This document shows positions 1 to 64,000 of a stretch of DNA of 64,000 nucleotides, in pieces. The number at the start of each line of letters is the position of its first letter. Within the stretch, counting starts at the first letter, position 1. The notes below the pieces were generated by a model. It was not told where the DNA came from, did not search any database, and saw only the letters and a program-made list of their open reading frames with translations. The stretch is from a virus. Lineage: Duplodnaviria > Heunggongvirae > Uroviricota > Caudoviricetes. The translations under genes and the position numbers were made by a program. The stretch lies in IMG/VR virus record IMGVR_UViG_2778260992_000001; one strand, 5' to 3'.

Positions 1-26
1 CTGTACTGACAGCATCATAAACAGTA

Positions 27-248
27 TTGCATCAGGCGTTTTCACCAAAGAGGGTTAGCATGATGAGAACAGTAGAAGTTCGCGCTGAAGATGTAATCCC
101 AGGTGATGTGGTCATAACATCTAAAGGCAAACGATGTGCGGTTAAATCTTTCTGGATGGAAGGTGACAAAGTGACTCTGTTCGGTACGGATGGTTCCGAA
201 ACGGATTATGACTACGACGAATTGCTTGTTGTTGAGAGAGCTGCCTAA
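27..248 (+). CDS. hypothetical protein (prophage-like small ORF)
   Basis: ORF track; stop overlaps start of next ORF (coupled); start uncertain, alternative ATG near 61. Confidence 0.4.
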   Translation: MHQAFSPKRVSMMRTVEVRAEDVIPGDVVITSKGKRCAVKSFWMEGDKVTLFGTDGSETDYDYDELLVVERAA

Positions 249-952
249 TGACCACCTTTACCAAAGAACAGTTAATCTCCCATGCACGCGAAAGCGTTAG
301 TTATCTGGAAAACTTGAAAGGACGTGTTAGCAAAGAAGGTGCGGACTGCAAAGTTGTTCTTGAGATGGTTGAACGAGATCTAGAACTGGCACGAATTGCA
401 CTGGCCTCGCTTGAGGCAAAACCAATAGGTGCATTCCACATTGCAGAACAGCAAGTTGACGGCACAAGTGACTACCTCAAGGATGGAGAATGGCCTATTG
501 ATAATGGAATTATTGAGGTCTACGCCGCCCCACCCATTCCAGTAGTACCTGAAGAAAAACCAATGCCTAACCCTCTTAAAATGTACGCGGTCGATGCTGT
601 TGCCGCTATTGCAGAGGTGAGAGGCTGGAACGCCTGTCGTGCCGCCATGCTTCAGAGTCAAGATAGTGGCATTAAGGATAGCTGGATAAGCTGTAGTGAG
701 CGAATGCCTGTAATCGGCGAGCTAAATTGGAGAACTGGTTTTCCTTTGCTGATTACGTGTGAGATCGGCGTTATACCAGCTTATTACGGCTTTGTGAGCG
801 TTAATGGGGGTAAGCATTATGGTTTTATGGAAAGTTTTAAATACGGAGACGATCGCGGCGGCCATCCTCAAACTAATGAATATGGACTGATTAGCAACGT
901 AACCCATTGGATGCCGCTACCAGAACCTCCGCAGGAGTCGCAGAGTGAATAA
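248..952 (+). CDS. hypothetical prophage protein, possible DUF551-like C-terminus
   Basis: C-terminal W-I-S-x-S-E-R-M-P segment recalled as typical of enterobacterial prophage DUF551 proteins; unverified. Confidence 0.45.
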   Translation: MTTFTKEQLISHARESVSYLENLKGRVSKEGADCKVVLEMVERDLELARIALASLEAKPIGAFHIAEQQVDGTSDYLKDGEWPIDNGIIEVYAAPPIPVVPEEKPMPNPLKMYAVDAVAAIAEVRGWNACRAAMLQSQDSGIKDSWISCSERMPVIGELNWRTGFPLLITCEIGVIPAYYGFVSVNGGKHYGFMESFKYGDDRGGHPQTNEYGLISNVTHWMPLPEPPQESQSE

Positions 953-1151
953 AGCAGAGTTATTTCAGAAAATATCGGCTCTCGCGACTGAATGTCACGC
1001 TATAGCATCTGAGCTTGATGTTGGCGGTGAACGAACCGAGATGTTCGAAATATACAGTGTGCTGCGCAATCTCTGTCGGCGTGGCTACGCTACTCAGGTA
1101 GGGCGAATGACTAACCCACTACTTTCATTCTGTGATGAGGATGACGAATGA
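945..1151 (+). CDS. hypothetical protein
   Basis: Short ORF overlapping neighbours by a few nt in a coupled operon. Confidence 0.35.
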   Translation: MNKAELFQKISALATECHAIASELDVGGERTEMFEIYSVLRNLCRRGYATQVGRMTNPLLSFCDEDDE

Positions 1152-1531
1152 TGCATAAATCAGTAGCCGGTGAGCTTCAGAAGGAAGTCGATAATACCAC
1201 TGATCTATTGGACGATATTTTAAGCATTCTCGCGCTGCTTGAGGCTGGCGATTGGTCAGAACATTGCACTAAAACAGAGCTAGGCGGTCGGCTTGAAAGA
1301 GAGATTACACGACTGATTAGCGATGCCCAAAATGATTTGTCACCTGAGCATCTCCCCTGCGATGTAGTTCTTGTGCCAGGGATGAGGATACACGAAGGCG
1401 TCAGAACGAAAACATTATTAACCGCATTACAGAGAAGAGCCGAACTAAGCTCGCGGATAAAGTTGATGCCATCCAAAATATTTGATGTCGTCAAATTTAC
1501 GCCATCGCAACATACTGAGAGAGATAAATGA
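1148..1531 (+). CDS. hypothetical protein
   Basis: ORF with ATGA-type overlap to flanking ORFs. Confidence 0.4.
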   Translation: MMHKSVAGELQKEVDNTTDLLDDILSILALLEAGDWSEHCTKTELGGRLEREITRLISDAQNDLSPEHLPCDVVLVPGMRIHEGVRTKTLLTALQRRAELSSRIKLMPSKIFDVVKFTPSQHTERDK

Positions 1532-2154
1532 GCACGGTAGCGAAAGATCTCACAGAAGATATTCTCAATGAAATTATTGCTGGTGCAAATACCTCGCTTG
1601 AGCAACTTCTTGCGTTAGCACTGAGAGCCGAACGTCGAGACAGAAATCGTTTTTATGAGCGATTACCAGGGAAGCGACCAGATAGATCGGATGAAGAAGG
1701 TTGCGATATAGACTACATGGAGCCTTCAGAGATTTATCAACTTGGTAAAGATGACGGCTGGAACGCTTATCACGATGCTGTGATGAAGTTGGATGAAAAA
1801 GTTAAACCTCTTTCTCGACCGGTAGATCACGGTTTCCGCGATAACTGCGAATGCTCTAGTTGCCAGACCACGGCCCGTATTTGTTCCGAATTGACAGATA
1901 AGTCCAGCCTAATCTACGAAGTTAATGTAGGCGGTAATACATGGGTCGAATGCACAAGAGCTGCATACGTAAGAGCAAAAGACAAGGGTGAATTAACCAG
2001 AGTTGTTACCCATCACCCAAATAATGAGCTTAAAGATCACCAGATTAGAGAACTGGTGAACGAGTTGCGGGATATTGCGGTTCAGTACCACGGAGCGCAG
2101 CAATTGCGGGAGAAAATTGCCAGAGCAGTGAACAACTCAGTCCGTAAAAAATAA
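1528..2154 (+). CDS. hypothetical protein (Cys-containing, 208 aa)
   Basis: ORF, last gene of coupled operon; hairpin follows. Confidence 0.45.
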   Translation: MSTVAKDLTEDILNEIIAGANTSLEQLLALALRAERRDRNRFYERLPGKRPDRSDEEGCDIDYMEPSEIYQLGKDDGWNAYHDAVMKLDEKVKPLSRPVDHGFRDNCECSSCQTTARICSELTDKSSLIYEVNVGGNTWVECTRAAYVRAKDKGELTRVVTHHPNNELKDHQIRELVNELRDIAVQYHGAQQLREKIARAVNNSVRKK

Positions 2155-2170
2155 GCAATAGTACGATAAA

Positions 2171-2196
2171 GAGGCCCCATGCTCTTGATGGGGCCT
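2171..2196. terminator. GC hairpin (AGGCCCCAT / ATGGGGCCT) after left operon
   Basis: 9-bp perfect stem, 7-nt loop; no clean U-tract on plus strand. Confidence 0.35.
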
Positions 2197-2263
2197 GTAG
2201 CAACTAGCGTTATGGACGCTGGTTTACGTACTCAATGATCGCTTTGATAATCGCGAACATCGG

Positions 2264-2565
2264 CGGCACGATTTTGAACAGTAAGTTAACCATAACAGGC
2301 CTCACTTAGTTTTATCGCGCCTAGCTGCAAATACCTTTGGGCTTGCCTTTGCAGTTGCAATATCTGTAGTCGCCAGATACTTACGGCACGATTTCGAGTT
2401 AAGGTAAGGTTTTAGAGTCACCAAAAACCTGGACTTAAATCTTCTTTGAGAACAACGATGTTTGGTAAATGGTCATTATTACCTAGCATGACGGCTCAAC
2501 GTTTCTTGATGAATCCAGTACATTCGGTTAATCTTAGCTCAGTCGCCAGATACTTATGGCTCAGG
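2264..2565. repeat. direct repeats (CGGCACGATTTYGA..TAAG and AGTCGCCAGATACTTAYGGC), two copies each
   Basis: Copies at 2264-2291/2384-2409 and 2367-2393/2540-2565 in a noncoding stretch. Confidence 0.4.
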
Positions 2566-2597
2566 AACAGAGGCGCAAACTCTGTTTCCTTTTAAAA

Positions 2598-2630
2598 AGC
2601 CCAGCCTAGTCAACTGGGCTTTTTAATGTC
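2598..2630. terminator. rho-independent terminator (GCCCAG..CTGGGC + T-run)
   Basis: Stem-loop followed by TTTTT; reads as terminator on both strands. Confidence 0.55.
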
Positions 2631-2919
2631 CGTTTTTAACCAAATGTACCCACAATACCGCAACATCAGTGTCTTGCGAATTAAGATAGGATTTATAGAG
2701 ACTATGTGCAAGTGCATAACTTTGTGGATAACTCGTAAAGGAAAAAGTGGTTTCCGCGGACATTAGTTCAGACAAGGAGTCTGGGAAAGTCAATGGGAAG
2801 TAAAAATTTGTTAAAAATAACGTTTGTTGGAATTGTATATATTTATGCCTTTCAATAGTTAGCATCTTATTAACATCTTTTTTAAGAGATAGAGTTCAAA
2901 AATATATAGCTTCAACATA

Positions 2920-2939
2920 TACTGTATGCATATACAGTA
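2920..2939. promoter_or_regulatory. LexA (SOS) box TACTGTATGCATATACAGTA
   Basis: Matches CTGT-N8-ACAG consensus; lies 17 nt upstream of the umuD'-like start, after an AAGAGG Shine-Dalgarno. Confidence 0.75.
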
Positions 2940-2955
2940 TTAAGAGGCGAGTATT

Positions 2956-3345
2956 ATGGGCTTCCCTTCTCCTGCGGCGGATTATGCTGAGAGCCGTATT
3001 TCTCTTGATCAGCAGATAATTAGACATCCTTCAGCGACCTACTTCATGAGGGCAGCTGATAGTCATCATCGTGAGGGAATATTACAGGGTGCATTGCTGG
3101 TGGTCGATTCCTCACTTACCCCGGTTGATGGTTCTCTGCTTGTATGCGCTCTGGATGGGGAATATCGCGTAAAAAGATACCGGAAGTATCCACGTCAGCA
3201 TCTGGAGGATTTAAGAACCGGTAAGAAGGAAGCATTGCCAAAGGATGACGATGGATGCACGGGCAGCAATGCCGTGTTTGGTGTGATCACTCACATTATC
3301 AACGACGCAAGAAGTGGCGAGTTTGATGATTGTCCCGTGATGTAG
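2956..3345 (+). CDS. UmuD'-like S24 peptidase-family protein (orphan, no umuC)
   Basis: N-terminus MGFPSPAADY aligns to E. coli UmuD immediately after its Cys24-Gly25 cleavage site; Ser and Lys of the catalytic dyad retained; no stop-free extension upstream. Confidence 0.75.
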   Translation: MGFPSPAADYAESRISLDQQIIRHPSATYFMRAADSHHREGILQGALLVVDSSLTPVDGSLLVCALDGEYRVKRYRKYPRQHLEDLRTGKKEALPKDDDGCTGSNAVFGVITHIINDARSGEFDDCPVM

Positions 3346-3356
3346 GAGAACTGATT

Positions 3357-3382
3357 AGGCGGTGCAATGCACCGCCTTTTTA
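3357..3382. terminator. bidirectional terminator between umuD'-like gene and apbC
   Basis: AGGCGGTGCAATGCACCGCCT hairpin plus T-run. Confidence 0.6.
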
Positions 3383-4483
3383 TCACACTGCGCGGAATGC
3401 GATTTCGCCAGGTATTACTTCACCTTGCCAATACATTTGGGCAGCAACGCGATCTGCGAGGTCACGATAAATAGCCGTAAATTCGCTATCTGGACGACTA
3501 ATAACGGTTGGTGTTCCGTTATCCAGATCTTCACGAAGAGAGATATGAAGTGGCATTTGGCCTAACAACTGCGTGTTGTATTTCTCGGCCAGTTTCTGTG
3601 CGCCACCGGTGCCAAAAATTGGCTCGTGATGACCGCAGTTACTGCAAATATGCACACTCATGTTTTCAACGATACCCAGTACCGGCACTTCGACTTTTTC
3701 GAACATCACAATGCCTTTCTTCGCATCGATCAGCGCGATGTCTTGCGGCGTAGTTACCACAACCGCACCAGTTACAGGAATGTTCTGCGCCAGCGTCAAC
3801 TGAATATCACCAGTGCCCGGCGGCATATCGAGAACGAGATAGTCCAGATCAGGCCACAGTGTTTCCTGCAACATCTGCATCAGCGCCTTGCTGGCCATCG
3901 GTCCACGCCACACCATTGCATTGTCGTCGGTGACCAGATAACCAATAGAGTTGGTTGCCAGGCCATGAGACATGATAGGTGCCATGTGAGTACCGTCAGG
4001 TGAGGTTGGACGTTGGTTTTCCGAGCCCAGCATGGTTGGAATTGATGGACCATAGATATCGGCATCCAAAATACCAACTTTCGCACCTTCAGCAGCCAAC
4101 GCCAGTGCCAGGTTTACCGCCGTGGAGGATTTACCCACGCCGCCCTTGCCTGAGCTGACGGCGATAATGTTCTTCACGCCATTAATGCCTGGTTGGTTTT
4201 TGACGCGCTTAAGCGTGGCAATGTTGTACGACAGCTTCCAGTCAATAGCCTTTGCGCCAGTGATACGGAGCAGATCACCACTACATTGCTCTTTCAGGTC
4301 TTCAAAAGGCTTATTCCACACGAAAGGCATGATTAGTTCGACATGCAGTGTGTCATCCATCAACGCAACATGGTGTAACGCTTTAAGCGTAGTCAGGTTG
4401 TGTTTCAGGGTTGGGTGCTGAAAATTAGCCAGCGTACCGGCTACCATTGCTCTCAGGGCATCCGGCGATTTGGACTCGCTCAT
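3383..4483 (-). CDS. apbC: iron-sulfur cluster carrier ATPase ApbC/Mrp
   Basis: Walker A GKGGVGKSS, C-terminal CSNCGHHEP motif; near-identical to E. coli Mrp as recalled; divergent from metG. Confidence 0.92.
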   Translation of the reverse strand: MSESKSPDALRAMVAGTLANFQHPTLKHNLTTLKALHHVALMDDTLHVELIMPFVWNKPFEDLKEQCSGDLLRITGAKAIDWKLSYNIATLKRVKNQPGINGVKNIIAVSSGKGGVGKSSTAVNLALALAAEGAKVGILDADIYGPSIPTMLGSENQRPTSPDGTHMAPIMSHGLATNSIGYLVTDDNAMVWRGPMASKALMQMLQETLWPDLDYLVLDMPPGTGDIQLTLAQNIPVTGAVVVTTPQDIALIDAKKGIVMFEKVEVPVLGIVENMSVHICSNCGHHEPIFGTGGAQKLAEKYNTQLLGQMPLHISLREDLDNGTPTVISRPDSEFTAIYRDLADRVAAQMYWQGEVIPGEIAFRAV

Positions 4484-4640
4484 CCCGTCTCCTTTATTTT
4501 AATTTGCGCAATTGTCGCCTTGTAGTGTACTCCAGCTACGACATTTAATCATTTATGAGAAATGCTGTTATCACATGGCAGACATAAGGCCATTTTGTTA
4601 CTATCAAGCCCCTTTTCACTACAAAGAAGTAATGCCTACT

Positions 4641-6674
4641 ATGACCCAAGTCGCGAAGAAAATTCTGGTGACGTGCGCGCTGCCGTACGCTAACGGCTCA
4701 ATCCACCTCGGCCATATGCTGGAGCACATCCAGGCTGATGTCTGGGTTCGTTACCAGCGAATGCGCGGCCACGAGGTTAATTTCATCTGTGCCGACGATG
4801 CCCACGGTACGCCGATCATGCTGAAAGCACAGCAGCTTGGTATCACACCGGAACAGATGATTGGCGAAATGAGTCAGGAACACCAGACTGATTTTGCAGG
4901 CTTTAACATCAGCTATGACAACTATCACTCGACGCACAGCGAAGAGAACCGTCAGTTGTCCGAGCTTATCTATACTCGCCTGAAAGAGAACGGTTTTATT
5001 AAAAACCGCACCATCTCTCAGCTGTACGATCCGGAAAAAGGCATGTTCCTGCCGGACCGTTTTGTGAAAGGCACCTGCCCGAAATGTAAAGCACCGGATC
5101 AATACGGCGATAACTGTGAAGTCTGCGGCGCTACTTACAGCCCGACTGAACTGATCGAGCCGAAATCGGTAGTTTCTGGTGCTACGCCGGTAATGCGTGA
5201 TTCCGAACACTTCTTCTTTGATCTGCCTTCTTTCAGCGAAATGTTGCAGGCATGGACCCGCAGCGGTGCGTTGCAGGAGCAGGTGGCAAACAAAATGCAG
5301 GAGTGGTTTGAATCTGGCCTGCAACAGTGGGATATCTCCCGCGATGCGCCGTACTTCGGTTTTGAAATTCCGAACGCACCGGGCAAATATTTCTACGTCT
5401 GGCTGGACGCGCCGATTGGCTACATGGGTTCCTTCAAGAATCTGTGCGACAAACGCGGCGACACTACCAGCTTCGACGAATACTGGAAGAAAGACTCCAC
5501 CGCCGAGCTGTACCACTTCATCGGTAAAGATATCGTTTACTTCCACAGCCTGTTCTGGCCTGCCATGCTGGAAGGCAGCAATTTCCGCAAGCCGACCAAC
5601 CTGTTTGTTCATGGCTATGTGACGGTGAACGGTGCGAAGATGTCCAAGTCTCGCGGCACCTTTATTAAAGCCAGCACCTGGCTGAATCATTTTGACGCTG
5701 ACAGCCTGCGTTACTACTACACTGCGAAACTCTCTTCGCGCATTGATGATATCGATCTCAACCTGGAGGATTTCGTTCAGCGCGTGAATGCCGATATCGT
5801 GAACAAAGTGGTTAACCTGGCCTCCCGTAATGCAGGCTTTATCAACAAGCGTTTTGACGGCGTGCTGGCAAGCGAACTGGCTGACCCGCAACTGTACAAA
5901 ACCTTTACTGATGCTGCTGAAGTGATTGGTGAAGCATGGGAAAGCCGCGAATTTGGTAAAGCGATTCGTGAAATCATGGCGCTGGCTGATCTGGCTAACC
6001 GCTATGTCGATGAACAGGCTCCGTGGGTGGTGGCGAAGCAGGAAGGGCGCGATGCCGATCTGCAGGCGATTTGCTCTATGGGCATTAACCTGTTCCGCGT
6101 GCTGATGACGTACCTGAAACCGGTACTGCCGAAACTGACTGAACGTGCAGAAGCATTCCTGAATACAGAACTGACCTGGGATGGTATCCAGCAACCGCTG
6201 CTGGGCCATAAAGTGAATCCGTTCAAGGCACTGTATAACCGCATCGACATGAAGCAGGTTGAAGCACTGGTGGAAGCATCCAAAGAGGAAGTAAAAGCCG
6301 CTGCCGCGCCAGTAACTGGCCCACTGGCAGATGATCCGATTCAGGAAACCATCACCTTTGACGACTTCGCCAAAGTTGACCTGCGCGTGGCTCTGATTGA
6401 AAACGCGGAGTTTGTCGAAGGTTCTGACAAACTGCTTCGCCTGACGCTGGATCTCGGTGGCGAAAAACGTAATGTCTTCTCCGGCATTCGTTCCGCTTAT
6501 CCAGATCCACAGGCACTGATTGGTCGTCACACCATTATGGTGGCCAACCTGGCTCCGCGTAAAATGCGCTTCGGTATCTCCGAAGGCATGGTGATGGCTG
6601 CTGGCCCCGGCGGGAAAGATATCTTCCTGTTAAGCCCGGATGCTGGTGCTAAACCAGGCCACCAGGTTAAGTAA
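4641..6674 (+). CDS. metG: methionine--tRNA ligase
   Basis: 677 aa from ATG at 4641 (track start 4512 is TTG); HIGH-like ANGSIHLGH and KMSKS motifs; matches E. coli MetG as recalled. Confidence 0.95.
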
Positions 6675-6694
6675 TTAAGCAACCATTCTTCACA

Positions 6695-6721
6695 ATGCCC
6701 GGCAATACGCTGGGCATTTTC
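6695..6721 (+). terminator. putative metG terminator
   Basis: ATGCCC..GGGCAT stem followed by TTTTC. Confidence 0.45.
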
Positions 6722-6756
6722 ATTTAGACACAATCCCTTCTGATTTACACATACCC

Positions 6757-6773
6757 TAAAACAATTTGTTTTC
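6757..6773. promoter_or_regulatory. class-1 palindrome AAAACAA-N-TTGTTTT (operator-like)
   Basis: TAAAACAATTTGTTTTC; first of more than 10 copies. Confidence 0.6.
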
Positions 6774-6806
6774 TGCCTTTTGTTGATTGAGATAATAAAC
6801 CACATA

Positions 6807-6823
6807 AGAAAACAACTTGTTTT
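6807..6823. promoter_or_regulatory. class-1 palindrome
   Basis: AGAAAACAACTTGTTTT, 13 nt upstream of ORF 6836. Confidence 0.6.
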
Positions 6824-6835
6824 GGAGTGGTTTAA

Positions 6836-7135
6836 ATGTTGAACATTACCCAAGCCTACCAGGTGGCATTGATCAGCTCATCTCATACATCAGAGGAAGA
6901 TGCTCGCCGATTCATGATCGCAAGCAATGAGCTGGATTGGGTTTCACAAATTGAGTACGGTTGCATTGTCCACGCCGGGTTACAGGATGATGTCTGGAAA
7001 GACAACTTGCGTCGATATGGTATATCCGAGGGCGCGATTTCGAACATTCAGAAGGTACTTGATGTAGGCTTCGACTCTGTACATTTCGATTGTGGCGCAC
7101 CGGTCGTTGAAGGGCTTGAGTGCTGGCAATGGTAA
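6836..7135 (+). CDS. hypothetical protein
   Basis: ATG with GGAGTGG Shine-Dalgarno; first ORF after class-1 motifs. Confidence 0.5.
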   Translation: MLNITQAYQVALISSSHTSEEDARRFMIASNELDWVSQIEYGCIVHAGLQDDVWKDNLRRYGISEGAISNIQKVLDVGFDSVHFDCGAPVVEGLECWQW

Positions 7136-7171
7136 TCCGGCAATCGCTTCATACTAGATAACGGAGAATTT

Positions 7172-7357
7172 ATGCTTAAAGAAGACTCATATCTACTAAA
7201 GGCGCTTGAAATGCGTGGCGTTGAACCTACAGTGAAAAACGCCCACGATATCTACCTTCAGTTTTCACCGGAGCTGAAACGGCTCATAAATCAATACGGG
7301 GTTAATGACTCAAGTGTTAAAGCGATGATAGATGATGAATTAGACCATCTCATCTAA
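7172..7357 (+). CDS. hypothetical small protein
   Basis: ORF with Shine-Dalgarno. Confidence 0.4.
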   Translation: MLKEDSYLLKALEMRGVEPTVKNAHDIYLQFSPELKRLINQYGVNDSSVKAMIDDELDHLI

Positions 7358-7509
7358 TCGTTATCCTATGATAATGGTTTCACTTTGAGATTGTCATTTT
7401 TCATAGCCAAAGCTGATGTTTGTGGAAGGTGGATTGATAAACGGATGCGTATTTAGGTTATACAAGTGAGAAAATTGATAATATATAAAAGCGATTTTTA
7501 TGTGATGGA

Positions 7510-8079
7510 ATGGATGTGATGGAAACCCAGAACCAACAAACAAAACCTCTGAATAACATTTATGCGTGGATTCTAGCGTTCATGCCTTTCTTCTTTGGAG
7601 TATTGCCGGAAGAGTATACCAATTACGCTATTATAATTGGGGGTGTAACTACCATCGGTTTGTTAGTAGCTGACAGAATGGCTCTATCGGAGTCTGGCTG
7701 TGAACCACCTTCAATTCTATGGGGGGTATTCCTCCTGCCTGTCTATCTCTGGAAGCGCGCGACTATTACAAAAGGCAGCAGAGTGCCATTTATCATAATC
7801 GTTGCGTCGCTGGCTTGGATTATCTTCATCGGCATCCCACACAAGGACGAGGTTGCTCTTGAAGAAGCAGCCTGCCCTCTCGTGACAACTATTCTGAAAG
7901 AGAATAACGGTTCGACTGCACCAAAATGTATGAAGGTGACAATAGAGGACAAGGTGACGGATAAGTTCTATAGAGCAACGGCTACACTAGACAATGGTAA
8001 TGACATTAACATTACTCTGGAACTTACCGGTGACAGGAACTTCTACGTCCGTGTTCCAAATGTTTATCTGAACAACTAA
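7510..8079 (+). CDS. hypothetical integral membrane protein
   Basis: Several hydrophobic helices in translation (AWILAFMPFFFGVL, FIIIVASLAWIIFIGI). Confidence 0.5.
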   Translation: MDVMETQNQQTKPLNNIYAWILAFMPFFFGVLPEEYTNYAIIIGGVTTIGLLVADRMALSESGCEPPSILWGVFLLPVYLWKRATITKGSRVPFIIIVASLAWIIFIGIPHKDEVALEEAACPLVTTILKENNGSTAPKCMKVTIEDKVTDKFYRATATLDNGNDINITLELTGDRNFYVRVPNVYLNN

Positions 8080-8225
8080 CGGTTGCAACTTATTGATAAT
8101 GGCGGTCACAATTTGATTCTTTTCTATAAGAATCCGTTGATCGCCACTACTCCCCTTCCATACCTGCAATCATACCCTTAAATATCAATAGGTTATGGTT
8201 GTTTATACAAATAAGAAAACAACTA

Positions 8226-8945
8226 AATAACAGATCAACGAAACGTCAACGCTTTCACCCGATTTGGTCTAAAAAATTGACGTTTTCACACATCACTTCT
8301 TATACCCGTAACTCTACGCAGCAGACAGCGCCACAGCGTCCAATTTTCACCACAGACGACCCAACACACTACCAACAAAAACACACGCTCAAAATCGCTC
8401 CCGTTGCGTTACGCAACCATATAAACAACTTATTTTCAGGCATAACAAAACAACTAAATAACACACATGCCATTCCCAAAAACAACCAACCTCTTTATGG
8501 CAGGCTACCGAAAAGACCCACCTCTTCTCCCCAGGCTACCGGACAACCAACCTAACTTTCACAGGCAATCCGAAAACATTCATACGCGCGATACCCACGA
8601 CACGCCATTACCCAAACAGCGAAGAAATACCAGACTCACTGAAACCCCAACGAAGCCTGTTACCGCAAGGATTCTCTCAATCCCAAAAGACACGAAACAG
8701 AACAATCACGGGAAACGCCATTACCCAATACACGAATAACTACAAAAGCCTTTCAGGCACTCCAGACAAACAACTCAAACACAATAACGAAAGCAATCGC
8801 CCACCTGCCATTACTCCATACACGGAGAAGAACAATCACCAAAACGACGAGAACACCCCATAGAAGAACCACCGCAAAACGAACGAAACCACATACACCG
8901 ACAGAGAAAACAACACACCCAATTCACCAACAGAAATAGTCGCCG
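8226..8945. other. noncoding A+C-rich (G-poor) strand-skewed region
   Basis: About 0.7 kb without credible ORF; plus strand dominated by CAAC/ACAA/AAC runs. Confidence 0.55.
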
Positions 8946-9140
8946 TATAGGACATTCTGGAAGGAGTGAGCATTAACGCCTATAGAGAGGTTGAGACAGA
9001 TAAAACACAACATGTATAGCGAAGAAGCCAGGTATGTATAAGTGGGGATGGAAGGAGGGGTGTCGCCTCCTTTTTCGTATTTATTCAACTCCTGATTTTA
9101 TCCCCCGTAACACCCCTACGGTCAGCCTTCGGTCCATACA

Positions 9141-9271
9141 GGGGAAAGGCTGCATCCCGCTACAGAAACGGCTGGGTTGCCTTTGGGAACGGCTGGAGGT
9201 TTTCAGGGAAACGGTCGAGTTGCCTGTGTGGATTTCGGGAAAAGGCTCGATGCCGGTTCAGGAACGGTGGC
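9141..9271. repeat. iteron array 1: six GRAAACGGC-like repeats at about 21-bp spacing
   Basis: Copies starting near 9144, 9164, 9187, 9208, 9239, 9261 in a G-rich noncoding stretch. Confidence 0.6.
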
Positions 9272-9600
9272 GTACCGGTATAGCGAGAGGGAGAGTTGCG
9301 GCTACCCACCTGTAATGTGCGGGAAGAAGAGAGGCGCTCACGTAGGCGGACTTGCTTACCGCTGGATTCCCTCTGAATGCCCAGCTACAGCGTAATTGTG
9401 CCAGACAGCCAACGGGTCACAATCGATTTCAGTAGGTTTTTGGGGAGAGGATTACTCTGCCACCAGCCACTTTCGGCCACTAAATCAGAATAATGTAAAA
9501 AGTGTACTCGGTACTGAACCTGAAAACTCACTGCCAAAACCACATTCACCGGAACAAAATCCTTTTTCGCCTGTGCGTTATTGCGATAATAACACCATCA

Positions 9601-9617
9601 AGAAAACATGTTGTTTA
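9601..9617. promoter_or_regulatory. class-1 palindrome
   Basis: AGAAAACATGTTGTTTA; the track ATG at 9608 lies inside it. Confidence 0.55.
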
Positions 9618-9628
9618 AGGATTGCTTT

Positions 9629-9958
9629 ATGTTTACAAATATCGACATCAACCAAATCAAGAAATTAACTCAAAAAGAGTTTGATCAGTTTTATGAGTTA
9701 GAAGGTTGGTCTTCCACTCTGATCAATTCAAGATGGGTGCTGGAACTGATGACTCGTGATGACGCACCTGCTTTGATGATCAGCGACCTGGGTGAAGATG
9801 CTGACTTTATGGATATGAGCGAATTTTGTGTGGACACATACAACCGCAGCCAGAAGTACTACTTCACATGCGATAGCGAAAATGACGTGATTTCTAAGGT
9901 CTATCTTCACCTCGTCCAGCATTGGGACGTTCAGGAGTTTCTTGAAGTATTCGAGTAA
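9629..9958 (+). CDS. acidic small early protein (hypothetical)
   Basis: ATG at 9629 after AAGGA; product strongly acidic (about 22 D/E vs 8 K/R). Confidence 0.5.
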   Translation: MFTNIDINQIKKLTQKEFDQFYELEGWSSTLINSRWVLELMTRDDAPALMISDLGEDADFMDMSEFCVDTYNRSQKYYFTCDSENDVISKVYLHLVQHWDVQEFLEVFE

Positions 9959-9967
9959 CCCCAACCA

Positions 9968-9990
9968 AAGCCAGCATTGCTGGCTTAATT
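9968..9990 (+). terminator. hairpin AAGCCAGCATTGCTGGCTT
   Basis: Perfect stem immediately after stop. Confidence 0.5.
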
Positions 9991-10083
9991 TCTCTATAGC
10001 CGCAGGGAAGAACCTGCATATAGCTCATGCACCTGATCAATATGCTTTGTAGCCGTTTTCTTACTGGTATTATTTACGCCATT

Positions 10084-10101
10084 GAGAAAACAAGTTGTTT
10101 A
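10084..10101. promoter_or_regulatory. class-1 palindrome
   Basis: GAGAAAACAAGTTGTTTA; track TTG start 10082 overlaps it. Confidence 0.55.
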
Positions 10102-10111
10102 CGGAGTTGTG

Positions 10112-10423
10112 ATGAAAAAATCATTGGTTCTTGGTCTGGACAAAGACCAGAAGAGAAAAGAGAAGCCTGCGCTGGTTGCTCAATTAACTTTGCTGGACAT
10201 CGTTGCCAATGGAACCTCTATTCGTCTGTTCCGTGAAACAGCGGTGTCTTTCGATAAAAACACCTTTACTCGTTATGTAATGAATGTTCGTCGCCAGCGT
10301 GGAAAAGGCTGGGTGGCATTTCAAAGAATGTGGCCGGAACATCAGCTCGAACTGGCTTTGATGGAAGTTAACCGCGTGGCCCAGCAAGAGATTCAGAGAG
10401 CATCAGTGATGGCAATAGCCTGA
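10112..10423 (+). CDS. hypothetical basic small protein
   Basis: ATG at 10112 after ACGGAG; in frame with track ORF 10082. Confidence 0.5.
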   Translation: MKKSLVLGLDKDQKRKEKPALVAQLTLLDIVANGTSIRLFRETAVSFDKNTFTRYVMNVRRQRGKGWVAFQRMWPEHQLELALMEVNRVAQQEIQRASVMAIA

Positions 10424-10457
10424 TAATGTGCAAGTGGTAATTAGTCGACCGTACGAC

Positions 10458-10487
10458 AGCCCCGCCATCCTTACGGGGCTTTTTTGT
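10458..10487 (+). terminator. rho-independent terminator
   Basis: GCCCCG..CGGGGC stem plus TTTTTT. Confidence 0.65.
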
Positions 10488-10549
10488 ATTGTAAGTACAT
10501 ACTTACGATCATAGAATATAAAAATAACCAAAACACTACGGAGAGTGAA

Positions 10550-10945
10550 ATGACCGTTAAACGCGAAAAACTGACAGTTGATGTTTACTATGCCTCTGAA
10601 ACCGCCGAAGGTAAGAATGTGGCAAAAATCACCGTTGTTACGTACAACACCGAAACTGGTGCCGAAGTCCAGGCCAGTACGATCGTGCGTAAAGGTGATG
10701 CCTCCGGCGGCGAGTACGCGACTCAATACCAGTCCATTCTCGATGCAACTGACCCGCTGCTGCTGAAAATCGAGAACTACTTCCGCCAGGTTAATGAAGA
10801 GGTGTTTGAAACCATGATGAATATGGTTAACACCGTATTCGCCTCCAGCCTGAATACCAACACTACCTGGATTGGTCAGTACGGCCTGCGCATTACCTCT
10901 GGCATTCCTGCCGACACCTTAATCCCTGAAAGCGTATTCGCTTAA
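10550..10945 (+). CDS. hypothetical protein
   Basis: ATG at 10550 after GGAGAGTG; in frame with track ORF 10484. Confidence 0.5.
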   Translation: MTVKREKLTVDVYYASETAEGKNVAKITVVTYNTETGAEVQASTIVRKGDASGGEYATQYQSILDATDPLLLKIENYFRQVNEEVFETMMNMVNTVFASSLNTNTTWIGQYGLRITSGIPADTLIPESVFA

Positions 10946-10954
10946 TCCTCTTTA

Positions 10955-10982
10955 AATGGCGCGTAAACCGCGCCATTTTATT
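10955..10982 (+). terminator. rho-independent terminator
   Basis: ATGGCGCG-TAAAC-CGCGCCAT plus TTTTATT. Confidence 0.65.
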
Positions 10983-10989
10983 ATGCCCG

Positions 10990-11005
10990 ATAACAATTTG
11001 TTTTC
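10990..11005. promoter_or_regulatory. class-1 palindrome (variant)
   Basis: ATAACAATTTGTTTTC with the same CTGCCTT tail as the 6757 copy. Confidence 0.5.
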
Positions 11006-11062
11006 TGCCTTATCTGATTTGTGAAAATGATTTCACTGAAGCAACTTAATAAGGAAACCATC

Positions 11063-11437
11063 ATGGGACTTGATATCTATATCGAGACGCAGCCTAAAAA
11101 CGATCTGAATAACGAGGCATCCAGAAAGCAGGTTGCTTACTTCCGTAAGTTCAATGCGCTCGTTGGGTGGATGGAGCGCAACGTAGGTGAAGTCGAAAAT
11201 TGTGAGCTTTTAGAATTAACGATGAATGACATTTGTTTTCTGAAGGCTCATTTGATGCACATAAACGAAAGTAATTGCGAAGAGTACTTGCCTACCCGGG
11301 AAGGTTTTTTCTTCGGCAGTCAGGAGTACGATGAAGGTTACTGGCATGATGTGGGGCAGTTGAAAGAGCTTGTGGAAGATCTGATTAAGAACCACGACTT
11401 TCACAATAACAGACTGACCTTCTGCGCCTGGTGGTAA
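11063..11437 (+). CDS. acidic small early protein (hypothetical)
   Basis: ATG at 11063 after AAGGAAACC. Confidence 0.5.
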   Translation: MGLDIYIETQPKNDLNNEASRKQVAYFRKFNALVGWMERNVGEVENCELLELTMNDICFLKAHLMHINESNCEEYLPTREGFFFGSQEYDEGYWHDVGQLKELVEDLIKNHDFHNNRLTFCAWW

Positions 11438-11439
11438 AT

Positions 11440-11583
11440 ATGGGCGATTTCAAGAAACGCCTGAAGGAAAGAGCCGAGATGGTCAGAAAGCAAAACGCCT
11501 CTTCTGTCATCAGATACGCAAGGCAGTTTAGTCGCAACAACAAATCAGTTGAGGAAAAGATCCTTAGCGTAATCGGGCGATAA
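11440..11583 (+). CDS. hypothetical small basic protein (47 aa)
   Basis: Short ORF read manually between stop at 11437 and hairpin at 11590; not in track. Confidence 0.3.
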   Translation: MGDFKKRLKERAEMVRKQNASSVIRYARQFSRNNKSVEEKILSVIGR

Positions 11584-11589
11584 TTATTA

Positions 11590-11612
11590 AGGCCACCAGC
11601 ATTGGTGGTCTT
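11590..11612 (+). terminator. hairpin GGCCACCAGCATTGGTGGTC (copy 1)
   Basis: Near-identical copy at 12062; no strong U-tract. Confidence 0.45.
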
Positions 11613-11737
11613 AAATGACTTTTAATAACCGAAGGTTAGTTTGAAACCTGGCTATCAACTTCCATAACCTTTCTTGTGTATTCAGCCTGTATTAACTTCT
11701 TTTATGCCTTATCTACACTGCGATAATTACACCAACA

Positions 11738-11754
11738 AGAAAACAACATGTTTA
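11738..11754. promoter_or_regulatory. class-1 palindrome
   Basis: AGAAAACAACATGTTTA preceded by shared CGATAATTACACCAACA box. Confidence 0.55.
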
Positions 11755-11772
11755 CGCAGTTAGGATATGCTC

Positions 11773-12054
11773 ATGACTGATTTCACCATTACCCCTAAAG
11801 CACAAAATGTATTTCTTGAATCATGGCTGGACTTGCCGGAAACAGAACAGCAAGAAATGGATCATGTGGATTATGACGAGCAGGTAAGCACGCGATTCTT
11901 CCACTTTGAGGGATGCGTTTACGACATTGTCGACTTCATGCGAGATGACCGCTTCCCTGAATGGCACGCAAGCTATCCACTAAACGCCTTTGCCATGCTG
12001 ATGATCCGTGTGGATGATTCAGGGGATACCATCGACATCGGTCTGCTCCACTAA
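11773..12054 (+). CDS. acidic small early protein (hypothetical)
   Basis: ATG at 11773 after AGGA; about 19 D/E vs 4 K/R. Confidence 0.5.
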   Translation: MTDFTITPKAQNVFLESWLDLPETEQQEMDHVDYDEQVSTRFFHFEGCVYDIVDFMRDDRFPEWHASYPLNAFAMLMIRVDDSGDTIDIGLLH

Positions 12055-12061
12055 AGGCTAA

Positions 12062-12081
12062 GGCCACCAGCATTGGTGGCC
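12062..12081 (+). terminator. hairpin GGCCACCAGCATTGGTGGCC (copy 2)
   Basis: Perfect 8-bp stem, 4-nt loop; same flanks AAGG..TTAAATGAC as copy 1. Confidence 0.45.
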
Positions 12082-12222
12082 TTAAATGACTATCTTGTTT
12101 CCCGCAGGCTAAAAACACCAACCTCTTACCTCCAGGCAACCGACAAACCCACCTGTTCCCGTCCGGCTACCGTAACTTTCCACTTTGACGCCTTATTCGT
12201 ACAACGATAATTAACACCAACA

Positions 12223-12239
12223 AGAAAACAATTTGTTAT
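12223..12239. promoter_or_regulatory. class-1 palindrome
   Basis: AGAAAACAATTTGTTAT preceded by shared ACGATAATTAACACCAACA box. Confidence 0.55.
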
Positions 12240-12258
12240 TTACGATAAGGAATTAATC

Positions 12259-12741
12259 ATGAATTTTATCGCTACTGTAAACGCACCCGCACATGGCAAT
12301 ATCGCTGTAACGTTCTCTGACATTGAAAAACGAGTACTTGGTGCATGGCGCGACAATGAGACGGTAGAACTGTCAGCACAAGAAAAATGCATTATTGCAC
12401 GCGACATCATTGGCAATCGTCGTTACTCGCGGGTATTTGAAAAAGCGTATGTGGTAAATTCTGGATTCGGAACGTTCGTCTTTCCGGTGCGCTCCGGGCG
12501 ATTCTGCCAGTCCAAGCTGATTGAGTTCGCTACGCAGATTTCTGTCTGGATTAAAACTCAATCGTCGTTCAAATTTTCCGACGATGAAGCAGTATCGCAG
12601 GGGATGCGGATCGCCAACAATGCAATTAAATGCAAAAACATTACGTATACCGCTGGCGTTGATACATGGAAACTGTTTTGCGCTAACTTTATGCTGAATG
12701 TATACGCAAGCAACCGCATCCACATCCTTGATGGCGTGTAA
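12259..12741 (+). CDS. hypothetical protein
   Basis: ATG after TAAGGAATT; last rightward early gene. Confidence 0.5.
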   Translation: MNFIATVNAPAHGNIAVTFSDIEKRVLGAWRDNETVELSAQEKCIIARDIIGNRRYSRVFEKAYVVNSGFGTFVFPVRSGRFCQSKLIEFATQISVWIKTQSSFKFSDDEAVSQGMRIANNAIKCKNITYTAGVDTWKLFCANFMLNVYASNRIHILDGV

Positions 12742-12748
12742 CTGAGAA

Positions 12749-12772
12749 GAGGGCCAGAAACGGCCCTTTCTC
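12749..12772 (+). terminator. rho-independent terminator
   Basis: GGGCC-AGAAAC-GGCCC plus TTTCTCT. Confidence 0.6.
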
Positions 12773-12790
12773 TATAGCCACCAGCTGCCG

Positions 12791-12909
12791 CAGGGAAATT
12801 TTCAGAAACGGCGAGGAACGTATTCATGAGCCGACGGGAAACGGCCAGGATTTTTTCGGGAAACGGCTGCATTCGCCTTTATGTAGAAAAAACATCGGGA
12901 AGCTGGTGG
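12791..12909. repeat. iteron array 2: GGAAACGGC-like repeats
   Basis: Strong copies near 12805, 12839, 12861 plus degenerate ones; convergent intergenic region. Confidence 0.55.
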
Positions 12910-13287
12910 AATCCAACCAGCGGTTGTCGGACAGGTGAGCGGGGAAAATTATGATGACTTTCGTCACCTGAGACATCCAGATTTCTTTCGTAGCATAATC
13001 ACATACGTGATTAAGTGGTGTGATTATGTGAAAAATCACGCGCACATAATACGCGAGCGGATACAGAACAAAACAAAATGCCGATCCGCACCGACAAATA
13101 AACGCGGATCACATAGCAAGACTAAAAGCCAATGATTAACCATACTCTATAGCGCAATATAACGCGTTTTAAGCGCGTTAATGTGTTAAGTAATGGGTAT
13201 GTACTGGCAAGGATATAAAAGCGCGTCTATGGCGTTATTTTGGTGCTTATTTTTATGTTGTTGGAGTGAGTTAAAGACAATAAAAAA

Positions 13288-13310
13288 CGCGCCATTGATG
13301 GCGCGTTATT
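13288..13310 (-). terminator. rho-independent terminator (minus strand)
   Basis: GCGCCATTGATGGCGC hairpin with T6 on minus strand. Confidence 0.6.
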
Positions 13311-13330
13311 GTGGAAGTATTGGAAACGAA

Positions 13331-13350
13331 AAAAGCGCCCATAGTGGGCG
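13331..13350 (-). terminator. rho-independent terminator (minus strand), GCGCCCATAGTGGGCGC
   Basis: Hairpin plus T-run on minus strand, just past stop of ORF 13358..13588; identical hairpin at 13831. Confidence 0.65.
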
Positions 13351-13357
13351 CTCGATT

Positions 13358-13588
13358 TTATTTATGTAAACTGATTTCAAATCCCATTTCTACAAACGCT
13401 TTCAGCATTAAAAATATATCAGCGTCGTTCACGTCTGCTTTTTTTCGCTCCTGGTCGCTCAATAAGTCAATTTTGCGCGTCGTTTCATCTATAAGCTCGA
13501 CTGCGCGCCCAGCGTAACCAGCGATCCCAGCGATGCGATTAACATAATATTCGTTATGGACGTTAACGCCAGCGATAAGAACAAACAT
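13358..13588 (-). CDS. hypothetical protein (AT-rich accessory gene)
   Basis: ORF track; AT-rich codon usage; own terminator. Confidence 0.45.
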   Translation of the reverse strand: MFVLIAGVNVHNEYYVNRIAGIAGYAGRAVELIDETTRKIDLLSDQERKKADVNDADIFLMLKAFVEMGFEISLHK

Positions 13589-13608
13589 GATTAAGCTCCT
13601 TAAAAAAA

Positions 13609-13812
13609 TTAAATAGAATTTTGAAGTTTTCCAATTAATGCGCTTAAACGTAAGTATTCACGTTTGCGCTTGCAATCTCGCTTGCTGTTAAGCAAATCAG
13701 AAAACGTAAAATTTAATTGGTCGCGTTGCGCGATTAAATCATCGATTAATTCTAGTTTATAAGCGCGATACTTTGCGCGATATTCCGCGCGGATCTTGTC
13801 ATAGCTGACCAT
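13609..13812 (-). CDS. hypothetical basic protein
   Basis: Track ORF 13609..13857 trimmed to internal Met so the start is not inside the 13831 hairpin. Confidence 0.4.
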   Translation of the reverse strand: MVSYDKIRAEYRAKYRAYKLELIDDLIAQRDQLNFTFSDLLNSKRDCKRKREYLRLSALIGKLQNSI

Positions 13813-13830
13813 TTTCAAAGCTCCTTTAAA

Positions 13831-13850
13831 GCGCCCATAGTGGGCGCTTG
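13831..13850 (-). terminator. hairpin GCGCCCATAGTGGGCGC (second copy)
   Basis: Identical to 13331 hairpin; directly past stop of ORF 13861..14511. Confidence 0.5.
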
Positions 13851-13860
13851 ATTCCATTAA

Positions 13861-14511
13861 TTACGCTTTGAAAGCATCAGCTAAATAATTGTAGAAATCA
13901 TTTTTAATGAAGCGATATTGCTGAGTACCAGCTTTCGCGCTCCCAGCTCCTTTGACTTTTTCAACAAGTCCAAGACGTTCGCAAAGATTGATCAACTGGT
14001 TGGCTTGAGTATAACCAGCGTCCAATTTAATTTCACACGCTTTTTTAGCTTCATTCATTAAATCGAAAACAGCGCCATTAGTGAACGTGTCGATCTCGTC
14101 GTTAATCATATCGATTAAAGCGAATACACGAGATCCAGACATATCAGCGATGGAATAAACGCATTTACCAGATTTAATTGATTTAACCAGATAAACCAGT
14201 TTTTCCAGAGAATAACTATTAGTCATTGCATCACGGAAAAATACTTCTGGCGCTTGTTTGCTTGCTTTAATCGCATAGTAGAAAACAGAGCATAATTTTT
14301 CGTCTTCTACTGCGTTTACGACGTTGTTGATGAAGTAAGCAAGTTTAGTGGTCGCAGCTTGCATATTTGCTTTGTCTGCTTTAGTGTGCGTACCATTTTT
14401 ATAATGTTCGTTATATGTTTGAGTTGCCAGATCTGCTTTTTCGCGCAGTTCATCGGATACAATGGAAGCAGCTTCAATGATGGATTTTTTAGAAATGATA
14501 ATGTTAGCCAT
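13861..14511 (-). CDS. hypothetical protein, possible winged-helix C-terminus
   Basis: 216 aa; C-terminal LINLCERLGLVEK..QQYRF resembles a winged-helix DNA-binding segment (weak); monocistronic, AT-rich. Confidence 0.45.
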   Translation of the reverse strand: MANIIISKKSIIEAASIVSDELREKADLATQTYNEHYKNGTHTKADKANMQAATTKLAYFINNVVNAVEDEKLCSVFYYAIKASKQAPEVFFRDAMTNSYSLEKLVYLVKSIKSGKCVYSIADMSGSRVFALIDMINDEIDTFTNGAVFDLMNEAKKACEIKLDAGYTQANQLINLCERLGLVEKVKGAGSAKAGTQQYRFIKNDFYNYLADAFKA

Positions 14512-14756
14512 GATAATTTTTCCTTATGTAAATTTAAAATTTATTGTCGTTAGCGTCTTCGCTTTCGACGAGTTCAATTATCGATATGCGAAAAAAGATT
14601 GCAAGTGTTTTTTTTAAATTTTTTGCAGGGATGAAAGTCCTAGAAATAAAAGCGAGATCGTCGAAGGTGTTCCCTAAATAAATAATCGATTGCGGCTTTA
14701 GACCTTATATATATTTAGGTTATTTGATTTGTAGATATAAAGAAGTGATGTGAAAA

Positions 14757-14782
14757 ATAATAACCGGACTTAGCCGGTTATT
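14757..14782 (-). terminator. rho-independent terminator (minus strand)
   Basis: TAACCGG..CCGGTTA hairpin plus T-run on minus strand past stop at 14795. Confidence 0.6.
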
Positions 14783-14794
14783 AACCTTATAGAT

Positions 14795-15103
14795 TTATTG
14801 AACAGAATCTACAGCCTTACGATTGGTGTCAAATAGCGCATCAACGAACTGTGCCGATGACTCGCTAGATTCGCAATCCAACATTGCCCGTTCTTCATTT
14901 GCCACTTTCTTACACAGTTCTACATTCTCACCTATCGCTTTTCCTGCTTTTACGGCTGCCGAAAATTGATACATGCAAACTGATACATTCTGAGACGTTG
15001 AGCACACGTCATTCATCAGCGACTGAATGACAGGCTTATAGTCCATTGCATTTGCCGCAACTGAGCAAAGTAAAAATAATGGTGGTAACAATATCGATTT
15101 CAT
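14795..15103 (-). CDS. secreted Cys-containing small protein
   Basis: N-terminal signal peptide MKSILLPPLFLLCSVAANA; several Cys in the mature part. Confidence 0.55.
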   Translation of the reverse strand: MKSILLPPLFLLCSVAANAMDYKPVIQSLMNDVCSTSQNVSVCMYQFSAAVKAGKAIGENVELCKKVANEERAMLDCESSESSAQFVDALFDTNRKAVDSVQ

Positions 15104-15106
15104 AAC

Positions 15107-15631
15107 TCAAAAAGGCAAAATTCGTTCAACCCAATCGAACAAAACAACTATTTTTCTACCGTTCTCGACACGTAGTGTAACCTGACAAGCATCTGCGCCT
15201 GCTGACACCCCCTCAATTTCACGGCCATCCGCCATGTACACCCTTATAGATTTGTTTGCTTTGTAGGCTTGGTTGCAAATTGCAAAAAAATCGCGGCGTG
15301 ATGGCCGATTATCGACATAATCAGGGTGAACTGTTAGTCGACCTTTGAAATCGTGAGCGATACTGTCAACCACACCTGATTCAATTGTACTAATGCGTTC
15401 AAGTGGGAGCCTTATACGATTTTCTTTGTCAAAAGGGGCTGGGCAAAGGTCAACTTTGTTACGAGATGGCATGAGGCCATAAACGTACATGCAAAACGCC
15501 TGGCCATCTTCGAGAGTGACCCTTACAGGAATTTGTTCTCTGCGCCAGAACATCAGTAGTTTTTCAACGTTAGTGTAATCTCGCGGCCAGAGTTCAGCTT
15601 GGATACCGTAGGTAATATCTTTGGTTGTCAT
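15107..15631 (-). CDS. hypothetical protein
   Basis: Track ORF 15107..15709 trimmed to internal Met (MTTKDITYG) to avoid overlap with the lipoprotein gene. Confidence 0.45.
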   Translation of the reverse strand: MTTKDITYGIQAELWPRDYTNVEKLLMFWRREQIPVRVTLEDGQAFCMYVYGLMPSRNKVDLCPAPFDKENRIRLPLERISTIESGVVDSIAHDFKGRLTVHPDYVDNRPSRRDFFAICNQAYKANKSIRVYMADGREIEGVSAGADACQVTLRVENGRKIVVLFDWVERILPF

Positions 15632-15635
15632 GTCA

Positions 15636-16058
15636 TCACAGAGTTGTTGGCAGAATGTCGATGTCACCAGAATTGCTGGTGAACACCCTGAACGCTTTTG
15701 TGTCTCCATTCTTCAGAGTCGTTTCTCGCTCTTGACGAGCGGGGTTTAGAGCACATAAACCTGCACCTTCAAGAGATGCACCCACAATTAATTCTCCGGC
15801 ATTTAAATGAAAAGTCGCTTTTTCGCCTGTAGCCAGTTTTGCGACAGTTTCGCCATTGATGAAAATGGAAGCATCACATCCAGCTCCTACAAAACCTGTG
15901 TCTCTCATTACCACCAACGTAGCTGGCGCTGCGCTTTGATACTTGAACACTTTGGCCTGCGGTGCTGGTTTGGCGTCATGGATTGATATTGGACGTGATT
16001 GGCACGCGGTAAGCATCAACACTGGTAACGTTAGTAGAGGGAGAAGCGAGTATTTCAT
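15636..16058 (-). CDS. putative lipoprotein
   Basis: Signal peptide with lipobox LTAC (MKYSLLPLLTLPVLMLTAC); start moved to this Met. Confidence 0.55.
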   Translation of the reverse strand: MKYSLLPLLTLPVLMLTACQSRPISIHDAKPAPQAKVFKYQSAAPATLVVMRDTGFVGAGCDASIFINGETVAKLATGEKATFHLNAGELIVGASLEGAGLCALNPARQERETTLKNGDTKAFRVFTSNSGDIDILPTTL

Positions 16059-16126
16059 GTTAGTTTTAGAACAGAAAGTGAACAGTATGGGAGACTTCAT
16101 CTTTGTCTCCCTAATTGATAGCGTGA

Positions 16127-16405
16127 TTATTTTAATCTGCTTAATAGCGTTTCAAGATCTTCCTTTGTCATATTAGAGTTCTCATAGATACGCATGATTT
16201 TCTCACGAGTCTTAGCGGAAGCCCCGACAGAAGATATAACCTTGTCAAAGTCGGCCATTGTCAATTGTTCCAGAATGGTATTTATGACTTCAGCCTTAGA
16301 CATTTTGATATTTTTTTCTTTTAGTTTCACTTGAAACTTTCCAAGTTTGTCATTGGCCTTATCAGACAATGCTACCTGACAGTAAGTTGTTTTCTTTTCA
16401 CTCAT
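16127..16405 (-). CDS. hypothetical small protein
   Basis: ORF directly downstream of the helicase gene, same strand. Confidence 0.45.
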   Translation of the reverse strand: MSEKKTTYCQVALSDKANDKLGKFQVKLKEKNIKMSKAEVINTILEQLTMADFDKVISSVGASAKTREKIMRIYENSNMTKEDLETLLSRLK

Positions 16406-16407
16406 AA

Positions 16408-17967
16408 CTAATCTCGTTTCAGAACTCCAAAATCGAATGCTCCATCAATAGGCAATACACCTTCTGCAAAGCCAGGTGTGGTGTCGATGATGTGTTTTCG
16501 CTCATAAGAGTGAGACAACAGGTATTTGTTGCTAATGTCAATGAAATCAGTGATAAAACACACGTTTGCCTGATTTTTTTTGGCTCGTAAGCCACGACCG
16601 ACACGCTGTCTCATTTCAACTTCTGCTTTCCCACCACCAGCAAGAATGACCGCACCAACGCTTGGCACATCAACACCAACATCCAGAATAGTCGAGCCTA
16701 TTAAAACATCTATTTCACCAGACGCTAAACTATTCAGCTTTGCTTGCCTTGTCGTCTGGTTAGATTCCCCATAGATGAAATCAACTTTAAGACCTGACTC
16801 CTTCATCATCTCCATCAGGATTTGCCCGTGGCGTTTAAGACGAACCAGAGTCATGCAGTTGAGTGAATGTTGCTTATAAAGCAATGCCTCGCGCACTATG
16901 GCCTCGTTACGTCCCAAATTATACACGATCCCCAACTGATAAGCCTTTTGGTAGGCGGTGCTCATACCAACTCTAAAATTAAGGTGTTTGTTGGCAAGTT
17001 CCGCCTTGATTCTGACCTCGTCTGGCTTGTAAGCAACTTTATGATAAAGGAAGTACGGTTTTGCCAGAATGCCTCGATCAATCAGGTACTTTTCTGTGAC
17101 TTTAATTTCAATTCGACCGGCCACAGCCATCAGACGCATGTTGGCTTCTGTAGAATCCTTCATGAACGGCGTGGCCGTAAGCGCCAGACGATAGTCTGCG
17201 TTCACACATAATCTGGCAATGTCATAGAAATTAGAGCCTGAAGACTCATGCGCTTCTTCCAGAATAAGCAGAGACACACTTGAAAGGAAGCGTTTCACTA
17301 GCTCCCGACGTTTGAGGTGGTAGCTCTTTTTATCTGGTGTTGCATCGCGTGGTGGTTCTTCAAGGAAACTTGCCAGAGTTTGAACTGTAGCGACGTTGAT
17401 ATGTCGTGATACCTGGAACTCACCCGAGCCAATGACTCCAACCTTTTGGTCTTTTAACCACGGTTCGCCATTTTCGGCGCGGTAGTCGATGGATCTCTGG
17501 AAGTTTTCGGCCATTTGAAACATCAGAACAGAGCGGGTTGTTAAAAATAATGTCATTCGACCGATACGTGCAGCTGCTTTGCAGGCAACGTTAGATTTCC
17601 CGCCACCAGTAGCGATCTGCGCAATCATCATTCCCTCTCGAACCAGTGTTTCCACAGTCTGATCCTGATATGCATAATCAGGATTGTATGGGAATGGGTT
17701 AACCGCCGGATTTGGTTTACCAAGCGCCGGGGCTTTGTCTTTGCGGATATGAACACATTTGATGCCCGCCTTGTTCAAGTTCGCCGCTACAGGCTTGGCA
17801 AAGCCAGCAGGGAACGAGTTTTTACTCCAGTTGAACATCGTGCTTGTGCCCTTCCAGTCGCCAGTCTCGACTTCGTAGCTCAACATTTGCTGCACCAGTT
17901 GCTTTACCTTGTCATCTGCGCCAGAAATAAGCGCATTTACTGCGTTAGATACAATCCGAACAGTCAT
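16408..17967 (-). CDS. SF2 DEAH-type helicase
   Basis: Motif I ATGGGKS, motif II LEEAH, motif III TATP, motif VI QRVGRGLR. Confidence 0.8.
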   Translation of the reverse strand: MTVRIVSNAVNALISGADDKVKQLVQQMLSYEVETGDWKGTSTMFNWSKNSFPAGFAKPVAANLNKAGIKCVHIRKDKAPALGKPNPAVNPFPYNPDYAYQDQTVETLVREGMMIAQIATGGGKSNVACKAAARIGRMTLFLTTRSVLMFQMAENFQRSIDYRAENGEPWLKDQKVGVIGSGEFQVSRHINVATVQTLASFLEEPPRDATPDKKSYHLKRRELVKRFLSSVSLLILEEAHESSGSNFYDIARLCVNADYRLALTATPFMKDSTEANMRLMAVAGRIEIKVTEKYLIDRGILAKPYFLYHKVAYKPDEVRIKAELANKHLNFRVGMSTAYQKAYQLGIVYNLGRNEAIVREALLYKQHSLNCMTLVRLKRHGQILMEMMKESGLKVDFIYGESNQTTRQAKLNSLASGEIDVLIGSTILDVGVDVPSVGAVILAGGGKAEVEMRQRVGRGLRAKKNQANVCFITDFIDISNKYLLSHSYERKHIIDTTPGFAEGVLPIDGAFDFGVLKRD

Positions 17968-18010
17968 AAACCTCTTTCCTTAGTGCCTTTTGTATGTTAT
18001 TTGGCTATTA

Positions 18011-18032
18011 TAATAAGTAAGTGATTACTTAG
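18011..18032. promoter_or_regulatory. class-2 element TAAGTAAGT..TTACTTA
   Basis: TAATAAGTAAGTGATTACTTAG in divergent region between helicase and ParB-like genes. Confidence 0.5.
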
Positions 18033-18049
18033 TGGATTGTAGCAATAAA

Positions 18050-18730
18050 ATGGATGTAAAAATCACGATTTTGCAGGTTGATGTTGCCAACCTTCGCCCG
18101 AATACCTGGAACACCAATTCGGTTGGTGCGCAGAATTTTGAAAAACTGAAAGGTTCTATCGAAAAATTGGGCTTTTTTAAGCCAATTTTGGCTCGTGAAC
18201 TTGAAGATGGATTTTTTGAAATCCTCGGCGGTGAACATCGCTGGCGTGCTGCTATTGAGCAAGGAATTTCAACGGTTCCGGTGCTTTCTGTGGGCAAAAT
18301 TAGCGATGTCGTAGCTAAACAGATGTCACTGGTGGACAACGAGCGATACGGTGAAGACGACCAAATCGCATTGCAACGCTTCATTGAAGAAATTCAGTCA
18401 GAACTTGACTATCAACTGTTTGAAATCGCTCCGTATGACGACGAAATCTCGATGGTTTTAGCAAAAGAGGCGGCAATCGACCTTGAAGCACTGGAGGCGT
18501 TGTCTCGTGGTAGTGATGAGCCTGTCGATACCGACAAACGAGAGAAAACCGAACGTGTGGGTGCGGAACATCAGACCATGCGCTTCAAAGTAACTTTCGA
18601 TGCGTCAGATCGTGTTGCAGAAACCATAAAAAACATCATCAAAGAGCAGGCTATTAACACCGGTAATGAAATGGAGAACGCTGGTGAGGCTCTGGTGTGG
18701 CTGGTCGACTACTACAAGGAGCGTATGTAA
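18050..18730 (+). CDS. ParB/Srx-fold N-terminal domain protein 1
   Basis: GGEHRWRAA arginine-rich motif resembling ParB GERRxRAA box; start moved to ATG 18050. Confidence 0.6.
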   Translation: MDVKITILQVDVANLRPNTWNTNSVGAQNFEKLKGSIEKLGFFKPILARELEDGFFEILGGEHRWRAAIEQGISTVPVLSVGKISDVVAKQMSLVDNERYGEDDQIALQRFIEEIQSELDYQLFEIAPYDDEISMVLAKEAAIDLEALEALSRGSDEPVDTDKREKTERVGAEHQTMRFKVTFDASDRVAETIKNIIKEQAINTGNEMENAGEALVWLVDYYKERM

Positions 18731-19398
18731 TGACCAAAAAGTTTGAAATCGTATATCGCGACCCGGCAGATCTTATTCCCTATGAGATGAATGCCAAAAA
18801 GCATGATGAACAGCAGATCAGAGATCTGGCCGCAGCCATTAAAAAGCGCGGATTTGACCAGCCAATTACGGTCGATAAGAACGACGTAATTATTACTGGC
18901 CACGGCCGCCGTGAGGCTGCAATTTTTGCTGGACTTGAGCGCGTACCGGTTATTGTTCGCGATGATCTCAGTGATGACGAGGTTCGTGCGAAGCGCCTTG
19001 AAGATAACCGACTTGCCAGCATTGATTACGATGCAATTAAGCTACAGAAAGAGCTTGAGTCGCTTGTTCTGGACGATATCGAGGTTTTCGGCTTTGAAGA
19101 GCGTGAGTTGAATGTTCTCGTTGGCAGTATGACAGAAGAAATGGACACCGACTCGCTAGTTATCGATCTTGGCGAAGAAACTAAACGACAGAAGGATGAA
19201 CACACCGAGATCAGTCGTGAAGTTGCAGCGGAAGAAGTACGTGTTGTCGACGTATTGGGCTTTAAAACGCTCCCTGCTGGCTCTGCCATTGTTGTTGGTG
19301 ATTTGCTTGCCCATATGGAAGAAATGACGGGAGAAAGCGGGGTAGACGCATTTGTGGCATATGCGGAGAAGATCTCTTCCGGGGAGATGGCTGCATGA
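18730..19398 (+). CDS. ParB/Srx-fold N-terminal domain protein 2
   Basis: TGHGRREAA motif; start ATG overlaps previous stop (TAATG). Confidence 0.55.
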   Translation: MTKKFEIVYRDPADLIPYEMNAKKHDEQQIRDLAAAIKKRGFDQPITVDKNDVIITGHGRREAAIFAGLERVPVIVRDDLSDDEVRAKRLEDNRLASIDYDAIKLQKELESLVLDDIEVFGFEERELNVLVGSMTEEMDTDSLVIDLGEETKRQKDEHTEISREVAAEEVRVVDVLGFKTLPAGSAIVVGDLLAHMEEMTGESGVDAFVAYAEKISSGEMAA

Positions 19399-20060
19399 GC
19401 AAATACATCATCAACGTATCGTTTCAGACACGCGTAAATAAAACCACGCGCACGTTGGAAATCGCTGAGTCGTTCGGGCTTGGCCTGGACGAAAAAGAGT
19501 GGACGCTTTACGACAATCTGGAGCTGGAAGTGAAGCAGGGCGATGTGGTGTACATCACCGGCCAATCCGGTTCCGGCAAATCCGTTGTGCTGCGCGAGTT
19601 GCAACGACAGATGAAGGATGAAGGGCTGTCTGTAGCCTCCATCGATGATTTTACCTTCGATAATGAGGTTAACGTCATCGATCAGTTGGGCAAAACGACC
19701 AGTGATGCGCTTGGGTTGTTATCTATGGCTGGTCTGAACGATGCATATCTGTTTGTTCGCAAGCCTTCTGAAATGTCAGACGGCCAGAAATATCGTCTCA
19801 AGATTGCCAAACTGATTGAGTCAGGCGCTAAAGTATGGGCTGCTGACGAGTTCGGCGCTGTTCTCGACCGTGTAACCGCTCAGGTTGTGGCGTCTAACCT
19901 CCAGCGTGCCGCTCGAAAGGTTGGTGCGACGGTAATGGTGGCGACGACTCACGAAGACCTGAAGAACGCGCTGCGCCCTGATATGCAGATCACCAAGCAC
20001 TACAAAGAACGCGTGAAGGTGGAATATCACAATGGTAGTCATGATGAGGTCCATTCATGA
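19395..20060 (+). CDS. ABC-type ATPase (soluble, 221 aa)
   Basis: Walker A GQSGSGKS, signature-like SDGQKYR, Walker B VWAADEFG, H-loop ATTHED. Confidence 0.65.
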   Translation: MSKYIINVSFQTRVNKTTRTLEIAESFGLGLDEKEWTLYDNLELEVKQGDVVYITGQSGSGKSVVLRELQRQMKDEGLSVASIDDFTFDNEVNVIDQLGKTTSDALGLLSMAGLNDAYLFVRKPSEMSDGQKYRLKIAKLIESGAKVWAADEFGAVLDRVTAQVVASNLQRAARKVGATVMVATTHEDLKNALRPDMQITKHYKERVKVEYHNGSHDEVHS

Positions 20061-20947
20061 CGGACATCATCATTAAACGCTACCGCCCTGAAGAGTTTCC
20101 GCGTCATCTGGACTTTCTGGAGCGAATGACTGTTACAAAGGGAACTGTAGAGGACTGGCACGCTCTTAAGTCGCTTCACTACAAAACAGACGGCAAACCT
20201 TTCGCGCCAACTTACTATCGCTGCGAACTTGATGACCGTCTGGTGGGCGTCGTGGTTATGGCTTACCCGAAACTACTGTTGGCACCTCGCCACCGCATGT
20301 TTCCTAAGTTGAAACCAACCACTAATACCACCGTGGCTAACCAGTACTGGGGTCGGTACGTGAATAACAACTTTGCGGTGATCAGTCGCTCAGTTGTGGA
20401 TACTCAGTATCGTGGCGTAGGCGTCTCTTATAGAATGATTAACCTGGTTAGCAGGATGCATGACCGGCCAATCATTGAGATCCAGTCCTCGATGAGCAAA
20501 TACAATCCCTTCGCCATGAAAGCAGGGTTTAAGTTCATCCGCCCTGAGCGACCGAAGAGCTATGAAAGTGCACTGCGTGTGTTCCAGCGCCATTTCCGCT
20601 CCGACCCGGGTGATAACGAGGCGATCGTCAAAGAGTTGTTCGCTATGAGCGAGTCTCGTCGTCGCCGTGCGCTGCGCGATTTGGTGGCGGACTACCATAA
20701 GAACAGTTCCCTGGCAAAAGCTGGGCGGAATCGTGGCACGACGATTCAGGACATTGCCGACAGTCTGGTGGACGAGGCCAGCATTGTGAAGCTGCTCAAG
20801 GACATTCACAACCTGAGCTTTACGTCTCCGTTGTATGGTGTGTACCGAAACCCTGACTTTGGCCGTCGACTGCCTGACACGCTGCCACTGCTGGCATTCG
20901 ACAAACAACCTTTGGATAAACCGTTAGAAATTGCTTTACCGGCATAA
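20057..20947 (+). CDS. hypothetical protein, weak acyltransferase-like motif
   Basis: YRGVGVS segment reminiscent of GNAT motif A; weak. Confidence 0.4.
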   Translation: MTDIIIKRYRPEEFPRHLDFLERMTVTKGTVEDWHALKSLHYKTDGKPFAPTYYRCELDDRLVGVVVMAYPKLLLAPRHRMFPKLKPTTNTTVANQYWGRYVNNNFAVISRSVVDTQYRGVGVSYRMINLVSRMHDRPIIEIQSSMSKYNPFAMKAGFKFIRPERPKSYESALRVFQRHFRSDPGDNEAIVKELFAMSESRRRRALRDLVADYHKNSSLAKAGRNRGTTIQDIADSLVDEASIVKLLKDIHNLSFTSPLYGVYRNPDFGRRLPDTLPLLAFDKQPLDKPLEIALPA

Positions 20948-20956
20948 GGATTTGCC

Positions 20957-21223
20957 ATGACGTTAACCGATAAACAAAAGGACATCATCAAAACGCTCAA
21001 TCTCGGTTATGAGCGAGGTCATCTACTTGACCTGGACGAATTGCTTGAAGTTTTGCCGTACAAGACAACCAAGCAAAGTATCCAGTTCTCAATTCGCGCT
21101 CTGATAAAAAAGGGGCTGGTGGAGAAAGGGCATACGCGCCAACGCAGTGACAATCGCTATCACCGCCGGACTCTTGGGTTAACCACTTTAGGTCGAGCCA
21201 AAGCGAAGTTACTGGTGATGTAA
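20957..21223 (+). CDS. small putative DNA-binding protein
   Basis: 88 aa, basic C-terminus; helix-turn-helix-like segment. Confidence 0.4.
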   Translation: MTLTDKQKDIIKTLNLGYERGHLLDLDELLEVLPYKTTKQSIQFSIRALIKKGLVEKGHTRQRSDNRYHRRTLGLTTLGRAKAKLLVM

Positions 21224-21247
21224 TCGGTCTGGGAGCTTATTTAAAGA

Positions 21248-21302
21248 CCTGCATCTGTATATATAAATAATAAGTAACTTATTAAATATATACGGAAGCA
21301 GG
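21248..21302. repeat. 55-bp near-palindromic element, copy A
   Basis: CCTGCATCTGTATATATAAATAATAAGTAACTTATTAAATATATACGGAAGCAGG; reverse complement matches copy B at 52919 in 53/55 positions. Confidence 0.8.
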
Positions 21303-21337
21303 CTTCGTAAGACATGCCAGACCTAATTAAACACCCC

Positions 21338-21354
21338 AGAAAACAAGTTGGTTA
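21338..21354. promoter_or_regulatory. class-1 palindrome (variant)
   Basis: AGAAAACAAGTTGGTTA. Confidence 0.5.
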
Positions 21355-21363
21355 GCAGATGCA

Positions 21364-21380
21364 GTAAACAAGTTGTTTTA
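21364..21380. promoter_or_regulatory. class-1 palindrome
   Basis: GTAAACAAGTTGTTTTA, about 40 nt upstream of the terminase small subunit candidate. Confidence 0.55.
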
Positions 21381-21418
21381 GAGCGCATGGACGCGCTCTG
21401 TGTGTTTTAGAGGGATCT

Positions 21419-22051
21419 ATGACGGTCGAAAAAGACGAGGTAAAAACTCGCCTGACACCAGCGGAGTGGGCCGAAGCTGAAGCCAAATGGACGTCAGGCG
21501 AATATACACTCTCAAAGCTGGAGGAAGAGTACGGCATTCGTCGTGAAACACTCTCCAGACATTTCAAAAAGCGAGGATTAGAGAAAGGCGCGGACTCTGT
21601 TGGGAAGATGGTTCGTGAGTCTCTTAAATCTGACGCAGAGCTTCGCGCTAAAGCCCGTGCGGAAAAGATAGAAGAACGTCGTACACGTTATGACGGCTGG
21701 GCGTATGCGTTGGGGCAGATGGTGATGGTCGAAGTCACTACGGCCAAACGTGAGGGTAAGCCTTTAGGGGCGATTGAGGATTCTCTCAAGAGCTTACAGA
21801 GAGCCAGTAATACCCTTGCAAAATGCTTTGAAGTTTCGTCCAAAGCATTGGGCATGGATCATGCGGAAAATGACGAGGAAGAAATTCCGAACCTGGTATT
21901 TGGTGAGCTTACGCCTTCCCAGGTGGCGAAATTACGTCAGGAAGACGACGAGCCTGAAATCATCGATGACGAATTGCTTGAGACGTTGGAAGAAGAAGCT
22001 CTAAGCGAATTTGATGCGACAGATGATGGAAGTGAAGGGGAGGACGAATAA
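21419..22051 (+). CDS. terminase small subunit (putative)
   Basis: N-terminal HTH-like segment, acidic C-terminus, immediately upstream of and overlapping terminase large subunit. Confidence 0.6.
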   Translation: MTVEKDEVKTRLTPAEWAEAEAKWTSGEYTLSKLEEEYGIRRETLSRHFKKRGLEKGADSVGKMVRESLKSDAELRAKARAEKIEERRTRYDGWAYALGQMVMVEVTTAKREGKPLGAIEDSLKSLQRASNTLAKCFEVSSKALGMDHAENDEEEIPNLVFGELTPSQVAKLRQEDDEPEIIDDELLETLEEEALSEFDATDDGSEGEDE

Positions 22052-23307
22052 TGGCAATCCCGTCCTCGCTCAGTCTTGTGCAACTGCATTCTGGACAGAT
22101 GAAAGTCTTCCAGTCTCCGCATCGATTTAAAGTTGTTTGTGCTGGTCGACGCTGGGGAAAATCCCGGTTGTCGATCTCCACTATTATTCGTGCGGCGGCA
22201 AAGGAAAAAAAGCAAAGGGTCTGGTATGTCGCTCCTACATACCAGATGGCTCGCCAGATTTTGTGGGACGATCTACAGGAAGTTCTGCCTCGTAAGTGGG
22301 TTAGGAAAAAGAACGACACCACGATGACAATCGTGTTGAAGAACGGTTCGGAGATCGCCCTCAAAGGTGCTGATAAGCCTGACACTCTGCGCGGCGTAGC
22401 GTTGCATTTTGTAGTGCTTGATGAATTTCAGGATATGAAGGCTGACACCTGGTACAAGGTGTTACGACCTACTCTTTCATCGACACGCGGCGGTGCACTG
22501 ATCATTGGTACGCCAAAAGGCTTCTCGGAATTTCACAAACTGTGGACTATAGGCCAGAACGTAGAGCTGCAAAGAAAGGGACAGTGGAAGAGCTGGCAGT
22601 TTGTAACTGCCGATTCTCCGTTTGTACCTACGGCGGAAATTGAAGCTGCTAAGAACGATATGGACCCGAAATCGTTCGCTCAGGAGTACCTGGCGAGCTT
22701 TGAGAACATGTCCGGGCGCGTTTACTACCCGTTCGATCGTAACGTGCATGTAAAACCGCTTCAGTTCAACCCTCGGTTGCCTATATGGGTAGGGCAGGAC
22801 TTCAACATTGACCCGATGTCTTCAGTAATTTTGCAACCTCAGCCAAATGGTGAGCTATGGGCAATTGATGAATTGGTGCTCTTTTCCTCTAACACGGCAG
22901 AGGTTTGTGATGAGCTTGAGAGACGCTTCTGGCGCTGGAAATCACAGATAACGGTATTTCCAGATCCGGCAGGTGCTTATCGCCAACATGCTCGCGGGGA
23001 GTCTGACGTCGACATATTCAAAGAGAAGGGATTCTTACGTGTCGATTATTCGAAAAAGCACCCGCCAATTGCGGATCGTGTTAATGCTGTTAACCGAATG
23101 CTGATGACCGCATCTGGAGATATCCGGCTGTATATCGATCCGAAGTGCAAGCATTTGATTGATTCACTGGAAAAAGTCATCTACAAGCCTGGAACACGAG
23201 ATATGGATAAGACAGGTGGCATTGAGCATAGTGCAGACGCATTGGGCTATCCAGTACATCGTAGGTATCCAGTCAAAAACCGTGTTATTCTTGGTGGTTC
23301 TCGATAG
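22051..23307 (+). CDS. terminase large subunit
   Basis: Walker A-like CAGRRWGKS, Walker B VVLDEF, C-terminal nuclease-like region; followed by portal. Confidence 0.85.
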   Translation: MAIPSSLSLVQLHSGQMKVFQSPHRFKVVCAGRRWGKSRLSISTIIRAAAKEKKQRVWYVAPTYQMARQILWDDLQEVLPRKWVRKKNDTTMTIVLKNGSEIALKGADKPDTLRGVALHFVVLDEFQDMKADTWYKVLRPTLSSTRGGALIIGTPKGFSEFHKLWTIGQNVELQRKGQWKSWQFVTADSPFVPTAEIEAAKNDMDPKSFAQEYLASFENMSGRVYYPFDRNVHVKPLQFNPRLPIWVGQDFNIDPMSSVILQPQPNGELWAIDELVLFSSNTAEVCDELERRFWRWKSQITVFPDPAGAYRQHARGESDVDIFKEKGFLRVDYSKKHPPIADRVNAVNRMLMTASGDIRLYIDPKCKHLIDSLEKVIYKPGTRDMDKTGGIEHSADALGYPVHRRYPVKNRVILGGSR

Positions 23308-23325
23308 GTAAGTAATTATCTAAGG
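23303..23325. promoter_or_regulatory. class-2 element (imperfect)
   Basis: GATAGGTAAGTAATTATCTAAGG before portal gene. Confidence 0.4.
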
Positions 23326-23333
23326 TTATTCAA

Positions 23334-24908
23334 ATGGAATTGAACGACAAACAAATTAAGGATCTGGTGGCGCGACGCCACCCGGAATACGAAAAGAAAA
23401 AAGAACATTGGGACTTCCTCGCCAGCACTTACGCTGGCGGGCGTGGTTGGTTTACAGACAATATCTTTCGTTACTTTAAAGAGGGAGATCAGGAGTTTAA
23501 GGAGCGAGTTGAGCGTGCTTATCGCTTCAACCACACTCGTGAGGTGGTAAACCTCATCAACAAATATCTCTTTAAAGAAGACATTCATAGAAATATCGAA
23601 GAGGCACCAGAGCAGATCCGCAATTTCTGGAAACGTGCGACCCGCCAGAATGCCTCTATTGACTCATTTATGGCCGCTATTGATTTGCAGTCGTCTATTT
23701 ACGGTCGCATATGGGTTGTTGTCGATAGCACGATGAGTGGTGATGTTGAGTCAGTAGCTGACGAGAAAAAGAAAGATGCTCGCGCCTACGCCTACTGGAT
23801 TTCACCTCAGCAAATGCTGGATGTGGCATGGGACGACGACGGGAATATGTTGTGGGCGTTAATTGTGGAAGTCGCTCGTGATGACGCAGATCCTTTTACT
23901 TCTACAGGTCAGGAATACCAACGTTATCGTCTGTGGACACAAAACGAGTGGTATCTGTTCCGTGAGGAAGTGAAGAAGGGCGCTGGTGGAGCAGGTCGCC
24001 GTCAGGCAAAAGTTATTTTAGAGGATAGCGGTGCGCATAATCTCGGCGTAGTTCCTGTGTTTCCTGTTGATTGTATTGGAGAAAGTGAATCACCGTATTT
24101 CAGCCCATCGTTGATCGATGATATCGCTTATCTTGATCGTGCGGTTGCAAACTATCTGTCAAACCTTGATGCCATTATTCAGGATCAGACATTTAGCCAG
24201 TTGGCTATACCGGTACAGTCGCTTTTACCTGGTGATGAAAACCACACTAAAGTGCTTGAAATGGGCACAAAGCGAGTCTTCACCTACGATTCTGAAGGTG
24301 GAAACCAGCCGTTTTATCTGTCACCAGACCCGAAACAAGCTCAGATGATCATCACTACGATTAAGACGGTGATTAACGAAATCTACCATTCAGTTGGTGT
24401 AGCTGGTGAGCGAACGAAGCAGGACAACGCACAGGGAATCGATAACTCATCTGGTGCCGCAAAAATGTATGACTTCCAGCGTGTAAATAGCTTGCTTGTC
24501 ACAAAAGCAGAGCGTCTGGAAAGGGCTGAACGCCAAATCATGCTACTGGTTGCGAAATGGATGGGGGTAGATCTGGACGAAGACCACTCTTTAATTGCGT
24601 ATCCAGAAAGTTTCGATATTCGTGGCCTTACTGATGAATTTTCTGTTGCCGAGAAACTGTCGTTACTTCAGGCACCGGACTCTGTACGTCGTCACCAGAT
24701 GGAAATGCTGATTGAGAAGATTTTCCCGAACATCACTGAGGCGATGAAGAAGGAATTTGATAAAGATCTCTTGAATTTTCCGCCAAAAAATGATCTAAAT
24801 ACCCTTGAAAATAAGTCAGTACTTACTTATGATCAAGGCACAGCCCAAGAAAGCGGGCAAGATCAACCCCGAGGGAATGGGGACTCATCTACTCAAGAGA
24901 ACGAGTGA
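23334..24908 (+). CDS. portal protein
   Basis: 524 aa immediately after terminase large subunit. Confidence 0.7.
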   Translation: MELNDKQIKDLVARRHPEYEKKKEHWDFLASTYAGGRGWFTDNIFRYFKEGDQEFKERVERAYRFNHTREVVNLINKYLFKEDIHRNIEEAPEQIRNFWKRATRQNASIDSFMAAIDLQSSIYGRIWVVVDSTMSGDVESVADEKKKDARAYAYWISPQQMLDVAWDDDGNMLWALIVEVARDDADPFTSTGQEYQRYRLWTQNEWYLFREEVKKGAGGAGRRQAKVILEDSGAHNLGVVPVFPVDCIGESESPYFSPSLIDDIAYLDRAVANYLSNLDAIIQDQTFSQLAIPVQSLLPGDENHTKVLEMGTKRVFTYDSEGGNQPFYLSPDPKQAQMIITTIKTVINEIYHSVGVAGERTKQDNAQGIDNSSGAAKMYDFQRVNSLLVTKAERLERAERQIMLLVAKWMGVDLDEDHSLIAYPESFDIRGLTDEFSVAEKLSLLQAPDSVRRHQMEMLIEKIFPNITEAMKKEFDKDLLNFPPKNDLNTLENKSVLTYDQGTAQESGQDQPRGNGDSSTQENE

Positions 24909-24929
24909 TAAGTAACAAAGGGAATTTTT

Positions 24930-25817
24930 ATGAAACTGTGGCAAATGCTTTTGGCCCGTCGTGGTCTGATGGATGTTGCTGAAGCGCATGAGCGTGGAGG
25001 CGCTGGCGGTGTAGCTGCTGATAATGAGCAGAGTACACAAAATCCTGACAAACAGGGTGAACAAAAAGAGCAGCCGAAGGGTGATGACGAATACGCTGGC
25101 ATGACTCATGAAGAGTTACTGGCCGAACTTCGTAAAACCAAGAAAGCTGGTGCTGAACTGCTGAAAGAGAACATGAAGCGCAAAGAGAAAGAGCGCACAT
25201 TGGCCGATCAGCTTGCTCAGTACGGTGATATCGACCCGGCGCGTGCTCGCCAGCTTTTAGAAGCTGAACAGGCCGCAGAAAATGCACGTCGTGAGGCGGA
25301 GCAAGCTGAACTGGAGCGTCGTGGTGAGTTCGATGCTGTTAAAAAACAGATGATCGAAGCACACCAGGCAGAGCTGGCACAGCGTGACGAACGTTATGCA
25401 GCACTGGAAAGTGAAAACGCATCACTGAAATCTCAATTAGTCGAGATGACCGTGGGCGCTTCCTTCAGTAACTCTCTCTTCCTACGTGACAAAGTTCTGA
25501 TGACTCCGGCAAAAGCCCGCGTGATCTACGGTTCTCATTTTGAAGTGGGTGAAGACGGTAGCGTAGTGGGTTATGACAAACCGGCAGGTCATAAAGAACG
25601 AGCTGTTCTGGTTGACGGTGAAGGTAAGCCGTTGCCGTTTGAATCCGCGATTGAACGCATTGTGCGGGCAGATCCGGAAGCTGACGCATTGATGCGTAGC
25701 GAAGCCAAGCAGGGTGTAGGCTCACATTCCAAATCGACCTACACAATATCCCAACCGAAGAACAAGTCGACTATGGATAAGTTGGCCTCCGGTCTGGGGA
25801 AAATTGGACTTAAGTAA
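24930..25817 (+). CDS. head scaffolding protein (putative)
   Basis: Charged coiled-coil-like E/K/A/R-rich sequence between portal and capsid genes. Confidence 0.55.
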   Translation: MKLWQMLLARRGLMDVAEAHERGGAGGVAADNEQSTQNPDKQGEQKEQPKGDDEYAGMTHEELLAELRKTKKAGAELLKENMKRKEKERTLADQLAQYGDIDPARARQLLEAEQAAENARREAEQAELERRGEFDAVKKQMIEAHQAELAQRDERYAALESENASLKSQLVEMTVGASFSNSLFLRDKVLMTPAKARVIYGSHFEVGEDGSVVGYDKPAGHKERAVLVDGEGKPLPFESAIERIVRADPEADALMRSEAKQGVGSHSKSTYTISQPKNKSTMDKLASGLGKIGLK

Positions 25818-25842
25818 CATCTAAATCAAAGGGAATTGATAG

Positions 25843-26718
25843 ATGCCATTACTGCGTGAAGAAGCTGAAAAGCTGTCTAACAACGAACTTGAACAGGGTG
25901 TGATCGAAACTATCATCGATCGCGATGACCTGTTTGCCATCTTGCCTTTTATGAAAATTAATTCAAAGGCATATCTGTACAACCGTGAAAAAACGCTGAG
26001 TGAAGCTACCTTCATCGACGTTAACGACACCATCCCTGAAGGTGCAGCAACCTTCGAAGAATGCGTTGCGAAACTGCGTATTCTGGCTGGTGACGTAGAC
26101 GTTGATAAATTCCTGGCAACCACTATGGCCGACACCAATAACCAGTTGGCTATTCAGGTTCGTCAGAAAGTTAAAGGTCTGGCTCGTGCGTTCCGCCGCA
26201 ACCTGATTTTGGGTGACTCCAGCTCCAACAACAAAGCGTTCGACGGTATTCCACGCCTGATGCATGAAGATCAGAAGATCGACATCGCAGGTGCATCTAT
26301 GACTTTCTCCATGTTCGACGAACTGGTCGATGCGGTGAAAGATCTTGGTGCTGACTGCATCATGATGCGTTCAGAGCACCTGCGTGCTTACCGTGCGCTG
26401 CTGCGTACAGTAAACGTAGGCCCGTCTGAAATCATGATGGAGAACTTCGGTCGTCCGATGCTGTGTCATAACGGCGTTCCGTTCATTATCAACGACTTCA
26501 TCCCGACCGATTCTGGCAAAGCAAGCATCTACTGCCTGCATCTGTCAGAAGAGAACGGCGTTACTGGTCTGTATGGCGGCGACAACGCAGGTATCGTTGT
26601 TGAAAACATTGGTACTGTACAGAACAAAGACGCAGTACGTACCCGTGTGAAGTGGTACTGCTCTCTGGCGAATAAGCACGATAAGGCTATCGCTGCACTG
26701 ACCAATGTAAAAATTTAA
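25843..26718 (+). CDS. major capsid protein
   Basis: 291 aa after scaffold, followed by strong terminator; same CAAAGGGAATT ribosome-binding region as scaffold gene. Confidence 0.7.
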   Translation: MPLLREEAEKLSNNELEQGVIETIIDRDDLFAILPFMKINSKAYLYNREKTLSEATFIDVNDTIPEGAATFEECVAKLRILAGDVDVDKFLATTMADTNNQLAIQVRQKVKGLARAFRRNLILGDSSSNNKAFDGIPRLMHEDQKIDIAGASMTFSMFDELVDAVKDLGADCIMMRSEHLRAYRALLRTVNVGPSEIMMENFGRPMLCHNGVPFIINDFIPTDSGKASIYCLHLSEENGVTGLYGGDNAGIVVENIGTVQNKDAVRTRVKWYCSLANKHDKAIAALTNVKI

Positions 26719-26752
26719 TCAGTGTAGTAGATAAGCAGTTATCTATGTTAAA

Positions 26753-26778
26753 GGGTGGGCTATACGCCCACCCTTTTT
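26753..26778 (+). terminator. rho-independent terminator after capsid gene
   Basis: GGGTGGGC-TATAC-GCCCACCC plus TTTTT. Confidence 0.75.
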
Positions 26779-26791
26779 GTAGGAGCGAGAA

Positions 26792-27712
26792 ATGCCAGAA
26801 CAAAAGATGAAGATTACGGAAGAGGCATTTTCGGATTTTACGGGGCATATGTGCCGTGCCGGATTTACCAATTCTATCTCCGATGAACCTTTAACCGAGC
26901 GGCAACAAAGTCAGCTATCTGCTTGTTTGCAGGCGGTTCCCTTCTCCCAATCCGTAAACATAACTCCGGCTTCACCATCAGTTTTGGTTGGGAAAACTGT
27001 TCAACTTAGTGCAGGTATTAGTATGGGTAAGAGTGCCAGTTCATTCACCTGGAAGTCAGCCAATGATCAAATTGCAACCGTTAACGGCACTGGATTAGTA
27101 ACTGGCGTAGCCCCAGGCAAAGTAAAAATTACTGCAACTGATCAGGAAACCCAGCTTTCCGCTTCAGTGGAAGTCACCGTAAATCCGGTAGCCGTTCAAT
27201 CCGTAACGGTAACGCCAGACTCAACCTCTGTTGAGAAAGGAAAATCAGTCAGTCTGAAAGCGAATGTTCAGCCGTCAAATGCGACGAATAAGGCTGTTAC
27301 CTGGTCTTCCAAAAATGAAGATAAGGCAACGGTAGACCAGAGCGGGAACGTAACTGGTGTAGAAGTTGGCACTGCGACGATTGAGATCGTTTCCCAAGAT
27401 GGCAGCAAAAAGGCAACTGCAACGGTGGAAGTAACTGCGCCTGTTGTGGCTGTTACTGGTGTCGAAATCGACCCAAATAGCACAACCGTTGAGGCAAACA
27501 AAACTGTTCAGCTGATCGCAAATGTCGAGCCGGTAGGAGCCACAAATAAAACCGTTACTTGGGAATCCAAAAATACCGAGTTTGCAACGGTGGACAGCGA
27601 AACCGGTGTTGTAACTGGTGTTGCGGCTGGCACTGCCACAATCGAGGTTACTACACAAGATGGTAGCCACAAAGCGACAGCGACCGTAGAGGTCACTGCC
27701 GCACAGGAATAA
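26792..27712 (+). CDS. Ig-like (Big_2-type) repeat protein, probable capsid decoration
   Basis: Three repeats of about 90 aa with pattern VTVxP..KAVTWSS..ATVDxxGxVTGV..GTATI. Confidence 0.6.
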   Translation: MPEQKMKITEEAFSDFTGHMCRAGFTNSISDEPLTERQQSQLSACLQAVPFSQSVNITPASPSVLVGKTVQLSAGISMGKSASSFTWKSANDQIATVNGTGLVTGVAPGKVKITATDQETQLSASVEVTVNPVAVQSVTVTPDSTSVEKGKSVSLKANVQPSNATNKAVTWSSKNEDKATVDQSGNVTGVEVGTATIEIVSQDGSKKATATVEVTAPVVAVTGVEIDPNSTTVEANKTVQLIANVEPVGATNKTVTWESKNTEFATVDSETGVVTGVAAGTATIEVTTQDGSHKATATVEVTAAQE

Positions 27713-27718
27713 CCGATA

Positions 27719-27740
27719 TTGGGCGGCGAAAGCCGCCCAA
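27719..27740. terminator. strong hairpin TTGGGCGGC-GAAA-GCCGCCCAA
   Basis: 9-bp stem with GAAA loop; no U-tract, so may be a processing or stability element. Confidence 0.4.
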
Positions 27741-27756
27741 GTGGAGAGAAAGCGTT

Positions 27757-28191
27757 ATGAAACCAGCAAAAATTGTTTTATTAGAACCGCAATTTTCCGG
27801 TTATTCGGGAATGCTGTGCGGCGTTCAGTTCGAGAACGGGGTATCCGTAGCGGAGTTGCCTTTTATCGATCAGCAGAGAATTTGTGCATCAATGCGAGCG
27901 TCAACAGTAGAGGGAAAAAATGTTTCCCCATCTGCCGCATACAGTGATCGTGGTGAATTGGCCGCAGACCTGATTACAGAGCCAGTAGCGCCTGACATTG
28001 TGCCAATGAAACGTGGGACACCAGATGAACCGGCCAAACAGATCCAGACTTTCACACGAGAAGAGCTGGAGTCCATTGCAGACAACGAAGGTATTGCCGG
28101 TCTACGAGTTATTGGTAATCAGGTTGGTGTTAAAGCGAAAGGAATTGTCGAGATGATTGAAGGCATCCTGAAAGCACAAGGCGGTGAGTAA
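27757..28191 (+). CDS. hypothetical head protein
   Basis: Position within head module. Confidence 0.45.
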   Translation: MKPAKIVLLEPQFSGYSGMLCGVQFENGVSVAELPFIDQQRICASMRASTVEGKNVSPSAAYSDRGELAADLITEPVAPDIVPMKRGTPDEPAKQIQTFTREELESIADNEGIAGLRVIGNQVGVKAKGIVEMIEGILKAQGGE

Positions 28192-29024
28192 TGGCGCAGA
28201 TCGACTCGTATCGTAGCGGTGAAGCTGTTTCTCTTTCATTTGCCTTCAACGTGCTGGATATCGAATCTGCCACCTACACAGTAAAGGACAGCACCGGGGC
28301 TATTCTCGTTGATGGCGAGCCGCTAGAAATTACCAGCGGGCAAATGTCGATTCCGGTTGTCGTGTCGGCTGAATATAACCTGCTCTCTGAGAAAGAACGC
28401 GATCTGCGGTACGTCATTGTGAAGGCTGTTGCATCGGGTCTGACGCATGAAGGGCGGCAAATGTATGTTCTGCTGAATAGTTTTGAACTGTCGATACCAG
28501 AACAGTCGTTTGCAACTGTCGCTGATGCTCAAATGCAGGCGATCGATATGCTGAATGGGGACACTTTGCTGTCGGATGGTGAAGGCTTAATGCGCAAGCG
28601 TCTCATTGAGGCTACCAGACGAATTAAAACTTTACCGTTCTCAATCCGCAAAATTCTACGTATCGACTTTGACCGATACGATCGCCCTCAAAATATGCTG
28701 AATGTGTATGACATTCCGTGGGGAGCAGACGGAGCGTACCGGCATGATTTAGTCGATTGGGAAAAGATGACGCAGGAGAAGTTTGAAGAGTTCCCTGACT
28801 ACTTCAAAGAAGCGTTGATGCTTGCCGTTGTCAACGAAGCGTGTGAGATCGCAAATGGCAATGATGTTGCCGCAGCACGAGAAGATGGCATTTTGTCAGA
28901 GTCCATCGGTGAAACAACCAACATGTACCGTACCGGTAAAGCTGCAAACGTGCATGTGGCTCGCAGTACCTGGCGCTTGCTGGTCAGTTACATTAACAAC
29001 CGTATGATTGTTCGCCGTGCGTAA
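28191..29024 (+). CDS. head completion/connector protein (putative)
   Basis: Position; coupled start. Confidence 0.45.
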   Translation: MAQIDSYRSGEAVSLSFAFNVLDIESATYTVKDSTGAILVDGEPLEITSGQMSIPVVVSAEYNLLSEKERDLRYVIVKAVASGLTHEGRQMYVLLNSFELSIPEQSFATVADAQMQAIDMLNGDTLLSDGEGLMRKRLIEATRRIKTLPFSIRKILRIDFDRYDRPQNMLNVYDIPWGADGAYRHDLVDWEKMTQEKFEEFPDYFKEALMLAVVNEACEIANGNDVAAAREDGILSESIGETTNMYRTGKAANVHVARSTWRLLVSYINNRMIVRRA

Positions 29025-29103
29025 CGCTAGTCGCATTATTTACTTTTGGTCGAAATGGTTTTTGGCCAGTAATGAGAGCGACCGACAACAACAGGGAGAG
29101 AGC

Positions 29104-29448
29104 ATGAATATTTCATGGCAAACAGAAATTGCGATCTACCGCTTTGGCGCAAAGAACGTTTACGGCGAGGCGCAATTGCAATTCGTCAGGAAGACGAATG
29201 TCGGCGTGGTTAAGTTCGAACAGAGTAATGAGAAATCGTCAGTTCGTGCTGATAGCTCTGGTAGCCGTGGTAAGGCGAGTCTGGAGTTGTTTGATGCTGT
29301 GTTAGTTGTCCCTTTAGAAGCGGCTGTACAACTTGATGATGTGCTGATCCTTGAAGGTCAAAAATTAAAGGTGTCCAGTGTTCATCGCCGCTGGGGGCTA
29401 CGAGGAAGACCTGGGCATCTTGAAGTGGGGGCGAATATATGGGTCTGA
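29104..29448 (+). CDS. head-tail adaptor (putative)
   Basis: ATG 29104 after GGGAGAGAG; track start 29008 unlikely. Confidence 0.45.
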   Translation: MNISWQTEIAIYRFGAKNVYGEAQLQFVRKTNVGVVKFEQSNEKSSVRADSSGSRGKASLELFDAVLVVPLEAAVQLDDVLILEGQKLKVSSVHRRWGLRGRPGHLEVGANIWV

Positions 29449-29912
29449 AATACGATGCGCATCAGTTCAAACGTGCGGGGAATAGACTCAACAACAGCCA
29501 GAAAGCATTTAAGCGATATCTTATTCGGGACATGGAAAAGCTGGCGCGTTTGGTTGAGCGTCTCAGCCGTGCAATGGCTCCGCTGGAAACCGGATCTCTG
29601 GAGACAGCTATCTTTGCCAGGGTGATTAAAGAAGGTTATTCAGGGCTGCGCATTGAGCTTTCTGTGTCTGGAGCAAAACCACGTCAGGGGCATCCGGGCG
29701 TAGAAGTCGGTGACTATGCTAAGTACATGGAGCTGGGTAAATATCGACTCGGTTATCTTTCTCGAATGAAGAACGTGACAAACCCACCAATTGCCGGTGT
29801 TAAACCTCGTGTTGGGCCACACTTTCTGGAAAGAGCGGTGGAAATTAGCGAGAAGCAGTTCTCAGAAGCGATTCTTGAGGCTGCCAGAAAAGCCGGTTTT
29901 ACGAGAGGTTAA
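29439..29912 (+). CDS. tail completion protein (putative)
   Basis: Position; overlapping start. Confidence 0.45.
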   Translation: MGLKYDAHQFKRAGNRLNNSQKAFKRYLIRDMEKLARLVERLSRAMAPLETGSLETAIFARVIKEGYSGLRIELSVSGAKPRQGHPGVEVGDYAKYMELGKYRLGYLSRMKNVTNPPIAGVKPRVGPHFLERAVEISEKQFSEAILEAARKAGFTRG

Positions 29913-29913
29913 T

Positions 29914-30297
29914 GTGTTTATCGAAGCGTTTGCAAGTTTGATGCAGAAGGCAAAGATTGGCACGGTCGGGACTGACATTTTCTGTCACTACTTGCCTGCC
30001 AATGTGAAATCTGGCGTCCTGCTTATTAACCCAAATACCGGCATCAGCATCGATCATGAGCTACAGGGCTTTTATCACGAATCATTCACAATCATTGTGC
30101 GTGGTTCGTCAATTACTACGACGGTTGAGAAAGCCAATAAAATCATTGAGATGTTTCCAGTAGAGGAAACGGAATCTGGTGGTGTTTATTTTCGACTTGT
30201 ACGACCGATGGCGATGCCAATCATTTATCCCAAAAATGATGGGGCATTAATAGAAGCAGGCATTCCTGTTGAATTTGCTGGCTATTTATTGAATTAA
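29914..30297 (+). CDS. tail terminator-like protein (putative)
   Basis: GTG at 29914 right after previous stop; alternative ATG 29941. Confidence 0.4.
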   Translation: MFIEAFASLMQKAKIGTVGTDIFCHYLPANVKSGVLLINPNTGISIDHELQGFYHESFTIIVRGSSITTTVEKANKIIEMFPVEETESGGVYFRLVRPMAMPIIYPKNDGALIEAGIPVEFAGYLLN

Positions 30298-30304
30298 GTT
30301 AATT

Positions 30305-30322
30305 GGTAAGTATATACTTACC
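30305..30322. promoter_or_regulatory. class-2 palindrome GGTAAGTATATACTTACC
   Basis: Perfect 18-bp palindrome 50 nt upstream of major tail gene. Confidence 0.6.
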
Positions 30323-30371
30323 ATTAGCGCAATGAATGCGTAGAATTAACGGAAAAAGGAGTTTTCCATCA

Positions 30372-31118
30372 ATGTCTAATACCCATGTAAAAAACATCAA
30401 ACTTGGTGCCTGTAAGGTGTCGTTTGGTGGTGTGGATTTGGGTTACACCAAAGGTGGTGTTCAGGTTGAAGTAGCCACTGAAACGCTGAAAGTCACCGTC
30501 GATCAGTTGGGGCAGACCGTAATTTCCGAATTAGTTCAGGGGCGCAACATTACCATCACCGCGCCTCTGGCTGAGTCTGTACTCCAAAACATGGTTGACC
30601 TGATGCCCGGTTCTACTCTGAGCGAAGATGACAACTCTGTCACGATCACATCTGCACAGGGCGTCAACCTGATCGATGTGGCGAAGGAGCTGGTTCTGAC
30701 TCCGCAGGACACCACCGACTATGTGTTGACCATTCCGAAAGCGGCAACCGCGGGCAACTTCACTATGACCTACCAGTCTGATGATGTTCGTGTGTTCTCT
30801 GTTCAGTTCAGCGCATACCCGGATGATGAAGGCGTTCTGGGCAAAATGAGCGGTCCCAAACCGGTAAAAACTGTGTCGATCACACCGGAATCTCCAACCG
30901 TAAAAGCTGGAGAAACTGTGCAACTGACAGCCGAAATCACTCCAGCTGATGCCGCAGACAAAACCGGTGTTTGGGAATCTGAAGACCAGGAAAAGGCCAC
31001 GGTAGATCAAACGGGTCTTGTGCGTGGTGTGGCGCAGGGTACTGCAAACATCTCCTTCACCAGCAATAGCGGTGCTAAGAAGGCAACTAAGTCAGTAACG
31101 ATTAACTCCGCAGATTAA
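30372..31118 (+). CDS. major tail protein with C-terminal Ig-like domain
   Basis: ATG 30372 after AAAAAGGAG; C-terminal Big_2-like segment; position before chaperone and tape measure genes. Confidence 0.7.
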   Translation: MSNTHVKNIKLGACKVSFGGVDLGYTKGGVQVEVATETLKVTVDQLGQTVISELVQGRNITITAPLAESVLQNMVDLMPGSTLSEDDNSVTITSAQGVNLIDVAKELVLTPQDTTDYVLTIPKAATAGNFTMTYQSDDVRVFSVQFSAYPDDEGVLGKMSGPKPVKTVSITPESPTVKAGETVQLTAEITPADAADKTGVWESEDQEKATVDQTGLVRGVAQGTANISFTSNSGAKKATKSVTINSAD

Positions 31119-31131
31119 TCAGTAATTAAGC

Positions 31132-31157
31132 AGAGGCTCAGGATGAGCCTCTCTTTT
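31132..31157 (+). terminator. rho-independent terminator after major tail gene
   Basis: AGAGGCTCAGGATGAGCCTCT plus TTTTAAAA. Confidence 0.7.
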
Positions 31158-31173
31158 AAAAGGATTTTAACCA

Positions 31174-31491
31174 ATGACCAAATTACTCGATCTCGATTCC
31201 ATTCTGCCTCCGAAGAAAAGTATCAAATTTGGCGGTCAGGAATATCCCATCGTTGAAATGACGGTTGGTTTGTTCGTTTCCATCAAGCAGATGGAAGGCA
31301 AAGATCTCATGAACATGTCCCCTGTTGAGCAAGTGACAGCTTATGCAGATCTGGTTCGTAAGGTTATCCCTTCAGTACCTGACGAAGTTCTTGAAAAACT
31401 GACTGTTCCGCAACTCCAGCAGATCTTCACCTTCGCTATGGAAGTGATTGATGAAGAAAACGAAAAAGCGGCTGGCGAAGGGGCAAAGTAA
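31174..31491 (+). CDS. tail assembly chaperone (G-like)
   Basis: Small acidic protein directly upstream of tape measure gene. Confidence 0.6.
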   Translation: MTKLLDLDSILPPKKSIKFGGQEYPIVEMTVGLFVSIKQMEGKDLMNMSPVEQVTAYADLVRKVIPSVPDEVLEKLTVPQLQQIFTFAMEVIDEENEKAAGEGAK

Positions 31492-31841
31492 TTTCCCGCG
31501 ATGAATCCGGGACAAGGACCGTTTCAATAGATCTCGGATTCTATTTCAGTCGTGTAGTTGCTCACTACGCTGTGTCGCCATTAGAGCTATTGAACATCCC
31601 TCTCACGATGTTCTGGATGCTCAGTCGCAATATAGACCGTCTGCGTGCGGAAGAGGATGTCCGCAACTTACAAGTCGCTCGTGCGTCCCAGGCGGATGGC
31701 GAGGCTGTGAAGGCGTTCATGGAGGGTTTGCAACTCAGGATTGGAAGACCAGTCGTAACAGATAAAGTCTACGATCCAAGCCAGGATAAGGCAGACCCTG
31801 ACGCCAAAGAGCAACTGATGCAAATATTTGGCAGAGGATGA
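31455..31841 (+). CDS. T-like extension ORF, probably expressed as G-T fusion by -1 frameshift
   Basis: -1 frame is open for 129 codons with no ATG, overlapping the last 12 codons of G; A-run GAAAAAG at 31462-31468 is a possible slip site. Confidence 0.45.
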   Translation, partial: RKRKSGWRRGKVISRDESGTRTVSIDLGFYFSRVVAHYAVSPLELLNIPLTMFWMLSRNIDRLRAEEDVRNLQVARASQADGEAVKAFMEGLQLRIGRPVVTDKVYDPSQDKADPDAKEQLMQIFGRG

Positions 31842-31848
31842 CAAGGGA

Positions 31849-34800
31849 ATGTCACAAAACGTAGAGTTTATCCTGTCGCTGGAAGACAAACAGTTTACAG
31901 CGTCAATCGATCGTGCGGGGAAACTGCTTACTCGATTTGGTGAGCAGGTAACAAAGCCTGCTCAAAAAATCCAAACCTTTGAACGCTCTTTGGGTTCGGT
32001 CGCCCGTATCATTGGCGTTCTGGAAAGCAAGCTCGATTCTACGGCAGATAAACTACAGGATGTAGCTGCCGGTTTTGAGCTTGCTTCAGATGCTACGCGT
32101 AAAATGCGTGGCAACATCACCAGCCTCAATTCTGGTCTTAAAGCCCTGATTGAGCGCGTCGATACGACAACTTCTTCAGTAGATAAACTCACCGCGTCAT
32201 TACGTAAAGTGCAATCAGAGCTAAATGATTTCTCTGATTGGGCGACCTATGCAAGCAAAAGCGCAAGCCGCTTTGGTACTGAGGTCAAAGAAGCCTCTGC
32301 GTCCGTGAGTGGCATGAATACGCGCCTTAATACCACGACGAAGCGACTCAGTAATTGGGGTGTCACAACGAGTCAGGCTGCCGAGGGACTGAAAAAGGTT
32401 CGTGAGCAGATGGACGAAGTTATTGGACGTCAGCAACTGATTAGCAAGCCGGTACGCGTTCGTACATCTGGAAGTGGCGATGGTGGTAGCGGGCAGCGTA
32501 GCGGCGCTTCTGGTCACAGCGGTAAAAATAACGAAGGAGGTATGTTCTCTGGCCTTCGTGGCAACATTTTCCTGCTTGGCGAGATCGGAGATGCTGCCAG
32601 AACGGTTACTGACATCATGTTTGGGTGGCAGAAGCCTATTGTTGAAGCTGCGGCCGAAATGGAACGTATGCGGGTGATGCTTCGAGGGTTGAATAAGGAG
32701 AAGTCCAACCCTGGCCAGGCTGCCGCTGATGATATGAAGTACATCGTAGACATGGCTCAAAATGCGCCGTTCGCGATGCAGGCGTTAACAGATTCCTTCG
32801 TGAAGTTTCGTTCTGCTGGCTTAGATCCAACCGATGGTTCTCTGAAGGCGCTGGTGGACTCCGTTGCTCGTTTTGGTGGTGATAGTGAGCTGTTGAAACG
32901 TGCGGCTGTGGCCGTTCAGCAGATGTCCGGTAAGGGCGTCGTGTCAATGGAAGAGCTACGTCAGCAATTAGGTGAAGCCGTTCCTAACGCGATGCAGGCA
33001 ATGGCAGACGCCGCAGGCATCACTATGGGGGAACTGACTAAAGCCGTTGCCAGCGGTACGGTTGAGGCAAAGCAGGCGTTGTCTCTGATGTTTGTTGGTC
33101 TGCGTGCGGAGAACGAGAACGCAGCGAAAGACATGATGCAAACCTACACAGGTGCGCTGGCGCAACTTCAGACGTCATTCACGTTATTTGCTGATCGAGT
33201 TGGTCAGGCTGGATATCTGGATTCTCTATCAAAGGGGATGAAAGAACTGGCTTCAATCATGAATAGCGCCGAAGGGATTTCGTTTGCCAATTCTTTAGGT
33301 TCGGGGTTAACGACGGCAATCGATGGGTTGCGTCAGCTTGCTCAATGGTTAGCAAAGAACCAAGAGCTGGTAATTAATCTCGGTAAGGTCGTGGCCGCGA
33401 TGGTTGCGTTCAAACTGATGCGAGCAGGGATCATGGGAGTAGTTGGCGCAGGCAGCCAGATGGTTAGCACCTTTGCCACGATGGCGACCGCCATACAGAC
33501 TCCATTTAACCTCGGCGCTACAGCAGTAACTCGATTCAATCGTGCGGCACGTATGGGGTTGGCTCCGATCCCCTCTCTTATTTTCGCCATTCGTGGGGCG
33601 ATTACGGGGCTTAAAGGTGCTTTTGCAGGATTAACGGCGTTCATTGCAGCAAACCCTATAGGGGCAGCATTTACAGTTGCCACTGTAGCTGTTGCTGGCC
33701 TAATCACGTACATGACCATGCTCCGCAGCGAAACTTCAAAGGTCGTTGACGAGATTAGGAAAATACCAGAAGCGATGACAGCGGCCAAACGTGCACAAAT
33801 GGCCGACCGCGCAGAAAAGCTCGAAAAGCAGATTCTTGCTGATCAACGAGCATTAAAAACTGGTGAGGGTGTTAATTACGTATCTAACTCTGCCGGTGTT
33901 ATTACTCACAAAGAGTCGAAGGCTGACATTGAAGCACGCCTGAAAAAAAATCAGGAAGAGTATCAAAAGATAACCGGCACGATAGCTCTTGGTGACGGCG
34001 CTGTAGCAAAGCGTTTGGCTAAAGAGGCTGCCGAATCTCAGATTGAGAAAATTCGAGCGGAAAACCAGATTTTCGCGGCAACATTCGTGAAAGCCCGGCA
34101 GGAGGCTCTGGAGAAGATCCAGAAAATCAATGATGACAGTTCACTTTCAGATGATGAAAAGAACAAGCTATTGGCACCGTTACGTGAAACGGTAAACAAA
34201 AGCTATCTGGAGCCTGCGCAAAAACTGGTTGATTCACTTTCTTCTCGTAAGAATGCGACCGAGAAGCAAATCGCGACTCTTAATGATCAGCTTGAAAAAG
34301 CCAAAAAGGATGGAAATACCGAGCAGATCCAGAAACTTCAAGGCAGTATTCGTGGTTATCAGGAGCATTTGGAAACCGTTGCTCAGGAACTGACTCAGGC
34401 AGAGTTCGAGAGAGATAACGCGGCCAAAACTGGTAAGGGCGTGATGTCAAACCAGGGGACTGTTCTTGGGTTAGGTACAACTGATAAAGCTGCTCAGAAG
34501 GCGCTGGCGCAATATATGCGAAACCAGATGGATTCTGCGACTTATCAGCGTACTTTGCCTGACGGCACTCCGATGATGGACTTCGAAGGTAAGCCTATTA
34601 TTGGGCCTAAACAACTCAAGACGCAGCTTAATTTGCAGAAAGCATCCAGTGCCAGCTCTCTGGAGAAAATGAGCGATGAAGAGCGTGCCGCAGCCATTGC
34701 TGCACTGACTAAAGCTCGTGAACAGGATGCCGCAGCTGCCGAGAAAGCCGCCCAACGATCAGCTAACGCCTCGCAGCGTGCGGCCAAGAAGGAGCAGGCA

Positions 34801-36420
34801 GCGCAACAGAAACTGGCAGCCGGATACCAGAAGGCTCTGGATAAAGCCGATCAGCTTATGGGGCAAATGGGTGAAAGCTCTAAGGCTACGGTATCGTTTG
34901 ATCAGTCTCTTCGCGATACAACGAAATCGCTGACAGATTTGGCTAATGCGGTTCCTAACGAGTTCATCACTCAAGAGATGATCGACAAGGCGAAAAAACG
35001 TCTTGAAGACCTCAAAAATGCGACACCTGAATATCGCGAGATGTTTAATCGCCGCAATGTTGAGCAGATGATCTCCACTTGGGCACCGGAGGCGGATTCC
35101 ATTATTAGTGCTGGCTATACGCCGTCTCGCGAAGAGAAAGTTGCTGATTTCGAAGACACCTACAACCGCAATCTCAAAGCGTTGATAGAACTTCGTGATA
35201 AGGCGTCTGATCCTAAAGTTGTGGCGCTTTATACAAAGAAAATCAATCAACTGATTGCTGCTGGCAATACCGCGCTTATTAAAGAGACGGGGACTGCGAC
35301 GCAGAAGTTGGCACTGGAATACGAAAACTTGGCAGAGCAGATCGAAAGCACCTGGACTGATTTGTTTAGTGGCTTAACTGATGTCCTGACTGATTTCGTT
35401 ATTAACGGGAAGATGAGCTTCTCCAGCCTATCTCAGTCCATTTTGAAAGATATCACCAATATGGTCGTGAAGTCGCAAATCACGCTGCCTCTAATGAACA
35501 TGTTGGGGATGGGAACCACCGCAGCTGGTAGTTCACAGAGTGGCAATTTGCTCACTGGAGTTGCTTCTGCCGTTGCCAATCAAGGTGTACGAATGGGCAA
35601 CACTGTTAATGGCGACAAGTCGGTAGGAGAAGCCACGAAGGAGACGTCCAGTTCGGTAACTGGATTGGGGCAAACAACACAGCAGACCACCAGCGCAATT
35701 GGCACAGCAACAAATGCGATTGGTAGCTGGGTATCGGGGCTATTTGATAGCACCGAAGCCAAAGATGCTGAGACAAAAGCAGTGAAGGACTCCATCTTCT
35801 CGATGCAGAACCTCAGCTCTGTTACCGGCGCTCTGTCTGCCGCGTTTGCAATGCTTGGAGCTAATGCTTCCGGCTCTGGTAATAAGTGGTTGAATTTCGG
35901 CGCGACAGTTGCATCTGGTTTGGTTTCAGTATGGGCTGGTGGTGGATTTGATGGATTGATGTCCGGTTCTTCTGGCTCAACTTCCGGGTTCAACAATCTG
36001 ACCAGTTCTGCTGCCGATGGCACGAATGGTATTCCTGCAATTCCGAAGTTTGCAAATGGTGGCATATTCGGAAAAGACGGCGTGATCCCGCTCCGGGCAT
36101 ACCAGAAAGGCGGTATCGCCAACTCACCTCAATTGGCGTTGTTTGGGGAAGGCGATATGAATGAGGCGTATGTTCCATTGCCTGATGGTCGAACAATCCC
36201 TGTAACGCTCAGTACCGATGGTATGAGTGGAGGAGGAAATGTTCTTTCTCCGGTATCAATTGAGATCAACGTCCATAGTGACGGTAGCACAACTGAATCC
36301 GGCGATACAGAAAGCATATGGAACAATGCCGCTCAACGGATGAAAGCAATCGCGCTTGAGACTATCGCTCAAGAGAAACGCCCTGGCGGATCACTCAACC
36401 CAAACACTCAACGTAACTAA
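31849..36420 (+). CDS. tail tape measure protein
   Basis: About 1520 aa, coiled-coil-rich with Gly-rich hydrophobic central segment; start ATG 31849 (track TTG 31828). Confidence 0.85.
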   Translation: MSQNVEFILSLEDKQFTASIDRAGKLLTRFGEQVTKPAQKIQTFERSLGSVARIIGVLESKLDSTADKLQDVAAGFELASDATRKMRGNITSLNSGLKALIERVDTTTSSVDKLTASLRKVQSELNDFSDWATYASKSASRFGTEVKEASASVSGMNTRLNTTTKRLSNWGVTTSQAAEGLKKVREQMDEVIGRQQLISKPVRVRTSGSGDGGSGQRSGASGHSGKNNEGGMFSGLRGNIFLLGEIGDAARTVTDIMFGWQKPIVEAAAEMERMRVMLRGLNKEKSNPGQAAADDMKYIVDMAQNAPFAMQALTDSFVKFRSAGLDPTDGSLKALVDSVARFGGDSELLKRAAVAVQQMSGKGVVSMEELRQQLGEAVPNAMQAMADAAGITMGELTKAVASGTVEAKQALSLMFVGLRAENENAAKDMMQTYTGALAQLQTSFTLFADRVGQAGYLDSLSKGMKELASIMNSAEGISFANSLGSGLTTAIDGLRQLAQWLAKNQELVINLGKVVAAMVAFKLMRAGIMGVVGAGSQMVSTFATMATAIQTPFNLGATAVTRFNRAARMGLAPIPSLIFAIRGAITGLKGAFAGLTAFIAANPIGAAFTVATVAVAGLITYMTMLRSETSKVVDEIRKIPEAMTAAKRAQMADRAEKLEKQILADQRALKTGEGVNYVSNSAGVITHKESKADIEARLKKNQEEYQKITGTIALGDGAVAKRLAKEAAESQIEKIRAENQIFAATFVKARQEALEKIQKINDDSSLSDDEKNKLLAPLRETVNKSYLEPAQKLVDSLSSRKNATEKQIATLNDQLEKAKKDGNTEQIQKLQGSIRGYQEHLETVAQELTQAEFERDNAAKTGKGVMSNQGTVLGLGTTDKAAQKALAQYMRNQMDSATYQRTLPDGTPMMDFEGKPIIGPKQLKTQLNLQKASSASSLEKMSDEERAAAIAALTKAREQDAAAAEKAAQRSANASQRAAKKEQAAQQKLAAGYQKALDKADQLMGQMGESSKATVSFDQSLRDTTKSLTDLANAVPNEFITQEMIDKAKKRLEDLKNATPEYREMFNRRNVEQMISTWAPEADSIISAGYTPSREEKVADFEDTYNRNLKALIELRDKASDPKVVALYTKKINQLIAAGNTALIKETGTATQKLALEYENLAEQIESTWTDLFSGLTDVLTDFVINGKMSFSSLSQSILKDITNMVVKSQITLPLMNMLGMGTTAAGSSQSGNLLTGVASAVANQGVRMGNTVNGDKSVGEATKETSSSVTGLGQTTQQTTSAIGTATNAIGSWVSGLFDSTEAKDAETKAVKDSIFSMQNLSSVTGALSAAFAMLGANASGSGNKWLNFGATVASGLVSVWAGGGFDGLMSGSSGSTSGFNNLTSSAADGTNGIPAIPKFANGGIFGKDGVIPLRAYQKGGIANSPQLALFGEGDMNEAYVPLPDGRTIPVTLSTDGMSGGGNVLSPVSIEINVHSDGSTTESGDTESIWNNAAQRMKAIALETIAQEKRPGGSLNPNTQRN

Positions 36421-36425
36421 CTATC

Positions 36426-36447
36426 GACTGCCCCGACGGGGGCAGTC
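36426..36447. terminator. hairpin GACTGCCCCGACGGGGGCAGTC
   Basis: Long GC stem; no U-tract. Confidence 0.4.
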
Positions 36448-36462
36448 TCACAAGGATGTGAG

Positions 36463-36798
36463 ATGGAAAGACAAACGTTTAATTGGTATCCAGATTACGA
36501 ATCTGAAAAAAGCGTAAAACCGAATGTAACGGTACTTAATTTTGGTGATGACTACGAGCAGCGACAGGCTCAAGGTCTTAATCGTATTAAAGAAGAATGG
36601 TCGTTAACCTTTACAAGATCATACAACGAAATTAATGCAATCGATGACTTCCTGACTGAGCGATCAGGCGTTGAATCGTTCTATTGGGTTAATCCAAGAG
36701 GCAAGCAGATTGTAGTTGTATGTGACAGTCATACGGTCAAGCGATATCAGGGGTACTGTGTCTTAACTGCTACATTCAGACAAGTATTTGAGGCTTAA
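36463..36798 (+). CDS. minor tail protein (lambda M-like)
   Basis: 111 aa, position after tape measure; similar to lambda gpM as recalled. Confidence 0.65.
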   Translation: MERQTFNWYPDYESEKSVKPNVTVLNFGDDYEQRQAQGLNRIKEEWSLTFTRSYNEINAIDDFLTERSGVESFYWVNPRGKQIVVVCDSHTVKRYQGYCVLTATFRQVFEA

Positions 36799-36804
36799 GT
36801 ATCT

Positions 36805-36827
36805 GGATAAGTAAGTACTAATTTACT
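36805..36827. promoter_or_regulatory. class-2 element
   Basis: GGATAAGTAAGTACTAATTTACT. Confidence 0.45.
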
Positions 36828-36880
36828 ATCATTGTGGCGCTGACAGGATGTTAGCGCCTACTTATTTCAAGGATGAAACA

Positions 36881-37579
36881 ATGGGAATTAAAGCTGATAT
36901 TCAGAGCTTATCTCCCTCTGCACTCATTGAGTTGTTCGTACTGGATATGTCGAACACAACTTCAGGGGGGAAGCTATTCTTCCACGCCGGAACAAACGAA
37001 CTGATGCAACCGGTCGTCTGGCAAGGAGTGACATACGAGCCGTGGCCAATCAAAGCATCAGGTTTTGACAAAACGGGCCAGGGAACGTTGCCACGTCCAA
37101 AAATTCAGGTATCGAACTTTGCCGGAACCGTCTCTGCGGAAGTTCAGGCGAACGACGATCTTGTTGGCTGCCGCATTATTCGCAAGATGACGCTGGCTCG
37201 CTTCCTCGATGCCGTTAATTTTAAAGACGGCAACCCAACAGCAGATCCAAACCAACATTTCCCGGATGAAATGTGGTTTATCGAACAGAAAACTCTCGAA
37301 ACTCATCAGGTTGTCGAGTTTGAATTGTCCAGTGTGTTCGATTTGATGGGGGTGCAACTGCCGTATCGTCAGATCATTAAAAACACCTGCCCGTGGAAAT
37401 ACCGAGGGCCAGAATGCGGCTATACCGGTCCATATTTCGACAAAAATAACCAGCAGACGTCTATGTCTGGTGCTGATTACTGCACAAAACGTTATGACGC
37501 CTGTAATGCGCGTCGGAATTATTTTGCCAACGGAGTGATCCATTTTGGCGGGTTTATTGGAGCTACGCGATATGGGTAA
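36881..37579 (+). CDS. minor tail protein (lambda L-like)
   Basis: Conserved C-terminal Cys cluster CPWKYRGPECGY...YCTKRYDAC as in lambda gpL. Confidence 0.8.
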   Translation: MGIKADIQSLSPSALIELFVLDMSNTTSGGKLFFHAGTNELMQPVVWQGVTYEPWPIKASGFDKTGQGTLPRPKIQVSNFAGTVSAEVQANDDLVGCRIIRKMTLARFLDAVNFKDGNPTADPNQHFPDEMWFIEQKTLETHQVVEFELSSVFDLMGVQLPYRQIIKNTCPWKYRGPECGYTGPYFDKNNQQTSMSGADYCTKRYDACNARRNYFANGVIHFGGFIGATRYG

Positions 37580-38369
37580 TAAAGCAATCCCTGAGCTTGG
37601 CTCTGATGTTATGCAGCAAATCTATCTCTGCGCCATAAATCGCTACCCTAATGAAGCGTGTGGCTTTCTGGTGAGAACTAATGGCGACAAATATCGCTTT
37701 ATGGAAGCGCGAAATGTTTCGGAGAACCCGCAGAACACTTTTGTAATGCACGTTGACGACATTATGGCGGCAGAGGATGCAGGTGACGTAATCGCAATCT
37801 GGCATTCACATACTGATGAATCAGCAGAAGCATCTGATGCCGATCGTGCAGGCTGTGAAGCGACGGAAGTTCCGTGGATGATTCTGGCTATTCGCAAGAA
37901 TGTTGAGGGAGATGCCCCTTTCCATTTTAGCGAGATGAATGTGATCACACCTGATGGTTTCGAAATGCCATACCTGGGTAGACCGTATGTATTTGGCGTA
38001 TTCGATTGCTGGATGTTGTGTCGGGACTATTTGAAGCGTGAGTTTAACGTCGAGCTTAACCCGAACGCACACCTGCATATTCCATCGTGGTACACCGGCG
38101 ATAACGACATTCTCGACCAGAACTACCGAAACGAGGGATTGGTACGGCTTGCGCCTGGAACAGAGCCTCAACGTGGGGACGTCTTCTTTATTCAATACGG
38201 GAAAATGCCAGATCACTGCGCGGTTTATATCGGCGATGGAATGATTCTTCATCACCAGATCGACCGTCTTAGTTGTCGTGCTTATTACGGCGGAATGTAT
38301 CAGAAACATACGACGCATCACTTGCGTCACAGAGACTTGCTCAAGGGAGATGAGACGTGTCTGAGTTAG
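37572..38369 (+). CDS. tail assembly protein (lambda K-like), JAB/MPN plus NlpC/P60
   Basis: JAMM motif HSHTDESAEASDAD (HxH-x7-S-x2-D), downstream Cys/His region; overlaps L end. Confidence 0.8.
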   Translation: MGNKAIPELGSDVMQQIYLCAINRYPNEACGFLVRTNGDKYRFMEARNVSENPQNTFVMHVDDIMAAEDAGDVIAIWHSHTDESAEASDADRAGCEATEVPWMILAIRKNVEGDAPFHFSEMNVITPDGFEMPYLGRPYVFGVFDCWMLCRDYLKREFNVELNPNAHLHIPSWYTGDNDILDQNYRNEGLVRLAPGTEPQRGDVFFIQYGKMPDHCAVYIGDGMILHHQIDRLSCRAYYGGMYQKHTTHHLRHRDLLKGDETCLS

Positions 38370-38950
38370 TTCATGTGCAGCTTGGCGGCCCTATGGCCAA
38401 ACATTTTGGCCGCCACTGGCATCTAAAGGTGCGCAATGCAAAACAGGCTCTGGATTTAATTGAGGCCAACAAGCCTGGGTTTAAAGCATGGATGAAGCGC
38501 AATATCAAAACCTATGACCGTTACCACATCCAGATCACCAATAAACAGGGCCACAAGTGGTCTGTTGACGAAAGTGAATATCAGATGATGGGGCAGTCTG
38601 ACAACATTGCCAAAATCCGCATTACACCTGTTCCGCGAGGAAGCGGTGGATCTGCTTTTGGGTGGTTTCAGACGGTAGTAGGGGCCGCTTTGTTGGTTGT
38701 ATCGGCGGTAGTGATGCCTGCTTTAGCACCTCTCGGTTTGTCACTGATGATGGGCGGCATATCACAAATCATATCGCCGCAAGCCACTAACGAAAGTGTG
38801 AGACAGGCAGATAACTCGAACTCTTATTATTTCGACGGCCCTCAAAATACAGAAAACCAGGGCAACCCAGTACAACTTATCTATGGCGAGGAAATTCTGG
38901 TTGGCTCACAGGTTGTGAGTTCTTCAATCACGATTGACCAGCTAATGTAA
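38357..38950 (+). CDS. tail assembly protein (lambda I-like)
   Basis: GTG start with GGGAGA Shine-Dalgarno; C-terminal hydrophobic Gly-rich segment like gpI. Confidence 0.65.
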   Translation: MSELVHVQLGGPMAKHFGRHWHLKVRNAKQALDLIEANKPGFKAWMKRNIKTYDRYHIQITNKQGHKWSVDESEYQMMGQSDNIAKIRITPVPRGSGGSAFGWFQTVVGAALLVVSAVVMPALAPLGLSLMMGGISQIISPQATNESVRQADNSNSYYFDGPQNTENQGNPVQLIYGEEILVGSQVVSSSITIDQLM

Positions 38951-38967
38951 ACAAGGATTTTTTGAAC

Positions 38968-41900
38968 ATGGAACAGTTCAAGAAGAAAAAGCTACCGCTG
39001 TTTATTGCCGGTGCGGGTGGTAAAAAAAGCAGCAAAAGCTCCAGCCGTACACCGGTTGAAGCCGACGATACCGTAAATTCTCGTGCAATGGCCGCTATCC
39101 TCGATCTTCTTGGGGAAGGGGTAATTGGCGGCTTAGTAAATGGCGCAAGATCTATTTTTATCGACGATCTGCCGATTGTAAATGAAGACGGTTCCTCCAA
39201 CTTCAGCGGAATCACATGGGATTTTCGCGACGGTTCACAAGACCAGACTCCAATGTCTGGCTTTGATTTCGTTGAAACGCCTAAATCCGTCAATATCCAG
39301 TTAAAAAAAACACATTATGTAACGGTTTCAATCGATAACGATGAAGCTGATCGGGTTCGTGTCATCATGAAGTTTCCTTCTTTGCGAAGCATAGATAAAA
39401 AAACTGGTGACACGAACGGTACGACTGTTGAGTACAAGTTCCAGATAGCAAATGGCGACTCAACATTTGTAGATGTGGTCGCTGAAGGTGAAAAAAGCGT
39501 TGGCATTAAGCTAACAGCAAAGAAGACCGGCGTTTATTACCGTAGCTATGAGCTGAAGCTGCCTAAGCCTGGACGAGCATACAAGGTTCGTGTGGTCCGT
39601 ATTACCGATGATAACAGTAGCCAGTATCTCTATAACGATACATGGGTGGATTCAATCGGGGAAATTGTCGATACACCGATGAACTATCCAAACTCTGTTT
39701 TGGTTGGATTGAAGGTAAACTCTGAGCAATTCGGCAGCACCATGCCATCTCGCTCTTATCTGGTGCGTGGCCTAAAAATTCGAGTACCTTCAAACTATAA
39801 CGAGTCCAGTAACACTTACGCTGGGGTATGGGATGGCACTTTTAAGCTGTTGTCTTCTTCGAACCCCGCGTGGATTCTCTTTGATTTGCTGACCAATGCT
39901 CGATATGGCCTTGGTCAGTATGTGTCGGAATCTATGATTGACCTTGGCCAGTTGTACCAGATTGGTCGATATTGTGACGAAGAGGTCGATGATGGCTTTG
40001 GTGGCAAAGAGAAACGCTTTGCAATCAATACGCAGATCACCAGTCGACAGGACGCATACCGGCTAATTCAGGATATTGCCGGAGCATTCCGCGGCATGGT
40101 GTTTTGGGCTGGTGGGATGGTTAACATCATGCAGGATAGCCCATCAGATCCGGTAATGATGTTTACCAACTCTAACGTCAAAGATGGATTGTTTACCTAT
40201 AAAGGTTCTGCGCGTAAAGATCGCCCATCCGTTGCGCTCGTAACCTACAACAACAAGGAGGACGGTTATAAGCAAAACATCGAGTACGTCGAAGATCAGG
40301 ACGCAATGCGCCGTTATGGTGAGCGTAAAACAGAAGTCGTAGCATTTGGCTGTACAAGCCGAGGGCAGGCTCACCGAGTTGGTTTGTGGCTTTTATATAC
40401 CTCCAGAATGGAGTCGGATGTAATTACATTTACTGCCGGCTTAGACGCGTCATTTCTGATGCCTGGTGAAACCGTTCTGATTCAGAACAAATATCGCGCA
40501 GGCAAACGTAACTCAGGTCGAATTGTGGCGTTTACCAAAAACAGCGTCACACTCGATGCGCCTGTGTCGTTAGCCAAAGGCGGCTGCTTTATTCGAATAC
40601 TGAATCAGGAAGGCAAAATCGTTGAACGCGATGTTCTTGAAACTGGCGAAAATATAACAAAAGTTACGTTTTCAAAAGCCCTGTCTTCGGCTGAAACGCC
40701 TGTTTTGAACGGCGTCTGGACTATTACAGAACCAGACCTCGAACCTATGCGCGTTCGCATCGTTAACATCGCGCAGGGGGAAACGCCGGGTAGCTTTGAC
40801 ATCACCGCTGTTGAGAACAATCCGTCTAAATATGAGGCAATCGACAATGGTGCAACGCTGATCCCGCAGAATACGACGGTATTGGACCCAACTTACTCCA
40901 AGCCATCTAATCTGCAAATCACTGAAGGGACTTATCTCTCAAGCCCGGGCAACCTGTCAGTAAAACTGACTGCAACATGGGAAGGGAAATCTCCAGAGTA
41001 TTGGATCAGTTGGCGACGTTCTGATGAAAACAATGTATCGAACTGGCAATCGGCGCGTGTAACCGAAGAGCAATACGAAATCGTTAATGTCGCGGAGAAT
41101 GGACGCTACGACTTCCAGCTGTATGCGGTTTCATTCAACGGTAAAAAAACAGAGATTATCAGTACCGTTTATCAGGTGTTGGGCACAATGACACCGCCGG
41201 ATTCCCCAACGTCATTAACGGCCGTTGGAGACTATCGTAATGTGATACTGAATTGGGTTAATCCAGATTCGGTAGACCTTGATCACATTAATGTTTACGC
41301 ATCCCAGACCAACAATCTGGATACGGCGAAACTGATCGCAGAGTCTGCAAGCACCACCTTTACACATGCTGGTCTTGGGGATAGCGAAACGTGGTATTAC
41401 TGGGTTCGAGCATCGAACAAGCGAGGTATGTTAAGTCCTCCGAACTCAAACTTGGGTACAGAGGCGACAACTCGCGATGTACTGTCGTTCCTGACTGGCA
41501 AAATTACATCTTCCGAGCTTGGTCAGGCTCTGCTTGAGGACATCAACAGCAAAGCCTCTCAAGAAGCAGTTGACGAGTTAAATGAGCATATCAACCAGAG
41601 CGTCGAATCTTTGGAGGGGGCGGTAAACGACGTTAAGGAAGATATAGCTGAATTAGATAAGCAGTTCAGCGATAACCTCGCGGATTTTGAAATAAAATTC
41701 AACGAGCGTAGCGATGCTTTGGAGAACGCACAAACCGAGCTTAAAGGTGAGGTTTCGGCAACGATCGACAAGGTCAATGAAGCGTTTGAAAAAATTGATG
41801 CTACTGATGCTGCAATTGTTGAAATCGAAAACACCGTATCTGAACACGATAAAGCTCTCGCTAATACAGTCGAGGCAATAAAGGCTGCAAGAGATGAAGC

Positions 41901-43695
41901 GGCGGCTCTTATTGCTAAGGAAAGCGAGGCTCGTGTTGAAGGCGATGCTGCAAACGCTAAACAACTGGAAGTGTTGCAGTCAACGGTAGAGGAAAGCTCC
42001 GCTGCCGTTGAAGAAATGAAAAAGACGGTTGCAGAGGTCGATCGTGCCAGTGCAGAACTGACTACGAACATTGAGGCGTTAGCCAAAACAAATATTGACC
42101 TGGCTCTTCGTCAAGATGAAGACCAGCACAAGCAGATGGTCAATAACGCGAAGATCGCAACAACACAGAAAACCTTTGCTGATGATATGTCTGCAATGGC
42201 CACGAAGGTTGAGGAAATTCGCGTAGAAATTGGCGAAGACATTAAGGCCAGTATTCTGGAAGAGTCCACCGCTCGTGCCGATGGCGATGAAGCGTTGGCA
42301 AAGCGTGTCACTCAGCTGCAATCTAAGTTTGAAGGAGATATCAGCGCGGCGATTAGTACAGAGCAGGAGGCTCGTACATCTGCCGATGAAGCTCTGACGA
42401 CACAGATCACTCAGCTTGAGTCGAAAGTAAGCAACGATATCGTCGCAGCTATTAAGGAAGAGCAAGAAGCCCGAGCAACGGAAGATTCGGCTCTGGCAAG
42501 CCAGATCACCCAACTTCAGGCAAAGGTTGATGATGATATTTCTGCTGCAATACGTAGTGAGCAGGAGGCCCGAGCAAGCGGGGACTCTGCGTTAGCCAAA
42601 CAAATAAACCAGCTTCAGTCAAAGGTTGACGGTGATATATCCGCTGCCATCACTCAGGAGCAGGAGGCCAGAGCAAGTGCTGACCAGGCGCTCTCACGAG
42701 AAATTAACAGCCTGCGAGCACAAACCGGAACTGATATTGCCGCAGCGGTTGCTGTAGAGACAAAAGCAAGGACTGATGCCGATAGTGCATTGTCTACCCA
42801 GATTACGTCTCTTACAGCAAAAGCTAATGATCTCGAGGCGTCTCTTGCCAGAGAAACAACGGCTCGTGCAGATGGTGATACCGCTTTAACAAAAGAGGTT
42901 TCAAGTTTAAAAGCACAGACAGCGAAAGATATTAGTGCGGCCGTTGCAGTTGAAACGCAGGCTCGAACTGATGCTGACTCGGCGTTGTCGTCTCAGATCA
43001 CCAAGCTGACCTCTCAATACAAAGAGGATATTAAAGCGGCTGTAGCAACCGAAACGAAAACGCGTACAGAGCAAGATGCGGCATTGGCGACTCAAATCAC
43101 AAACTTAGAGTCTCAAACAGCAGCCAACATTTCTGCGGCGGTCACAACTGAAACGACAGCGAGAACGCAGGCAGATAATGCTCTGAGTGGGCGAATCGAT
43201 ACTCTGAAAGCAGAGGTGGATGGAAATACCGCGACAATTCAACAGCAGGCAACAGCTATTGCTGATACCAACAAAAAAGTGTCAACCGCGTGGACGTTGA
43301 AAATGGAGACTTCAACGAGCGGAGGGCAGAAGTATGTTGCCGGTATTGCGCTTGGTATTGACACCACTGGGCTATCTCAGTTTTTGGTTCAGGCGGACAG
43401 GTTTGGTTTGGTCAACTCTGTCAACGGGAAGATCACCACGCCATTTGTTATCGAAAACAGTATTGCCTATATGAATGGTGCTTATATCAAGGATGGCACA
43501 ATCACCAATGCAAAGGTAGGCGATCTGCAATCTACCAATTTTGTTAGCGGTAGATCTGGATGGCGATTCGGTAAAAATGGAACGCTTGAAATAAACGGTA
43601 ATAGCGGCGGCAATGGGCGATTGGTCATTAATGGTCAGCGGATTGACGTTTATGACGATAACAACGTCCTACGAGTAAGAATTGGCCGTCTGTGA
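38968..43695 (+). CDS. central tail fibre / host specificity protein (lambda J-like)
   Basis: About 1575 aa after M-L-K-I; fibronectin-III-like middle, ten tandem coiled-coil repeats, distinct C-terminal domain. Confidence 0.85.
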   Translation: MEQFKKKKLPLFIAGAGGKKSSKSSSRTPVEADDTVNSRAMAAILDLLGEGVIGGLVNGARSIFIDDLPIVNEDGSSNFSGITWDFRDGSQDQTPMSGFDFVETPKSVNIQLKKTHYVTVSIDNDEADRVRVIMKFPSLRSIDKKTGDTNGTTVEYKFQIANGDSTFVDVVAEGEKSVGIKLTAKKTGVYYRSYELKLPKPGRAYKVRVVRITDDNSSQYLYNDTWVDSIGEIVDTPMNYPNSVLVGLKVNSEQFGSTMPSRSYLVRGLKIRVPSNYNESSNTYAGVWDGTFKLLSSSNPAWILFDLLTNARYGLGQYVSESMIDLGQLYQIGRYCDEEVDDGFGGKEKRFAINTQITSRQDAYRLIQDIAGAFRGMVFWAGGMVNIMQDSPSDPVMMFTNSNVKDGLFTYKGSARKDRPSVALVTYNNKEDGYKQNIEYVEDQDAMRRYGERKTEVVAFGCTSRGQAHRVGLWLLYTSRMESDVITFTAGLDASFLMPGETVLIQNKYRAGKRNSGRIVAFTKNSVTLDAPVSLAKGGCFIRILNQEGKIVERDVLETGENITKVTFSKALSSAETPVLNGVWTITEPDLEPMRVRIVNIAQGETPGSFDITAVENNPSKYEAIDNGATLIPQNTTVLDPTYSKPSNLQITEGTYLSSPGNLSVKLTATWEGKSPEYWISWRRSDENNVSNWQSARVTEEQYEIVNVAENGRYDFQLYAVSFNGKKTEIISTVYQVLGTMTPPDSPTSLTAVGDYRNVILNWVNPDSVDLDHINVYASQTNNLDTAKLIAESASTTFTHAGLGDSETWYYWVRASNKRGMLSPPNSNLGTEATTRDVLSFLTGKITSSELGQALLEDINSKASQEAVDELNEHINQSVESLEGAVNDVKEDIAELDKQFSDNLADFEIKFNERSDALENAQTELKGEVSATIDKVNEAFEKIDATDAAIVEIENTVSEHDKALANTVEAIKAARDEAAALIAKESEARVEGDAANAKQLEVLQSTVEESSAAVEEMKKTVAEVDRASAELTTNIEALAKTNIDLALRQDEDQHKQMVNNAKIATTQKTFADDMSAMATKVEEIRVEIGEDIKASILEESTARADGDEALAKRVTQLQSKFEGDISAAISTEQEARTSADEALTTQITQLESKVSNDIVAAIKEEQEARATEDSALASQITQLQAKVDDDISAAIRSEQEARASGDSALAKQINQLQSKVDGDISAAITQEQEARASADQALSREINSLRAQTGTDIAAAVAVETKARTDADSALSTQITSLTAKANDLEASLARETTARADGDTALTKEVSSLKAQTAKDISAAVAVETQARTDADSALSSQITKLTSQYKEDIKAAVATETKTRTEQDAALATQITNLESQTAANISAAVTTETTARTQADNALSGRIDTLKAEVDGNTATIQQQATAIADTNKKVSTAWTLKMETSTSGGQKYVAGIALGIDTTGLSQFLVQADRFGLVNSVNGKITTPFVIENSIAYMNGAYIKDGTITNAKVGDLQSTNFVSGRSGWRFGKNGTLEINGNSGGNGRLVINGQRIDVYDDNNVLRVRIGRL
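42250..43240 (+). repeat. ten tandem repeats of about 96 nt (32 aa) inside J-like gene
   Basis: Units like EEQEARATEDSALASQITQLQAKVDDDISAAIR repeated with variation. Confidence 0.8.
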
Positions 43696-43725
43696 TGGTG
43701 GAAAAAAAATTTTATATCGGTAAGA

Positions 43726-43745
43726 ATAGGTAAGTACTTACTTAA
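43726..43745. promoter_or_regulatory. class-2 palindrome (core GTAAGTACTTAC)
   Basis: ATAGGTAAGTACTTACTTAA upstream of side tail fibre gene. Confidence 0.55.
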
Positions 43746-43788
43746 TGGCGGGCAAGGATAGCCCGCCAAATCAAGGAGCATATTCAAC

Positions 43789-46700
43789 ATGTGGTACAGG
43801 GAAGGTACTATCACATTTACACAGGGTAGCAATACTCTGGTTGGGGCAGGGACAGCCTGGAACGTAACAGCTAATGGTGTGTTGCCTGGGATGATCGTCA
43901 TTGGCCCCGACAACAAGCTGTATGAGATCAAGCGCGTAACCAGTGATACGAACATTGTTCTCTCAGAACCTTATACCGGCGAAACTCAGTCTGAAGTTCC
44001 GTGCCGAATCATTACGACCTATGAAGGCGACTTAACACAGTTTAGCGCGCGCTTTACTGCACTAATGTCGCGTATGTCGGCTGATTCAAAGTCCATGCGC
44101 AGTTGGTTGACTGCTCTGGATGAGGTGACAATCGAGCGTGAAGACGGTACAGAAGTGACCGTTAAGCCGCTAATGCAGATCGTCAACGAGCACAACGAAA
44201 ACGTTGAGTGGTATAAAAATAACACTGACGCGATTGATGCTGCTGGCGACAAAGCTCGTGAGGCGGCGGCCAGTGCTGCCGCAGCAGCAGAAAGCGCCAA
44301 TACCGCTGGAGAAAAAGCCTCTCAAGCGTCTCAAAGTGCATCCGCTGCGGCATCCTCACAAAGTGCTGCAAGTGCGAGCGCAACTGCTGCGAAAAAATCT
44401 GAAACGAACGCACAAGCCGCAAAAGAAGCGGCAGCAGAATCAGCATCTGTAGCGTCGGCCAAAGCATCGGAGGCAGCAACATCTGCGTCCAGTGCCTCTG
44501 CATCTAAGGATGCAGCCAAAGCATCAGAGACTAACGCTTCATCGAGCGCAAACGCGGCAGCATCATCGGCAACAGAAGCTGCAAATTCGTCTAAGGCAGC
44601 AAAAACGTCAGAGGCAAACGCAAAAGCATCTGAAACGGCAGCCGAACAGAGTGCATCGTCTGCAAACAGTTCGAAATCTGCGGCAGAAGCGTCAGCAAGC
44701 GCAGCCTCAGCAAGTGCGGATAGTGCTTCATCAAGTGCAACAGCGGCAGGAAAATCTGCGGATAGCGCATTGTCATCAGCGACAACAGCTACCACAAAAG
44801 CGACAGAGGCGACGAGTCAGGCTACAGCTGCTAAAAATTCAGCATCTGCAGCAAAAACCTCTGAAACAAATGCAAAGACTTCAGAAGACAATGCTGCTTC
44901 CTCTAAGGCGGCAGCTGCTGAATCTGCAAGTTCTGCGTCTGCATCAGCCTCCTCAGCATCCGCTTCAAAAGATGAGGCTACCAAGCAGGCATCAGAAGCG
45001 AAGGGCAGTGCTTCAACGGCATCCACGAAAGCAACAGAGGCGGCAGGCAGTGCGACGGCTGCATCTCAGAGCAAAACTGCTGCTGAATCCGCTGCGACCC
45101 GTGCGGAAGCTGCTGCTGATCGTGCTGAAGAGATTGCCGGTGCGGTTGCGATGGAAGACGCAAGCCTTACAACTAAAGGTGTTGTGAAACTTAGCAGTGC
45201 TGTCGATAGCACCAGTGAATCGCTGGCCGCAACGCCAAAAGCAGTTAAAGCAGCCAATGACAATGCGAATAGCAGGGTGCCATCTAACCGAAAAATTAAC
45301 GGAAAAGCACTGACTGCGGATATAACATTAACGCCGAAAGATATTGGTACTTTAAATTCAGTAACGATGTCTTTCTCTGGCGGGGCTGGGTGGTTCAAAC
45401 TGGCTACGGTTACCATGCCACAAGCGAGTTCCATCGTTTACATCACATTGATTGGTGGTGCTGGATATAATGTTAACTCCCCTATGCAGGCTGGTATATC
45501 TGAACTTGTTCTTCGTGCGGGAAATGGAAATCCAAAAGGTCTTACTGGTGCGTTATGGCGAAGGACATCGGTTGGATTTACTAATTTTGCATGGGTGAAT
45601 ACATCCGGCGATACATATGATATTTATGTTGAGATTGGCAATTATGCGACGAGTGTAAATGTCCACTGGGATTGTACTGCAAATGCGTCAGTTTCTATTT
45701 ATACATCGCCAACATATTCAGCGAGTAAGCCTGCCAGCGTTACCGATGGTGTTGTTTATACGATGTATAGCTCACATCAGAAACCTACGCCATCAGATAT
45801 TGGAGCACTGCCAACAACCGGAGGAACAGTTTCTGGTCCGTTGTCTGTTACAGGCGGATTAACTGGTTCATTGAATGGTAATGCAAGTACAGCAACGAAA
45901 TTACAGACGACAAGAACTATCGGTGGAGTTGGTTTCGACGGTTCTGCCAATATTAATCTTCCAGGTGTAAACACTACGGGTAATCAGAACACCACTGGTA
46001 ATGCCGCAACTGCTACAAAACTACAGACGGCAAGAACTATCGGCGGCGTGAGCTTTGATGGTACTGCAAATATTAATTTGCCAGGTGTTAATACGACTGG
46101 TAATCAGAATACAACAGGTAATGCGGCTACTGCTACGAAGTTGCAGACTGCGCGTACTATTAATGGGGTGTCGTTTGACGGTTCGGCAAATATTTCCTTG
46201 TCACCAGCAAATATAGGTTGCCCGGCATCTCCTACTGGTTGGTTAACTACAGGAAGTAATGGCGGAGCAATAACAACAGCCCAGTTAGTGACGTTATTGC
46301 AAAATAATGGAGCCTTTAACACAAAGGCATGGATTGCTCGATGTGCGTGGGCCTATGCCAATAGCGCAACCATACCAAATAGTGAAACTGGTTGTGGCGT
46401 TATTCCATTGGCAGGAGCTGTTATAGAAGTATTTAATAACGGTAGTAGTTCAAATAATTATACGATCCGCATAACAACGGCCACAACGACAAGTGTTTCC
46501 GGTGCTCTCACTAATGCGGAGTTTATCTATGTATTTAATGGCACAGATTATTCTCCAGGATGGCGAAGAGTATATAACACGAAAAACAAACCAACTGCAT
46601 CTGACGTTGGTGCATTACCTCTTACCGGTGGTACATTATCTGGAGGTTTGACATCTTCTGGTGAGATCGTTTCAAAATATGCAAATGGTTTCCGCATTGC

Positions 46701-47817
46701 TTACGGTAGCTTTGGGTTCTTTATCCGTAATGACGGCGGCAGCACATATTTCATGCTAACAGCATCAGGAGATACGTTAGGTTCATGGAACGGCTTGCGA
46801 CCGATTACAATTAATAATACTAGCGGTGTTGTGTCTATTGGTAATGGACTAAATGTTACTGGTGGCGTAAATGGTAGTTTGAACGGTAATGCTTCAACAG
46901 CTACGAAGTTGCAAACAGCGAGAAACATCAATGGTGTTAAGTTTGATGGCTCAGGCGATATCAACATTAATACATTGGTATCTCGTGGCCGAGTTACGGC
47001 GTTAAGCGGCTCTACTCAAGGCACTGCTGGCATTCAAATGTACGAGGCGTACAACAATAGCTATCCGACCACGTATGGCAACGTATTGCACATGAAAGGT
47101 GCGAGTGCTGCTGGCGAGGGTGAGTTGCTTATTGGCTGGAGTGGTACGAGCGGTGCACATGCGCCGGTTTTCATTCGCTCCCGAAGAGATACCACTGATG
47201 CAGCATGGTCAGCGTGGGCACAGGTATATACCGCTAAGGATTCAATCCCTGGTGTGAATACAACCGGTAATCAGAACACTACTGGTAATGCTGCCACCGC
47301 CACAAAATTGCAGACAGCAAGGAAAATTGCTGGTGTGGCGTTTGATGGCTCTGCCGATATTACTTTGACTGCGGCTAACCTTAATGCCTATACGAAAACA
47401 GAGGTAACAAACCTTCTAAGTTCCTATGTGAAGAGCAGTTCTCTTCCAAGCATGACTGTGCGAACTTCCTCTGTTTCAGGTGGGGATATGGGCATGAGTT
47501 TGTCCGCATTCATTAGCCACCTTAAATCAAATGGGGCGTTTAGCAAAAGTTATTGGATTGGCTTTGGCGATGCTATGGGATTCAATGCTGGCAGTATCAA
47601 CAATATAACGGGATTTGGTGCTGTAGAATTAGCAGAATCCATAATCGAAGTTTTTAATCTACCTAATGGTGATTATACAATTCGTTTAACGACGTCACAC
47701 AAAGCTGACTACGGTGGGATTACAAACGCAATCCTCGTTTATCACTACCGCAGTAATAGAAACCCGGCAGGTCAATGGCTTAAATTTGCCGGTACTCTTG
47801 GGGCTACAAACAACTGA
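43789..47817 (+). CDS. side tail fibre protein
   Basis: 1342 aa; Ala/Ser-rich low-complexity region, repeated GNQNTTGNAATATKLQTARTIGGVSFDG units, distinct C-terminal domain. Confidence 0.8.
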   Translation: MWYREGTITFTQGSNTLVGAGTAWNVTANGVLPGMIVIGPDNKLYEIKRVTSDTNIVLSEPYTGETQSEVPCRIITTYEGDLTQFSARFTALMSRMSADSKSMRSWLTALDEVTIEREDGTEVTVKPLMQIVNEHNENVEWYKNNTDAIDAAGDKAREAAASAAAAAESANTAGEKASQASQSASAAASSQSAASASATAAKKSETNAQAAKEAAAESASVASAKASEAATSASSASASKDAAKASETNASSSANAAASSATEAANSSKAAKTSEANAKASETAAEQSASSANSSKSAAEASASAASASADSASSSATAAGKSADSALSSATTATTKATEATSQATAAKNSASAAKTSETNAKTSEDNAASSKAAAAESASSASASASSASASKDEATKQASEAKGSASTASTKATEAAGSATAASQSKTAAESAATRAEAAADRAEEIAGAVAMEDASLTTKGVVKLSSAVDSTSESLAATPKAVKAANDNANSRVPSNRKINGKALTADITLTPKDIGTLNSVTMSFSGGAGWFKLATVTMPQASSIVYITLIGGAGYNVNSPMQAGISELVLRAGNGNPKGLTGALWRRTSVGFTNFAWVNTSGDTYDIYVEIGNYATSVNVHWDCTANASVSIYTSPTYSASKPASVTDGVVYTMYSSHQKPTPSDIGALPTTGGTVSGPLSVTGGLTGSLNGNASTATKLQTTRTIGGVGFDGSANINLPGVNTTGNQNTTGNAATATKLQTARTIGGVSFDGTANINLPGVNTTGNQNTTGNAATATKLQTARTINGVSFDGSANISLSPANIGCPASPTGWLTTGSNGGAITTAQLVTLLQNNGAFNTKAWIARCAWAYANSATIPNSETGCGVIPLAGAVIEVFNNGSSSNNYTIRITTATTTSVSGALTNAEFIYVFNGTDYSPGWRRVYNTKNKPTASDVGALPLTGGTLSGGLTSSGEIVSKYANGFRIAYGSFGFFIRNDGGSTYFMLTASGDTLGSWNGLRPITINNTSGVVSIGNGLNVTGGVNGSLNGNASTATKLQTARNINGVKFDGSGDININTLVSRGRVTALSGSTQGTAGIQMYEAYNNSYPTTYGNVLHMKGASAAGEGELLIGWSGTSGAHAPVFIRSRRDTTDAAWSAWAQVYTAKDSIPGVNTTGNQNTTGNAATATKLQTARKIAGVAFDGSADITLTAANLNAYTKTEVTNLLSSYVKSSSLPSMTVRTSSVSGGDMGMSLSAFISHLKSNGAFSKSYWIGFGDAMGFNAGSINNITGFGAVELAESIIEVFNLPNGDYTIRLTTSHKADYGGITNAILVYHYRSNRNPAGQWLKFAGTLGATNN
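44220..45160 (+). repeat. Ala/Ser/Thr/Lys/Glu low-complexity coding region in tail fibre
   Basis: GCN-rich codon repeats; spawns spurious ORFs in other frames. Confidence 0.75.
45870..46200 (+). repeat. tandem tail-fibre repeat units (coding), further copies near 46875 and 47250
   Basis: Three consecutive copies of about 120 nt with near-identical protein sequence. Confidence 0.75.
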
Positions 47818-47935
47818 TTTAGGGATTATTTATATGGCTGTGTGGTTTAAAAATGCGATTTCACAGCCGCAATCATAGGGATATATTAGTGAGTTACTAG
47901 ATGCGAATATGAACAACCGTTAAACGGTATATGTA

Positions 47936-47958
47936 TAGGTAGGTAAGTATATACCTAC
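47936..47958. promoter_or_regulatory. class-2 palindrome
   Basis: TAGGTAGGTAAGTATATACCTAC upstream of lysis cassette. Confidence 0.55.
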
Positions 47959-48020
47959 AATTAAAAGGAGAAGTGTGATATAAATCCGCCATCCCGATTT
48001 GACTTTTCACGGAGGAAAAC

Positions 48021-48344
48021 ATGTCGAACGAGATGGCGGGCGTTACAACAGAGCAAGTTGAGCGTATTGCCGCGATCGTTGCTCGGGAGGTTGTTGGCAA
48101 ATTAGGCAAAGAGCTACGTGAAGAAATTGGCCAGGAGGTCAATGATCAGCTGAAAACCTACTTTGGTGATATGACCCCGGCGCAACATAGTATTCAACAC
48201 TCCAACCTGGACAAGCTCCTTAACCGGTTAGATTCCATCTCCAGTGGGTTCTTTGGCGGCATTGTTTCTAAAATAACGTCGTTCATTATTACTGCACTGC
48301 TTTTGGGGTTAGCCGCGTATGGCGTAAAAAATGGACTGCAATAA
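48021..48344 (+). CDS. holin-like membrane protein (single C-terminal TM)
   Basis: First gene of lysis cassette; one hydrophobic helix ITSFIITALLLGLAAYGV near C-terminus; function inferred from position. Confidence 0.35.
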   Translation: MSNEMAGVTTEQVERIAAIVAREVVGKLGKELREEIGQEVNDQLKTYFGDMTPAQHSIQHSNLDKLLNRLDSISSGFFGGIVSKITSFIITALLLGLAAYGVKNGLQ

Positions 48345-48357
48345 CAGGAGATCAAGG

Positions 48358-49050
48358 ATGAAGACTCCGAGAGGCATTCGTAATAATAACCCCGGTAATC
48401 TTGATAAAGGATCACCGTGGCAAGGTCTGGTTGCGAATCCAGATGAACCGCGCTTTTGCACGTTTAAAGACCCTGTTTGGGGGATTCGTGCGTTGGCGGT
48501 GACTCTAATTACCTACCACGACAAACGTCGCGCAAAAGACGGCTCAAGTATCGATACCATTCGTGAAGTTATTGAACGTTGGGCACCGCCGAATGAAAAC
48601 AACACTGACGCCTACATTAATGAGGTGTCTAAAGCCGTTGGTGTAACCGCAGACATGATCATCGATCTGCATGATTACGACATTCTTCGACCTTTGGTTG
48701 AGGCAATCATTCGCCATGAGAATGGGCGAGGTCCGCTAAAAACGCTGAACACCTGGTATGCGGCAGAAGTTATTGAGGAAGGTCTGCGTCGAGCTGGCGT
48801 CGTTAAGCCGGTGAAAACCGTGAAGGCTGTTCCTGTAACTAAAGAAACAGCAGGCGCAACTGTCACAGCAGGTATTGGTCTGGCGCAGCTGGCCGATGTT
48901 ATGCCGCAGGTTTCCGCTGCTATGGATAAAGCACAAGGTCATATCTCTAGCGGGGATACAGTACGCATCATCTTCGGTATTGCCACTATTGTTGTGGCTG
49001 GATTTATCGCCTGGTCGCAGGTAAGAAGACACCAGAAAGGGATGGTCTAA
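48358..49050 (+). CDS. putative endolysin with C-terminal membrane anchor
   Basis: Sits between holin-like gene and spanins; N-terminal RNNNPGN motif; C-terminal hydrophobic helix IIFGIATIVVAGFIAW. Confidence 0.5.
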   Translation: MKTPRGIRNNNPGNLDKGSPWQGLVANPDEPRFCTFKDPVWGIRALAVTLITYHDKRRAKDGSSIDTIREVIERWAPPNENNTDAYINEVSKAVGVTADMIIDLHDYDILRPLVEAIIRHENGRGPLKTLNTWYAAEVIEEGLRRAGVVKPVKTVKAVPVTKETAGATVTAGIGLAQLADVMPQVSAAMDKAQGHISSGDTVRIIFGIATIVVAGFIAWSQVRRHQKGMV

Positions 49051-49051
49051 T

Positions 49052-49303
49052 ATGCTAGGCAGCCTGATGACAAAGCTAAAAGTTGCTTTGATTACGCTGG
49101 CTGCCGTTCTTTTCGTTCTGGTCGGCGCTTACACGATGGGCGGAAATGCGGCGCGACGAGCAATGGAAGAGAAGGCAAAACAGGAAGACAGGAAACGACT
49201 TCAAAGCACAGTGGACGTCAAAAATGAAACACTTGATGAGTTACGGAGCAAGGATGCTTCTACTGTTCATCATGAGTTGCACAATAAGTGGTTGCGTGAT
49301 TAA
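49052..49303 (+). CDS. i-spanin (Rz-like)
   Basis: N-terminal TM LKVALITLAAVLFVLVGAY then charged helical region; overlapped by lipoprotein ORF. Confidence 0.65.
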   Translation: MLGSLMTKLKVALITLAAVLFVLVGAYTMGGNAARRAMEEKAKQEDRKRLQSTVDVKNETLDELRSKDASTVHHELHNKWLRD

Positions 49304-49454
49304 GCCTCAACCCGATGGGGTGCTTTTCTGCGATGCGGCTACACCGCTATACATCAGCCGTGATGATCTCATGACCGAAGAGACTGAAAGAGAGGTGCTT
49401 TTTCACAATATGATTGGGGAGCGATTGTGTGGATGGGGCAGAAAAGTGCCATAA
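49224..49454 (+). CDS. o-spanin (Rz1-like lipoprotein), overlapping i-spanin in another frame
   Basis: Signal peptide with lipobox ISGC; starts inside the i-spanin gene and extends beyond it. Confidence 0.6.
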   Translation: MKHLMSYGARMLLLFIMSCTISGCVIKPQPDGVLFCDAATPLYISRDDLMTEETEREVLFHNMIGERLCGWGRKVP

Positions 49455-49628
49455 CAAAAGTGGCGTTTTCTAACATAAAATTTGCATATTATTAGAGCAC
49501 AAGGTAGATTTGATGCATGGATGTCAAGTAAATCATACCTTGTTTTAATAAATCGACGCATACTCGTAGCCTCTAAACCGACAAGGTCGCCGCTATGACA
49601 TAAAGTTATTACCGGCTAAGGTGGAAAC

Positions 49629-50027
49629 ATGCATACTGCACTTAACGCATCTCGTTCTATTCAGACGATAAGAGACTGTACCAAGATGATCGCATCGGTT
49701 CCGTTGCGGTATTGGGATGACTCGCTCCAAATTCGTGAAATGAACAAACCAGGTATGCTTAAGGATCAGCGTTTCATCGTTAACCTTAAAAGTGACGTTG
49801 AAGAAGGCAAGTTTACCATCAAATTGTTTGCAGAAATGATGGTGCTCAACAATCGGTTACGTTTCCTTGTTAAGCCAGAAAAACAGTTTCCCGATGTTGT
49901 GCGTTGTGAACCGGATGCTTTCTATGAGATTGAAAGCAAAATAGCTAAATTTATCAAAGATAAATACCGCGTAGATGTTAAAATAGCGAAACTGGATTCA
50001 CCTACGGATATGCGGCTAGCGAACTAA
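49629..50027 (+). CDS. hypothetical protein
   Basis: ATG after AAGGTGGA; first gene of a two-gene unit. Confidence 0.5.
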   Translation: MHTALNASRSIQTIRDCTKMIASVPLRYWDDSLQIREMNKPGMLKDQRFIVNLKSDVEEGKFTIKLFAEMMVLNNRLRFLVKPEKQFPDVVRCEPDAFYEIESKIAKFIKDKYRVDVKIAKLDSPTDMRLAN

Positions 50028-50804
50028 ATGTCACCATCATTCATAGCAGAGTATTCAAAAGTACTGTCTGATTTCCCTGAATGTGAAACAAGAGAAAAAA
50101 TCAGAGTTGGCTACATGGTTAACTCTGATTTTTCTGTTTTACGACTCACAGAATGGTCCTTGACCGGTTCTAATTATGATTACTGTTTGACAGTGTCATT
50201 TGTAGGCGACCCTGATGCAGATTGGCTTCAAGAACATGCAATGGATCTTGACGAGCAGGGGTATTCAGAAGCAGAGATAGTTCATAGTGTTCGTGAGTTA
50301 GTTGGTGATGAGCAAGAAGATGATGACGGCATTCAGATCGCCAGGTTCGTCTACAAACGATTCCAGTTTCGCTCACAAAAAGGCTCTCATCTTGGGGTCC
50401 AGATTAAAGGGGCATTTGTAACCCCTTCAAAGGAACAAAAGGGACTTGCTAGAAGAGTTTACAATTTCCTTCTCAATTGGCATGACCATGTGGTATGTGA
50501 TGACCATCAGACGGTTTACGGTGCCAGAATTTGGGCGGTCGGTATGCTTCTGGTCGGGCGTGTCCAAATCTATGACAATTTAAACAAAGAATTTATAGAT
50601 GTCCTTGTTGAAGGTGGTATTGGGCAGAATGGCGTCAAACCGTGGGACGCGCTGCTATTGAGCAGCGAGGCCCAGTTACGTCACTGGAACCCTATGGCCG
50701 TCAGCATAGACCCATCTAGTCAGATTCTCGCCATCATCTCCAAAGAAGACCGTCACATTGAAGTGGGCGTTACAACTTTTGACGCCAGGTCTACCAACCA
50801 TTAA
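50028..50804 (+). CDS. hypothetical protein (258 aa)
   Basis: Start abuts previous stop; followed by strong terminator. Confidence 0.5.
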   Translation: MSPSFIAEYSKVLSDFPECETREKIRVGYMVNSDFSVLRLTEWSLTGSNYDYCLTVSFVGDPDADWLQEHAMDLDEQGYSEAEIVHSVRELVGDEQEDDDGIQIARFVYKRFQFRSQKGSHLGVQIKGAFVTPSKEQKGLARRVYNFLLNWHDHVVCDDHQTVYGARIWAVGMLLVGRVQIYDNLNKEFIDVLVEGGIGQNGVKPWDALLLSSEAQLRHWNPMAVSIDPSSQILAIISKEDRHIEVGVTTFDARSTNH

Positions 50805-50809
50805 TTCCT

Positions 50810-50831
50810 AAACCCGCTTCGGCGGGTTTTT
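50810..50831 (+). terminator. rho-independent terminator
   Basis: AAACCCGCTTCGGCGGGTTTTT. Confidence 0.8.
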
Positions 50832-50908
50832 GATGTTTCAGTTTCTTTATCAACCTACTAATTAACCTTTACACCGCAGCCGTAGGCATTTAGGCTATAT
50901 CACATATA

Positions 50909-50925
50909 AGAAAACAAGTTGTTTC
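50909..50925. promoter_or_regulatory. class-1 palindrome upstream of parA-like gene
   Basis: AGAAAACAAGTTGTTTC. Confidence 0.6.
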
Positions 50926-50959
50926 AGACGATAATTATATACGCAAAGGGAACTCTCCA

Positions 50960-51628
50960 ATGACCAAGATCTTTGTGGTTGGCGGCACAAAGGGCGGGCC
51001 TGGCAAATCCACCGTTGCCCAGCAAATTGCCGTTTGCCTGAAAGTCAAAAAGAAGAAGAAGGTTTATATCACTGATATAGATATTCAGCGCACGACAACA
51101 AGCTGGTGTGAAGACCGTCGACAGAACGAAGACCTTGAGCTGATTCCTTTTGCATACGTTCAGGATGACATCATTAAGCACCTAAAATCGCTTCAGGGTA
51201 GAGCTGAGTTTGTAGTGGTAGATGCTGGTGGCTTTGACTCCGAAATTCAGCGACAAGCGATGCTGATGGCCGACGTTATCATTATCCCGCTGCGTCCTAA
51301 GCGTCGTGATTTGAAATCTTTACGTGACATCGATCCTATTATCGACAATGTTCGTAATGTAAACGATAAAGTGAAGGTCCGCGCGGTCATGAACCAGTGC
51401 CCGGCTTTGCCATCACAAGTGTCTCGCATTTTGGCGGCTAAAGAGATTGTCGAGACGTTTGGCATCGAGTCTGCGCCAGTCAATTTATATAACCGCAACG
51501 TCTATGATGATGCGGAAGAGTCTGGTCGTTCTATCTTTGAAATGACCGGTAGCGAGCGCGACAAAAAGGCGGAAGCCGAGTTTGAAGAATTTGTAGATTA
51601 TCTGTTGAGTCTGGAGGAAGAAGAATAA
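50960..51628 (+). CDS. ParA/MinD-family partition ATPase
   Basis: Deviant Walker A GGTKGGPGKST; 222 aa; followed by small overlapping gene. Confidence 0.8.
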   Translation: MTKIFVVGGTKGGPGKSTVAQQIAVCLKVKKKKKVYITDIDIQRTTTSWCEDRRQNEDLELIPFAYVQDDIIKHLKSLQGRAEFVVVDAGGFDSEIQRQAMLMADVIIIPLRPKRRDLKSLRDIDPIIDNVRNVNDKVKVRAVMNQCPALPSQVSRILAAKEIVETFGIESAPVNLYNRNVYDDAEESGRSIFEMTGSERDKKAEAEFEEFVDYLLSLEEEE

Positions 51629-51987
51629 TGTCCATGAAAATGGGTGACCTAGCAAAGCGCAAAGAGCCTGATGCACCGGCTAAGAACACAACTCCTTTGC
51701 GCCAACCAGTCAGACCACAGGGACGCCCGACTCGTGGCAAAGAGAAAATTAAAAGCCGCACAATGTCACTGGAGGACGAATACTTCGAACTGCTGGAGAT
51801 GATGAAGTTCATCCCTCGCTTCGAGAAGTTCACTCGTTCTGACGTGATTCGAGCAGCCATTTTCCATCTGGCAGAGAAGTCACCGCAGGAAATCGAGGAC
51901 ATCGTGAAATTGAATGAGGCGATCACCGCTGCCGATGTCACGATGCGTACCGATGAAATCAAACGAGAGTTGATGAAGAAAGGTTAA
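51628..51987 (+). CDS. ParG-like ribbon-helix-helix centromere-binding protein (putative)
   Basis: 119 aa, basic Pro/Arg-rich N-terminal tail, C-terminal RHH-like segment; start overlaps parA stop. Confidence 0.5.
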   Translation: MSMKMGDLAKRKEPDAPAKNTTPLRQPVRPQGRPTRGKEKIKSRTMSLEDEYFELLEMMKFIPRFEKFTRSDVIRAAIFHLAEKSPQEIEDIVKLNEAITAADVTMRTDEIKRELMKKG

Positions 51988-51990
51988 AAA

Positions 51991-52025
51991 TCATGCATTG
52001 GCGCAATGTACGCGCCAATGCATGA
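51991..52025. terminator. perfect 14-bp inverted repeat TCATGCATTGGCGC-N7-GCGCCAATGCATGA
   Basis: Between convergent parG-like and GIY-YIG genes; terminator or protein-binding site. Confidence 0.55.
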
Positions 52026-52039
52026 GTACAATGTCAGTT

Positions 52040-52807
52040 TTATGCCGCGCTAACACTATGTTCAGTCCTAACCACTCCAACCTTCACAAAAGGGCTACCG
52101 TAGCTTGGTGGCTTCTTGATTAATTTGCCAACATACAGTTTTCTAATATGCTCATCGGCTATTCTGCCAACAAATTCATAACGTTTTGTGTCGGGGCCAA
52201 GAGCTATATCCCTTGTAAAGTACTGCTGAGAACCGGCTTTGACCCAGCATTCAATCTGATAAACTTCCATTATCAGCCCACCATATGTAGCGTAGGCATA
52301 TTTGAGATTCTCGTCTCTTGGAACCTTTGCCCATACGCCACGCGTAGCTTCATATAATGCCAGAGCGGACATTCCTGACTTGTAGGTGCTGTTTAGCAGG
52401 AAGGCAAGACCGGCGTGCTCAGGAGCAATTTCAGTTTCCTCTTGCAGCACTAAGTGATGGTAGGCGTCCAGTGATATTCTGCCCATCATGGAACCACTTC
52501 CTCGTACCTTATTCGTAAGCTCTCCGACCCCCATAAGGTCGATGCATGTCGCCTCAACAAGTTTGGCTGTGGTTTCATCCATACCATGACGAAGTATATC
52601 TATGCCTAATTTTTTATTAGCCAAAAGTTCTTTGATCCGCATGGATTTGGGAGAGTCATCGGGATACTTGATGTGATCGAGACAACGAGTCGATTTGCCT
52701 TTTCCTATGTAAAACGGTCTTTTCATCTTGTCTTCTGTATCATAGAGACAGTAAACATAGTATTTAGCCTTATCCAATGATCTCGCGTATACCGATAAAT
52801 CGTCCAT
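52040..52807 (-). CDS. GIY-YIG nuclease-domain protein (possible homing endonuclease)
   Basis: N-terminal YVYCLYD..(11)..PFYIGKGK motif; opposite strand to neighbours. Confidence 0.6.
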   Translation of the reverse strand: MDDLSVYARSLDKAKYYVYCLYDTEDKMKRPFYIGKGKSTRCLDHIKYPDDSPKSMRIKELLANKKLGIDILRHGMDETTAKLVEATCIDLMGVGELTNKVRGSGSMMGRISLDAYHHLVLQEETEIAPEHAGLAFLLNSTYKSGMSALALYEATRGVWAKVPRDENLKYAYATYGGLIMEVYQIECWVKAGSQQYFTRDIALGPDTKRYEFVGRIADEHIRKLYVGKLIKKPPSYGSPFVKVGVVRTEHSVSAA

Positions 52808-52918
52808 TATTGCATCTCTTAGCTACTGACTAATGCGTTCTATTTTACACATAAGTTTTTAATCAATTTAACAGGCTCAAAGTGTAGAGCTTCTGGGCGT
52901 CTAAGACGACAAGTTATG

Positions 52919-52973
52919 CCTGCTTCTGTATATATTTAATAAGTTACTTATTATTTATATATACAGAAGCAGG
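52919..52973. repeat. 55-bp near-palindromic element, copy B (inverted copy of A)
   Basis: CCTGCTTCTGTATATATTTAATAAGTTACTTATTATTTATATATACAGAAGCAGG. Confidence 0.8.
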
Positions 52974-53058
52974 TCTTTTAAAAAGACACCCACCAGAACA
53001 ACTCCCTTCCGTTTCCACTTCCAAAAACTGTCACCAGTCGCTATCATCCGCTCATTGT

Positions 53059-53080
53059 GATAAGTAAGTAACTACCTACC
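53059..53080. promoter_or_regulatory. class-2 element
   Basis: GATAAGTAAGTAACTACCTACC upstream of ORF 53092. Confidence 0.45.
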
Positions 53081-53091
53081 AGGTGAGCCAC

Positions 53092-53832
53092 ATGAGCCAA
53101 ATCTTTTTTGATACCATTGACAACGACCAGTACGACTTCATGACAGAGTGGAATACCGCTGTTATGGACAAGTGGGTCGCTGAAAACATTGGTTTGTCGC
53201 GCTGCAAAGACGAGGCTGAACTCTTCGAGACGAAGTGGTTTGATTACCGCGATATGCATCCTCTCATGGCCACCTGTCTTTTTACGGAGGCATACAAACG
53301 TCAGTACTCAAATATCATGCTGACGCACGGTCGCGAACACTTTGAAACAGCTCCGTTCACCACCGGGTTAAAACGCCTGCCTTATCAGGAGTTGTCGACT
53401 GCCAATAAAACGTCTCTATGGAAAGCACGCCAGTTTGCTGACCGCTATTGCTGCTCATACGACTACTTTATCTCCACCGTTCTTTCCGCAGCTGCACGAC
53501 GGCTGTGGGACAAGCTGCCGCGCCCACAGCATTTATGGCAGCCAGAGCTGATTGAGATATTCGAAGAGAAATTAGCCAGACGCGCAACAACCCGTCTGGA
53601 TGACTCTCTCGTTAGCTTTAAGCATATGGGAGACATGCAGTTCAACCCGATTCAGGAAAGCTATTTTGAGTGGATTCTGGAGCGTTTACGCACCATCCCC
53701 CGCAGCAAGCGCATACGCGCAATTTTCTCCGCTATCTGGCTAATGGAAATCGTTCCAGAGCGCCTTATTTCCGCCCACTTTCCAGAAGAACTGGAAGAAG
53801 CACGGCGGTTTATTGATCCCCTATCTAATTAA
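53092..53832 (+). CDS. hypothetical protein (possible replication initiation or helicase-loading role)
   Basis: ATG 53092; function guessed only from position before DnaB-like helicase. Confidence 0.45.
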   Translation: MSQIFFDTIDNDQYDFMTEWNTAVMDKWVAENIGLSRCKDEAELFETKWFDYRDMHPLMATCLFTEAYKRQYSNIMLTHGREHFETAPFTTGLKRLPYQELSTANKTSLWKARQFADRYCCSYDYFISTVLSAAARRLWDKLPRPQHLWQPELIEIFEEKLARRATTRLDDSLVSFKHMGDMQFNPIQESYFEWILERLRTIPRSKRIRAIFSAIWLMEIVPERLISAHFPEELEEARRFIDPLSN

Positions 53833-53840
53833 CTAATACT

Positions 53841-53857
53841 AGAAAACAATTTGTTTA
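53841..53857. promoter_or_regulatory. class-1 palindrome
   Basis: AGAAAACAATTTGTTTA, 19 nt upstream of helicase start. Confidence 0.6.
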
Positions 53858-53875
53858 AAAAACAAAGGAAAGCAC

Positions 53876-55216
53876 ATGACCGAACTTTGCCATACAGGAC
53901 GCGGGCTGTCCGAAGAGTTTGATGAAGATTTCCAGAACAGACTGACGGCATATTTTTGTCGTGATCACGAGTTTCTTACTCGTGCGGGAGATCTGGTTGT
54001 GCCTAGCCAATTTGCCAATGCGGCCAATGCCATATTGGTTAATATGGTTTCGGGCTATTACCGTATGTACAAGAGCGCGCCCTCTTCATCTGCAATTCTG
54101 GATATGCTTAAGCGTGCGAAACGCGATAAGACTATCCGTGAGGAACTATTCGCCGATGTTGTTGCTGCGTTTAAGCGCATCCTTGCAGAAAAATTGTCCG
54201 ATACCTCGTACATGGTTGACCAGGTATCAACCTTCGCAAAAAGCGTAGCGTTTGATGATGCTCTGATTAAGGCTGCTGAACTGAAAGAGAAGGGCGACTT
54301 TCAGGGGGCGATGGCAATCATGGCCAAGGTTCAGCAGATTGGATCGAATGAAGCGACCGGAATCTATGACTACTACACCTCCGCAAGTGAGCGATTGAAA
54401 GCGCGTGAATATGAGGCTTCAGAGGAGTATGTACCAAACAGTATTACAACTGGACTCCCTCTTCTCGATAGGTTGCTGTACCAAAAAGGCTGGGCAAAGC
54501 GCGAAATGGTGCTCTTCATGGGGTTCGCTAAATCCGGTAAATCGACCGCAATGGGTGAGTTTTCCATAAACGCAACGCTTGCTGGCTACAATGTTCTGTA
54601 TCTCTCGCTGGAGGTTCACACCAACATTTTGTCCGATCGTTTTGATGCAAGATTGTCGGAGACGGAAATGTCCAAGCTGGTGGAACGGCGCGATGAAGTT
54701 CATCGTAAGTTGGCAGAGTTGGGAGCCACGAAGGGGATTGGTAGTTTGTGGGTTGTTGAGCGTCCGTCAGGAAGTATGTCACCGGCAGATCTGGACCGTA
54801 TGCTTAACAGCATGAAAGCCAATGGCATGGTGCCTGACATGGTTGTTGTCGACTACGCAGATTTGATGCGTGCCAGTTATGACCTTCGTGATGATCGCGC
54901 CAATATTCGTAGTATCTACACCGATTTACGTGCTCTTTATGACAAACATAACGTTGCTGGGATCACGGCATCGCAGACAAACCGTGAAGGTGGCGCGTCA
55001 GAAGTTGCCACAATGATGCACGCTGCCGACAACATCGAAAAAGTACGTATTGCTGACCTGGTAATAACGATCAACAAAACCGAAGAAGAAGAAGCGAAAG
55101 GAGAGGCTCGTCTCTACTTTGCTGGTTCGCGTAACCAGCAGGGAGGGATCAGCATTCGCGTTAAACAAAACCTCGAACAAATGCGCTTCATTGAGCGAAT
55201 CTTAGACGTTACCTAA
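53876..55216 (+). CDS. DnaB-like replicative helicase
   Basis: C-terminal RecA-like domain with Walker A GFAKSGKST and DnaB-type downstream motifs; 446 aa. Confidence 0.75.
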   Translation: MTELCHTGRGLSEEFDEDFQNRLTAYFCRDHEFLTRAGDLVVPSQFANAANAILVNMVSGYYRMYKSAPSSSAILDMLKRAKRDKTIREELFADVVAAFKRILAEKLSDTSYMVDQVSTFAKSVAFDDALIKAAELKEKGDFQGAMAIMAKVQQIGSNEATGIYDYYTSASERLKAREYEASEEYVPNSITTGLPLLDRLLYQKGWAKREMVLFMGFAKSGKSTAMGEFSINATLAGYNVLYLSLEVHTNILSDRFDARLSETEMSKLVERRDEVHRKLAELGATKGIGSLWVVERPSGSMSPADLDRMLNSMKANGMVPDMVVVDYADLMRASYDLRDDRANIRSIYTDLRALYDKHNVAGITASQTNREGGASEVATMMHAADNIEKVRIADLVITINKTEEEEAKGEARLYFAGSRNQQGGISIRVKQNLEQMRFIERILDVT

Positions 55217-55220
55217 AAAA

Positions 55221-55247
55221 TAAGCGTGGAGAACACCTCCACGCTTG
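55221..55247 (+). terminator. hairpin AAGCGTGGAG-AACA-CCTCCACGCTT
   Basis: 10-bp stem right after helicase stop; weak U-tract. Confidence 0.5.
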
Positions 55248-55297
55248 ATTCATTGGTGAAACAACTTTTCTTTTGCCAAACCACAAAAGAAAAACAC

Positions 55298-56479
55298 ATG
55301 AGCCTTTATGTTATATCAACATTTAGGTTGGTCACAATATTGCCTGTTAAAAGTGGAATTATCGTGAGCGAGCTGAAAGAGCTAATTACCGAATTAGATT
55401 TTGAACAATGGTTGGATACTGAAGGTATCGTTTATCGACGTGGAGGCGTGAGTGCTCGCGGTCGTGAAGTGAATATCAAGGAGTGTCCGGTATGCGGCAG
55501 CTCCAACTGGAAGGTATATTTCAATCTGACCAGTGGCGTCGGTAAATGCTTCGCTGGTGATCATCCCGAAGAGATTCAGTTCAATAAGCTGGTCTTCCTC
55601 AAGCACTACAGCGGCAAATCACGACGACAGTTCGAGGAATATGTGCAGAACGCTCTTCTTTCCCAGGGGTGGGCACCAAAGAAAGAAGAGATAGTGCTTG
55701 CAAGCACAGTCGAGTTAGAGGGACCACTTGCACTCCCTCGTCATTACGAACTTCCTATAGATGGCCGTCTTCCAGACTATCTGGTTGAACGAAACATATC
55801 GCCTGAAATGGCAAAGTATTTTGACCTACGATACTGCGTCGAAGGCAAGCACGCTTATGTTGATCCGTATACAGATCAGGTTAAAGGACAGATATTCGAT
55901 ATGCGAATACTGATACCGGTTTACGATCTGGATGGGGTAATGAAGACATTTCAGGGGCGAGACATTACCGGTACAGCTGAACGTCGCTACCTCTTTCCTA
56001 TGCAGCTTCCAGCTTCAGGTAAGTTTCTCTACAACGGCCATAATGCGCTCGGCAAACAGACTGTAGTTGTCTGTGAGGGGGCGTTCGATGTTATGGGGGT
56101 TAAACGAGCTATTTTTGATGAAGAAACATTACGTGATTACGTGGAACCGATAGGAACGTTCGGGATGCATCTATCTGGCAACACCACTCAGGATGCAGAA
56201 GATCAGTTGGGCGCGTTCCTGACGCTCAAGGCGCGTGGATTACGTAATGTGATCATGATGTGGGATAGTGAAAAGCAAGCTATACGCAACACGATGGCCG
56301 CAGCCAGGCGATTGACCAGTATTGGTCTTAATGTCAAAGTTGCGTGTTTGGGCGAGGAAGGACTCGACCCCGGCGATGCGACACCGGGGCAGATTATCAA
56401 AGCCTACTATTGCGCAAAACCTTACTCACGACAGCTTGAACTTTTAAGCAAGGTAAAAGGTATAGCAGCATTAGTTTGA
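55298..56479 (+). CDS. DnaG-type DNA primase (zinc ribbon plus TOPRIM)
   Basis: CPVCGSS..(17)..KCFAGDH zinc-binding motif; TOPRIM-like VVVCEGAFDVMG and MMWDSE; start uncertain (ATG 55298 or GTG 55364). Confidence 0.7.
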   Translation: MSLYVISTFRLVTILPVKSGIIVSELKELITELDFEQWLDTEGIVYRRGGVSARGREVNIKECPVCGSSNWKVYFNLTSGVGKCFAGDHPEEIQFNKLVFLKHYSGKSRRQFEEYVQNALLSQGWAPKKEEIVLASTVELEGPLALPRHYELPIDGRLPDYLVERNISPEMAKYFDLRYCVEGKHAYVDPYTDQVKGQIFDMRILIPVYDLDGVMKTFQGRDITGTAERRYLFPMQLPASGKFLYNGHNALGKQTVVVCEGAFDVMGVKRAIFDEETLRDYVEPIGTFGMHLSGNTTQDAEDQLGAFLTLKARGLRNVIMMWDSEKQAIRNTMAAARRLTSIGLNVKVACLGEEGLDPGDATPGQIIKAYYCAKPYSRQLELLSKVKGIAALV

Positions 56480-57508
56480 ACCAGTATTAGTCACGTAAAC
56501 ATTGACCGAAAATGATTTAACTTCTGTGTTGAAGTTGTCAGTCATTACCGCGAGGTAGGCATTCTTGGTATCTCTGAATTGCTTCAGGATGATTTGAACG
56601 TTATCGGTGCAAACAAACGAGGTAGCCAGATTGCCTCCTTTCTCTGAAAAATCCTTTAGGAAAGTGCAGTCAATTTTGCCATCATTAGCGGTGAAGGTGG
56701 CATCATCACCCTGCCAGGTAAATGTTGCGTTAACGCCTTTATCAATGGATTTAGCAATAAGTCGTTGAGTGGAGGATTTTGCTTTAGATCTTGCTGCTGA
56801 TGGTTGGTATTTACCGCTTTCTTTTAGTTCTGCAATGTAATCACAGCCATTTTTATCTTCTTTATCGCAAGCTGCCTGATAAAGCTCAGCTGCTTTTTTA
56901 TAATCTTTTTTAACCCCTTCACCATACTCATACATAATGCCAAGATTCGCCAATGCAGATGCACTGCCTAGTTCGATTCCTTTTTTATAATACTCTATTG
57001 CCTTTTTGTAGCTTTTTGGCACGCCTGCGCCAACATAATATAACTGTCCTAAATATGACGCAGATTCAGGGTCGCCAGCCTCTACTGCAAGTTTGTGATA
57101 TTTCAGGGAAAGTTTTTGGTCTTTCTTACCCGCAAGTCCTTTATGATAAATAACACCCAGATTGTGATAAGAGTTGCCTCCAGCTGCATCACCAGCTTTC
57201 TTAAAGAGTTCCTCTGCCTTTTTGAAATTTTTATCAACCCCATACCCAAGGGCATACATTATACCTAGAGCATTAAACGCTTCTTTGTTCCCCTTAGAAG
57301 TCGCCAGTTCAAGCCATTTTCTGGCTTCATCGTAGTTTTTTTCGACACCATGAATACCTTTCATATAGTCGATACCTAAAGCACTCTGTGACTCAACGTC
57401 GCCTGCTTTTGCCGCATCGATCAGCTTTTGTATTTCATAGGCATGTGCACTCCCCGAAACAAGTAATAGCGACAACATAAAGAAAGATATTGGTTTGAAA
57501 TGTTTCAT
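56471..57508 (-). CDS. secreted Sel1-like repeat (SLR) protein
   Basis: Signal peptide MKHFKPISFFMLSLLLVSGSAHA; repeated A-x-x-LG-x-xY..G-x-GV..K/D..A-x-x-WY-like units; extra C-terminal domain. Confidence 0.7.
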   Translation of the reverse strand: MKHFKPISFFMLSLLLVSGSAHAYEIQKLIDAAKAGDVESQSALGIDYMKGIHGVEKNYDEARKWLELATSKGNKEAFNALGIMYALGYGVDKNFKKAEELFKKAGDAAGGNSYHNLGVIYHKGLAGKKDQKLSLKYHKLAVEAGDPESASYLGQLYYVGAGVPKSYKKAIEYYKKGIELGSASALANLGIMYEYGEGVKKDYKKAAELYQAACDKEDKNGCDYIAELKESGKYQPSAARSKAKSSTQRLIAKSIDKGVNATFTWQGDDATFTANDGKIDCTFLKDFSEKGGNLATSFVCTDNVQIILKQFRDTKNAYLAVMTDNFNTEVKSFSVNVYVTNTGSN

Positions 57509-57627
57509 TTTTGGATTTTCACAAGATGGTTAGGTGGTTGTGGCTACTCGGTGTAAGGCTTTGTAATCACCGATTGGTAAGGTTACTTCAATTTAGCTTA
57601 ACTGTCAGCATACCCAATCGCCGAAAA

Positions 57628-57649
57628 GATAAGTAGATGATTACTTATT
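57628..57649. promoter_or_regulatory. class-2 palindrome
   Basis: GATAAGTAGATGATTACTTATT upstream of ORF 57690. Confidence 0.5.
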
Positions 57650-57689
57650 AGTGTGTAAGAATACTGCCATCTGTTAGCTAGGAGTTGGT

Positions 57690-58472
57690 ATGAAAGACGA
57701 AATTCAGAAATTAGCCTGCGACATCATTGATAAAACTGGTTTAGAAATCAGCGAGAGCAATCGGCTAGACATCATTGAAAAAGCCGTCAATACGGCAATG
57801 GCTCATATCGCCACTCGTTTAGTCGAGATCCCGCTACCGGGGCTACCTTATCTGAAGGTTAAGTTGCGCGTATGGGGCGAACCTGCACATGCACGACGTT
57901 CTGCATTAGTTGTTTTTGTACGCAAAGAAAACTTACGAACTCTAAAAGTGCAGGTTGGGGCGTGGTTTGATGGCAGAGTCATCTATACAGATACCATTAT
58001 CTGTCCTCCAGGTGACGAACATATTGAAGCCGTCATTCGAGAATCAATTCGAGCTATGCGCAGTTTAGCTTTGCTGGAAGACAAGCAAAACTTTGAAGAT
58101 TACTTGCTGTCGGTAAAAGCTGAACCAACATTGTCTCTGAAAGCCGATTTCGTCACCCCGACAAATCTGTTGGAGGTTTTGATTAATAAAGGGGCTAATG
58201 ATGCTGTAAACCTAATCAGGGAGAGCGAATATTCGACTCTTTGCGACATGTGCAAAAGCCAGTTGGATCTTGTGCATATCATTGTTGATGCGGGGAAGGC
58301 GTGTGATGGCGTAATGGCGGAATTTGCTGGGAAGATGGTCAGGATTGCTAACGAATTACCGATGATAGAGCAAGAGGCCAAATCATACGCCACCAATCAT
58401 GTCACAGAGCTTCTTGCCCCCTATCGCTTAGAAAGCGATCAGCGCAAGATGATTAGCTGGGGAAGTTGGTAA
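57690..58472 (+). CDS. hypothetical protein
   Basis: ATG after AGGAG. Confidence 0.5.
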   Translation: MKDEIQKLACDIIDKTGLEISESNRLDIIEKAVNTAMAHIATRLVEIPLPGLPYLKVKLRVWGEPAHARRSALVVFVRKENLRTLKVQVGAWFDGRVIYTDTIICPPGDEHIEAVIRESIRAMRSLALLEDKQNFEDYLLSVKAEPTLSLKADFVTPTNLLEVLINKGANDAVNLIRESEYSTLCDMCKSQLDLVHIIVDAGKACDGVMAEFAGKMVRIANELPMIEQEAKSYATNHVTELLAPYRLESDQRKMISWGSW

Positions 58473-58539
58473 GCTCTCTGTGTGTCGTTTTTTACGCAAA
58501 TAATGATAGGTAAGCACAAGATTATTTCTGGCGGTAATT

Positions 58540-59010
58540 GTGAAAGCTGATTTGTCAAAAATCCCTTCTATTTCAGGAAATAACGGTTATTCACTTCGTT
58601 GTGAGGAAGTAAAGATAAACGGTGAGTCGGCATATTGCAGCTATTCCGTTTGCCAGCACACCATTCTTGCCTTCAAAGAAAACCGTCTTCCTCGAACTTC
58701 TTTCCAGTCGTGCGCAACCGCTATTAAAGCAGGCAAATGTAAGGCGTTAAAAATGATGGTTGAAGAGATTCGTAAAGGAGAATCTCTGTATTTCGCAGAT
58801 ATGACCGCACTCATTAAGGAGGTTGAAGAACGGAATAAACAAGCCAGATCTATAAAACGAAAACGTGACAGTGTAACGATTAATAGCATGGTTAAGAAGA
58901 GCGCCACATCACAAACAGCGATCACTGACGTGTATGCGGCGTTGCTTGAAGAAACAACAAAAGAAACACATGAGCAAATCGATCAACATATGGAGGCAAA
59001 ACAACAATGA
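58540..59010 (+). CDS. hypothetical Cys-rich protein
   Basis: GTG start; N-terminal C-x-x-x-C/C-Q-H cysteines; overlaps ligase start. Confidence 0.4.
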   Translation: MKADLSKIPSISGNNGYSLRCEEVKINGESAYCSYSVCQHTILAFKENRLPRTSFQSCATAIKAGKCKALKMMVEEIRKGESLYFADMTALIKEVEERNKQARSIKRKRDSVTINSMVKKSATSQTAITDVYAALLEETTKETHEQIDQHMEAKQQ

Positions 59011-60329
59011 AAAAGTTGATCGCACTTAAGCATAAGCTGGACGAAATGAAAGCTATGGGAACCAATGCAAAAAAAGAGGCATTGGCCAACATGGATGACT
59101 TTGAACAAAGCATGGTTTCATTGATGCTCAACCCTTTCATCCGTTTTGGGGTAAAGAAATACAAAGTGGCAGAGCCGCTTAGTGAGTCCGTCCCAAGTGA
59201 CGAAAAAGCCATTGATGTACTGAATAAGCTGGCCTCTCGCGAGCTGACGGGGAACGCAGCAATAGCTGCTGTTGAGTCTATCGTGGCGTCAATGTGCGCC
59301 GATGGGCAGGACGTGTTCCGTCGTTTCCTCTTAAAAGACCCGAAAGCGGGTGTTGGGATTAGCCTATGCAACAAGGTTTTTGAAAATCCCATTCCGAAAT
59401 TCGAGGTGCAGCTGGCGTCACCGTATAAAGAAAAAGGCGACAAATACCCCTTCAAGCCAAACCCTAAAGCAAAATGGCCGATGATTGGCAGCCTTAAGCT
59501 CGATGGTTTGCGAGTAATTTGCGAGGTTATTGTTGACGAAGAAGAGGTTAACTTCCTTTCTCGTACTGGTAATCCAATCACGTCTCTCGATCACCTAAAG
59601 CCAGCCATGCTCGAATTAGGCAAACTTTCAGGCCACAAACACATCTTCTTCGATGGTGAAGGCACAGCCGGTTCATTTAACCAGTCCGTATCTGCATTGC
59701 GCAAAAAGAACGTGCAGGCAATTGGCGCTATTTATCATGTTTTCGACTTCTTCCTACCGGAATGGCGAGCACAGGCTAAATCCAAAGAGTATGCAAAGAC
59801 ATGTATGAAGCTGAAAGAGCGCCTGGCTATGCTCGTGGCGTTGTTCAAAAACGATCGCAGTGAAGGCTACGCACAAGACATTCACCTGCATCCGTTCTAC
59901 ATCATCCATAGCCACGAAGACTTCATCGAACGCTTCATGAAACGCCTGGACGATAACGAAGAAGGGGAGATGGGCAAAGATCCGAACTCTGTTTACGAGT
60001 TTAAACGTACCCGCAGCTGGTGGAAGTTAAAAGACGAAGATTCAGAAGATGGTGAAATTATCGATTTTGAGCCGGGCGACCCGGACTCTGGTTTTGCCAA
60101 CACGCTTGGAAAAATTGTTATTCGTCTTGAAAACGGCGTCATCGTTCGTGCGAGCGGCATTAAGCATAAATATCTGGACGAGATCTGGAACAACAAAGAG
60201 AAGTACCGTGGTCGCATTGTCGAGGTTCATTGTCACGAGAAAACACCTGATGGCAGCTTACGCCACCCACGACTGAAATGGCCGCGTTGCTTACGCGATA
60301 CCGAAGATCGAATCGGAGATAAAGAATGA
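59007..60329 (+). CDS. ATP-dependent DNA ligase
   Basis: Adenylation motif I KLDGLR (Lys in KxDG) and downstream nucleotidyltransferase-like motifs; 440 aa. Confidence 0.8.
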   Translation: MKKLIALKHKLDEMKAMGTNAKKEALANMDDFEQSMVSLMLNPFIRFGVKKYKVAEPLSESVPSDEKAIDVLNKLASRELTGNAAIAAVESIVASMCADGQDVFRRFLLKDPKAGVGISLCNKVFENPIPKFEVQLASPYKEKGDKYPFKPNPKAKWPMIGSLKLDGLRVICEVIVDEEEVNFLSRTGNPITSLDHLKPAMLELGKLSGHKHIFFDGEGTAGSFNQSVSALRKKNVQAIGAIYHVFDFFLPEWRAQAKSKEYAKTCMKLKERLAMLVALFKNDRSEGYAQDIHLHPFYIIHSHEDFIERFMKRLDDNEEGEMGKDPNSVYEFKRTRSWWKLKDEDSEDGEIIDFEPGDPDSGFANTLGKIVIRLENGVIVRASGIKHKYLDEIWNNKEKYRGRIVEVHCHEKTPDGSLRHPRLKWPRCLRDTEDRIGDKE

Positions 60330-60541
60330 TCGTATTAAGTAAACGGGAGAAAGAAACGCTTCATGAAATTAGTAAGTGGCCGGAGTTCCCTGAGTACTGG
60401 AAGCCTAAAACGCGAGCTAAGTTAGAGCGTTTAGGGTTGGTTGCAAACGTTTCTGAAACGTGGTGCTCGGCCAACTACCAGTTAACTGATAAAGGGAAAT
60501 TATTGCTACAGCAATTAGTAGAATCAGGAGCCTTTAAATGA
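60326..60541 (+). CDS. hypothetical small protein
   Basis: Coupled start. Confidence 0.4.
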   Translation: MIVLSKREKETLHEISKWPEFPEYWKPKTRAKLERLGLVANVSETWCSANYQLTDKGKLLLQQLVESGAFK

Positions 60542-60690
60542 TTCCATACATCTCATTGGCTTTTATGGCTGGCTTCCTTATCGGCTTCGGCATCTGTCGT
60601 GATTTGATTAAGCAGGAACTTAAAACCAAAACACTGTGCATCGGGAAGCGTGTGTATCGGGTAGTTCATGAAACAAAGGTGAGAACATGA
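60538..60690 (+). CDS. hypothetical small membrane protein (50 aa)
   Basis: Manually read ORF with hydrophobic N-terminus ISLAFMAGFLIGFGI; coupled to neighbours. Confidence 0.3.
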   Translation: MIPYISLAFMAGFLIGFGICRDLIKQELKTKTLCIGKRVYRVVHETKVRT

Positions 60691-60977
60691 GCAATTTAAC
60701 TTCTTGGGACTGGTGGTTGGTACACTATTTCTTAGCGGCCGGAGTCGCATTCGCCTTTTACGTAGGTCAGTTAGTCGTAAAACTGTTGCTGATTAAATTT
60801 GCTAGTCATAAACGTATCGATGATGGTCTGTGGCGTCTTGGCACCCTGGTGGAAACTCGCTACGGGCAACTTAAGGAGAACGAAACCATTACTATCCAAG
60901 CGAAACGATTCACTGCCACCATCACAAGAACACCTAGTCGTAGAGTGGCCTTGATCAAAAAAGTCACAACCGAATAA
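60687..60977 (+). CDS. hypothetical membrane protein
   Basis: N-terminal TM WWLVHYFLAAGVAFAFYVG. Confidence 0.45.
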   Translation: MSNLTSWDWWLVHYFLAAGVAFAFYVGQLVVKLLLIKFASHKRIDDGLWRLGTLVETRYGQLKENETITIQAKRFTATITRTPSRRVALIKKVTTE

Positions 60978-60986
60978 AAACATATC

Positions 60987-61008
60987 GATAAGTATTTACT
61001 TACTTATC
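60987..61008. promoter_or_regulatory. class-2 palindrome
   Basis: GATAAGTATTTACTTACTTATC (8-bp arms). Confidence 0.5.
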
Positions 61009-61152
61009 TTTTGTGTATAAGATGACTTTGTTTTCGTTGAGACGCGACTGTTTGAACTTAAATACAAGTGCAAACGAAGAAGTCTATCTGGCAGTAGCCT
61101 AATAAGCCAAACACCAGCGAGGTCAGTTTCCAGCCTCGTTACCGAAATGGGA

Positions 61153-61500
61153 CACACTGAGCGAGTGTGATTGCAGAACGCAGGAGGGAACATGAGTGTT
61201 CCCTCCGATGAAGTAACAGAATGGGCGGTCGGTATATTTTCAACTCCATATGACTCCCGGATTCTTAGCCACTGACCGCCCATCCTGTTACGTCATTTTG
61301 TTCAATTATGTCGTTTATACTGGGTTAAAAAGCGGCGACGTAGCCCGGCTGGTATGGTTAGCCAGCACACAACGTTGAGGCCATTACATTTTTATCAATT
61401 CTAAGGTTCTATTCACAGAGATACCGGCGAGCGTTGATATGTAACATGTTGGGCAAACATTCAATCGGAGTAGTGGCCTCAACGTTGTGAAGACAGGATT
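61153..61500 (+). ncRNA. candidate structured RNA region (strand and function unknown)
   Basis: Nested perfect stems at 61183-61206, 61215-61230/61274-61289 and 61368-61382/61475-61489 in an ORF-free stretch. Confidence 0.35.
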
Positions 61501-61753
61501 GTTGTGTAGGTTTAACCACTGTTGCCATTGGTGCCTGTTTTCACAACAAATGATTCCATACATCACATTATATAAATTACAAAGTAGGTGCTGTCCTCAG
61601 AAACATCATCTACTTAAAGATTTAGCCTTCTATTGAGCGAAGTCGAAAGCGTCTGGCACTAACGAAAAGTGCAAGTAGCGGTGCGTTTCCTGGCAGAAAC
61701 TAACACCGCCGCGATTGGCACTGTTGAGTAATAAATACTGTCAGTGCTGAATT

Positions 61754-61828
61754 GATGGTGTAGCTCAGCGGTAGAGCAGTTGGCTGTTAACCAACTGGTC
61801 GGTGGTTCGAATCCACCCACCATCGCCA
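61754..61828 (+). tRNA. tRNA-Asn (GUU)
   Basis: Manual cloverleaf: 7-bp acceptor GATGGTG/CACCATC, anticodon loop CTGTTAA, T-loop GGTTCGAATCC, 3' CCA; differs from E. coli tRNA-Asn. Confidence 0.8.
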
Positions 61829-61833
61829 ATTTA

Positions 61834-61920
61834 GGGGAGTTAGTCCGTAGAGGTAGCGGTGTAGACTGTAAATCTACTGTCATGGCGACTCGGGTGGTTC
61901 GACTCCATCACTCCCCACCA
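61834..61920 (+). tRNA. tRNA-Tyr (GUA), class II
   Basis: Acceptor GGGGAGT/ACTCCCC, anticodon stem-loop GTAGA-CTGTAAA-TCTAC, long variable arm, 3' CCA. Confidence 0.75.
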
Positions 61921-61924
61921 AATT

Positions 61925-62000
61925 GCCGGTTTAGCTCAGTTGGTAGAGCAGTCGCTTTGTAAGCGAATGGCCAGCGGTTCGAGTCCGTTAACCGGCACCA
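61925..62000 (+). tRNA. tRNA-Thr (UGU)
   Basis: Acceptor GCCGGTT/AACCGGC, D-arm GCTC..GAGC, anticodon loop TTTGTAA, T-loop TTCGAGT, CCA; one G-A mismatch at top of anticodon stem. Confidence 0.65.
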
Positions 62001-62224
62001 ATACAACGATAAGATCATTACGGTTAATCGTCGTTCATGTGCACAATGACTGGTCGAAAGGTAGTGATCTTACCGTTGTGGTGGATTCGCAGACTGATGC
62101 GATAGCTTTCTTGGATGTTAGGGAAATGCGGCCGCAAATCTTCCCTTTCGCGAGCGGTGATCGTCCGTAGTCCTAATTGGCTGCACCGTATGCCGGAGAT
62201 TCAGTACCGGCCACCACAACGGCC

Positions 62225-62311
62225 GGAGAGTAGGGAGCATGGTGCTCAAGCGGTCTTGAAAACCGTCCCATTGCGCAAGCGATGATGGTTCGATTCCATT
62301 ACTCTCCGCCA
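62225..62311 (+). tRNA. tRNA-Ser (UGA), class II (D-arm irregular)
   Basis: Acceptor GGAGAGT/ACTCTCC, anticodon stem-loop GCGGT-CTTGAAA-ACCGT, long variable arm, T-arm GATGG-TTCGATT-CCATT, CCA. Confidence 0.6.
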
Positions 62312-62313
62312 GA

Positions 62314-62391
62314 CACAGCGTTGAGCGGTTTGGCCTTTTAATCAACTCGATTAAGACTCCGCTAACATAAACCAGACCGCTCAACGCTGTG
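62314..62391. repeat. 16-bp perfect inverted repeat CACAGCGTTGAGCGGT / ACCGCTCAACGCTGTG
   Basis: Starts 3 nt after tRNA-Ser; arm sequence resembles the 61368/61475 inverted repeat. Confidence 0.7.
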
Positions 62392-62465
62392 ATAGACAAT
62401 TACGGCAGACGTTCTTAACCATAGCTTGCTAACATCCTAGCAACACTTTTTTCAGCGCAAAATTC

Positions 62466-62488
62466 AAAGGGGCTTCGGCCCCTTTTTT
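62466..62488. terminator. bidirectional rho-independent terminator GGGGC-TTCG-GCCCC plus T6
   Basis: Terminates rightward tRNA transcript; also lies just past stop of leftward gene 62504..63766. Confidence 0.8.
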
Positions 62489-62503
62489 GTTGAACAGTGC
62501 AAT

Positions 62504-63766
62504 TTACTTTACATAGTCGCCCAGTTTTAATATTTCGCGCTTATATTCTTTAACCATGCTACTGGATTCAGTATAAATTCGATTTAAAAGATTATCGCTA
62601 TCTTTATTCTCATTTATCTTAATGAGTGATAATTTAAATTCATAGTCATCAAATGCCACAATCAAATGGTGGCCTGGGATTATATCTTCGTCACTCTTGA
62701 AGTATATATCTTCAAGTATGTAATCTAGTTGATTATATTTTCTTTTCTCGATGTAATCTTCAGCCATAGCTATTACATCATTCCTGTCATTTAACCTGTT
62801 TTTTTCGGAAGGCACATCTTCGTAATGTTGCACGATTGAACAACCAATAAGGCGTGGGATGTAAACGTCAAAATGAGTAACTCTATCATTCGCGGTTTTA
62901 AGTAGTTCCTCAAAGTAGTTTCTTACATGTAAAGGCAACTTCTCAAAGTAATCATTAATTATAGGAGAACAAGGAGTTTTATAATTCATAAGAACCGACG
63001 GTACGAGCTTTGGGTTTCGAAACATCCAGTCCCTTTTAACGTCCGATGGAACATAATAACTTTTAATGATATTATCAAAATAATTTATCATTCGAGATTT
63101 GAATATTTTGTTGAATCTAAGGTTTATGAATGCATCCAGATAAGGCATATCTGAATAAGCATCATCAAAAAATATTTCATCATTGAAAAAATCATATTTA
63201 TTCAATAAACAACACAGTTTTCCCGAATTAATATGTTCACAATAATCGATTTTTAATCCAAAGATAGCAATGATCAACTTCATCTGAGGTGGGATTTTGA
63301 AAATTAATTGTGACACATACGCTCTTTTTTCCTTTAGACATTCCCCATCAATATAAAATGAACTATCCACATACTCAAAAATATTAATAATATGCTTCAC
63401 ATACTGTATTACCTCATGCTGTTTTACCAATGGGTAATATAGTCTATGTAACTCATCGCTGTTTAAATTAACTTTGCGTTTATCGATAATTTGTTTTGCA
63501 AGAAGACATAGCTCATCATGTTGATTTAATAAGGAATCAAACCATTGTTTAAATGCACTCTTTCGCATTTCGAACAATGATTCTGTTGTTAATTGAAGGG
63601 CTGAAAAAGCTGCTTTTGCACTTTTTCTCGCTTCGTAGGCATTCCATGCTGTTGCTATAAAAGCAAATGCTGTAGCCAATGTTCCAACAATTTGACCATT
63701 TAAAACAACCCAATCCCAAAAAATCACGGTGAGCAGTAGTATAATAATGAAAATTAAAAAAGGCAT
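62504..63766 (-). CDS. AT-rich membrane-anchored protein of unknown function (420 aa)
   Basis: Two N-terminal TM helices then about 340-aa soluble domain; very AT-rich codon usage unlike flanking DNA; no recombinase or NTPase motifs seen. Confidence 0.6.
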   Translation of the reverse strand: MPFLIFIIILLLTVIFWDWVVLNGQIVGTLATAFAFIATAWNAYEARKSAKAAFSALQLTTESLFEMRKSAFKQWFDSLLNQHDELCLLAKQIIDKRKVNLNSDELHRLYYPLVKQHEVIQYVKHIINIFEYVDSSFYIDGECLKEKRAYVSQLIFKIPPQMKLIIAIFGLKIDYCEHINSGKLCCLLNKYDFFNDEIFFDDAYSDMPYLDAFINLRFNKIFKSRMINYFDNIIKSYYVPSDVKRDWMFRNPKLVPSVLMNYKTPCSPIINDYFEKLPLHVRNYFEELLKTANDRVTHFDVYIPRLIGCSIVQHYEDVPSEKNRLNDRNDVIAMAEDYIEKRKYNQLDYILEDIYFKSDEDIIPGHHLIVAFDDYEFKLSLIKINENKDSDNLLNRIYTESSSMVKEYKREILKLGDYVK

Positions 63767-64000
63767 GTATGTATTTCACTCTACTAACTATAAAATATTA
63801 GGGTAATGTTAACCAAACAATGCCTTAATTAATAGATTGATCGAGGCTTTAATAGCTTTATAATGCAGACTGCAATGATAAGTATGCACATACCTATCTT
63901 CTTTGTAAGTAAAGTTGCATATCGGGGGTCTACGCCGGAACCGCCGAAATTTCCGGCCTGTGATTTTTAGTGGTCCTTCGGTACTTCAATAACTCCATCA

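Follow-up and report, generated by a model that had tools for sequence, protein, structure and literature searches.

A complete and functional gene for an exported protein, in which Sel1-like repeats (SLR) are combined with a predicted C-terminal beta-barrel, was identified on the minus strand at positions 56471..57508 of the window, the 64,000-nucleotide stretch of viral DNA analysed here. The gene comprises 345 codons and a stop codon, and its reality is established by the open reading frame and by its dN/dS values. According to our analysis, it is probably an accessory gene of the "moron" type that belongs to an SSU5-like E. coli phage-plasmid and whose exported product would act in the periplasm to the benefit of the lysogen's envelope; we hold this reading with some caution. 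The family itself was already known: it corresponds to PHROG 8741 and has been named by RefSeq. Our literature search found no paper in which the gene is discussed.

The gene and its cassette

The 345-aa frame starts with ATG and spans 56471..57508 exactly, whereas the plus-strand frames within the same interval encode only 53-66 aa. Its product is identical to the RefSeq protein WP_001718051.1 and matches PHROG 8741 ("unknown function") at 1.2e-143; an identical, annotated copy of the gene is carried by plasmid p1 of E. coli C6. The first-pass annotation had placed the gene antisense within the replication module, and the neighbouring genes confirm this: a DnaB-like helicase (53876-55216) and a primase (55226-56479) precede it, the primase being convergent with the SLR gene and overlapping it by 9 nt, and plus-strand genes leading to an ATP-dependent DNA ligase (59007-60329) follow. 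In the phage-plasmids, the gene is transcribed against the flow of its neighbours, which are the primase, PHROG proteins of unknown function and a lipoprotein.

Comparison with the related phage PhiR41_1, based on blastn junctions and the annotation of that genome, delimited an accessory cassette of 1190 bp at 56425..57614, in place of which PhiR41_1 has 55 nt. The cassette includes the last ~18 codons of the primase, the SLR gene and its 5' region, and has a GC content of 40.4% vs 46.2% for the window. By blastn and annotation, the gene is absent from PhiR41_1, Cyrano and CMS-2020a; in SSU5 the DNA match stops within the primase gene, and no copy was found there by tblastn. Of 252 complete genomes of E. 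coli in which this primase backbone occurs, 61 (~24%) have the gene, in every case on a plasmid, and these carriers are otherwise nearly identical in backbone to the ~76% without it. Humans and livestock are the sources of the carrier strains, which are gut and clinical isolates of E. coli. The gene is thus neither universally conserved among related phages nor structural. A role in replication was rejected, as most backbones lack the gene.

Due to its absence from these four genomes and its presence in only 61 of the 252 genomes, the gene is best read as accessory cargo of the lysogenic-conversion type; the conversion role itself we infer from these sequence comparisons. Cargo of this kind had been regarded as unusual for phages, which is correct insofar as Sel1 proteins are rare among them (15 of 50,697 phage records gave any tblastn match) but does not extend to this phage-plasmid group, where the RefSeq-named PHROG 8741 family is common. 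Well-known examples of phage morons and lysogenic-conversion genes are bor and lom of lambda and the exclusion protein Spackle of T4. Like them, the SLR gene is a stand-alone gene for an envelope protein, variably present, low in GC and oppositely oriented between conserved phage genes, although its product has no sequence or fold in common with Bor, Lom or Spackle. Three features expected of a moron were found here: presence or absence among close relatives with clean junctions, deviant GC content, and occurrence in unrelated mobile contexts.

A conserved motif, CTGACAGTTAAGCTAAATTGAAGTAAC (CTGACA-N17-TAACCT; 57582..57608, minus strand), lies ~75-100 nt upstream of the ATG and is a candidate for the gene's own promoter or another regulatory site. 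This block is invariant among the E. coli, Enterobacter and Pseudenterobacter copies, although their upstream regions are otherwise unalignable, and it occurs in most phage-plasmid copies as well as in E. whittamii. The motif travels with the gene. Its -10 element is poor, it was not called in a sigma-70 consensus scan, and scanning up- and downstream of the gene for consensus promoters and terminators gave nothing convincing. The ATG is not preceded by a Shine-Dalgarno sequence.

Domain architecture of the exported protein

Residues 1-23 (MKHFKPISFFMLSLLLVSGSAHA; 57440..57508, minus strand) form a predicted Sec-type signal peptide with the n-region MKHFK, a hydrophobic core (Kyte-Doolittle peak of 2.7) and a putative SPase I cleavage site after A-H-A, before Y24. 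This call is based on the features of the n-, h- and c-regions and on hydropathy rather than on a trained predictor; an N-terminal signal is kept in all full-length homologs, which further bears out the prediction. A lipobox cysteine was looked for in the signal peptide of the window protein and is absent, while some homologs have a signal of the lipoprotein type. Every homolog contains exactly two cysteine pairs, C-x7-C and C-x18-C, and this invariance fits an oxidising compartment. The protein had been described as secreted. An export signal is present, but the invariant cysteine pairs and the lipoprotein-type signals of some homologs point to a location in the periplasm or envelope rather than to release from the cell into the medium.

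The signal peptide is followed by a right-handed alpha-solenoid (residues 24-233; 56810..57439, minus strand), defined using Pfam, AlphaFold2 and Foldseek. The Pfam Sel1 profile (PF08238), which describes tandem alpha/alpha repeats of 34-40 aa, matches in five stretches with E=1e-37 and 127.6 bits against a cutoff of 30.7, and the AlphaFold2 model has 12 helices with pLDDT >90 over residues ~25-230. Instead of the approximately six repeats counted previously, we recognise five canonical units, at residues 39-74, 75-108, 109-146, 147-182 and 183-218, between an N-cap and a C-cap helix. Foldseek aligned the solenoid with EsiB (4bwr), LceB, LpnE and HcpC at E~1e-12 (8sxq, 6deh and 1ouv among the matches). 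The identification of the array as Sel1 is therefore secure: the profile score exceeds the gathering cutoff, and the predicted model can be superposed on solved SLR structures. The pair C214-x7-C222 is located at the junction of the fifth unit and the C-cap, and the other units have no cysteine. In a scan against NCBIfam only far-sub-threshold repeat matches were obtained (MerG, AlgK, MotX, ExoR). Membership in a defence system was considered and rejected; PADLOC gave only a PtuA match without an aligned stretch (E 7.6e-4, 16 bits), most likely noise from the helical repeats.

A basic linker (residues 234-248; 56765..56809, minus strand; pI 10.3) connects the solenoid to the C-terminal domain. 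It is variable in the homolog alignment and modelled with low confidence, pLDDT being <50 at residues 239-259.

The additional C-terminal domain reported earlier is real. Residues 249-345 (~97 aa; 56474..56764, minus strand) are predicted to form an eight-stranded beta-barrel, which AlphaFold2 models on its own with a pLDDT of 88.5 and a pTM of 0.78, and which contains the invariant pair C281-x18-C300. The barrel has no family assignment: it matched no Pfam family, and its profile gave nothing significant against the PDB sequences. It is also rare, being present in 8 of 1.84 billion representative protein clusters; a word-index search had returned only three proteins, and an exhaustive HMMER scan was required to find its relatives. 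Similarities of the barrel to known structures are at the level of fold, with 3-18% identity, and generic barrels (avidins, outer-membrane barrels, DUF4251) match it as well as or better than inhibitor folds do. In joining a Sel1 array to this barrel, the protein is of a known kind but combines its domains in a new way.

Allelic diversity and genomic contexts

Alleles of the gene differ by whole Sel1 units, encoding proteins of 345, 381 or 417-420 aa. In addition, the blastn junctions and the protein alignment revealed a recombination breakpoint within the gene at ~57001/57002: the segment comprising codons 1-169 and the 5' region (57002..57618) is replaced by a different segment of 1315 bp in pECOH89-type plasmids. 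Synonymous saturation (pS ~0.8) is confined to the N-terminal half of the window's allele. This pattern marks the N-terminal array as old, diverged DNA that was brought in through recombination, which explains the mosaic structure of the gene. The search for a donor of the segment yielded none, the best match having 61.5% identity.

Values of dN/dS were 0.03-0.06 for the C-terminal domain and 0.11-0.17 for the repeat array, the latter among the 381-aa alleles. The overall range of 0.03-0.17 indicates purifying selection and is comparable to that of the primase (0.02-0.10). Diversifying selection on the array was considered and rejected in view of these array values and of the synonymous saturation.

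Members of the family were found in ~10 distinct contexts. In a P2-like contig (L038), the gene is flanked by those for the tail tube and the tail chaperone and has the orientation of this tail-gene operon; in E. kobei it adjoins the tail-fibre genes of a prophage; the chromosomal copy of E. whittamii retains a remnant of the primase; and the copy of Pseudenterobacter is located in a CDI toxin island, the only such case. Stand-alone chromosomal copies occur in Pantoea and Leclercia, which are plant- or environment-associated. These comparisons indicate that the family is mobile among phage-plasmids, integrated prophages and chromosomes. Neither a consistent partner gene nor a cognate toxin was detected across the copies: a 137-aa lipoprotein accompanies only the 381- and 417-aa alleles of E. 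coli, and linkage to a 185-aa ORF is restricted to Pantoea.

pCY-CTX carries a Tn3 insertion immediately upstream of the SLR gene. In SSU5-like phage-plasmids, resistance-gene insertions concentrate in one locus, with a DNA ligase among its flanking genes (PMC9600943). Together, these observations suggest that the site of the SLR gene is an insertion hotspot.

Possible functions in the lysogen

The probable site of action of the protein is the host cell envelope, and its most likely role, inferred from the features described above, is that of a periplasmic binder or inhibitor benefiting the lysogen. Once exported, the protein would acquire its fold and two disulfides in the periplasm. Its solenoid would serve to bind another protein, and a second, conserved activity, that of an inhibitor or an anchor, would reside in the invariant barrel. 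Sel1 proteins that neutralise by binding provide precedents: Sel1E, which acts against VgrG4 (PMC7108748), and PA5086-88, both taken up again below. The envelope of the lysogen would then benefit, most likely through protection against an envelope-directed attack by a superinfecting phage, a T6SS or CDI effector, or lysozyme. Phage replication or assembly would be a less likely beneficiary.

As an alternative, the protein may be a host-interaction or colonisation factor, exposed on the surface or on outer-membrane vesicles, that binds a mammalian protein such as SIgA or another immunoglobulin. We consider this unlikely, although it is the most serious competitor of the envelope-protection reading. 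In structure, the solenoid is indeed closest to EsiB/c5321 of extraintestinal pathogenic E. coli (4bwr, E 3e-12, 31% identity over 206 columns), the Legionella proteins LceB and LpnE, and HcpC, and the gut and clinical origin of the E. coli carriers from humans and livestock is in line with such a role. Precedents are also available: EsiB, likewise a Sel1 solenoid encoded by a strain-variable accessory gene, binds SIgA (PMC3735183), and the EsiB-like ImbA of Acinetobacter is a plasmid-borne immunoglobulin binder delivered on outer-membrane vesicles (PMC13524772). However, the similarity to EsiB is that of a generic SLR fold. EsiB has 467-490 aa and 11 units, in contrast to the 345-aa window protein, and no C-terminal barrel; it has been reported only on chromosomes, and its defined binding region (PMC13524772) cannot be mapped onto the SLR protein at 31% identity. 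Moreover, family members occur in the plant- and environment-associated Pantoea and Leclercia, the lipoprotein-type signals of some homologs suit a periplasmic anchor, and, apart from Sec, the gene shows no link to a secretion system.

HcpB and HcpC (1KLX, 1OUV) are likewise exported Sel1 solenoids, HcpC matching at E 1e-11. The hallmark of the Hcp family is a C-x7-C pair that bridges the helices in each repeat. In the window protein this pair is present in the last unit only, and Hcp proteins have no barrel; by this hallmark, the protein does not qualify as a member of that family.

It is less probable still that the SLR protein is an orphan immunity protein, which would neutralise a periplasm-acting T6SS or CDI toxin of competitors and would be spread by the phage-plasmid. 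Sel1 solenoids do act in this way: the T6SS immunity proteins PA5086-5088/Tli5 of P. aeruginosa and Sel1E of K. pneumoniae bind and neutralise toxins, Sel1E being directed against VgrG4 (PMC7108748), and PA5086-88 are among the fold matches of the solenoid. Their E-values (3e-5 to 7e-4) are weaker than those of EsiB, LceB or HcpC. Furthermore, these immunity genes adjoin the cognate effector and their products have no barrel, whereas no effector gene is adjacent to the SLR gene in any phage-plasmid copy; the toxin-island context was encountered once in ~10, and dN/dS is well below 1 where measurable.

A more specific, and speculative, form of the envelope-protection reading concerns the barrel, which might found a new family of enzyme inhibitors acting in the periplasm, with a PliC/MliC/PhiA-like fold, while the Sel1 array to which it is fused would serve as an exchangeable targeting module. 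With its help, phage-plasmids and prophages would disarm an enzyme that attacks the envelope, such as host lysozyme, a peptidoglycan hydrolase delivered by T6SS or, in a Spackle-like exclusion, the tail lysozyme of a superinfecting phage. The inhibitor would be redirected or adjusted when the array is exchanged or changes its length (5, 6 or 7 units). We give this proposal little credence. The PliC/MliC-type lysozyme inhibitors and PhiA (4MIR, 3OE3, 2F09, 7DPY) share just 7-11% identity with the domain and stand alone, whereas the barrel is fused to a Sel1 array; DUF4251, DUF1842, Cap15 and avidins, which are unrelated to these inhibitors, reach similar scores. The MliC profile (PF09864) had no match at E<=1 in the Pfam scan. 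MliC and PliC have a conserved inhibitor-loop motif, SGxxY-like, and inspection of the domain by eye did not reveal one.

Finally, a function in the lytic cycle, such as modulation of endolysin or spanin or a periplasmic factor for assembly or exit, is very improbable: the gene does lie among phage genes, within a tail-gene operon in L038, and the barrel resembles small-barrel inhibitors of peptidoglycan hydrolases (PliC, PhiA), but the gene is missing from SSU5, PhiR41_1, Cyrano and ~76% of the backbones, is transcribed against its neighbours in phage-plasmids, and stands alone on the chromosomes of Pantoea and Leclercia.

E. coli, Enterobacter and Klebsiella frequently contain SSU5-like phage-plasmids. 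These elements carry resistance genes at the locus of the SLR gene, and their other cargo is almost unstudied. The SLR gene, found in about a quarter of the E. coli elements, is among the more frequent items of this cargo. If none of the proposed functions applied, it would encode an ordinary uncharacterised Sel1 protein. If the protein does confer exclusion, toxin immunity, lysozyme resistance or binding of a host factor, the gene would provide a selectable trait that helps to explain the persistence of these elements, and a new family of periplasmic inhibitors or binders would be defined.

Genomic setting of the Sel1 gene

The window is an SSU5-like phage-plasmid of Escherichia coli; its nearest phage records are PhiR41_1, Cyrano and CMS-2020a (94–97% identity), with SSU5 farther off, and identical copies of the locus occur on the E. 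coli plasmids NZ_CP050499.1, NZ_CP195946.1 and NZ_CP014490.1. The first-pass annotation had placed a gene for a secreted Sel1-like repeat protein antisense within the replication module, and an ORF is found at exactly its coordinates (56471–57508, minus strand, ATG start, 345 aa), the plus-strand ORFs within this span reaching only 53–66 aa. The setting was also recognized correctly: the neighbors include a DnaB-like helicase (53876–55216), a primase (55226–56479), which is convergent with the Sel1 ORF and overlaps it by 9 nt, and an ATP-dependent DNA ligase (59007–60329), separated from the Sel1 ORF by two genes without assigned function.

Several other features of the window were recorded. 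Close to the replication block, the gene at 52040–52807 (minus strand) is oppositely oriented as well; it codes for a LEM-3-like GIY-YIG nuclease domain (Pfam E 5.5e-7). A cluster of four tRNA genes (Asn-GTT, Tyr-GTA, Thr-TGT, Ser-TGA), likewise annotated in an identical plasmid copy, lies downstream of the ligase region at 61754–62311. The segment 8100–9000 has no long ORF and a strong strand asymmetry (GC skew -0.35, AT skew +0.31). Besides three tandem units of ~31 nt at 8480–8571, it contains several further short direct repeats and may represent a plasmid-replicon iteron or partition-site region. ORF 43789–47817 (1342 aa), presumably a tail fiber, contains ~2.3–2.5 copies of a 120-bp (40-aa) tandem repeat at 45877–46194.

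A mobile accessory cassette

The Sel1-barrel gene is accessory cargo in a mobile cassette, and the phage-plasmid backbone can do without it. Its distribution in related phages, which the first-pass annotation had proposed to check, is not universal: PhiR41_1 has 55 nt in place of window positions 56425–57614 (1190 bp), and sequence comparison revealed no Sel1 gene in SSU5. Of the 5,426 complete E. coli genomes compared, this primase is present in 252, of which 61 (~24%) have the barrel-coding DNA, always on plasmids. The GC content of the cassette is 40.4%, against 46.2% for the window and 45–48% for the neighbors. The last ~18 primase codons (56425–56479) belong to the variable cassette, outside the conserved backbone, and the primases of cassette-free phages finish with a different 55-nt tail.

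In Enterobacter cloacae pCY-CTX (comparison locus L004:559–3814), the Sel1 gene occupies the same position with a Tn3-family transposon immediately upstream. The insertion cuts the homolog of the window's 260-aa gene (57690–58472) to 108 aa, and the junction upstream of the Sel1 gene thus acts as an insertion hotspot. This fits the single locus, with DNA ligase among its flanking genes, at which resistance-gene insertions cluster in SSU5-like phage-plasmids (Pfeifer et al., 2022, PMC9600943).

Family members were also found in other contexts. A cassette copy occupies the interval from trpA/yciB-side genes to tonB in the Escherichia whittamii chromosome (L015:6707–8813); alongside it persist a lipoprotein fragment and a remnant of the 3' end of an SSU5-type primase (86% aa identity), which indicates transfer from phage-plasmid to chromosome. 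In the myovirus tail module of a P2-like IMG/VR contig (L038:6308–8677), a 413-aa member with a lipobox-like signal has the tail tube gene (FII) on one side and the tail assembly chaperone gene (gpE) on the other. An IS-truncated copy in E. kobei adjoins prophage tail-fiber genes, and members occur as a stand-alone gene in Pantoea and inside a CdiA-fragment island in Pseudenterobacter. A distant, apparently split Sel1 relative was observed on the conjugative IncF plasmid pNDM-SCNJ07 of Enterobacter hormaechei (L005:3989–4646), between an entry-exclusion gene and traD, the usual site of the surface-exclusion gene traT.

Upstream of the gene, a block of ~27 nt (57582–57608, minus strand; CTGACA-N17-TA[AC]C[CA]T within AAATTxAAGTAxC) is invariant, although the surrounding upstream regions are unalignable, and it recurs in most phage-plasmid copies and two chromosomal ones. 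The block is a candidate for a dedicated promoter or a regulatory site; its -10 element is poor, a consensus promoter scan did not call it, and no Shine-Dalgarno sequence was found before the ATG.

Domain architecture and allelic variation

In line with the first-pass annotation, the N-terminus (MKHFK, a hydrophobic core with an 11-residue Kyte-Doolittle peak of 2.7, A-H-A|Y24) is predicted from its sequence features to be a Sec/SPase I signal; it has no lipobox cysteine. In some homologs a lipoprotein-type signal replaces it (LLGC in Pantoea, SVGC in the P2-like contig). Every homolog has exactly two cysteine pairs, C-x7-C at the junction of the fifth Sel1 unit and C-cap and C-x18-C in the barrel, and in most these are the sole cysteines of the mature protein. 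Together, the pairs and the lipoprotein-type signals argue for a putative extracytoplasmic, envelope location.

Sel1-like repeats are present, as claimed, but in five canonical units instead of about six. Pfam Sel1 (PF08238) matched in five stretches (E = 1e-37, 127.6 bits, gathering score 30.7), and AlphaFold2 with a 14-sequence family alignment modeled 12 helices over residues ~25–230 (pLDDT >90), which may be read as an N-cap helix, five units (39–74, 75–108, 109–146, 147–182, 183–218) and a C-cap helix. A basic linker of 15 residues separates the array from the last ~97 residues (249–345), the extra C-terminal domain of the first-pass annotation. Poorly modeled in the full-length run, this domain alone gave a confident eight-stranded beta-barrel (pLDDT 88.5, pTM 0.78; 11-sequence alignment including two distant relatives). 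Neither Pfam nor the PDB sequences gave a match to the barrel, and when 1.84 billion cluster representatives were scanned exhaustively with HMMER, only eight clusters passed E<=0.001, one of them spurious (an Ig-like repeat protein). Only five species-representative genomes in 185,579 encode the barrel (E. whittamii, Pantoea, two Leclercia and Pseudenterobacter), as do 24 IMG/VR viral contigs.

Allele lengths of 345, 381 and 417–420 aa differ in steps of 36 aa, or one Sel1 unit, the window's 345-aa allele being a minority form (three complete E. coli genomes and three IMG/VR contigs). From the primase to 57001, a stretch that takes in the barrel and last Sel1 unit, DNA identity to the common 381-aa allele is 94–96%; beyond that point, backbone-level homology is lost until ~57619 (blastn). 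Protein identity is ~52% over residues 24–169, 75% over 170–233 and 98–99% in the barrel. By the Nei-Gojobori method, the N-terminal array of the window is saturated at synonymous sites relative to other alleles (pS ~0.8, pN 0.29), and dN/dS among 381-aa alleles is 0.11–0.17. These values show the mosaic to stem from recombinational import of an old, diverged array rather than from rapid positive selection. The best match to the array was the E. whittamii copy (61.5% identity), and no donor was found. With dN/dS of 0.03–0.06 in the barrel, against 0.02–0.10 in the primase as reference, the substitution rates show the Sel1-barrel protein to be under purifying selection. In the common 381/417-aa E. 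coli cassettes there is an additional, divergently transcribed gene for a 137-aa lipoprotein (MSKNKLILTGALLSLFALVGC..., lipobox LVGC, PHROG 2320, unknown function), found at L002:4551–4964 (pM160133_p3), comparison loci L003 and L011–L013 and many IMG/VR loci, and absent from the window's cassette and the Enterobacter-type cassette.

Possible role in the cell envelope

Judged from its sequence, the product is a predicted exported, disulfide-type, two-domain protein. Its site of action would be the carrier's periplasm, where the Sel1 solenoid would bind a protein partner and the invariant barrel would have a conserved inhibitor-like or anchoring function; the likely benefit would be an envelope protected from superinfecting phage, T6SS/CDI effectors or lysozyme. 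Sel1E offers a precedent for a Sel1 protein as a neutralizing binder (PMC7108748). The T6SS immunity proteins PA5086-88 are another such precedent, and their fold matches the array, with weaker Foldseek scores (3e-5 to 7e-4). Foldseek matches in the PDB were confined to the helical part, the top ones (E~1e-12) being EsiB/c5321 (4bwr), LceB, LpnE, HcpC and Oxalobacter SLR proteins. A host-protein binder of the EsiB/ImbA type (PMC3735183; PMC13524772) is the main rival to envelope protection. The barrel shows likenesses to DUF4251, DUF1842, Cap15, the B. fragilis T6SS immunity protein BtaiB and the periplasmic inhibitors PliC (4mir, 3oe3), MliC/YdhA (2f09), PhiA (7dpy) and Neisseria ACP, and likewise to avidins and outer-membrane barrels; its BFVD neighbors are stand-alone phage proteins of 105–118 aa, one annotated "putative lysozyme inhibitor" and one "lipoprotein." All such resemblances are at the fold level only. 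Just one genomic context speaks for a specific orphan-immunity role, and a role in the lytic cycle is unlikely because of the distribution of the gene.

The family is already in databases without known function: the protein of the identical plasmid copies is RefSeq WP_001718051.1, named "tetratricopeptide repeat protein," and falls in PHROG 8741 ("unknown function," 1.2e-143). Our literature searches found no paper on the gene. It belongs to known kinds, exported Sel1 proteins and phage morons; new are the Sel1-plus-barrel architecture, with a barrel that is rare and without family, the defined cassette boundaries and mobility, the unit-wise length variation with a recombinant allele, and the conserved 5' motif. 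The Sel1-barrel gene merits a simple phenotype screen.

Follow-up and report, generated by a model that had tools for sequence, protein, structure and literature searches.

The + strand of the phage-plasmid DNA analysed here (IMG/VR record IMGVR_UViG_2778260992_000001; the whole stretch of 64,000 nucleotides is called the window) carries at 61030-61367 what appears, judging by its sequence, to be an RNA gene of ~340 nt with its own promoter-like site, an unannotated relative of tmRNA (SsrA). This RNA keeps the mRNA-like half of tmRNA, namely a tag reading frame in its AUA context, a stop-codon helix and two H-type pseudoknots, and it has no acceptor stem, T-arm or CCA end. On balance, we favour reading the whole of 60995-62493 as a phage stable-RNA operon, in which a tmRNA-derived RNA is combined with trailers of the long-stem hairpin (LSH) family; the order on the + strand would be promoter-like site, ~340-nt tmRNA-derived RNA, hairpin modules, three tRNAs, hairpin, tRNA-like module, tRNA-Ser, hairpin and terminator. 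A sequence-only reading had described the 0.6 kb upstream of the tRNAs as a region of stems; the stems are present, but most of that region belongs to one conserved RNA gene with a tag-coding core, which was missed and which begins, at 61030, upstream of where that reading started.

The promoter-like site (60995-61023, + strand) consists of TTTACT (60995-61000), a 17-nt spacer and TAAGAT (61018-61023), and transcription is predicted to begin 6-7 nt beyond it, on the G of GUUUUCG or an adjacent base. It agrees with the consensus at only 8 of 12 positions and is not called by a consensus scan; it is kept in SSU5 and L015-type relatives, and Felix-O1-like phages have TTGACA-N17-TAAGAT/TATAGT at an equal distance from GTTTTCG. 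The tmRNA-like core (61030-61181) comprises the 5' GUUUUCGU motif, a hairpin, an A-rich AUA context, a GCA-initiated frame and the two pseudoknots. Its 5' part (61030-61069, + strand) contains the near-invariant GUUUUCGU (61030-37), GCGAC (61044-48) and a small hairpin. The GUUUUCG motif is kept in nearly every family, its G2 and T3-T5 being formally invariant in an alignment of 18 representatives; the version in L162 is GUUUUCAU. The spacing from the motif to the resume codon is 40-60 nt and changes in non-multiples of three, indicating that the stretch upstream of the resume codon is non-coding. Directly before the resume codon lies the A-rich AAUACAAGU, and in all 109 distinct copies A occupies positions -6, -4 and -3, with U at -5 in 94 of the 109 and C in the window. 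E. coli tmRNA has A-U-A at -6 to -4 of its resume codon.

The tag frame (61070-61105, + strand) reads GCA AAC GAA GAA GTC TAT CTG GCA GTA GCC TAA TAA, encoding ANEEVYLAVA followed by two stop codons, and has neither a start codon nor a Shine-Dalgarno sequence. Variation collected from >100 distinct copies by an anchor-independent scan indicates that this frame evolves like translated sequence: summed entropy is 2.7, 3.3 and 7.6 bits at codon positions 1, 2 and 3, respectively; synonymous changes are found (AAC/AAT, GTA/GTG, GCA/GCC/GCT, GCC/GCT/GCG); replacements are conservative (D/E, Y/F); and TAA, TAG and TGA interchange as stop codons. The third-position variation, the conservative replacements and the presence of all three stop codons argue that the frame is decoded. 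There are 15 distinct 10-residue tag peptides, of the form A-N/K-D/E/S-D/E/N/T/A-x-Y/F-L-A-V/A-A. A start-less alanine (GCA) frame preceded by A-rich sequence with AUA at -6 to -4 is also the arrangement of tmRNA, and the peptides ANDEQF/ANDNQY...A of the element resemble the natural tmRNA tags ANDENYALAA and ANDEQYALAA. An alternative small ORF, AUG/GUG-CAA-ACG...UAG, was rejected, since conservation is lacking at both its start and its stop.

Downstream of the tag are two H-type pseudoknots; a simple hairpin upstream takes the place of PK1, and there is no PK4. The region of pseudoknot a (61106-61152, + strand) opens with the invariant GCCAAACACCAG, followed by a stem 1 of CGAGG (61118-22) with CCTCG (61134-38) that is paired in all 7 variants, and by a second pairing of the loop UUCCA (61128-32) with UGGGA (61148-52) that covaries (CCGA/TCGG, CCAG/CTGG, CCAA/TTGG, TTCCA/TGGAA, CTCCA/TGGAG). 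Stem 1 of pseudoknot b (61153-61181, + strand) joins CACAC (61153-57) to GTGTG (61165-69) and is paired in all 8 variants; stem 2, between loop GCG (61161-63) and CGC (61179-81), is an invariant 3 bp in the SSU5 lineage and covaries in other lineages (GCCC/GGGC, GCCCAC/GTGGGC, GCCCTGA/TCAGGGC, GGCGGGAG/CTCCCGCC). Beyond the pseudoknots, hairpin I17 (61183-61206, + strand; GGAGGGAACA/TGTTCCCTCC) keeps five pairs through two-sided changes among 7 representative relatives, and long hairpin I1 (61208-61296, + strand) has compensatory pairs, its arms containing AACGAGA/TCTCGTT in the L015 lineage versus AACAGAA/TCCTGTT in the window. The loop of I1 varies by lineage. The 3' part of the RNA (61297-61367, + strand) has a conserved helix predicted to join the TTATGTCGTT and GGCGACGTAG segments, and it closes with a terminal hairpin (GCTGG 61348-52, CCAGC 61362-66) followed by ACA; this hairpin underwent a compensatory change from CTGG/CCAG to CTGA/TCAG in the L024 lineage, and in L015-type relatives an ORF begins directly after the point where it ends the ~340-nt RNA. 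Phylogenetic structure overwhelmed an exhaustive covariation test of every pair of columns in the SSU5-type alignment, and its output was set aside.

ARAGORN and Rfam detected no tRNA-like domain (acceptor stem with G3.U70, T-arm, 3' CCA) beside any copy of the element or in the reference plasmid, and ARAGORN found no tmRNA in the window, in the remainder of the reference plasmid, or at 14 representative and 7 Felix-type loci. At both the gathering threshold and E <= 10, Rfam 15 returned only tRNAs and weak matches to tmRNA families, and no riboswitch, ribozyme, GOLLD, ROOL or true YrlA. The sub-threshold matches of the element are to tmRNA families only, with the tag region aligned in register; the best score (RF04321, 29.8-29.9 bits against a threshold of 47, in Michonne) derives partly from the T-arm of a neighbouring tRNA-Ile, and the window scores 14 bits. 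Neither RF00023 (clan CL00001), the permuted RF04321 nor any other tmRNA family reached its gathering score, and an nhmmer profile compared with E. coli ssrA gave 3.1 bits, which is within the range of shuffled controls and not significant. Several candidates for the missing domain were rejected: the 'T-loop' in the I1 loop, TTCAACTCC, is confined to the lineage of the window; the 'CCA' associated with the terminal hairpin GCUGG/CCAGC is not constant, L024 having UCA through a compensatory change; and a module at 62073-62222 has a U-A pair at 3:70 and no conserved CCA. A pattern search for a T-loop plus an NCCA end matched only normal tRNAs, including the Felix-type tRNA-Ala, and the CTCCACCA-type ends nearby belong to ordinary tRNA-Ala genes, in Felix-type arrays only. 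A permuted two-piece tmRNA, in which the upstream hairpin of the lambdoid layout would be the acceptor stem, was also rejected, because SSU5-type and Felix-type copies have a promoter in that place and a terminator lies directly before some of the lambdoid copies.

Over this region the window is 100% identical to the E. coli plasmid NZ_AP017612 and 78-80% identical to SSU5, Y. pestis pMT1, and Klebsiella and Enterobacter plasmids. Felix-O1-like phages (within tRNA arrays), Klebsiella phage Carvaje and HK620 (between pR'/qut and tQ) also have a 110-nt core; this core is present in 350 of 5426 complete E. coli genomes (about 6%) and annotated in none. A pattern scan of contigs gave mostly chance matches, the real ones being in Buttiauxella, Kluyvera and Pseudocitrobacter only. 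The sequence-only reading had seen no credible ORF in the 0.6 kb, and indeed PGAP annotates nothing in NZ_AP017612 between an upstream 96-aa ORF and tRNA-Asn, and no frame survives the indels of 1-2 nt that separate close relatives. An annotation as 'C-type natriuretic protein' is that of the upstream ORF, 60687-60977, and not of this region. The segment 61545-61753 is confined to the E. coli lineage. ARAGORN, Rfam 15, PGAP and the published tmRNA survey all pass over the element, and no description of it was found in the literature on phage tmRNA-like, ssrA-like or tRNA-cluster RNAs.

The two inverted repeats that first drew attention to the region are genuine and far beyond chance. Read directly, the first has CACAACGTTGAGGCC at 61368-61382 and GGCCTCAACGTTGTG at 61475-61489, and the second has CACAGCGTTGAGCGGT at 62314-62329 and ACCGCTCAACGCTGTG at 62376-62391; a repeat search extends both to arms of 20 nt with 95% complementarity (I3, 61368-87/61470-89; I4, 62314-33/62372-91). 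The original inventory of repeats was correct for these two and overlooked two others, I1 (61208-33/61271-96, 26 nt) and I2 (61998-62021/62061-84, 24 nt), as well as the separate module at 62073-62222. Stem lengths are 26 bp for I1, 24 for I2, and 20 each for I3 and I4, with complementarity of 83-95%. Folding, which had been proposed as a check, gave energies with z of -7.3 (I1), -4.8 (I2), -6.8 (I3) and -9.8 (I4) against dinucleotide shuffles, and none of 200 shuffles matched the fold energy of any of the four. The 12-mer common to the arms, CACARCGTTGAG, has exact copies in the 64-kb window only at four arms, and with 2 mismatches allowed it has 16 matches versus 9.5 expected, unlike dispersed repeats or MITEs of the ERIC or REP type with many genome copies.

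These repeats are the stems of a conserved, strand-specific family of long-stem hairpins of about 20 bp. Compensatory stem changes occur in three slots, and the support for the stems spans SSU5-like phage-plasmids of Escherichia, Salmonella, Klebsiella and Yersinia, with relatives in P7, D6 and lambdoid phages. Two of the earlier suggestions, a structured RNA and a small repeated element family, are thereby supported: lack of conservation or covariation among related phages was to have counted against them, and the stems are conserved across genera through compensatory changes. Hairpin I3 (61368-61489, + strand; 82-nt cargo) has the arms GGCCATTAC/GTAGTGGCC in the window, GACCACTGG/CCAGTGGTC in Klebsiella types and GATCACTG/CAGTGATC in L024, and the U.G pair in its stem identifies the + strand as the folded one; the U.G pairs of LSH are strand-specific. 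Hairpin I2 (61998-62084, + strand; 39-nt cargo) begins inside the CCA of tRNA-Thr, and its homologue CACAACAGGTAAGGGCATT...AGTGCTCTTACCGTTGTG directly follows tRNA-Thr in P7 and D6. Hairpin I4 (62314-62391, + strand; 38-nt cargo) starts 2 nt past the CCA of tRNA-Ser and keeps its pairing in both arm variants, CAGCGTTGAGCGG/CCGCTCAACGCTG and CAGCGCTGAACGG/CCGTTCAGCGCTG. A class-2 hairpin (I10, 61484-61547, + strand; GUUGUGAAGACAGG/CCUGUUUUCACAAC) has its first six bases in common with the 3' arm of I3, and an analogous unit, GUUGUGAUGAAG...CUUCACAAC, is found in P7 and D6. The repeats first noticed follow, at 0-4 nt, either a tRNA 3' end or the final hairpin of the tmRNA-like RNA. Among 128 LSH, 59 begin 0-4 nt after a tRNA 3' end; for another 64 no tRNA lies within range upstream, and those of them in slot A follow the terminal hairpin of the tmRNA-like RNA. 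A block common to P7 and D6 (62063-62334, 97% identical) has both ends inside LSH arms.

The four tRNA genes of the cluster, all on the + strand, were confirmed: tRNA-Asn(GTT) at 61754-61828, tRNA-Tyr(GTA) at 61834-61920, tRNA-Thr(TGT) at 61925-62000 and tRNA-Ser(TGA) at 62225-62311. Outside them, ARAGORN and Rfam gave no tRNA or tRNA-clan match, even at E <= 10. Between tRNA-Thr and tRNA-Ser lies a tRNA-like class-2 module (62073-62222, + strand) with a closing stem CCGTTGTGGTGG/CCACCACAACGG, a first hairpin TCGCAGACTGATGCGA and a variable middle. The closing stem is a perfect 12-bp pairing (62073-84/62211-22) that encloses 126 nt, and a T-arm-like hairpin, GCCGG-AGATTCAGTA-CCGGC, abuts its 3' strand and maintains pairing in the variants GTCGG/CCGAC and GCAGG/CCTGC. 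The module is 97.5% identical in P7 and D6 and about 75% identical in Klebsiella siphophages; its 17 distinct versions are 93-235 nt long and have no conserved CCA. A terminator scan reported only 62466-62485 and a weak site at 62087-62102; the former, an intrinsic-terminator-like hairpin with a T run (62466-62493, + strand), is the likely end of the RNA operon.

Since the hairpins abut tRNA 3' ends, it is plausible, by analogy, that LSH are RNA processing sites. Their duplexes would most likely serve for double-strand-specific (RNase III-type) processing or as trailers that protect 3' ends, and would release and stabilise the individual RNAs; their common CACAAC/GUUGUG ends would also be joints for the exchange of modules between phages. 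Recognised RNase III stems, such as the rRNA operon stalks and the T7 early-mRNA sites, are near-perfect duplexes of ~20 bp beside stable RNAs and leave a hairpin at the 3' end; I1-I4 resemble them in forming near-perfect ~20-bp duplexes that span about two helical turns. They differ in that their arm sequence is conserved across phages around variable internal cargo. Arm sequence conserved beyond what a simple duplex requires tells against RNase III trailers.

It is improbable that the repeats act at the DNA level, as miniature mobile repeats or as recombination sites that shuffle tRNA cassettes, with no function in RNA. Such elements would account for the arm sequence CACAACGTTGAG... that is common within and between phages, and for the P7/D6 block that starts and ends within arms; the conserved U.G pairs, however, would be A.C mismatches on the other strand, the hairpins hold fixed positions relative to RNA 3' ends, stems change in a compensatory manner while cargo changes freely, the 12-mer is not dispersed in the 64-kb window, and no target-site duplications are seen. 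Attenuators or terminators that tune tRNA expression are a distinctly remote explanation. Stable hairpins do lie in the transcribed leader and the inter-tRNA spacers, and the lambdoid array is within the Q-antiterminated late leader, but none of I1-I4 is followed by the U tract of an intrinsic terminator and cargos of 38-82 nt are not terminator-like. That nothing functional is left here but decayed tRNA and tmRNA genes is disfavoured to the point of being barely credible; the sequence-only reading had raised decayed tRNA genes as an explanation of the stems. T-arm-like cargo sequences (GGGTTCGAGTCCC in Carvaje, GGGTTCGAATCCC in D6, TTCAACTCC in the I1 loop of the window) are what decay might leave behind, whereas neither ARAGORN nor Rfam picks up a tRNA remnant in the region, stems of 20 bp are not characteristic of tRNAs, conservation is 75-80% between genera with presence across unrelated phage families, stems show compensatory changes and the tag frame is under purifying selection.

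Within the stable-RNA operon that we favour, the tag frame would be read through trans-translation, using a tRNA-like domain provided in trans, most likely by the tmRNA-SmpB machinery of the host, and the resulting tags would end in LAVA instead of ALAA. We know of no route by which a tag frame is decoded without a tRNA-like domain, so this central mechanistic step is unsupported. As a tentative and rather doubtful extension, the RNA may be a 'headless' tmRNA of enterobacterial phages and phage-plasmids, a coding and pseudoknot module that is loaded onto stalled ribosomes by borrowing the tRNA-like domain and SmpB of the host and that, while a cell is infected or carries the plasmid, replaces a rescue tag ending in ...YALAA by one ending in ...LAVA, with the LSH and tRNA-like modules forming a previously unrecognised, exchangeable stable-RNA toolkit. 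Docking could use the 5' GUUUUCGU...GCGAC, given its complementarity to nt 86-107 of E. coli ssrA, the stretch that surrounds the resume codon; in lineage L169 this amounts to 14 perfect bp. RNAduplex placed the best site of the 5' end on host ssrA in the resume/tag region in 6 of 10 lineages. The same complementarity suits an account that we consider unlikely, in which the RNA is untranslated and either is a decoy that titrates SmpB, ribosomal protein S1 or RNase R, or pairs through its 5' end with the tag region of host tmRNA to block or redirect trans-translation. The lack of a tRNA-like domain agrees with a decoy, and the converse case is published: DS6A has a tmRNA reduced to its tRNA-like domain (TLD), and a similar molecule inhibits tmRNA (PMC4131195). 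A pure decoy nevertheless leaves the third-position bias, the interchange of three stop codons and the conservative replacements unexplained, and pairing with host tmRNA is weakened by the duplex energy of the window, which is no better than that of shuffles (-13.3 versus -13.5 kcal/mol). The 5' sequence would presumably also mismatch the Salmonella tag sequence, although Salmonella phages keep the same motif.

tmRNA is defined by a tRNA half together with an mRNA half. The element resembles it further in having its stop codon in a helix that is followed by H-type pseudoknots, and in its 5' GUUUUCGU..GACUUUGCG, which is like tmRNA nt 13-31, GGAUUCGAC..GAUUUGCG. It differs in having no acceptor stem, G3.U70, T-arm or CCA end, whether in cis or at any other place on the replicon, in having two pseudoknots instead of four with a hairpin replacing PK1, and in its tag ending LAVA. 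Permuted tmRNA genes have an acceptor piece upstream, where the element has a promoter or a hairpin instead. A survey of RefSeq viruses and plasmids in 2014 found ssrA in eight mycobacteriophages only, and the same paper named ssrA of Bacillus phage G and DS6A from outside the RefSeq dataset (PMC4131195). Mycobacteriophage DS6A kept the tRNA-like domain and lost the coding part (PMC4131195; PMC11915505). The TLD-only tmRNA of DS6A is likewise a partial tmRNA borne by a phage, of which the present element, with the coding part kept, is the mirror image.

Other structured phage RNAs of unknown function, the T4 species 1 and 2 RNAs (rnaC/rnaD), GOLLD and ROOL, lie near tRNA genes and are probably co-transcribed with them. 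The element has no sequence or Rfam relation to these RNAs (GOLLD and ROOL are unmatched at E <= 10), and the present array, in contrast to them, has a modular build in which one element encodes a tag. The combination of a long terminal stem and a variable, possibly tRNA-like module recalls the bacterial Y RNA-like YrlA; the sole YrlA match (15 bits, E = 9.8) covers tRNA-Tyr and tRNA-Thr rather than the hairpins, and no Rsr-binding motif was recognised.

A tag frame that is under selection without a tRNA half would imply either an unknown means of delivering a tag template, whether by hybridising with host tmRNA or by being loaded along a new route, or else a new way for viruses to interfere with ribosome rescue and protein-quality control. 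The positional rule for LSH, a hairpin of ~20 bp directly after the CCA of a phage tRNA, bears on tRNA maturation and on the exchange of tRNAs between genomes. The element is short and genetically tractable, and it sits in well-studied replicons, including Felix-O1-like therapeutic phages, yet standard annotation tools miss it. It is present as well in S. Typhi pHCM2-type plasmids and in prophages of STEC O26.

A BLAST search for distant relatives of 60980-61753 matches SSU5-like replicons and, in hundreds of unrelated enterobacterial phages, a piece of about 110 nt (about 61018-61172) that is never annotated. This core lies within the tRNA array of Felix-O1-like phages, between pR'/qut and the late terminator of HK620, 5' of a tRNA-Ser in Klebsiella phage Carvaje, and in the 1-kb leader from Q to holin of an STEC O26 prophage. 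In the window (core at 61030-61181) it contains a frame without a start codon at 61070-61105, GCA AAC GAA GAA GTC TAT CTG GCA GTA GCC TAA TAA, which specifies ANEEVYLAVA followed by two stops and resembles the E. coli tmRNA tag ANDENYALAA. Copies from IMG/VR, gathered both by a tag-based pattern and by an anchor that does not depend on the tag, in conserved sequence further 3', bring the phage and plasmid loci to more than 100 distinct copies of the core, every one of which has the tag frame A-N/K-D/E/S-D/E/N/T/A-x-Y/F-L-A-V/A-A. The frame is under coding-type selection: synonymous changes are found (AAC/AAT, GTA/GTG, GCA/GCC/GCT, GCC/GCT/GCG), all three stop codons are in use among the copies, and summed entropy is 2.7, 3.3 and 7.6 bits at codon positions 1, 2 and 3, respectively. 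The spacing 5' of the frame differs by non-multiples of three and close relatives are 1-2-nt indels apart; therefore, the frame cannot extend upstream. An overlapping AUG/GUG/CUG frame was rejected, as neither its start nor its stop is kept. Positions -6 and -4 before the resume codon are invariably A and position -5 is U in 94 of 109 copies, matching the A-U-A that precedes the resume codon of E. coli tmRNA.

The element opens with GUUUUCGU, which is almost invariant. Ending 6-7 nt 5' of it in SSU5-type and Felix-type phages is a pair of promoter-like hexamers (TTTACT or TTGACA, 17 nt, TAAGAT or TATAGT), and GUUUUCGU is thus the predicted 5' end of the transcript; a consensus promoter scan does not call this site, which matches at only 8 of 12 positions. 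On the 3' side of the tag frame, an invariant GCYAAACACCAG is followed by two H-type pseudoknots, in which pairing is kept in every stem through many sequence variants: stem 1 of pseudoknot a is paired in 7/7 variants, with loop-to-downstream pairs CCGA/TCGG, CCAG/CTGG, CCAA/TTGG, TTCCA/TGGAA and CTCCA/TGGAG; stem 1 of pseudoknot b is paired in 8/8 variants, and its stem 2 pairs as GCCC/GGGC, GCCCAC/GTGGGC, GCCCTGA/TCAGGGC and GGCGGGAG/CTCCCGCC. Covariation supports both pseudoknots and likewise all of the long stems. Within the SSU5 lineage, conservation of the RNA runs on to 61367, first through hairpin I17 and the long hairpin I1, then through a predicted helix, also conserved, to a terminal hairpin; RNAalifold predicts 72 pairs from seven representatives, 11 of them kept through two-sided changes. 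Among the relatives, those of L015 type diverge most; in them an ORF starts directly after the point matching 61367, defining a unit of about 340 nt (about 61030-61367).

No tmRNA is called by ARAGORN in the window, in 14 representative loci, in seven Felix-type loci or in the other 45 kb of the reference plasmid. Rfam yields only sub-threshold tmRNA-family matches aligned on the resume and tag region, the best of which (RF04321, 29.8 bits against a threshold of 47) owes part of its score to the T-arm of the neighbouring tRNA, and a regular-expression search for T-loops with NCCA ends returns normal tRNAs only. Candidate substitutes for the tRNA-like domain were rejected: the 'T-loop' in the loop of I1 is confined to one lineage; the 'CCA' that comes next to the terminal hairpin mutates jointly with its pairing partner; and the module at 62073-62222 has U3-A70 and lacks a conserved CCA. 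Profile comparison with E. coli ssrA puts the tags in register at a score no better than shuffles. The element therefore falls outside the tmRNA family by its defining test. What it has in common with tmRNA is the coding half, by architecture, context and mode of frame evolution, and it is classified here as a tmRNA-derived RNA without a tRNA-like domain, within a modular set of phage stable-RNA elements. In a 2014 tmRNA survey, eight mycobacteriophages were the only RefSeq viruses or plasmids with ssrA; it also named Bacillus phage G and DS6A, the latter possessing only the tRNA-like domain, from outside that dataset (PMC4131195). The 2025 tmRNA database update adds nothing similar to this headless element, and our other literature searches found no description of it. 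Citrobacter phage Michonne carries, about 240-360 nt 3' of the tag start, an unannotated tRNA-like gene of about 130 nt with a T-arm of canonical form (GUAGGUUCGACUCCUAC), CUUGACU as the 3' strand of the acceptor, G as discriminator and an encoded CCA; neither a D arm nor an anticodon arm is recognisable in it, and ARAGORN does not call it.

On the most likely reading, the tag frame would be decoded via trans-translation with a tRNA-like domain provided in trans, presumably one from the tmRNA-SmpB system of the host. The main rival is that the RNA could be an untranslated decoy, which would mirror a published inhibitory molecule consisting only of the tRNA-like domain but leaves the codon-position pattern of the tag frame unexplained. 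As to a possible docking on host tmRNA, nt 86-107 of E. coli ssrA, which surround the resume codon, are complementary to GUUUUCGU..GCGAC; this is the best site by RNAduplex in 6 of 10 lineages, and lineage L169 has 14 perfect base pairs. The duplex energy of the window's own copy is no better than that of shuffles, and the segment looks like nt 13-31 of tmRNA itself, so that simple descent could explain the motif; docking of the phage RNA on host tmRNA is the boldest reading of these data and counts here as a lead rather than a finding. One IMG/VR contig (L162), with the unusual tag ANSDQYLAVA, is the sole lineage with GUUUUCAU at the 5' end in place of GUUUUCGU; a matching AUGAAAAC at the complementary site in the tmRNA of its host would make this lineage informative.

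The sequence-only reading had described a structured noncoding region with inverted repeats around the tRNA cluster (61153-62391). Direct reading locates both repeats that it quoted at the positions given, which confirms the observation, and a repeat search extends their arms to 20 nt (I3, 61368-87/61470-89; I4, 62314-33/62372-91) and adds I1 (26-nt arms, 61208-33/61271-96), I2 (24-nt arms, 61998-62021/62061-84) and a perfect 12-bp pair (62073-84/62211-22). Against dinucleotide shuffles the inverted-repeat folds have z of -4.8 to -9.8, with 0/200 shuffles equally stable; the 12-mer common to the arms has exact matches at four arms only in the whole 64-kb window. Conserved covarying stems and homologous hairpins bear out the suggestions of structured RNA and of a repeat family, and a role of the repeats in RNA processing is plausible; the key tmRNA-like element had been missed.

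I2, I3 and I4 are mutually homologous (5' arms (CA)CAAC-G/A-..-CAUUAC, 3' arms GUAGUG-..-GUUGUG), with homologues beside the tmRNA-like core in lambdoid phages and after tRNAs in P7 and D6. In SSU5-like replicons these long-stem hairpins occupy three fixed slots, in which the arms differ by lineage and pairing is kept (GGCC/GGCC, GACC/GGTC and GATC/GATC in one set; ATTAC/GTAGT and ACTGG/CCAGT in another; CGTTGAGCGG/CCGCTCAACG and CGCTGAACGG/CCGTTCAGCG in the third). Conserved U.G pairs identify the + strand, that of the tRNAs, as the folding strand. The stems enclose 37-82 nt of variable sequence, with a T-arm-like hairpin in some. These hairpins sit at the 3' ends of RNAs: 59 of the 128 detected in 139 loci start 0-4 nt past the 3' end of a tRNA (Asn, Ser or Thr), 64 have no upstream tRNA within range, and those of slot A, such as I3, come after the tmRNA-like RNA's terminal hairpin, whose 3' context (GCCAGCA|CACAAC) resembles tRNA-Ser-CCA-GA|CACAGC. 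Conserved structured RNAs and four tRNA genes (Asn, Tyr, Thr and Ser) form a co-oriented array closed by a terminator-like site at 62466-62493. It would be transcribed as one or a few transcripts and processed into stable RNAs, the stems of about 20 bp acting as RNase III-type processing sites or 3'-protective trailers and, secondarily, as recombination joints.

A second module type, of opposite polarity (GUUGUG...CACAAC), overlaps the 3' arm of the preceding hairpin; it occurs at 61484-61547 and, in tRNA-like form, at 62073-62222. In P7 and D6 the tRNA-like module is 97.5% identical, and in Klebsiella siphophages about 75%; its T-arm-like hairpin covaries among 17 distinct versions. The block 62063-62334 is 95.6-97.5% identical to P7 and D6 between unrelated flanks, and begins inside the 3' arm of I2 and ends inside the 5' arm of I4; thus, the arms coincide with mosaic joints. 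This suggests that tRNA modules are exchanged at hairpin arms between SSU5-like and P1-like phage-plasmids. In P7 (AF503408), the interval from tRNA-Thr to terB/tciA (about 1600-2260) contains an unannotated tRNA-Ser(TGA), three long-stem hairpins and this same tRNA-like module; the array recurs in D6, where the first hairpin encloses a T-arm.

Over this region E. coli plasmid NZ_AP017612 (pMRY16-002_2) matches at 100% identity, and Escherichia phages CMS-2020a and Cyrano at about 98%; all are SSU5-like phage-plasmids. Salmonella phage SSU5, Y. pestis pMT1 and plasmids of Enterobacter and Klebsiella share the noncoding stretch 5' of the tRNAs at 78-80% identity. The tmRNA-like element occurs in 350 of 5426 complete E. 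coli genomes, with 141 copies on chromosomes and 219 on plasmids. By a strict pattern its range is phages and plasmids of Enterobacterales only, true copies among 185,579 species-representative genomes being confined to Buttiauxella, Kluyvera and Pseudocitrobacter. Widespread yet unannotated, the element is open to experiment and sets a concrete puzzle of mechanism.

PGAP places no annotation between an upstream 96-aa ORF (60687-60977, + strand) and tRNA-Asn. In many plasmids PGAP gives this ORF, which lies 5' of the promoter, the label 'C-type natriuretic protein'; as it has no Pfam match, the label looks like a propagated mis-annotation. The RNA operon is followed directly by an AT-rich ORF of 420 aa (62504-63766, - strand), hydrophobic at its N-terminus, that has no match in Pfam or PADLOC; at its site in the reference plasmid PGAP gives a shorter hypothetical protein of 298 aa. 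The ORF has the look of an accessory gene, specific to the lineage, in a variable hotspot beside the tRNAs. PGAP also annotates a 'ClpX C4-type zinc finger protein' at 83928-84251 of NZ_AP017612, possibly relevant to the degradation-tag theme; it was not located in the window, where the mapped coordinates give no open frame. The spacer of about 200 nt just 5' of tRNA-Asn (61545-61753) is peculiar, among these plasmids, to the E. coli lineage; within it lie more hairpins (GCGGTG/CACCGC, GCACTG/CAGTGC) and a direct repeat of 12 nt that is imperfect (GCGTCTGGCACT / GCGATTGGCACT).

Follow-up and report, generated by a model that had tools for sequence, protein, structure and literature searches.

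An AT-rich gene at the edge of the tRNA region of an SSU5-type E. coli phage-plasmid, the 64,000-nt stretch analysed here as a whole (the window), encodes a 420-aa membrane-anchored protein. We put the probability at roughly 0.6 that this protein is a divergent single-protein member of the AbiC/AbiP (PF16872) type of abortive infection (Abi) proteins and that its gene, an autonomous cassette in antisense orientation, occupies a hotspot for defence cargo in SSU5-type elements. The original prediction, made from the letters of the DNA, of a single-gene Abi or exclusion candidate carried as cargo is supported by homology, by the accessory status of the gene and by the AbiGi- and nuclease-type defence genes that are found in the same slot.

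Gene organization and composition

The ORF listing of the window contains the gene as a minus-strand frame with an ATG start (Table 1), and the coordinates, the strand and the length of the predicted leftward gene were exact. Only two short alternative-frame ORFs (40 and 76 aa), both on the minus strand, overlap it, and the plus strand holds no ORF of at least 40 aa within its limits. The predicted place at the edge of the tRNA region holds as well, as a plus-strand cluster of tRNA-Asn, tRNA-Tyr, tRNA-Thr and tRNA-Ser (61754-62311) is followed by a stem-loop terminator and then by the gene, with grxA on the other side. The terminator (AAAGGGGC-TTCG-GCCCCTTT) is separated from the stop codon of the gene by 18 nt. 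It had been described as bidirectional, but the scan called the plus strand only; since a T-tract (GAATTTTG) can be read after the stem on the minus strand, termination in both directions is plausible, yet weaker in the gene's own direction.

The GC content of the gene is 0.319 (GC3 0.292) compared to 0.462 for the window, and in a sliding analysis it falls from 0.45-0.52 outside to 0.30-0.33 over the gene. This had been taken as a foreign composition. While the low GC content as such is confirmed, it is no sign of a recent import, because the diverged alleles are equally AT-rich (0.31-0.33 in 6/6 examined) and the chromosomal relatives likewise stand out strongly from their surroundings. Low GC content is hence a stable trait of the family.

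Within the divergent intergenic region, the scan located a promoter-like site for grxA, which starts at about 63941 as derived from the coordinates of L001, at 63837-63864 (+). A candidate promoter for the gene itself could be formed on the minus strand by TTGGTT (63816-63811) and TATAGT (63792-63787) with an 18-nt spacer; these hexamers were read by eye and lie under the scan threshold, with 3/6 for the -35 hexamer. No Rfam RNA was found beside the gene, the tRNAs being the only Rfam matches. Between the terminator and grxA the gene stands alone in the window as well as in L001, L016 and L034-L037, and a toxin-antitoxin or two-gene Abi system was rejected for want of a conserved adjacent partner gene. 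The P0005 allele has an additional neighbour of 184 aa, which has no PADLOC match.

Table 1. Features of the gene and its surroundings, in window coordinates.
Feature	Position	Strand	Basis
CDS of the putative 420-aa AbiC/P-like (putAbiC-related) membrane-anchored protein	62504..63766	-	ORF, GC content, profile searches
G+C-rich stem-loop terminator	62466..62485		8-bp stem with 5 GC pairs; scan, + strand only
Divergent intergenic region, gene/grxA	63767..63940		sequence and promoter scan
Two-helix N-terminal membrane hairpin (codons 2-43)	63638..63763	-	hydropathy, AlphaFold
Juxtamembrane and stalk helix (codons 44-100)	63467..63637	-	alignment A1, 51-member consensus, information content
Helical core equivalent to PF16872 putAbiC (codons 101-200)	63167..63466	-	profile mapping, hhalign, conservation
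Hypervariable C-terminal half (codons 201-420)	62507..63166	-	information content, allele identity, dN/dS

Protein architecture and direct annotation

The two transmembrane (TM) helices of the hairpin span approximately residues 2-22 (TM1) and 24-43 (TM2). The 19-residue Kyte-Doolittle means reach 2.83 (residues 4-22) and 1.73 (residues 20-38), with no value >1.32 in any window starting past residue 60, and AlphaFold places helices at residues 2-15, 17-22 and 24-97. Both lines of evidence confirm the predicted order of two N-terminal TM helices and a large domain. Since the loop between TM1 and TM2 (WDWVVLNGQ) has zero positive charges and R47, K48 and K51 come after TM2, the positive-inside rule would place the large domain in the cytoplasm.

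The stalk carries Y44-A53 of an invariant block (A38-A53, ATAWNAYEARKSAKAA), residues 38-43 of which are located within TM2, and a conserved LLxQH motif that includes H83. It is followed by the core, in which Y122, F193 and F194 are family invariants, and by a C-terminal half that is composed of helices and, around residues 300-400, of a small alpha/beta element. The AlphaFold model has a pLDDT of 91.6 and mostly exceeds 90 in the C-terminal half, whereas a model based on 7 sequences only (pLDDT 62) was set aside. No structural neighbours of the model were found, C-terminal half included. The proposed structure search has thus provided a confident model, but no neighbour in support of any activity. 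Of the originally described membrane anchor with a large soluble domain, the layout stands; the notion of the domain as one functional unit probably does not, as conservation favours the membrane-proximal half.

Direct scans of the protein returned no significant match in Pfam (E <= 0.01; best PF03899 ATP-synt_I, E 0.34), nothing in PADLOC and NCBIfam, and chance-level similarity to PDB sequences in a single-sequence query (best chain EBP2, E 2), all of which is consistent with the absence of an integrase, NTPase or nuclease motif that had been noted. In PHROGs the protein belongs to phrog_18168 (E 2.5e-214), a family of 'unknown function'. Two further candidates were rejected. Similarity to a lipase (E 0.006), obtained with a 51-member profile against the PDB, concerns the variable C-terminal part only and has no supporting evidence. 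A SLATT/CBASS-type 2TM effector was indicated by sub-threshold matches on two relatives only (SLATT_1 on P0008, E 0.23; CyanoTRADDas_TM on P0047, E 0.22), and the window protein itself matches neither SLATT nor related 2TM effector profiles.

Relationship to the putAbiC family

The window protein does not match PF16872 (putAbiC) even at E <= 10, the gathering threshold being 22 bits, and its link to this family is transitive, via intermediate sequences. These were collected by an exhaustive search with a profile of the close clade (alignment A1) among 1.84 billion representative proteins, in which 67 relatives passed the cut-off of E <= 0.001, nearly all of them 415-495 aa in length and with a common layout. 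PF16872 is matched by 39 of the 51 full-length relatives scanned, with 32-38 bits for P0024, P0028, P0033, P0038, P0047 and P0058 (curated cutoff 22 bits); for the alleles of the same slot, P0007 reaches 18.0 bits and P0005 shows no match. Conversely, the A1 profile recovers PF16872-positive proteins at E 1e-36 to 1e-7, and the putAbiC profile falls on the equivalent core of the relatives (residues 131-212 in P0007, 135-219 in P0028). When A1 was compared by hhalign with A3, the alignment of the putAbiC-positive clade, a probability of 99.95% (E 1.5e-37) was obtained over 354 columns that include the core at residues 101-200. The profile search that had been proposed as a check has therefore established homology to PF16872 members.

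The PADLOC models of AbiC and AbiP match 8/51 and 5/51 relatives, respectively. These matches on the intermediates are modest (E 1e-6 to 1e-3; best 1.3e-6 for AbiC and 1.1e-4 for AbiP), cover the core only and represent lactococcal AbiC and AbiP by HMMs built from those families and not by their own sequences. For the distant branch, NCBI uses the name 'putative phage abortive infection protein'. Our literature search found no papers that name putAbiC or PF16872 and no experimental paper on PF16872 proteins of Gram-negative bacteria. Judged by these sequence relationships, the window protein is probably a divergent, unannotated AbiC/P member and, as such, a prophage-encoded abortive-infection protein. 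Its clade differs from the PF16872 branch in that the polar residues R140, H144 and K147, conserved in A3, correspond to K124, N128 and E131, and in that SPYMRxLYHLLK is altered to IQYVKHIINIFEY. If R140, H144 and K147 matter, the function may differ from that of the putAbiC-positive branch.

As 'Abi' is a historical label and AbiC/P lack a known mechanism, one could also imagine that the protein mediates superinfection exclusion, namely that it blocks DNA entry or an early envelope step at the inner membrane, comparable to T4 Imm or HK97 gp15, with the cell left alive and the C-terminal half setting the specificity. Membrane anchoring, the prophage-borne autonomous antisense cassette, the accessory distribution and the rapid diversification would all suit such a role. 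However, the 375-residue domain is placed in the cytoplasm by the positive-inside rule, and the characterised relatives PdpSau, AbiP and AbiC act post-entry. From our point of view exclusion is hence unlikely, and abortive infection is the reading that we follow below.

The slot and its occupants

Among the 241 E. coli backbones compared, 39 carry the gene, in every case within a phage-plasmid. The presence/absence comparison in related elements that had been proposed thus identifies the gene as accessory, and as about 84% of the backbones lack it while being near-identical in other respects, it is dispensable for the element. In one sister plasmid the gene is broken into two ORFs, and the databases hold several truncated forms.

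The slot is bounded by tRNA-Ser and grxA. In 19/241 backbones it is occupied by AbiGi (E 6e-47) and a partner, and in another plasmid by a PDC-M68A/endonuclease-like protein (E 6e-25), which represents a nuclease-like defence candidate. The commonest occupant (77/241) is a small gene of the Gp49 family, co-oriented with grxA. Since this gene has no defence annotation and since about 100 of the 241 backbones are left unclassified by these counts, the slot is a cargo hotspot that is not exclusively used for defence. The presence of other anti-phage genes in the slot of sister elements, together with the kinship to AbiC and AbiP, nevertheless makes a single-gene anti-phage defence the most likely function.

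No close relatives were found when 185,579 species-representative genomes were scanned with A1; the close clade is restricted to SSU5-type backbones and to one fixed slot beside replication genes. A chromosomal context without the phage was looked for and not seen, as even on a 617-kb contig the full SSU5-type backbone still surrounds the gene. The more distant chromosomal relatives often form AT-rich islets of one gene, with no phage-plasmid around them. Their neighbourhoods are mixed (a methylase with serine recombinases, acyltransferases, an HD protein, a pentapeptide/ion-channel protein), and a scan for defence genes around them was not decisive and did not reveal clear defence islands.

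The restriction of the close clade to a single slot in a single type of element, with no close relative in the species-representative genomes, could also reflect a role in the life cycle of the phage-plasmid or in the competition between elements, be it in maintenance, in lysis timing or in the exclusion of related phage-plasmids or conjugative plasmids, and it would fit such a role that the commonest slot occupant is small, has no defence annotation and is co-oriented with grxA. Yet most of the near-identical backbones do without the gene, recognised defence genes replace it in sister elements, its chromosomal relatives occur away from phage-plasmids, and the protein is homologous to Abi proteins. 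We therefore consider a life-cycle role rather improbable and retain anti-phage defence as the preferred function.

Conservation, allelic diversity and selection

Five diverged alleles with 29-54% amino acid identity occupy the slot, and the six slot versions are 28-92% identical, while the flanks are 94-99% identical in the two alleles checked (P0005 and P0007). The family is hence a long-term, fast-evolving resident of the slot across SSU5-type elements. As such, the idea of accessory cargo stands, but that of a one-off foreign insertion has to be given up.

The variation is unevenly distributed along the protein, with residues 1-200 being conserved and residues 201-420 hypervariable. The information content amounts to 1.6-2.6 bits at residues 21-200 compared to 0.8-1.4 bits at residues 201-420; the stalk region reaches 1.9-2.3 bits, and conservation peaks in the core, with up to 2.6 bits in 20-residue windows. 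Within TM2, T32, A35, F36 and A38-A40 are invariant in A1 (51-member consensus AFxATAW), and so is the stalk block, even in a member that is 31% identical overall. The 51-member consensus of this block reads ATAWAAxEARxSAxAA, and H83 is near-invariant. In the C-terminal half, all pairs of alleles share 12-24% identity except for the window protein and P0005 (about 50%).

Where synonymous sites are unsaturated, the overall dN/dS is 0.21-0.46, and the gene is under purifying selection. In the comparison with the closest allele, the N-terminal half has a dN/dS of 0.19 and the C-terminal half one of 1.06, the latter value being based on few substitutions. As dS also differs between the two halves of the protein, recombination is indicated as much as positive selection. 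The distribution of conserved positions suggests that the membrane-proximal half is a fixed functional module and the C-terminal half a variable one, for which we propose a role as specificity or sensor module.

That the gene is a decaying or functionless remnant, i.e., a horizontally acquired AT-rich ORF silenced for example by H-NS, would agree with its very low GC content, with the missing strong promoter match on its strand and with the split and truncated copies, but is very improbable given the intact 420-aa frame in 37-39 complete plasmids (98-99.9% DNA identity), the dN/dS of 0.19-0.37 versus the closest allele and of 0.21 at 54% identity, the persistence of invariant motifs in alleles that are only 31% identical, and the confident AlphaFold model.

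Proposed mechanism

We infer the expression in the lysogen, the trigger, the sensor and effector roles, the outcome for the cell and the anti-phage activity from the above features, as follows. The protein would be made in the lysogen from its own promoter and held in the inner membrane by the two-helix hairpin, with the remainder facing the cytoplasm. The C-terminal half (residues 201-420) could then recognise a component of the infecting phage, either a structural protein, comparable to AbiP, or a nucleic acid, and the conserved N-terminal module, in which TM2 and the invariant juxtamembrane helix are joined to the putAbiC core, would execute the response. Most likely, the membrane would lose its integrity or potential, or late phage protein production would be blocked. 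The infection would thereby be aborted and the host population of the phage-plasmid protected.

One could further speculate, albeit tentatively, that the alleles of the slot are modular single-chain immune receptors, in which the 2TM hairpin, the invariant ATAWNAYEARKSAKAA helix and the putAbiC core make up a fixed membrane-effector module, fused to a C-terminal sensor that is rapidly exchanged and diversified. Each allele might then be directed at a different phage structural protein, with specificities being reshuffled by intragenic recombination between phage-plasmids.

Significance

The first descriptions of AbiC and AbiP date from 1992 and 2004, respectively, and a review from 2026 gives neither a molecular mechanism nor an informative structural neighbour for them (PMC13064643). 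The locus places a probable AbiC/P relative in E. coli and on a well-defined phage-plasmid, and the six versions of the slot, with nearly identical flanks in the backbones compared, provide a natural allelic series as material for the mapping of sensor and effector functions. If the series is indeed one of receptors, a tractable model of phage sensing and cell killing or arrest by the AbiC/P family would for the first time be available in E. coli. For specialists, the finding is a sensible extension of the AbiC/P family and not a surprise. A DefenseFinder survey of 1,227 SSU5-type phage-plasmid contigs from 2025 does not list an AbiC-like system; together with the lack of a PADLOC or Pfam match, this means that defence carriage by SSU5-type phage-plasmids is probably underestimated. 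Elements of this type are frequent among clinical E. coli, Shigella and Salmonella.

Comparison with known systems

Like lactococcal AbiC (Prf; plasmid pTN20), the window protein is encoded by a single gene on a mobile element. It also resembles AbiC in its two N-terminal TM helices ahead of a helical domain outside the membrane (for AbiC, see PMC13064643), in the lack of a recognisable enzymatic motif and in the lack of a structural neighbour, be it in the search by the authors of PMC13064643 or in ours. The core at residues 101-200 aligns, via intermediates, to the PF16872 profile of putAbiC. Unlike AbiC, however, the window protein is not matched directly by the AbiC models of Pfam or PADLOC, and its gene resides on a phage-plasmid of a Gram-negative host instead of a lactococcal plasmid. 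With about 220 residues after the core, compared to about 74 of the 306 positions of the PADLOC AbiC profile, its variable C-terminal region is further much larger than that of AbiC.

AbiP and AbiC have been placed together as 'AbiC/P' for structural reasons; AbiC has two TM helices and AbiP one (PMC13064643). AbiP prefers RNA over ssDNA as a ligand and apparently depends on its TM domain as well as on its nucleic-acid-binding domain; it affects replication and the switch from early to late transcription, whereas AbiC reduces the production of the major capsid protein, and the two reportedly differ (PMC13064643). The toxicity of AbiP is triggered by the phage major tail protein (PMC12184496). 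PdpSau, a structurally AbiP-like prophage protein of S. aureus, is described as affecting membrane potential and permeability in infected cells, into which phage DNA enters and in which it is transcribed (PMC10127798). The mechanism proposed above takes its precedents from these proteins, namely the trigger by a phage structural protein, the binding of nucleic acid and the depolarisation of the membrane. The window protein shares with AbiP the organisation as a membrane-anchored single-protein Abi system, in line with the PADLOC AbiP matches among its relatives, and with PdpSau the location on a prophage, the likeness to PdpSau being one by analogy only. In contrast to the window protein, AbiP and PdpSau are anchored by a single TM helix, and their length is far smaller (278 aa for PdpSau, 223 positions for the AbiP profile), and no OB-fold or nucleic-acid-binding similarity was detected in the window protein by the Pfam and structural-neighbour searches. 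Given the reported differences between AbiC and AbiP and the lack of a known molecular mechanism for either, the statement that the protein works like AbiC/P predicts little.

The Abi_C domain, the cytoplasmic HEPN RNase domain of AbiJ/SadR with its R-phi-X(3-5)-H motif (PMC13590631), collides with AbiC in name but represents a different family, and neither the protein nor its relatives match it. A shared overall plan is seen in the PF16872-positive 'putative phage abortive infection protein' of Enterobacterales, found for example in Cedecea, Pectobacterium, Klebsiella, Yersinia and Proteus. These proteins differ from the window protein in being encoded on chromosomes and share 13-23% identity with it, but they are of similar size (415-495 aa), likewise strongly AT-rich against their surroundings at the DNA level, and built on the same layout of 2TM, ATAWxAxEARxSA, LLxQH, a putAbiC core and a variable C-terminal half.

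The gene and its immediate surroundings

The ORF call reproduced the predicted leftward gene of 420 aa exactly, and the ORF scan found no plus-strand ORF of at least 40 aa inside it and only two short alternative-frame ORFs overlapping it on the minus strand. The expected AT-richness was equally evident, with a GC content of 0.319 (GC3 0.292) compared to 0.462 for the entire window and a change in sliding GC from 0.45-0.52 across the tRNA region to 0.30-0.33 across the gene, which indeed adjoins a tRNA cluster. The original prediction had also placed a bidirectional terminator at this position. A G+C-rich stem-loop does lie 18 nt past the stop codon, but since it was called on the plus strand only and since, on the gene's own strand, GAATTTTG follows the stem, bidirectional termination is plausible, yet would be weaker in the direction of the gene. 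As the gene runs antisense to its neighbours, with its own intergenic region on one side and this terminator on the other, it is a self-contained cassette. The inverted repeat downstream of tRNA-Ser belongs to the conserved backbone, outside the variable slot, and could serve in processing or termination or mark the hotspot edge as a recombination site.

Coordinates of features in the window, in compared loci (L handles) and in the encoded protein
Feature	Position	Strand	Remarks
TPR/Sel1-repeat gene	about 56500-57500	-	antisense, between primase and 260-aa gene of the replication module
TPR/Sel1-repeat gene, other backbones	L003 15052-16197; L010 4465-5502; L034 17053-18249		320-417 aa among backbones
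Candidate aplA	60326-60541		71-aa ORF directly after ligase
Conserved stretch	60978-61753		~770 bp before tRNA-Asn
tRNA genes Asn, Tyr, Thr, Ser (four)	61754-62311		compared with L002 5665-5912 and L016 4016-4619
Inverted repeat	62314-62333 / 62372-62391		20 nt, 95% complementary, 38-nt spacer, directly 3' of tRNA-Ser
Stem-loop, terminator	62466-62485	+	terminator scan
AbiC/P-like gene	62504-63766	-	ATG start
Closest allele (plasmid MARGA_4)	L016 2560-3822		
Split copy (C6 plasmid p1)	L010 10498-10983		two ORFs, 161 aa and 201 aa
Second variable slot	L001 6720-6932; L002 6727-7734; L003 6276-7574; L011 13079-14470; L018 508-4673		between grxA and tyrosine recombinase
Membrane hairpin	residues 2-22 and 24-43		two helices, AlphaFold
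Stalk	to residue 97		~55 residues, unbroken continuation of second helix, AlphaFold
Helical core	residues 106-235		AlphaFold
C-terminal region	element about residues 300-400		helices and small three-stranded element, AlphaFold

A cargo slot on SSU5-type phage-plasmids

The window represents an SSU5-type E. coli phage-plasmid. Its closest match is plasmid pG749_2 (NZ_CP014490, circular, 109,910 bp; 99.9% identity over the gene region), and the phages Cyrano, CMS-2020a and SSU5 are among the related records. Ligase, primase and DnaB genes are found upstream, and grxA, a tyrosine recombinase, an HTH regulator, CobT-like and AAA proteins and DnaE are encoded just past the window end. Of 5,426 complete E. 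coli genomes, 241 contain the ligase gene, used as backbone marker, in all cases on plasmids, and 39 of these backbones carry the window gene, with different cargo in sister elements. The gene also occurs in 37 PLSDB plasmids and was found in none of 50,697 deposited phage genomes, at either the DNA or the protein level. The similarity to Cyrano and CMS-2020a ends at ~62,491, exactly at the boundary of the gene. The refuting case named in the original prediction, a conserved chromosomal context without the phage, was not found, as a 617-kb contig from the protein cluster still has the gene embedded in the complete phage-plasmid backbone.

In sister elements, the interval from tRNA-Ser to grxA holds a small Gp49-family gene co-oriented with grxA (77 genomes), an antisense pair in which an AbiGi protein (PADLOC, E 6e-47) comes with a 403-aa partner (19 genomes), a 184-aa protein together with a 262-aa protein that matches the PADLOC candidate PDC-M68A and endonuclease effector models (E 6e-25), or strongly diverged alleles of the window gene's own family; ~100 backbones were left unclassified in these counts. 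Given such mixed occupants, the slot is a hotspot for cargo; several of the genes in it can be recognised as defence genes, others cannot.

Variability was also observed elsewhere on these backbones. A second slot, just past the window end, is empty in the window-type plasmid and contains in other elements a hypothetical protein of 184 aa, one of 307 aa, a YafO-toxin gene with a 202-aa partner, or two YafO pairs with a microcin-like gene; none of the proteins scanned matched PADLOC. The TPR/Sel1-repeat gene, absent from L005 and L035, lies in a region of lower GC (0.39-0.42), and its position may be a further site of variable cargo. The tRNA cluster differs as well, with tRNA-Tyr being absent from Cyrano and MARGA_4, and in the backbones carrying the P0007-type allele (L003-L006) identity is ~83% from tRNA-Thr to just past tRNA-Ser and 94-98% in the flanks. 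The stretch preceding tRNA-Asn is conserved in relatives; neither strand has an ORF of at least 96 aa, and it contains neither a tRNA nor an Rfam match. It is possibly a regulatory region, an origin or an uncharacterised RNA. For the candidate aplA, some sister plasmids bear the RefSeq name 'aplA, after-plasmid-ligase protein AplA' on a ligase-overlapping or adjacent gene. In E. coli C6 plasmid p1 (NZ_CP195946.1), with a ligase gene 100% identical to that of the window, the gene is annotated as two ORFs, the 201-aa one spanning the record origin, which reflects either a frameshift that made it a pseudogene or an error in sequencing.

Profile homology to the AbiC/P family

Direct searches with the window protein were largely uninformative: the Pfam scan gave nothing below E 0.34, PADLOC and NCBIfam scans gave no matches, and the only PHROG matched has a function-less annotation. 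Relatives in a collection of 5.8 billion proteins formed only seven clusters, from whose sequences a profile was built and scored against 1.84 billion cluster representatives. It recovered 67 relatives at E <= 0.001, almost all of which are 415-495 aa long and align from their N-terminus on. Pfam PF16872 ('putAbiC, putative phage abortive infection protein') is matched by 39 of 51 full-length members, the PADLOC AbiC model by 8 and the AbiP model by 5. Among the 20 members scored individually (curated cutoff 22 bits), P0024, P0028, P0033, P0038, P0047 and P0058 reached 32-38 bits, P0009 lay at the cutoff (22.0 bits), and P0007, an occupant of the same phage-plasmid slot with 31% identity to the window protein, scored 18 bits.

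When the profile of the close clade was compared with that of 13 distant-branch members, 9 of which had been shown to be putAbiC-positive, the probability was 99.95% and the E value 1.5e-37 over 354 columns, so the relationship spans almost the whole protein and not just the 80-residue Pfam core. NCBI names the distant branch, found in Cedecea, Pectobacterium, Citrobacter, Dickeya, Klebsiella, Yersinia, Rahnella, Kosakonia, Providencia and others, 'putative phage abortive infection protein', and the window's clade 'hypothetical protein'. The window protein itself lies under the PF16872 threshold, and we conclude from these profiles that it represents a divergent, unannotated AbiC/P branch, linked transitively via intermediates. 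The putAbiC-positive P0047, from a Cedecea/Enterobacter chromosome (L022), also matches PADLOC PD-T4-4_B (E 3.6e-4) over nearly all of the 206-position profile, and component B of PD-T4-4 may hence be related to the AbiC/P family.

A conserved membrane-proximal half and a variable C-terminal half

The two predicted N-terminal transmembrane helices were borne out by Kyte-Doolittle 19-residue means of 2.83 (residues 4-22) and 1.73 (residues 20-38), with no hydropathy window starting beyond residue 60 above 1.32. Since the second helix is followed by R47, K48 and K51 and no positive charge lies in the short inter-helix loop, the positive-inside rule would place the ~375 remaining residues in the cytoplasm. 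The AlphaFold model, based on a 51-sequence alignment, was a confident one, with a mean pLDDT of 91.6 and a pTM of 0.79.

Conservation falls into two blocks. Residues 21-200 show 1.6-2.6 bits per column (residues 1-20: 1.25), with 38-75% identity among slot alleles in the second transmembrane helix, stalk and core, whereas residues 201-420 show 0.8-1.4 bits and 12-24% identity in every pair except the window protein and the diverged allele P0005 (about 50%). The most striking conserved element, ATAWNAYEARKSAKAA, comprises the end of the second transmembrane helix and the juxtamembrane helix and is unchanged even in a member 31% identical overall; its equivalent over 51 members is ATAWAAxEARxSAxAA, followed by an LLxQH motif (H83). 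Y122, F193 and F194 are the sole invariant positions over these members. As they are aromatic and not typical catalytic residues, and as the family showed no conserved set of polar residues, the protein seems more likely to act as a sensor, as a scaffold or at the membrane than as an enzyme.

The six same-slot alleles share 28-92% protein identity, and the backbone flanks are 94-99% identical at the DNA level (P0005- and P0007-type loci); for the P0007 allele, no DNA similarity was detectable within the slot. dN/dS was 0.21-0.46 wherever synonymous sites were unsaturated, which indicates that the gene is maintained by selection. Relative to the closest allele (92% amino acid identity), dN/dS was 0.19 in the N-terminal and about 1.06 in the C-terminal half; since dS also differs (0.177 for codons 1-200, 0.040 for codons 201-420), the gene is probably a mosaic from intragenic recombination, and with such small substitution counts we do not claim positive selection on the C-terminal half. 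The composition had been regarded as foreign. The gene is AT-rich against the window, but all alleles have a GC content of 0.31-0.33 and chromosomal relatives, often single-gene islets, are equally AT-rich compared to their surroundings (e.g., 0.34 vs. 0.57), so that low GC is a persistent family trait rather than evidence of recent import.

Proposed function and comparison with known systems

The original reading as single-gene abortive-infection or exclusion cargo thus gains support from profile homology to AbiC/P (PF16872) and from a slot with defence-gene alternatives, and we assign a probability of about 0.75-0.8 to a defence function, both variants taken together. AbiC has two transmembrane helices and lowers the output of phage major capsid protein with DNA replication unaffected; AbiP has one, prefers RNA over ssDNA in binding, apparently requires both its nucleic-acid-binding and transmembrane domains and disturbs the early-to-late switch (PMC13064643). 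The toxicity of AbiP is triggered by a phage major tail protein, to which escape mutations also map (PMC12184496). With the structurally AbiP-like, membrane-embedded S. aureus prophage protein PdpSau, dead cells are seen within 10 minutes of Kayvirus infection despite phage DNA entry and transcription (PMC10127798).

Going beyond a family member in a defence hotspot, we infer each further step from this literature combined with the conserved and variable anatomy. The window protein would be a single-chain sensor-effector, in which the C-terminal half, hypervariable and lying in the cytoplasm, recognises a component of the phage and the conserved membrane-proximal module then acts at the membrane or on late gene expression, so that infection is aborted and the clonal population with the phage-plasmid protected. 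We consider this model somewhat better than an even bet.

Superinfection exclusion at the envelope would be compatible with the membrane anchor, but agrees poorly with the predicted cytoplasmic location of the domain and with characterised relatives that act post-entry, and it appears unlikely. That the gene serves the biology of the element itself, or competition among mobile elements, could be imagined because the close clade is restricted to one slot; it is nevertheless improbable, as the gene is missing from about 84% of backbones, defence genes substitute for it in the slot and free-standing chromosomal relatives exist. That the gene is a silenced remnant is highly improbable in view of purifying selection, invariant motifs and intact frames in some 40 plasmids.

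We found no experimental paper on PF16872 proteins of Gram-negative bacteria, and an Abi gene in a prophage hotspot is in itself unsurprising to the specialist. A 2025 DefenseFinder survey of SSU5-type phage-plasmids listed AbiH, PrrC, PD-T4-3, PD-T7-5 and RM systems and nothing AbiC-like; judged by its profiles, the window protein belongs to a divergent sub-branch within the known AbiC/P or PF16872 family. The locus provides a natural allelic series based in E. coli whose conserved and variable halves are cleanly demarcated, and the three-decade-old question of the AbiC/P mechanism thereby becomes experimentally approachable.
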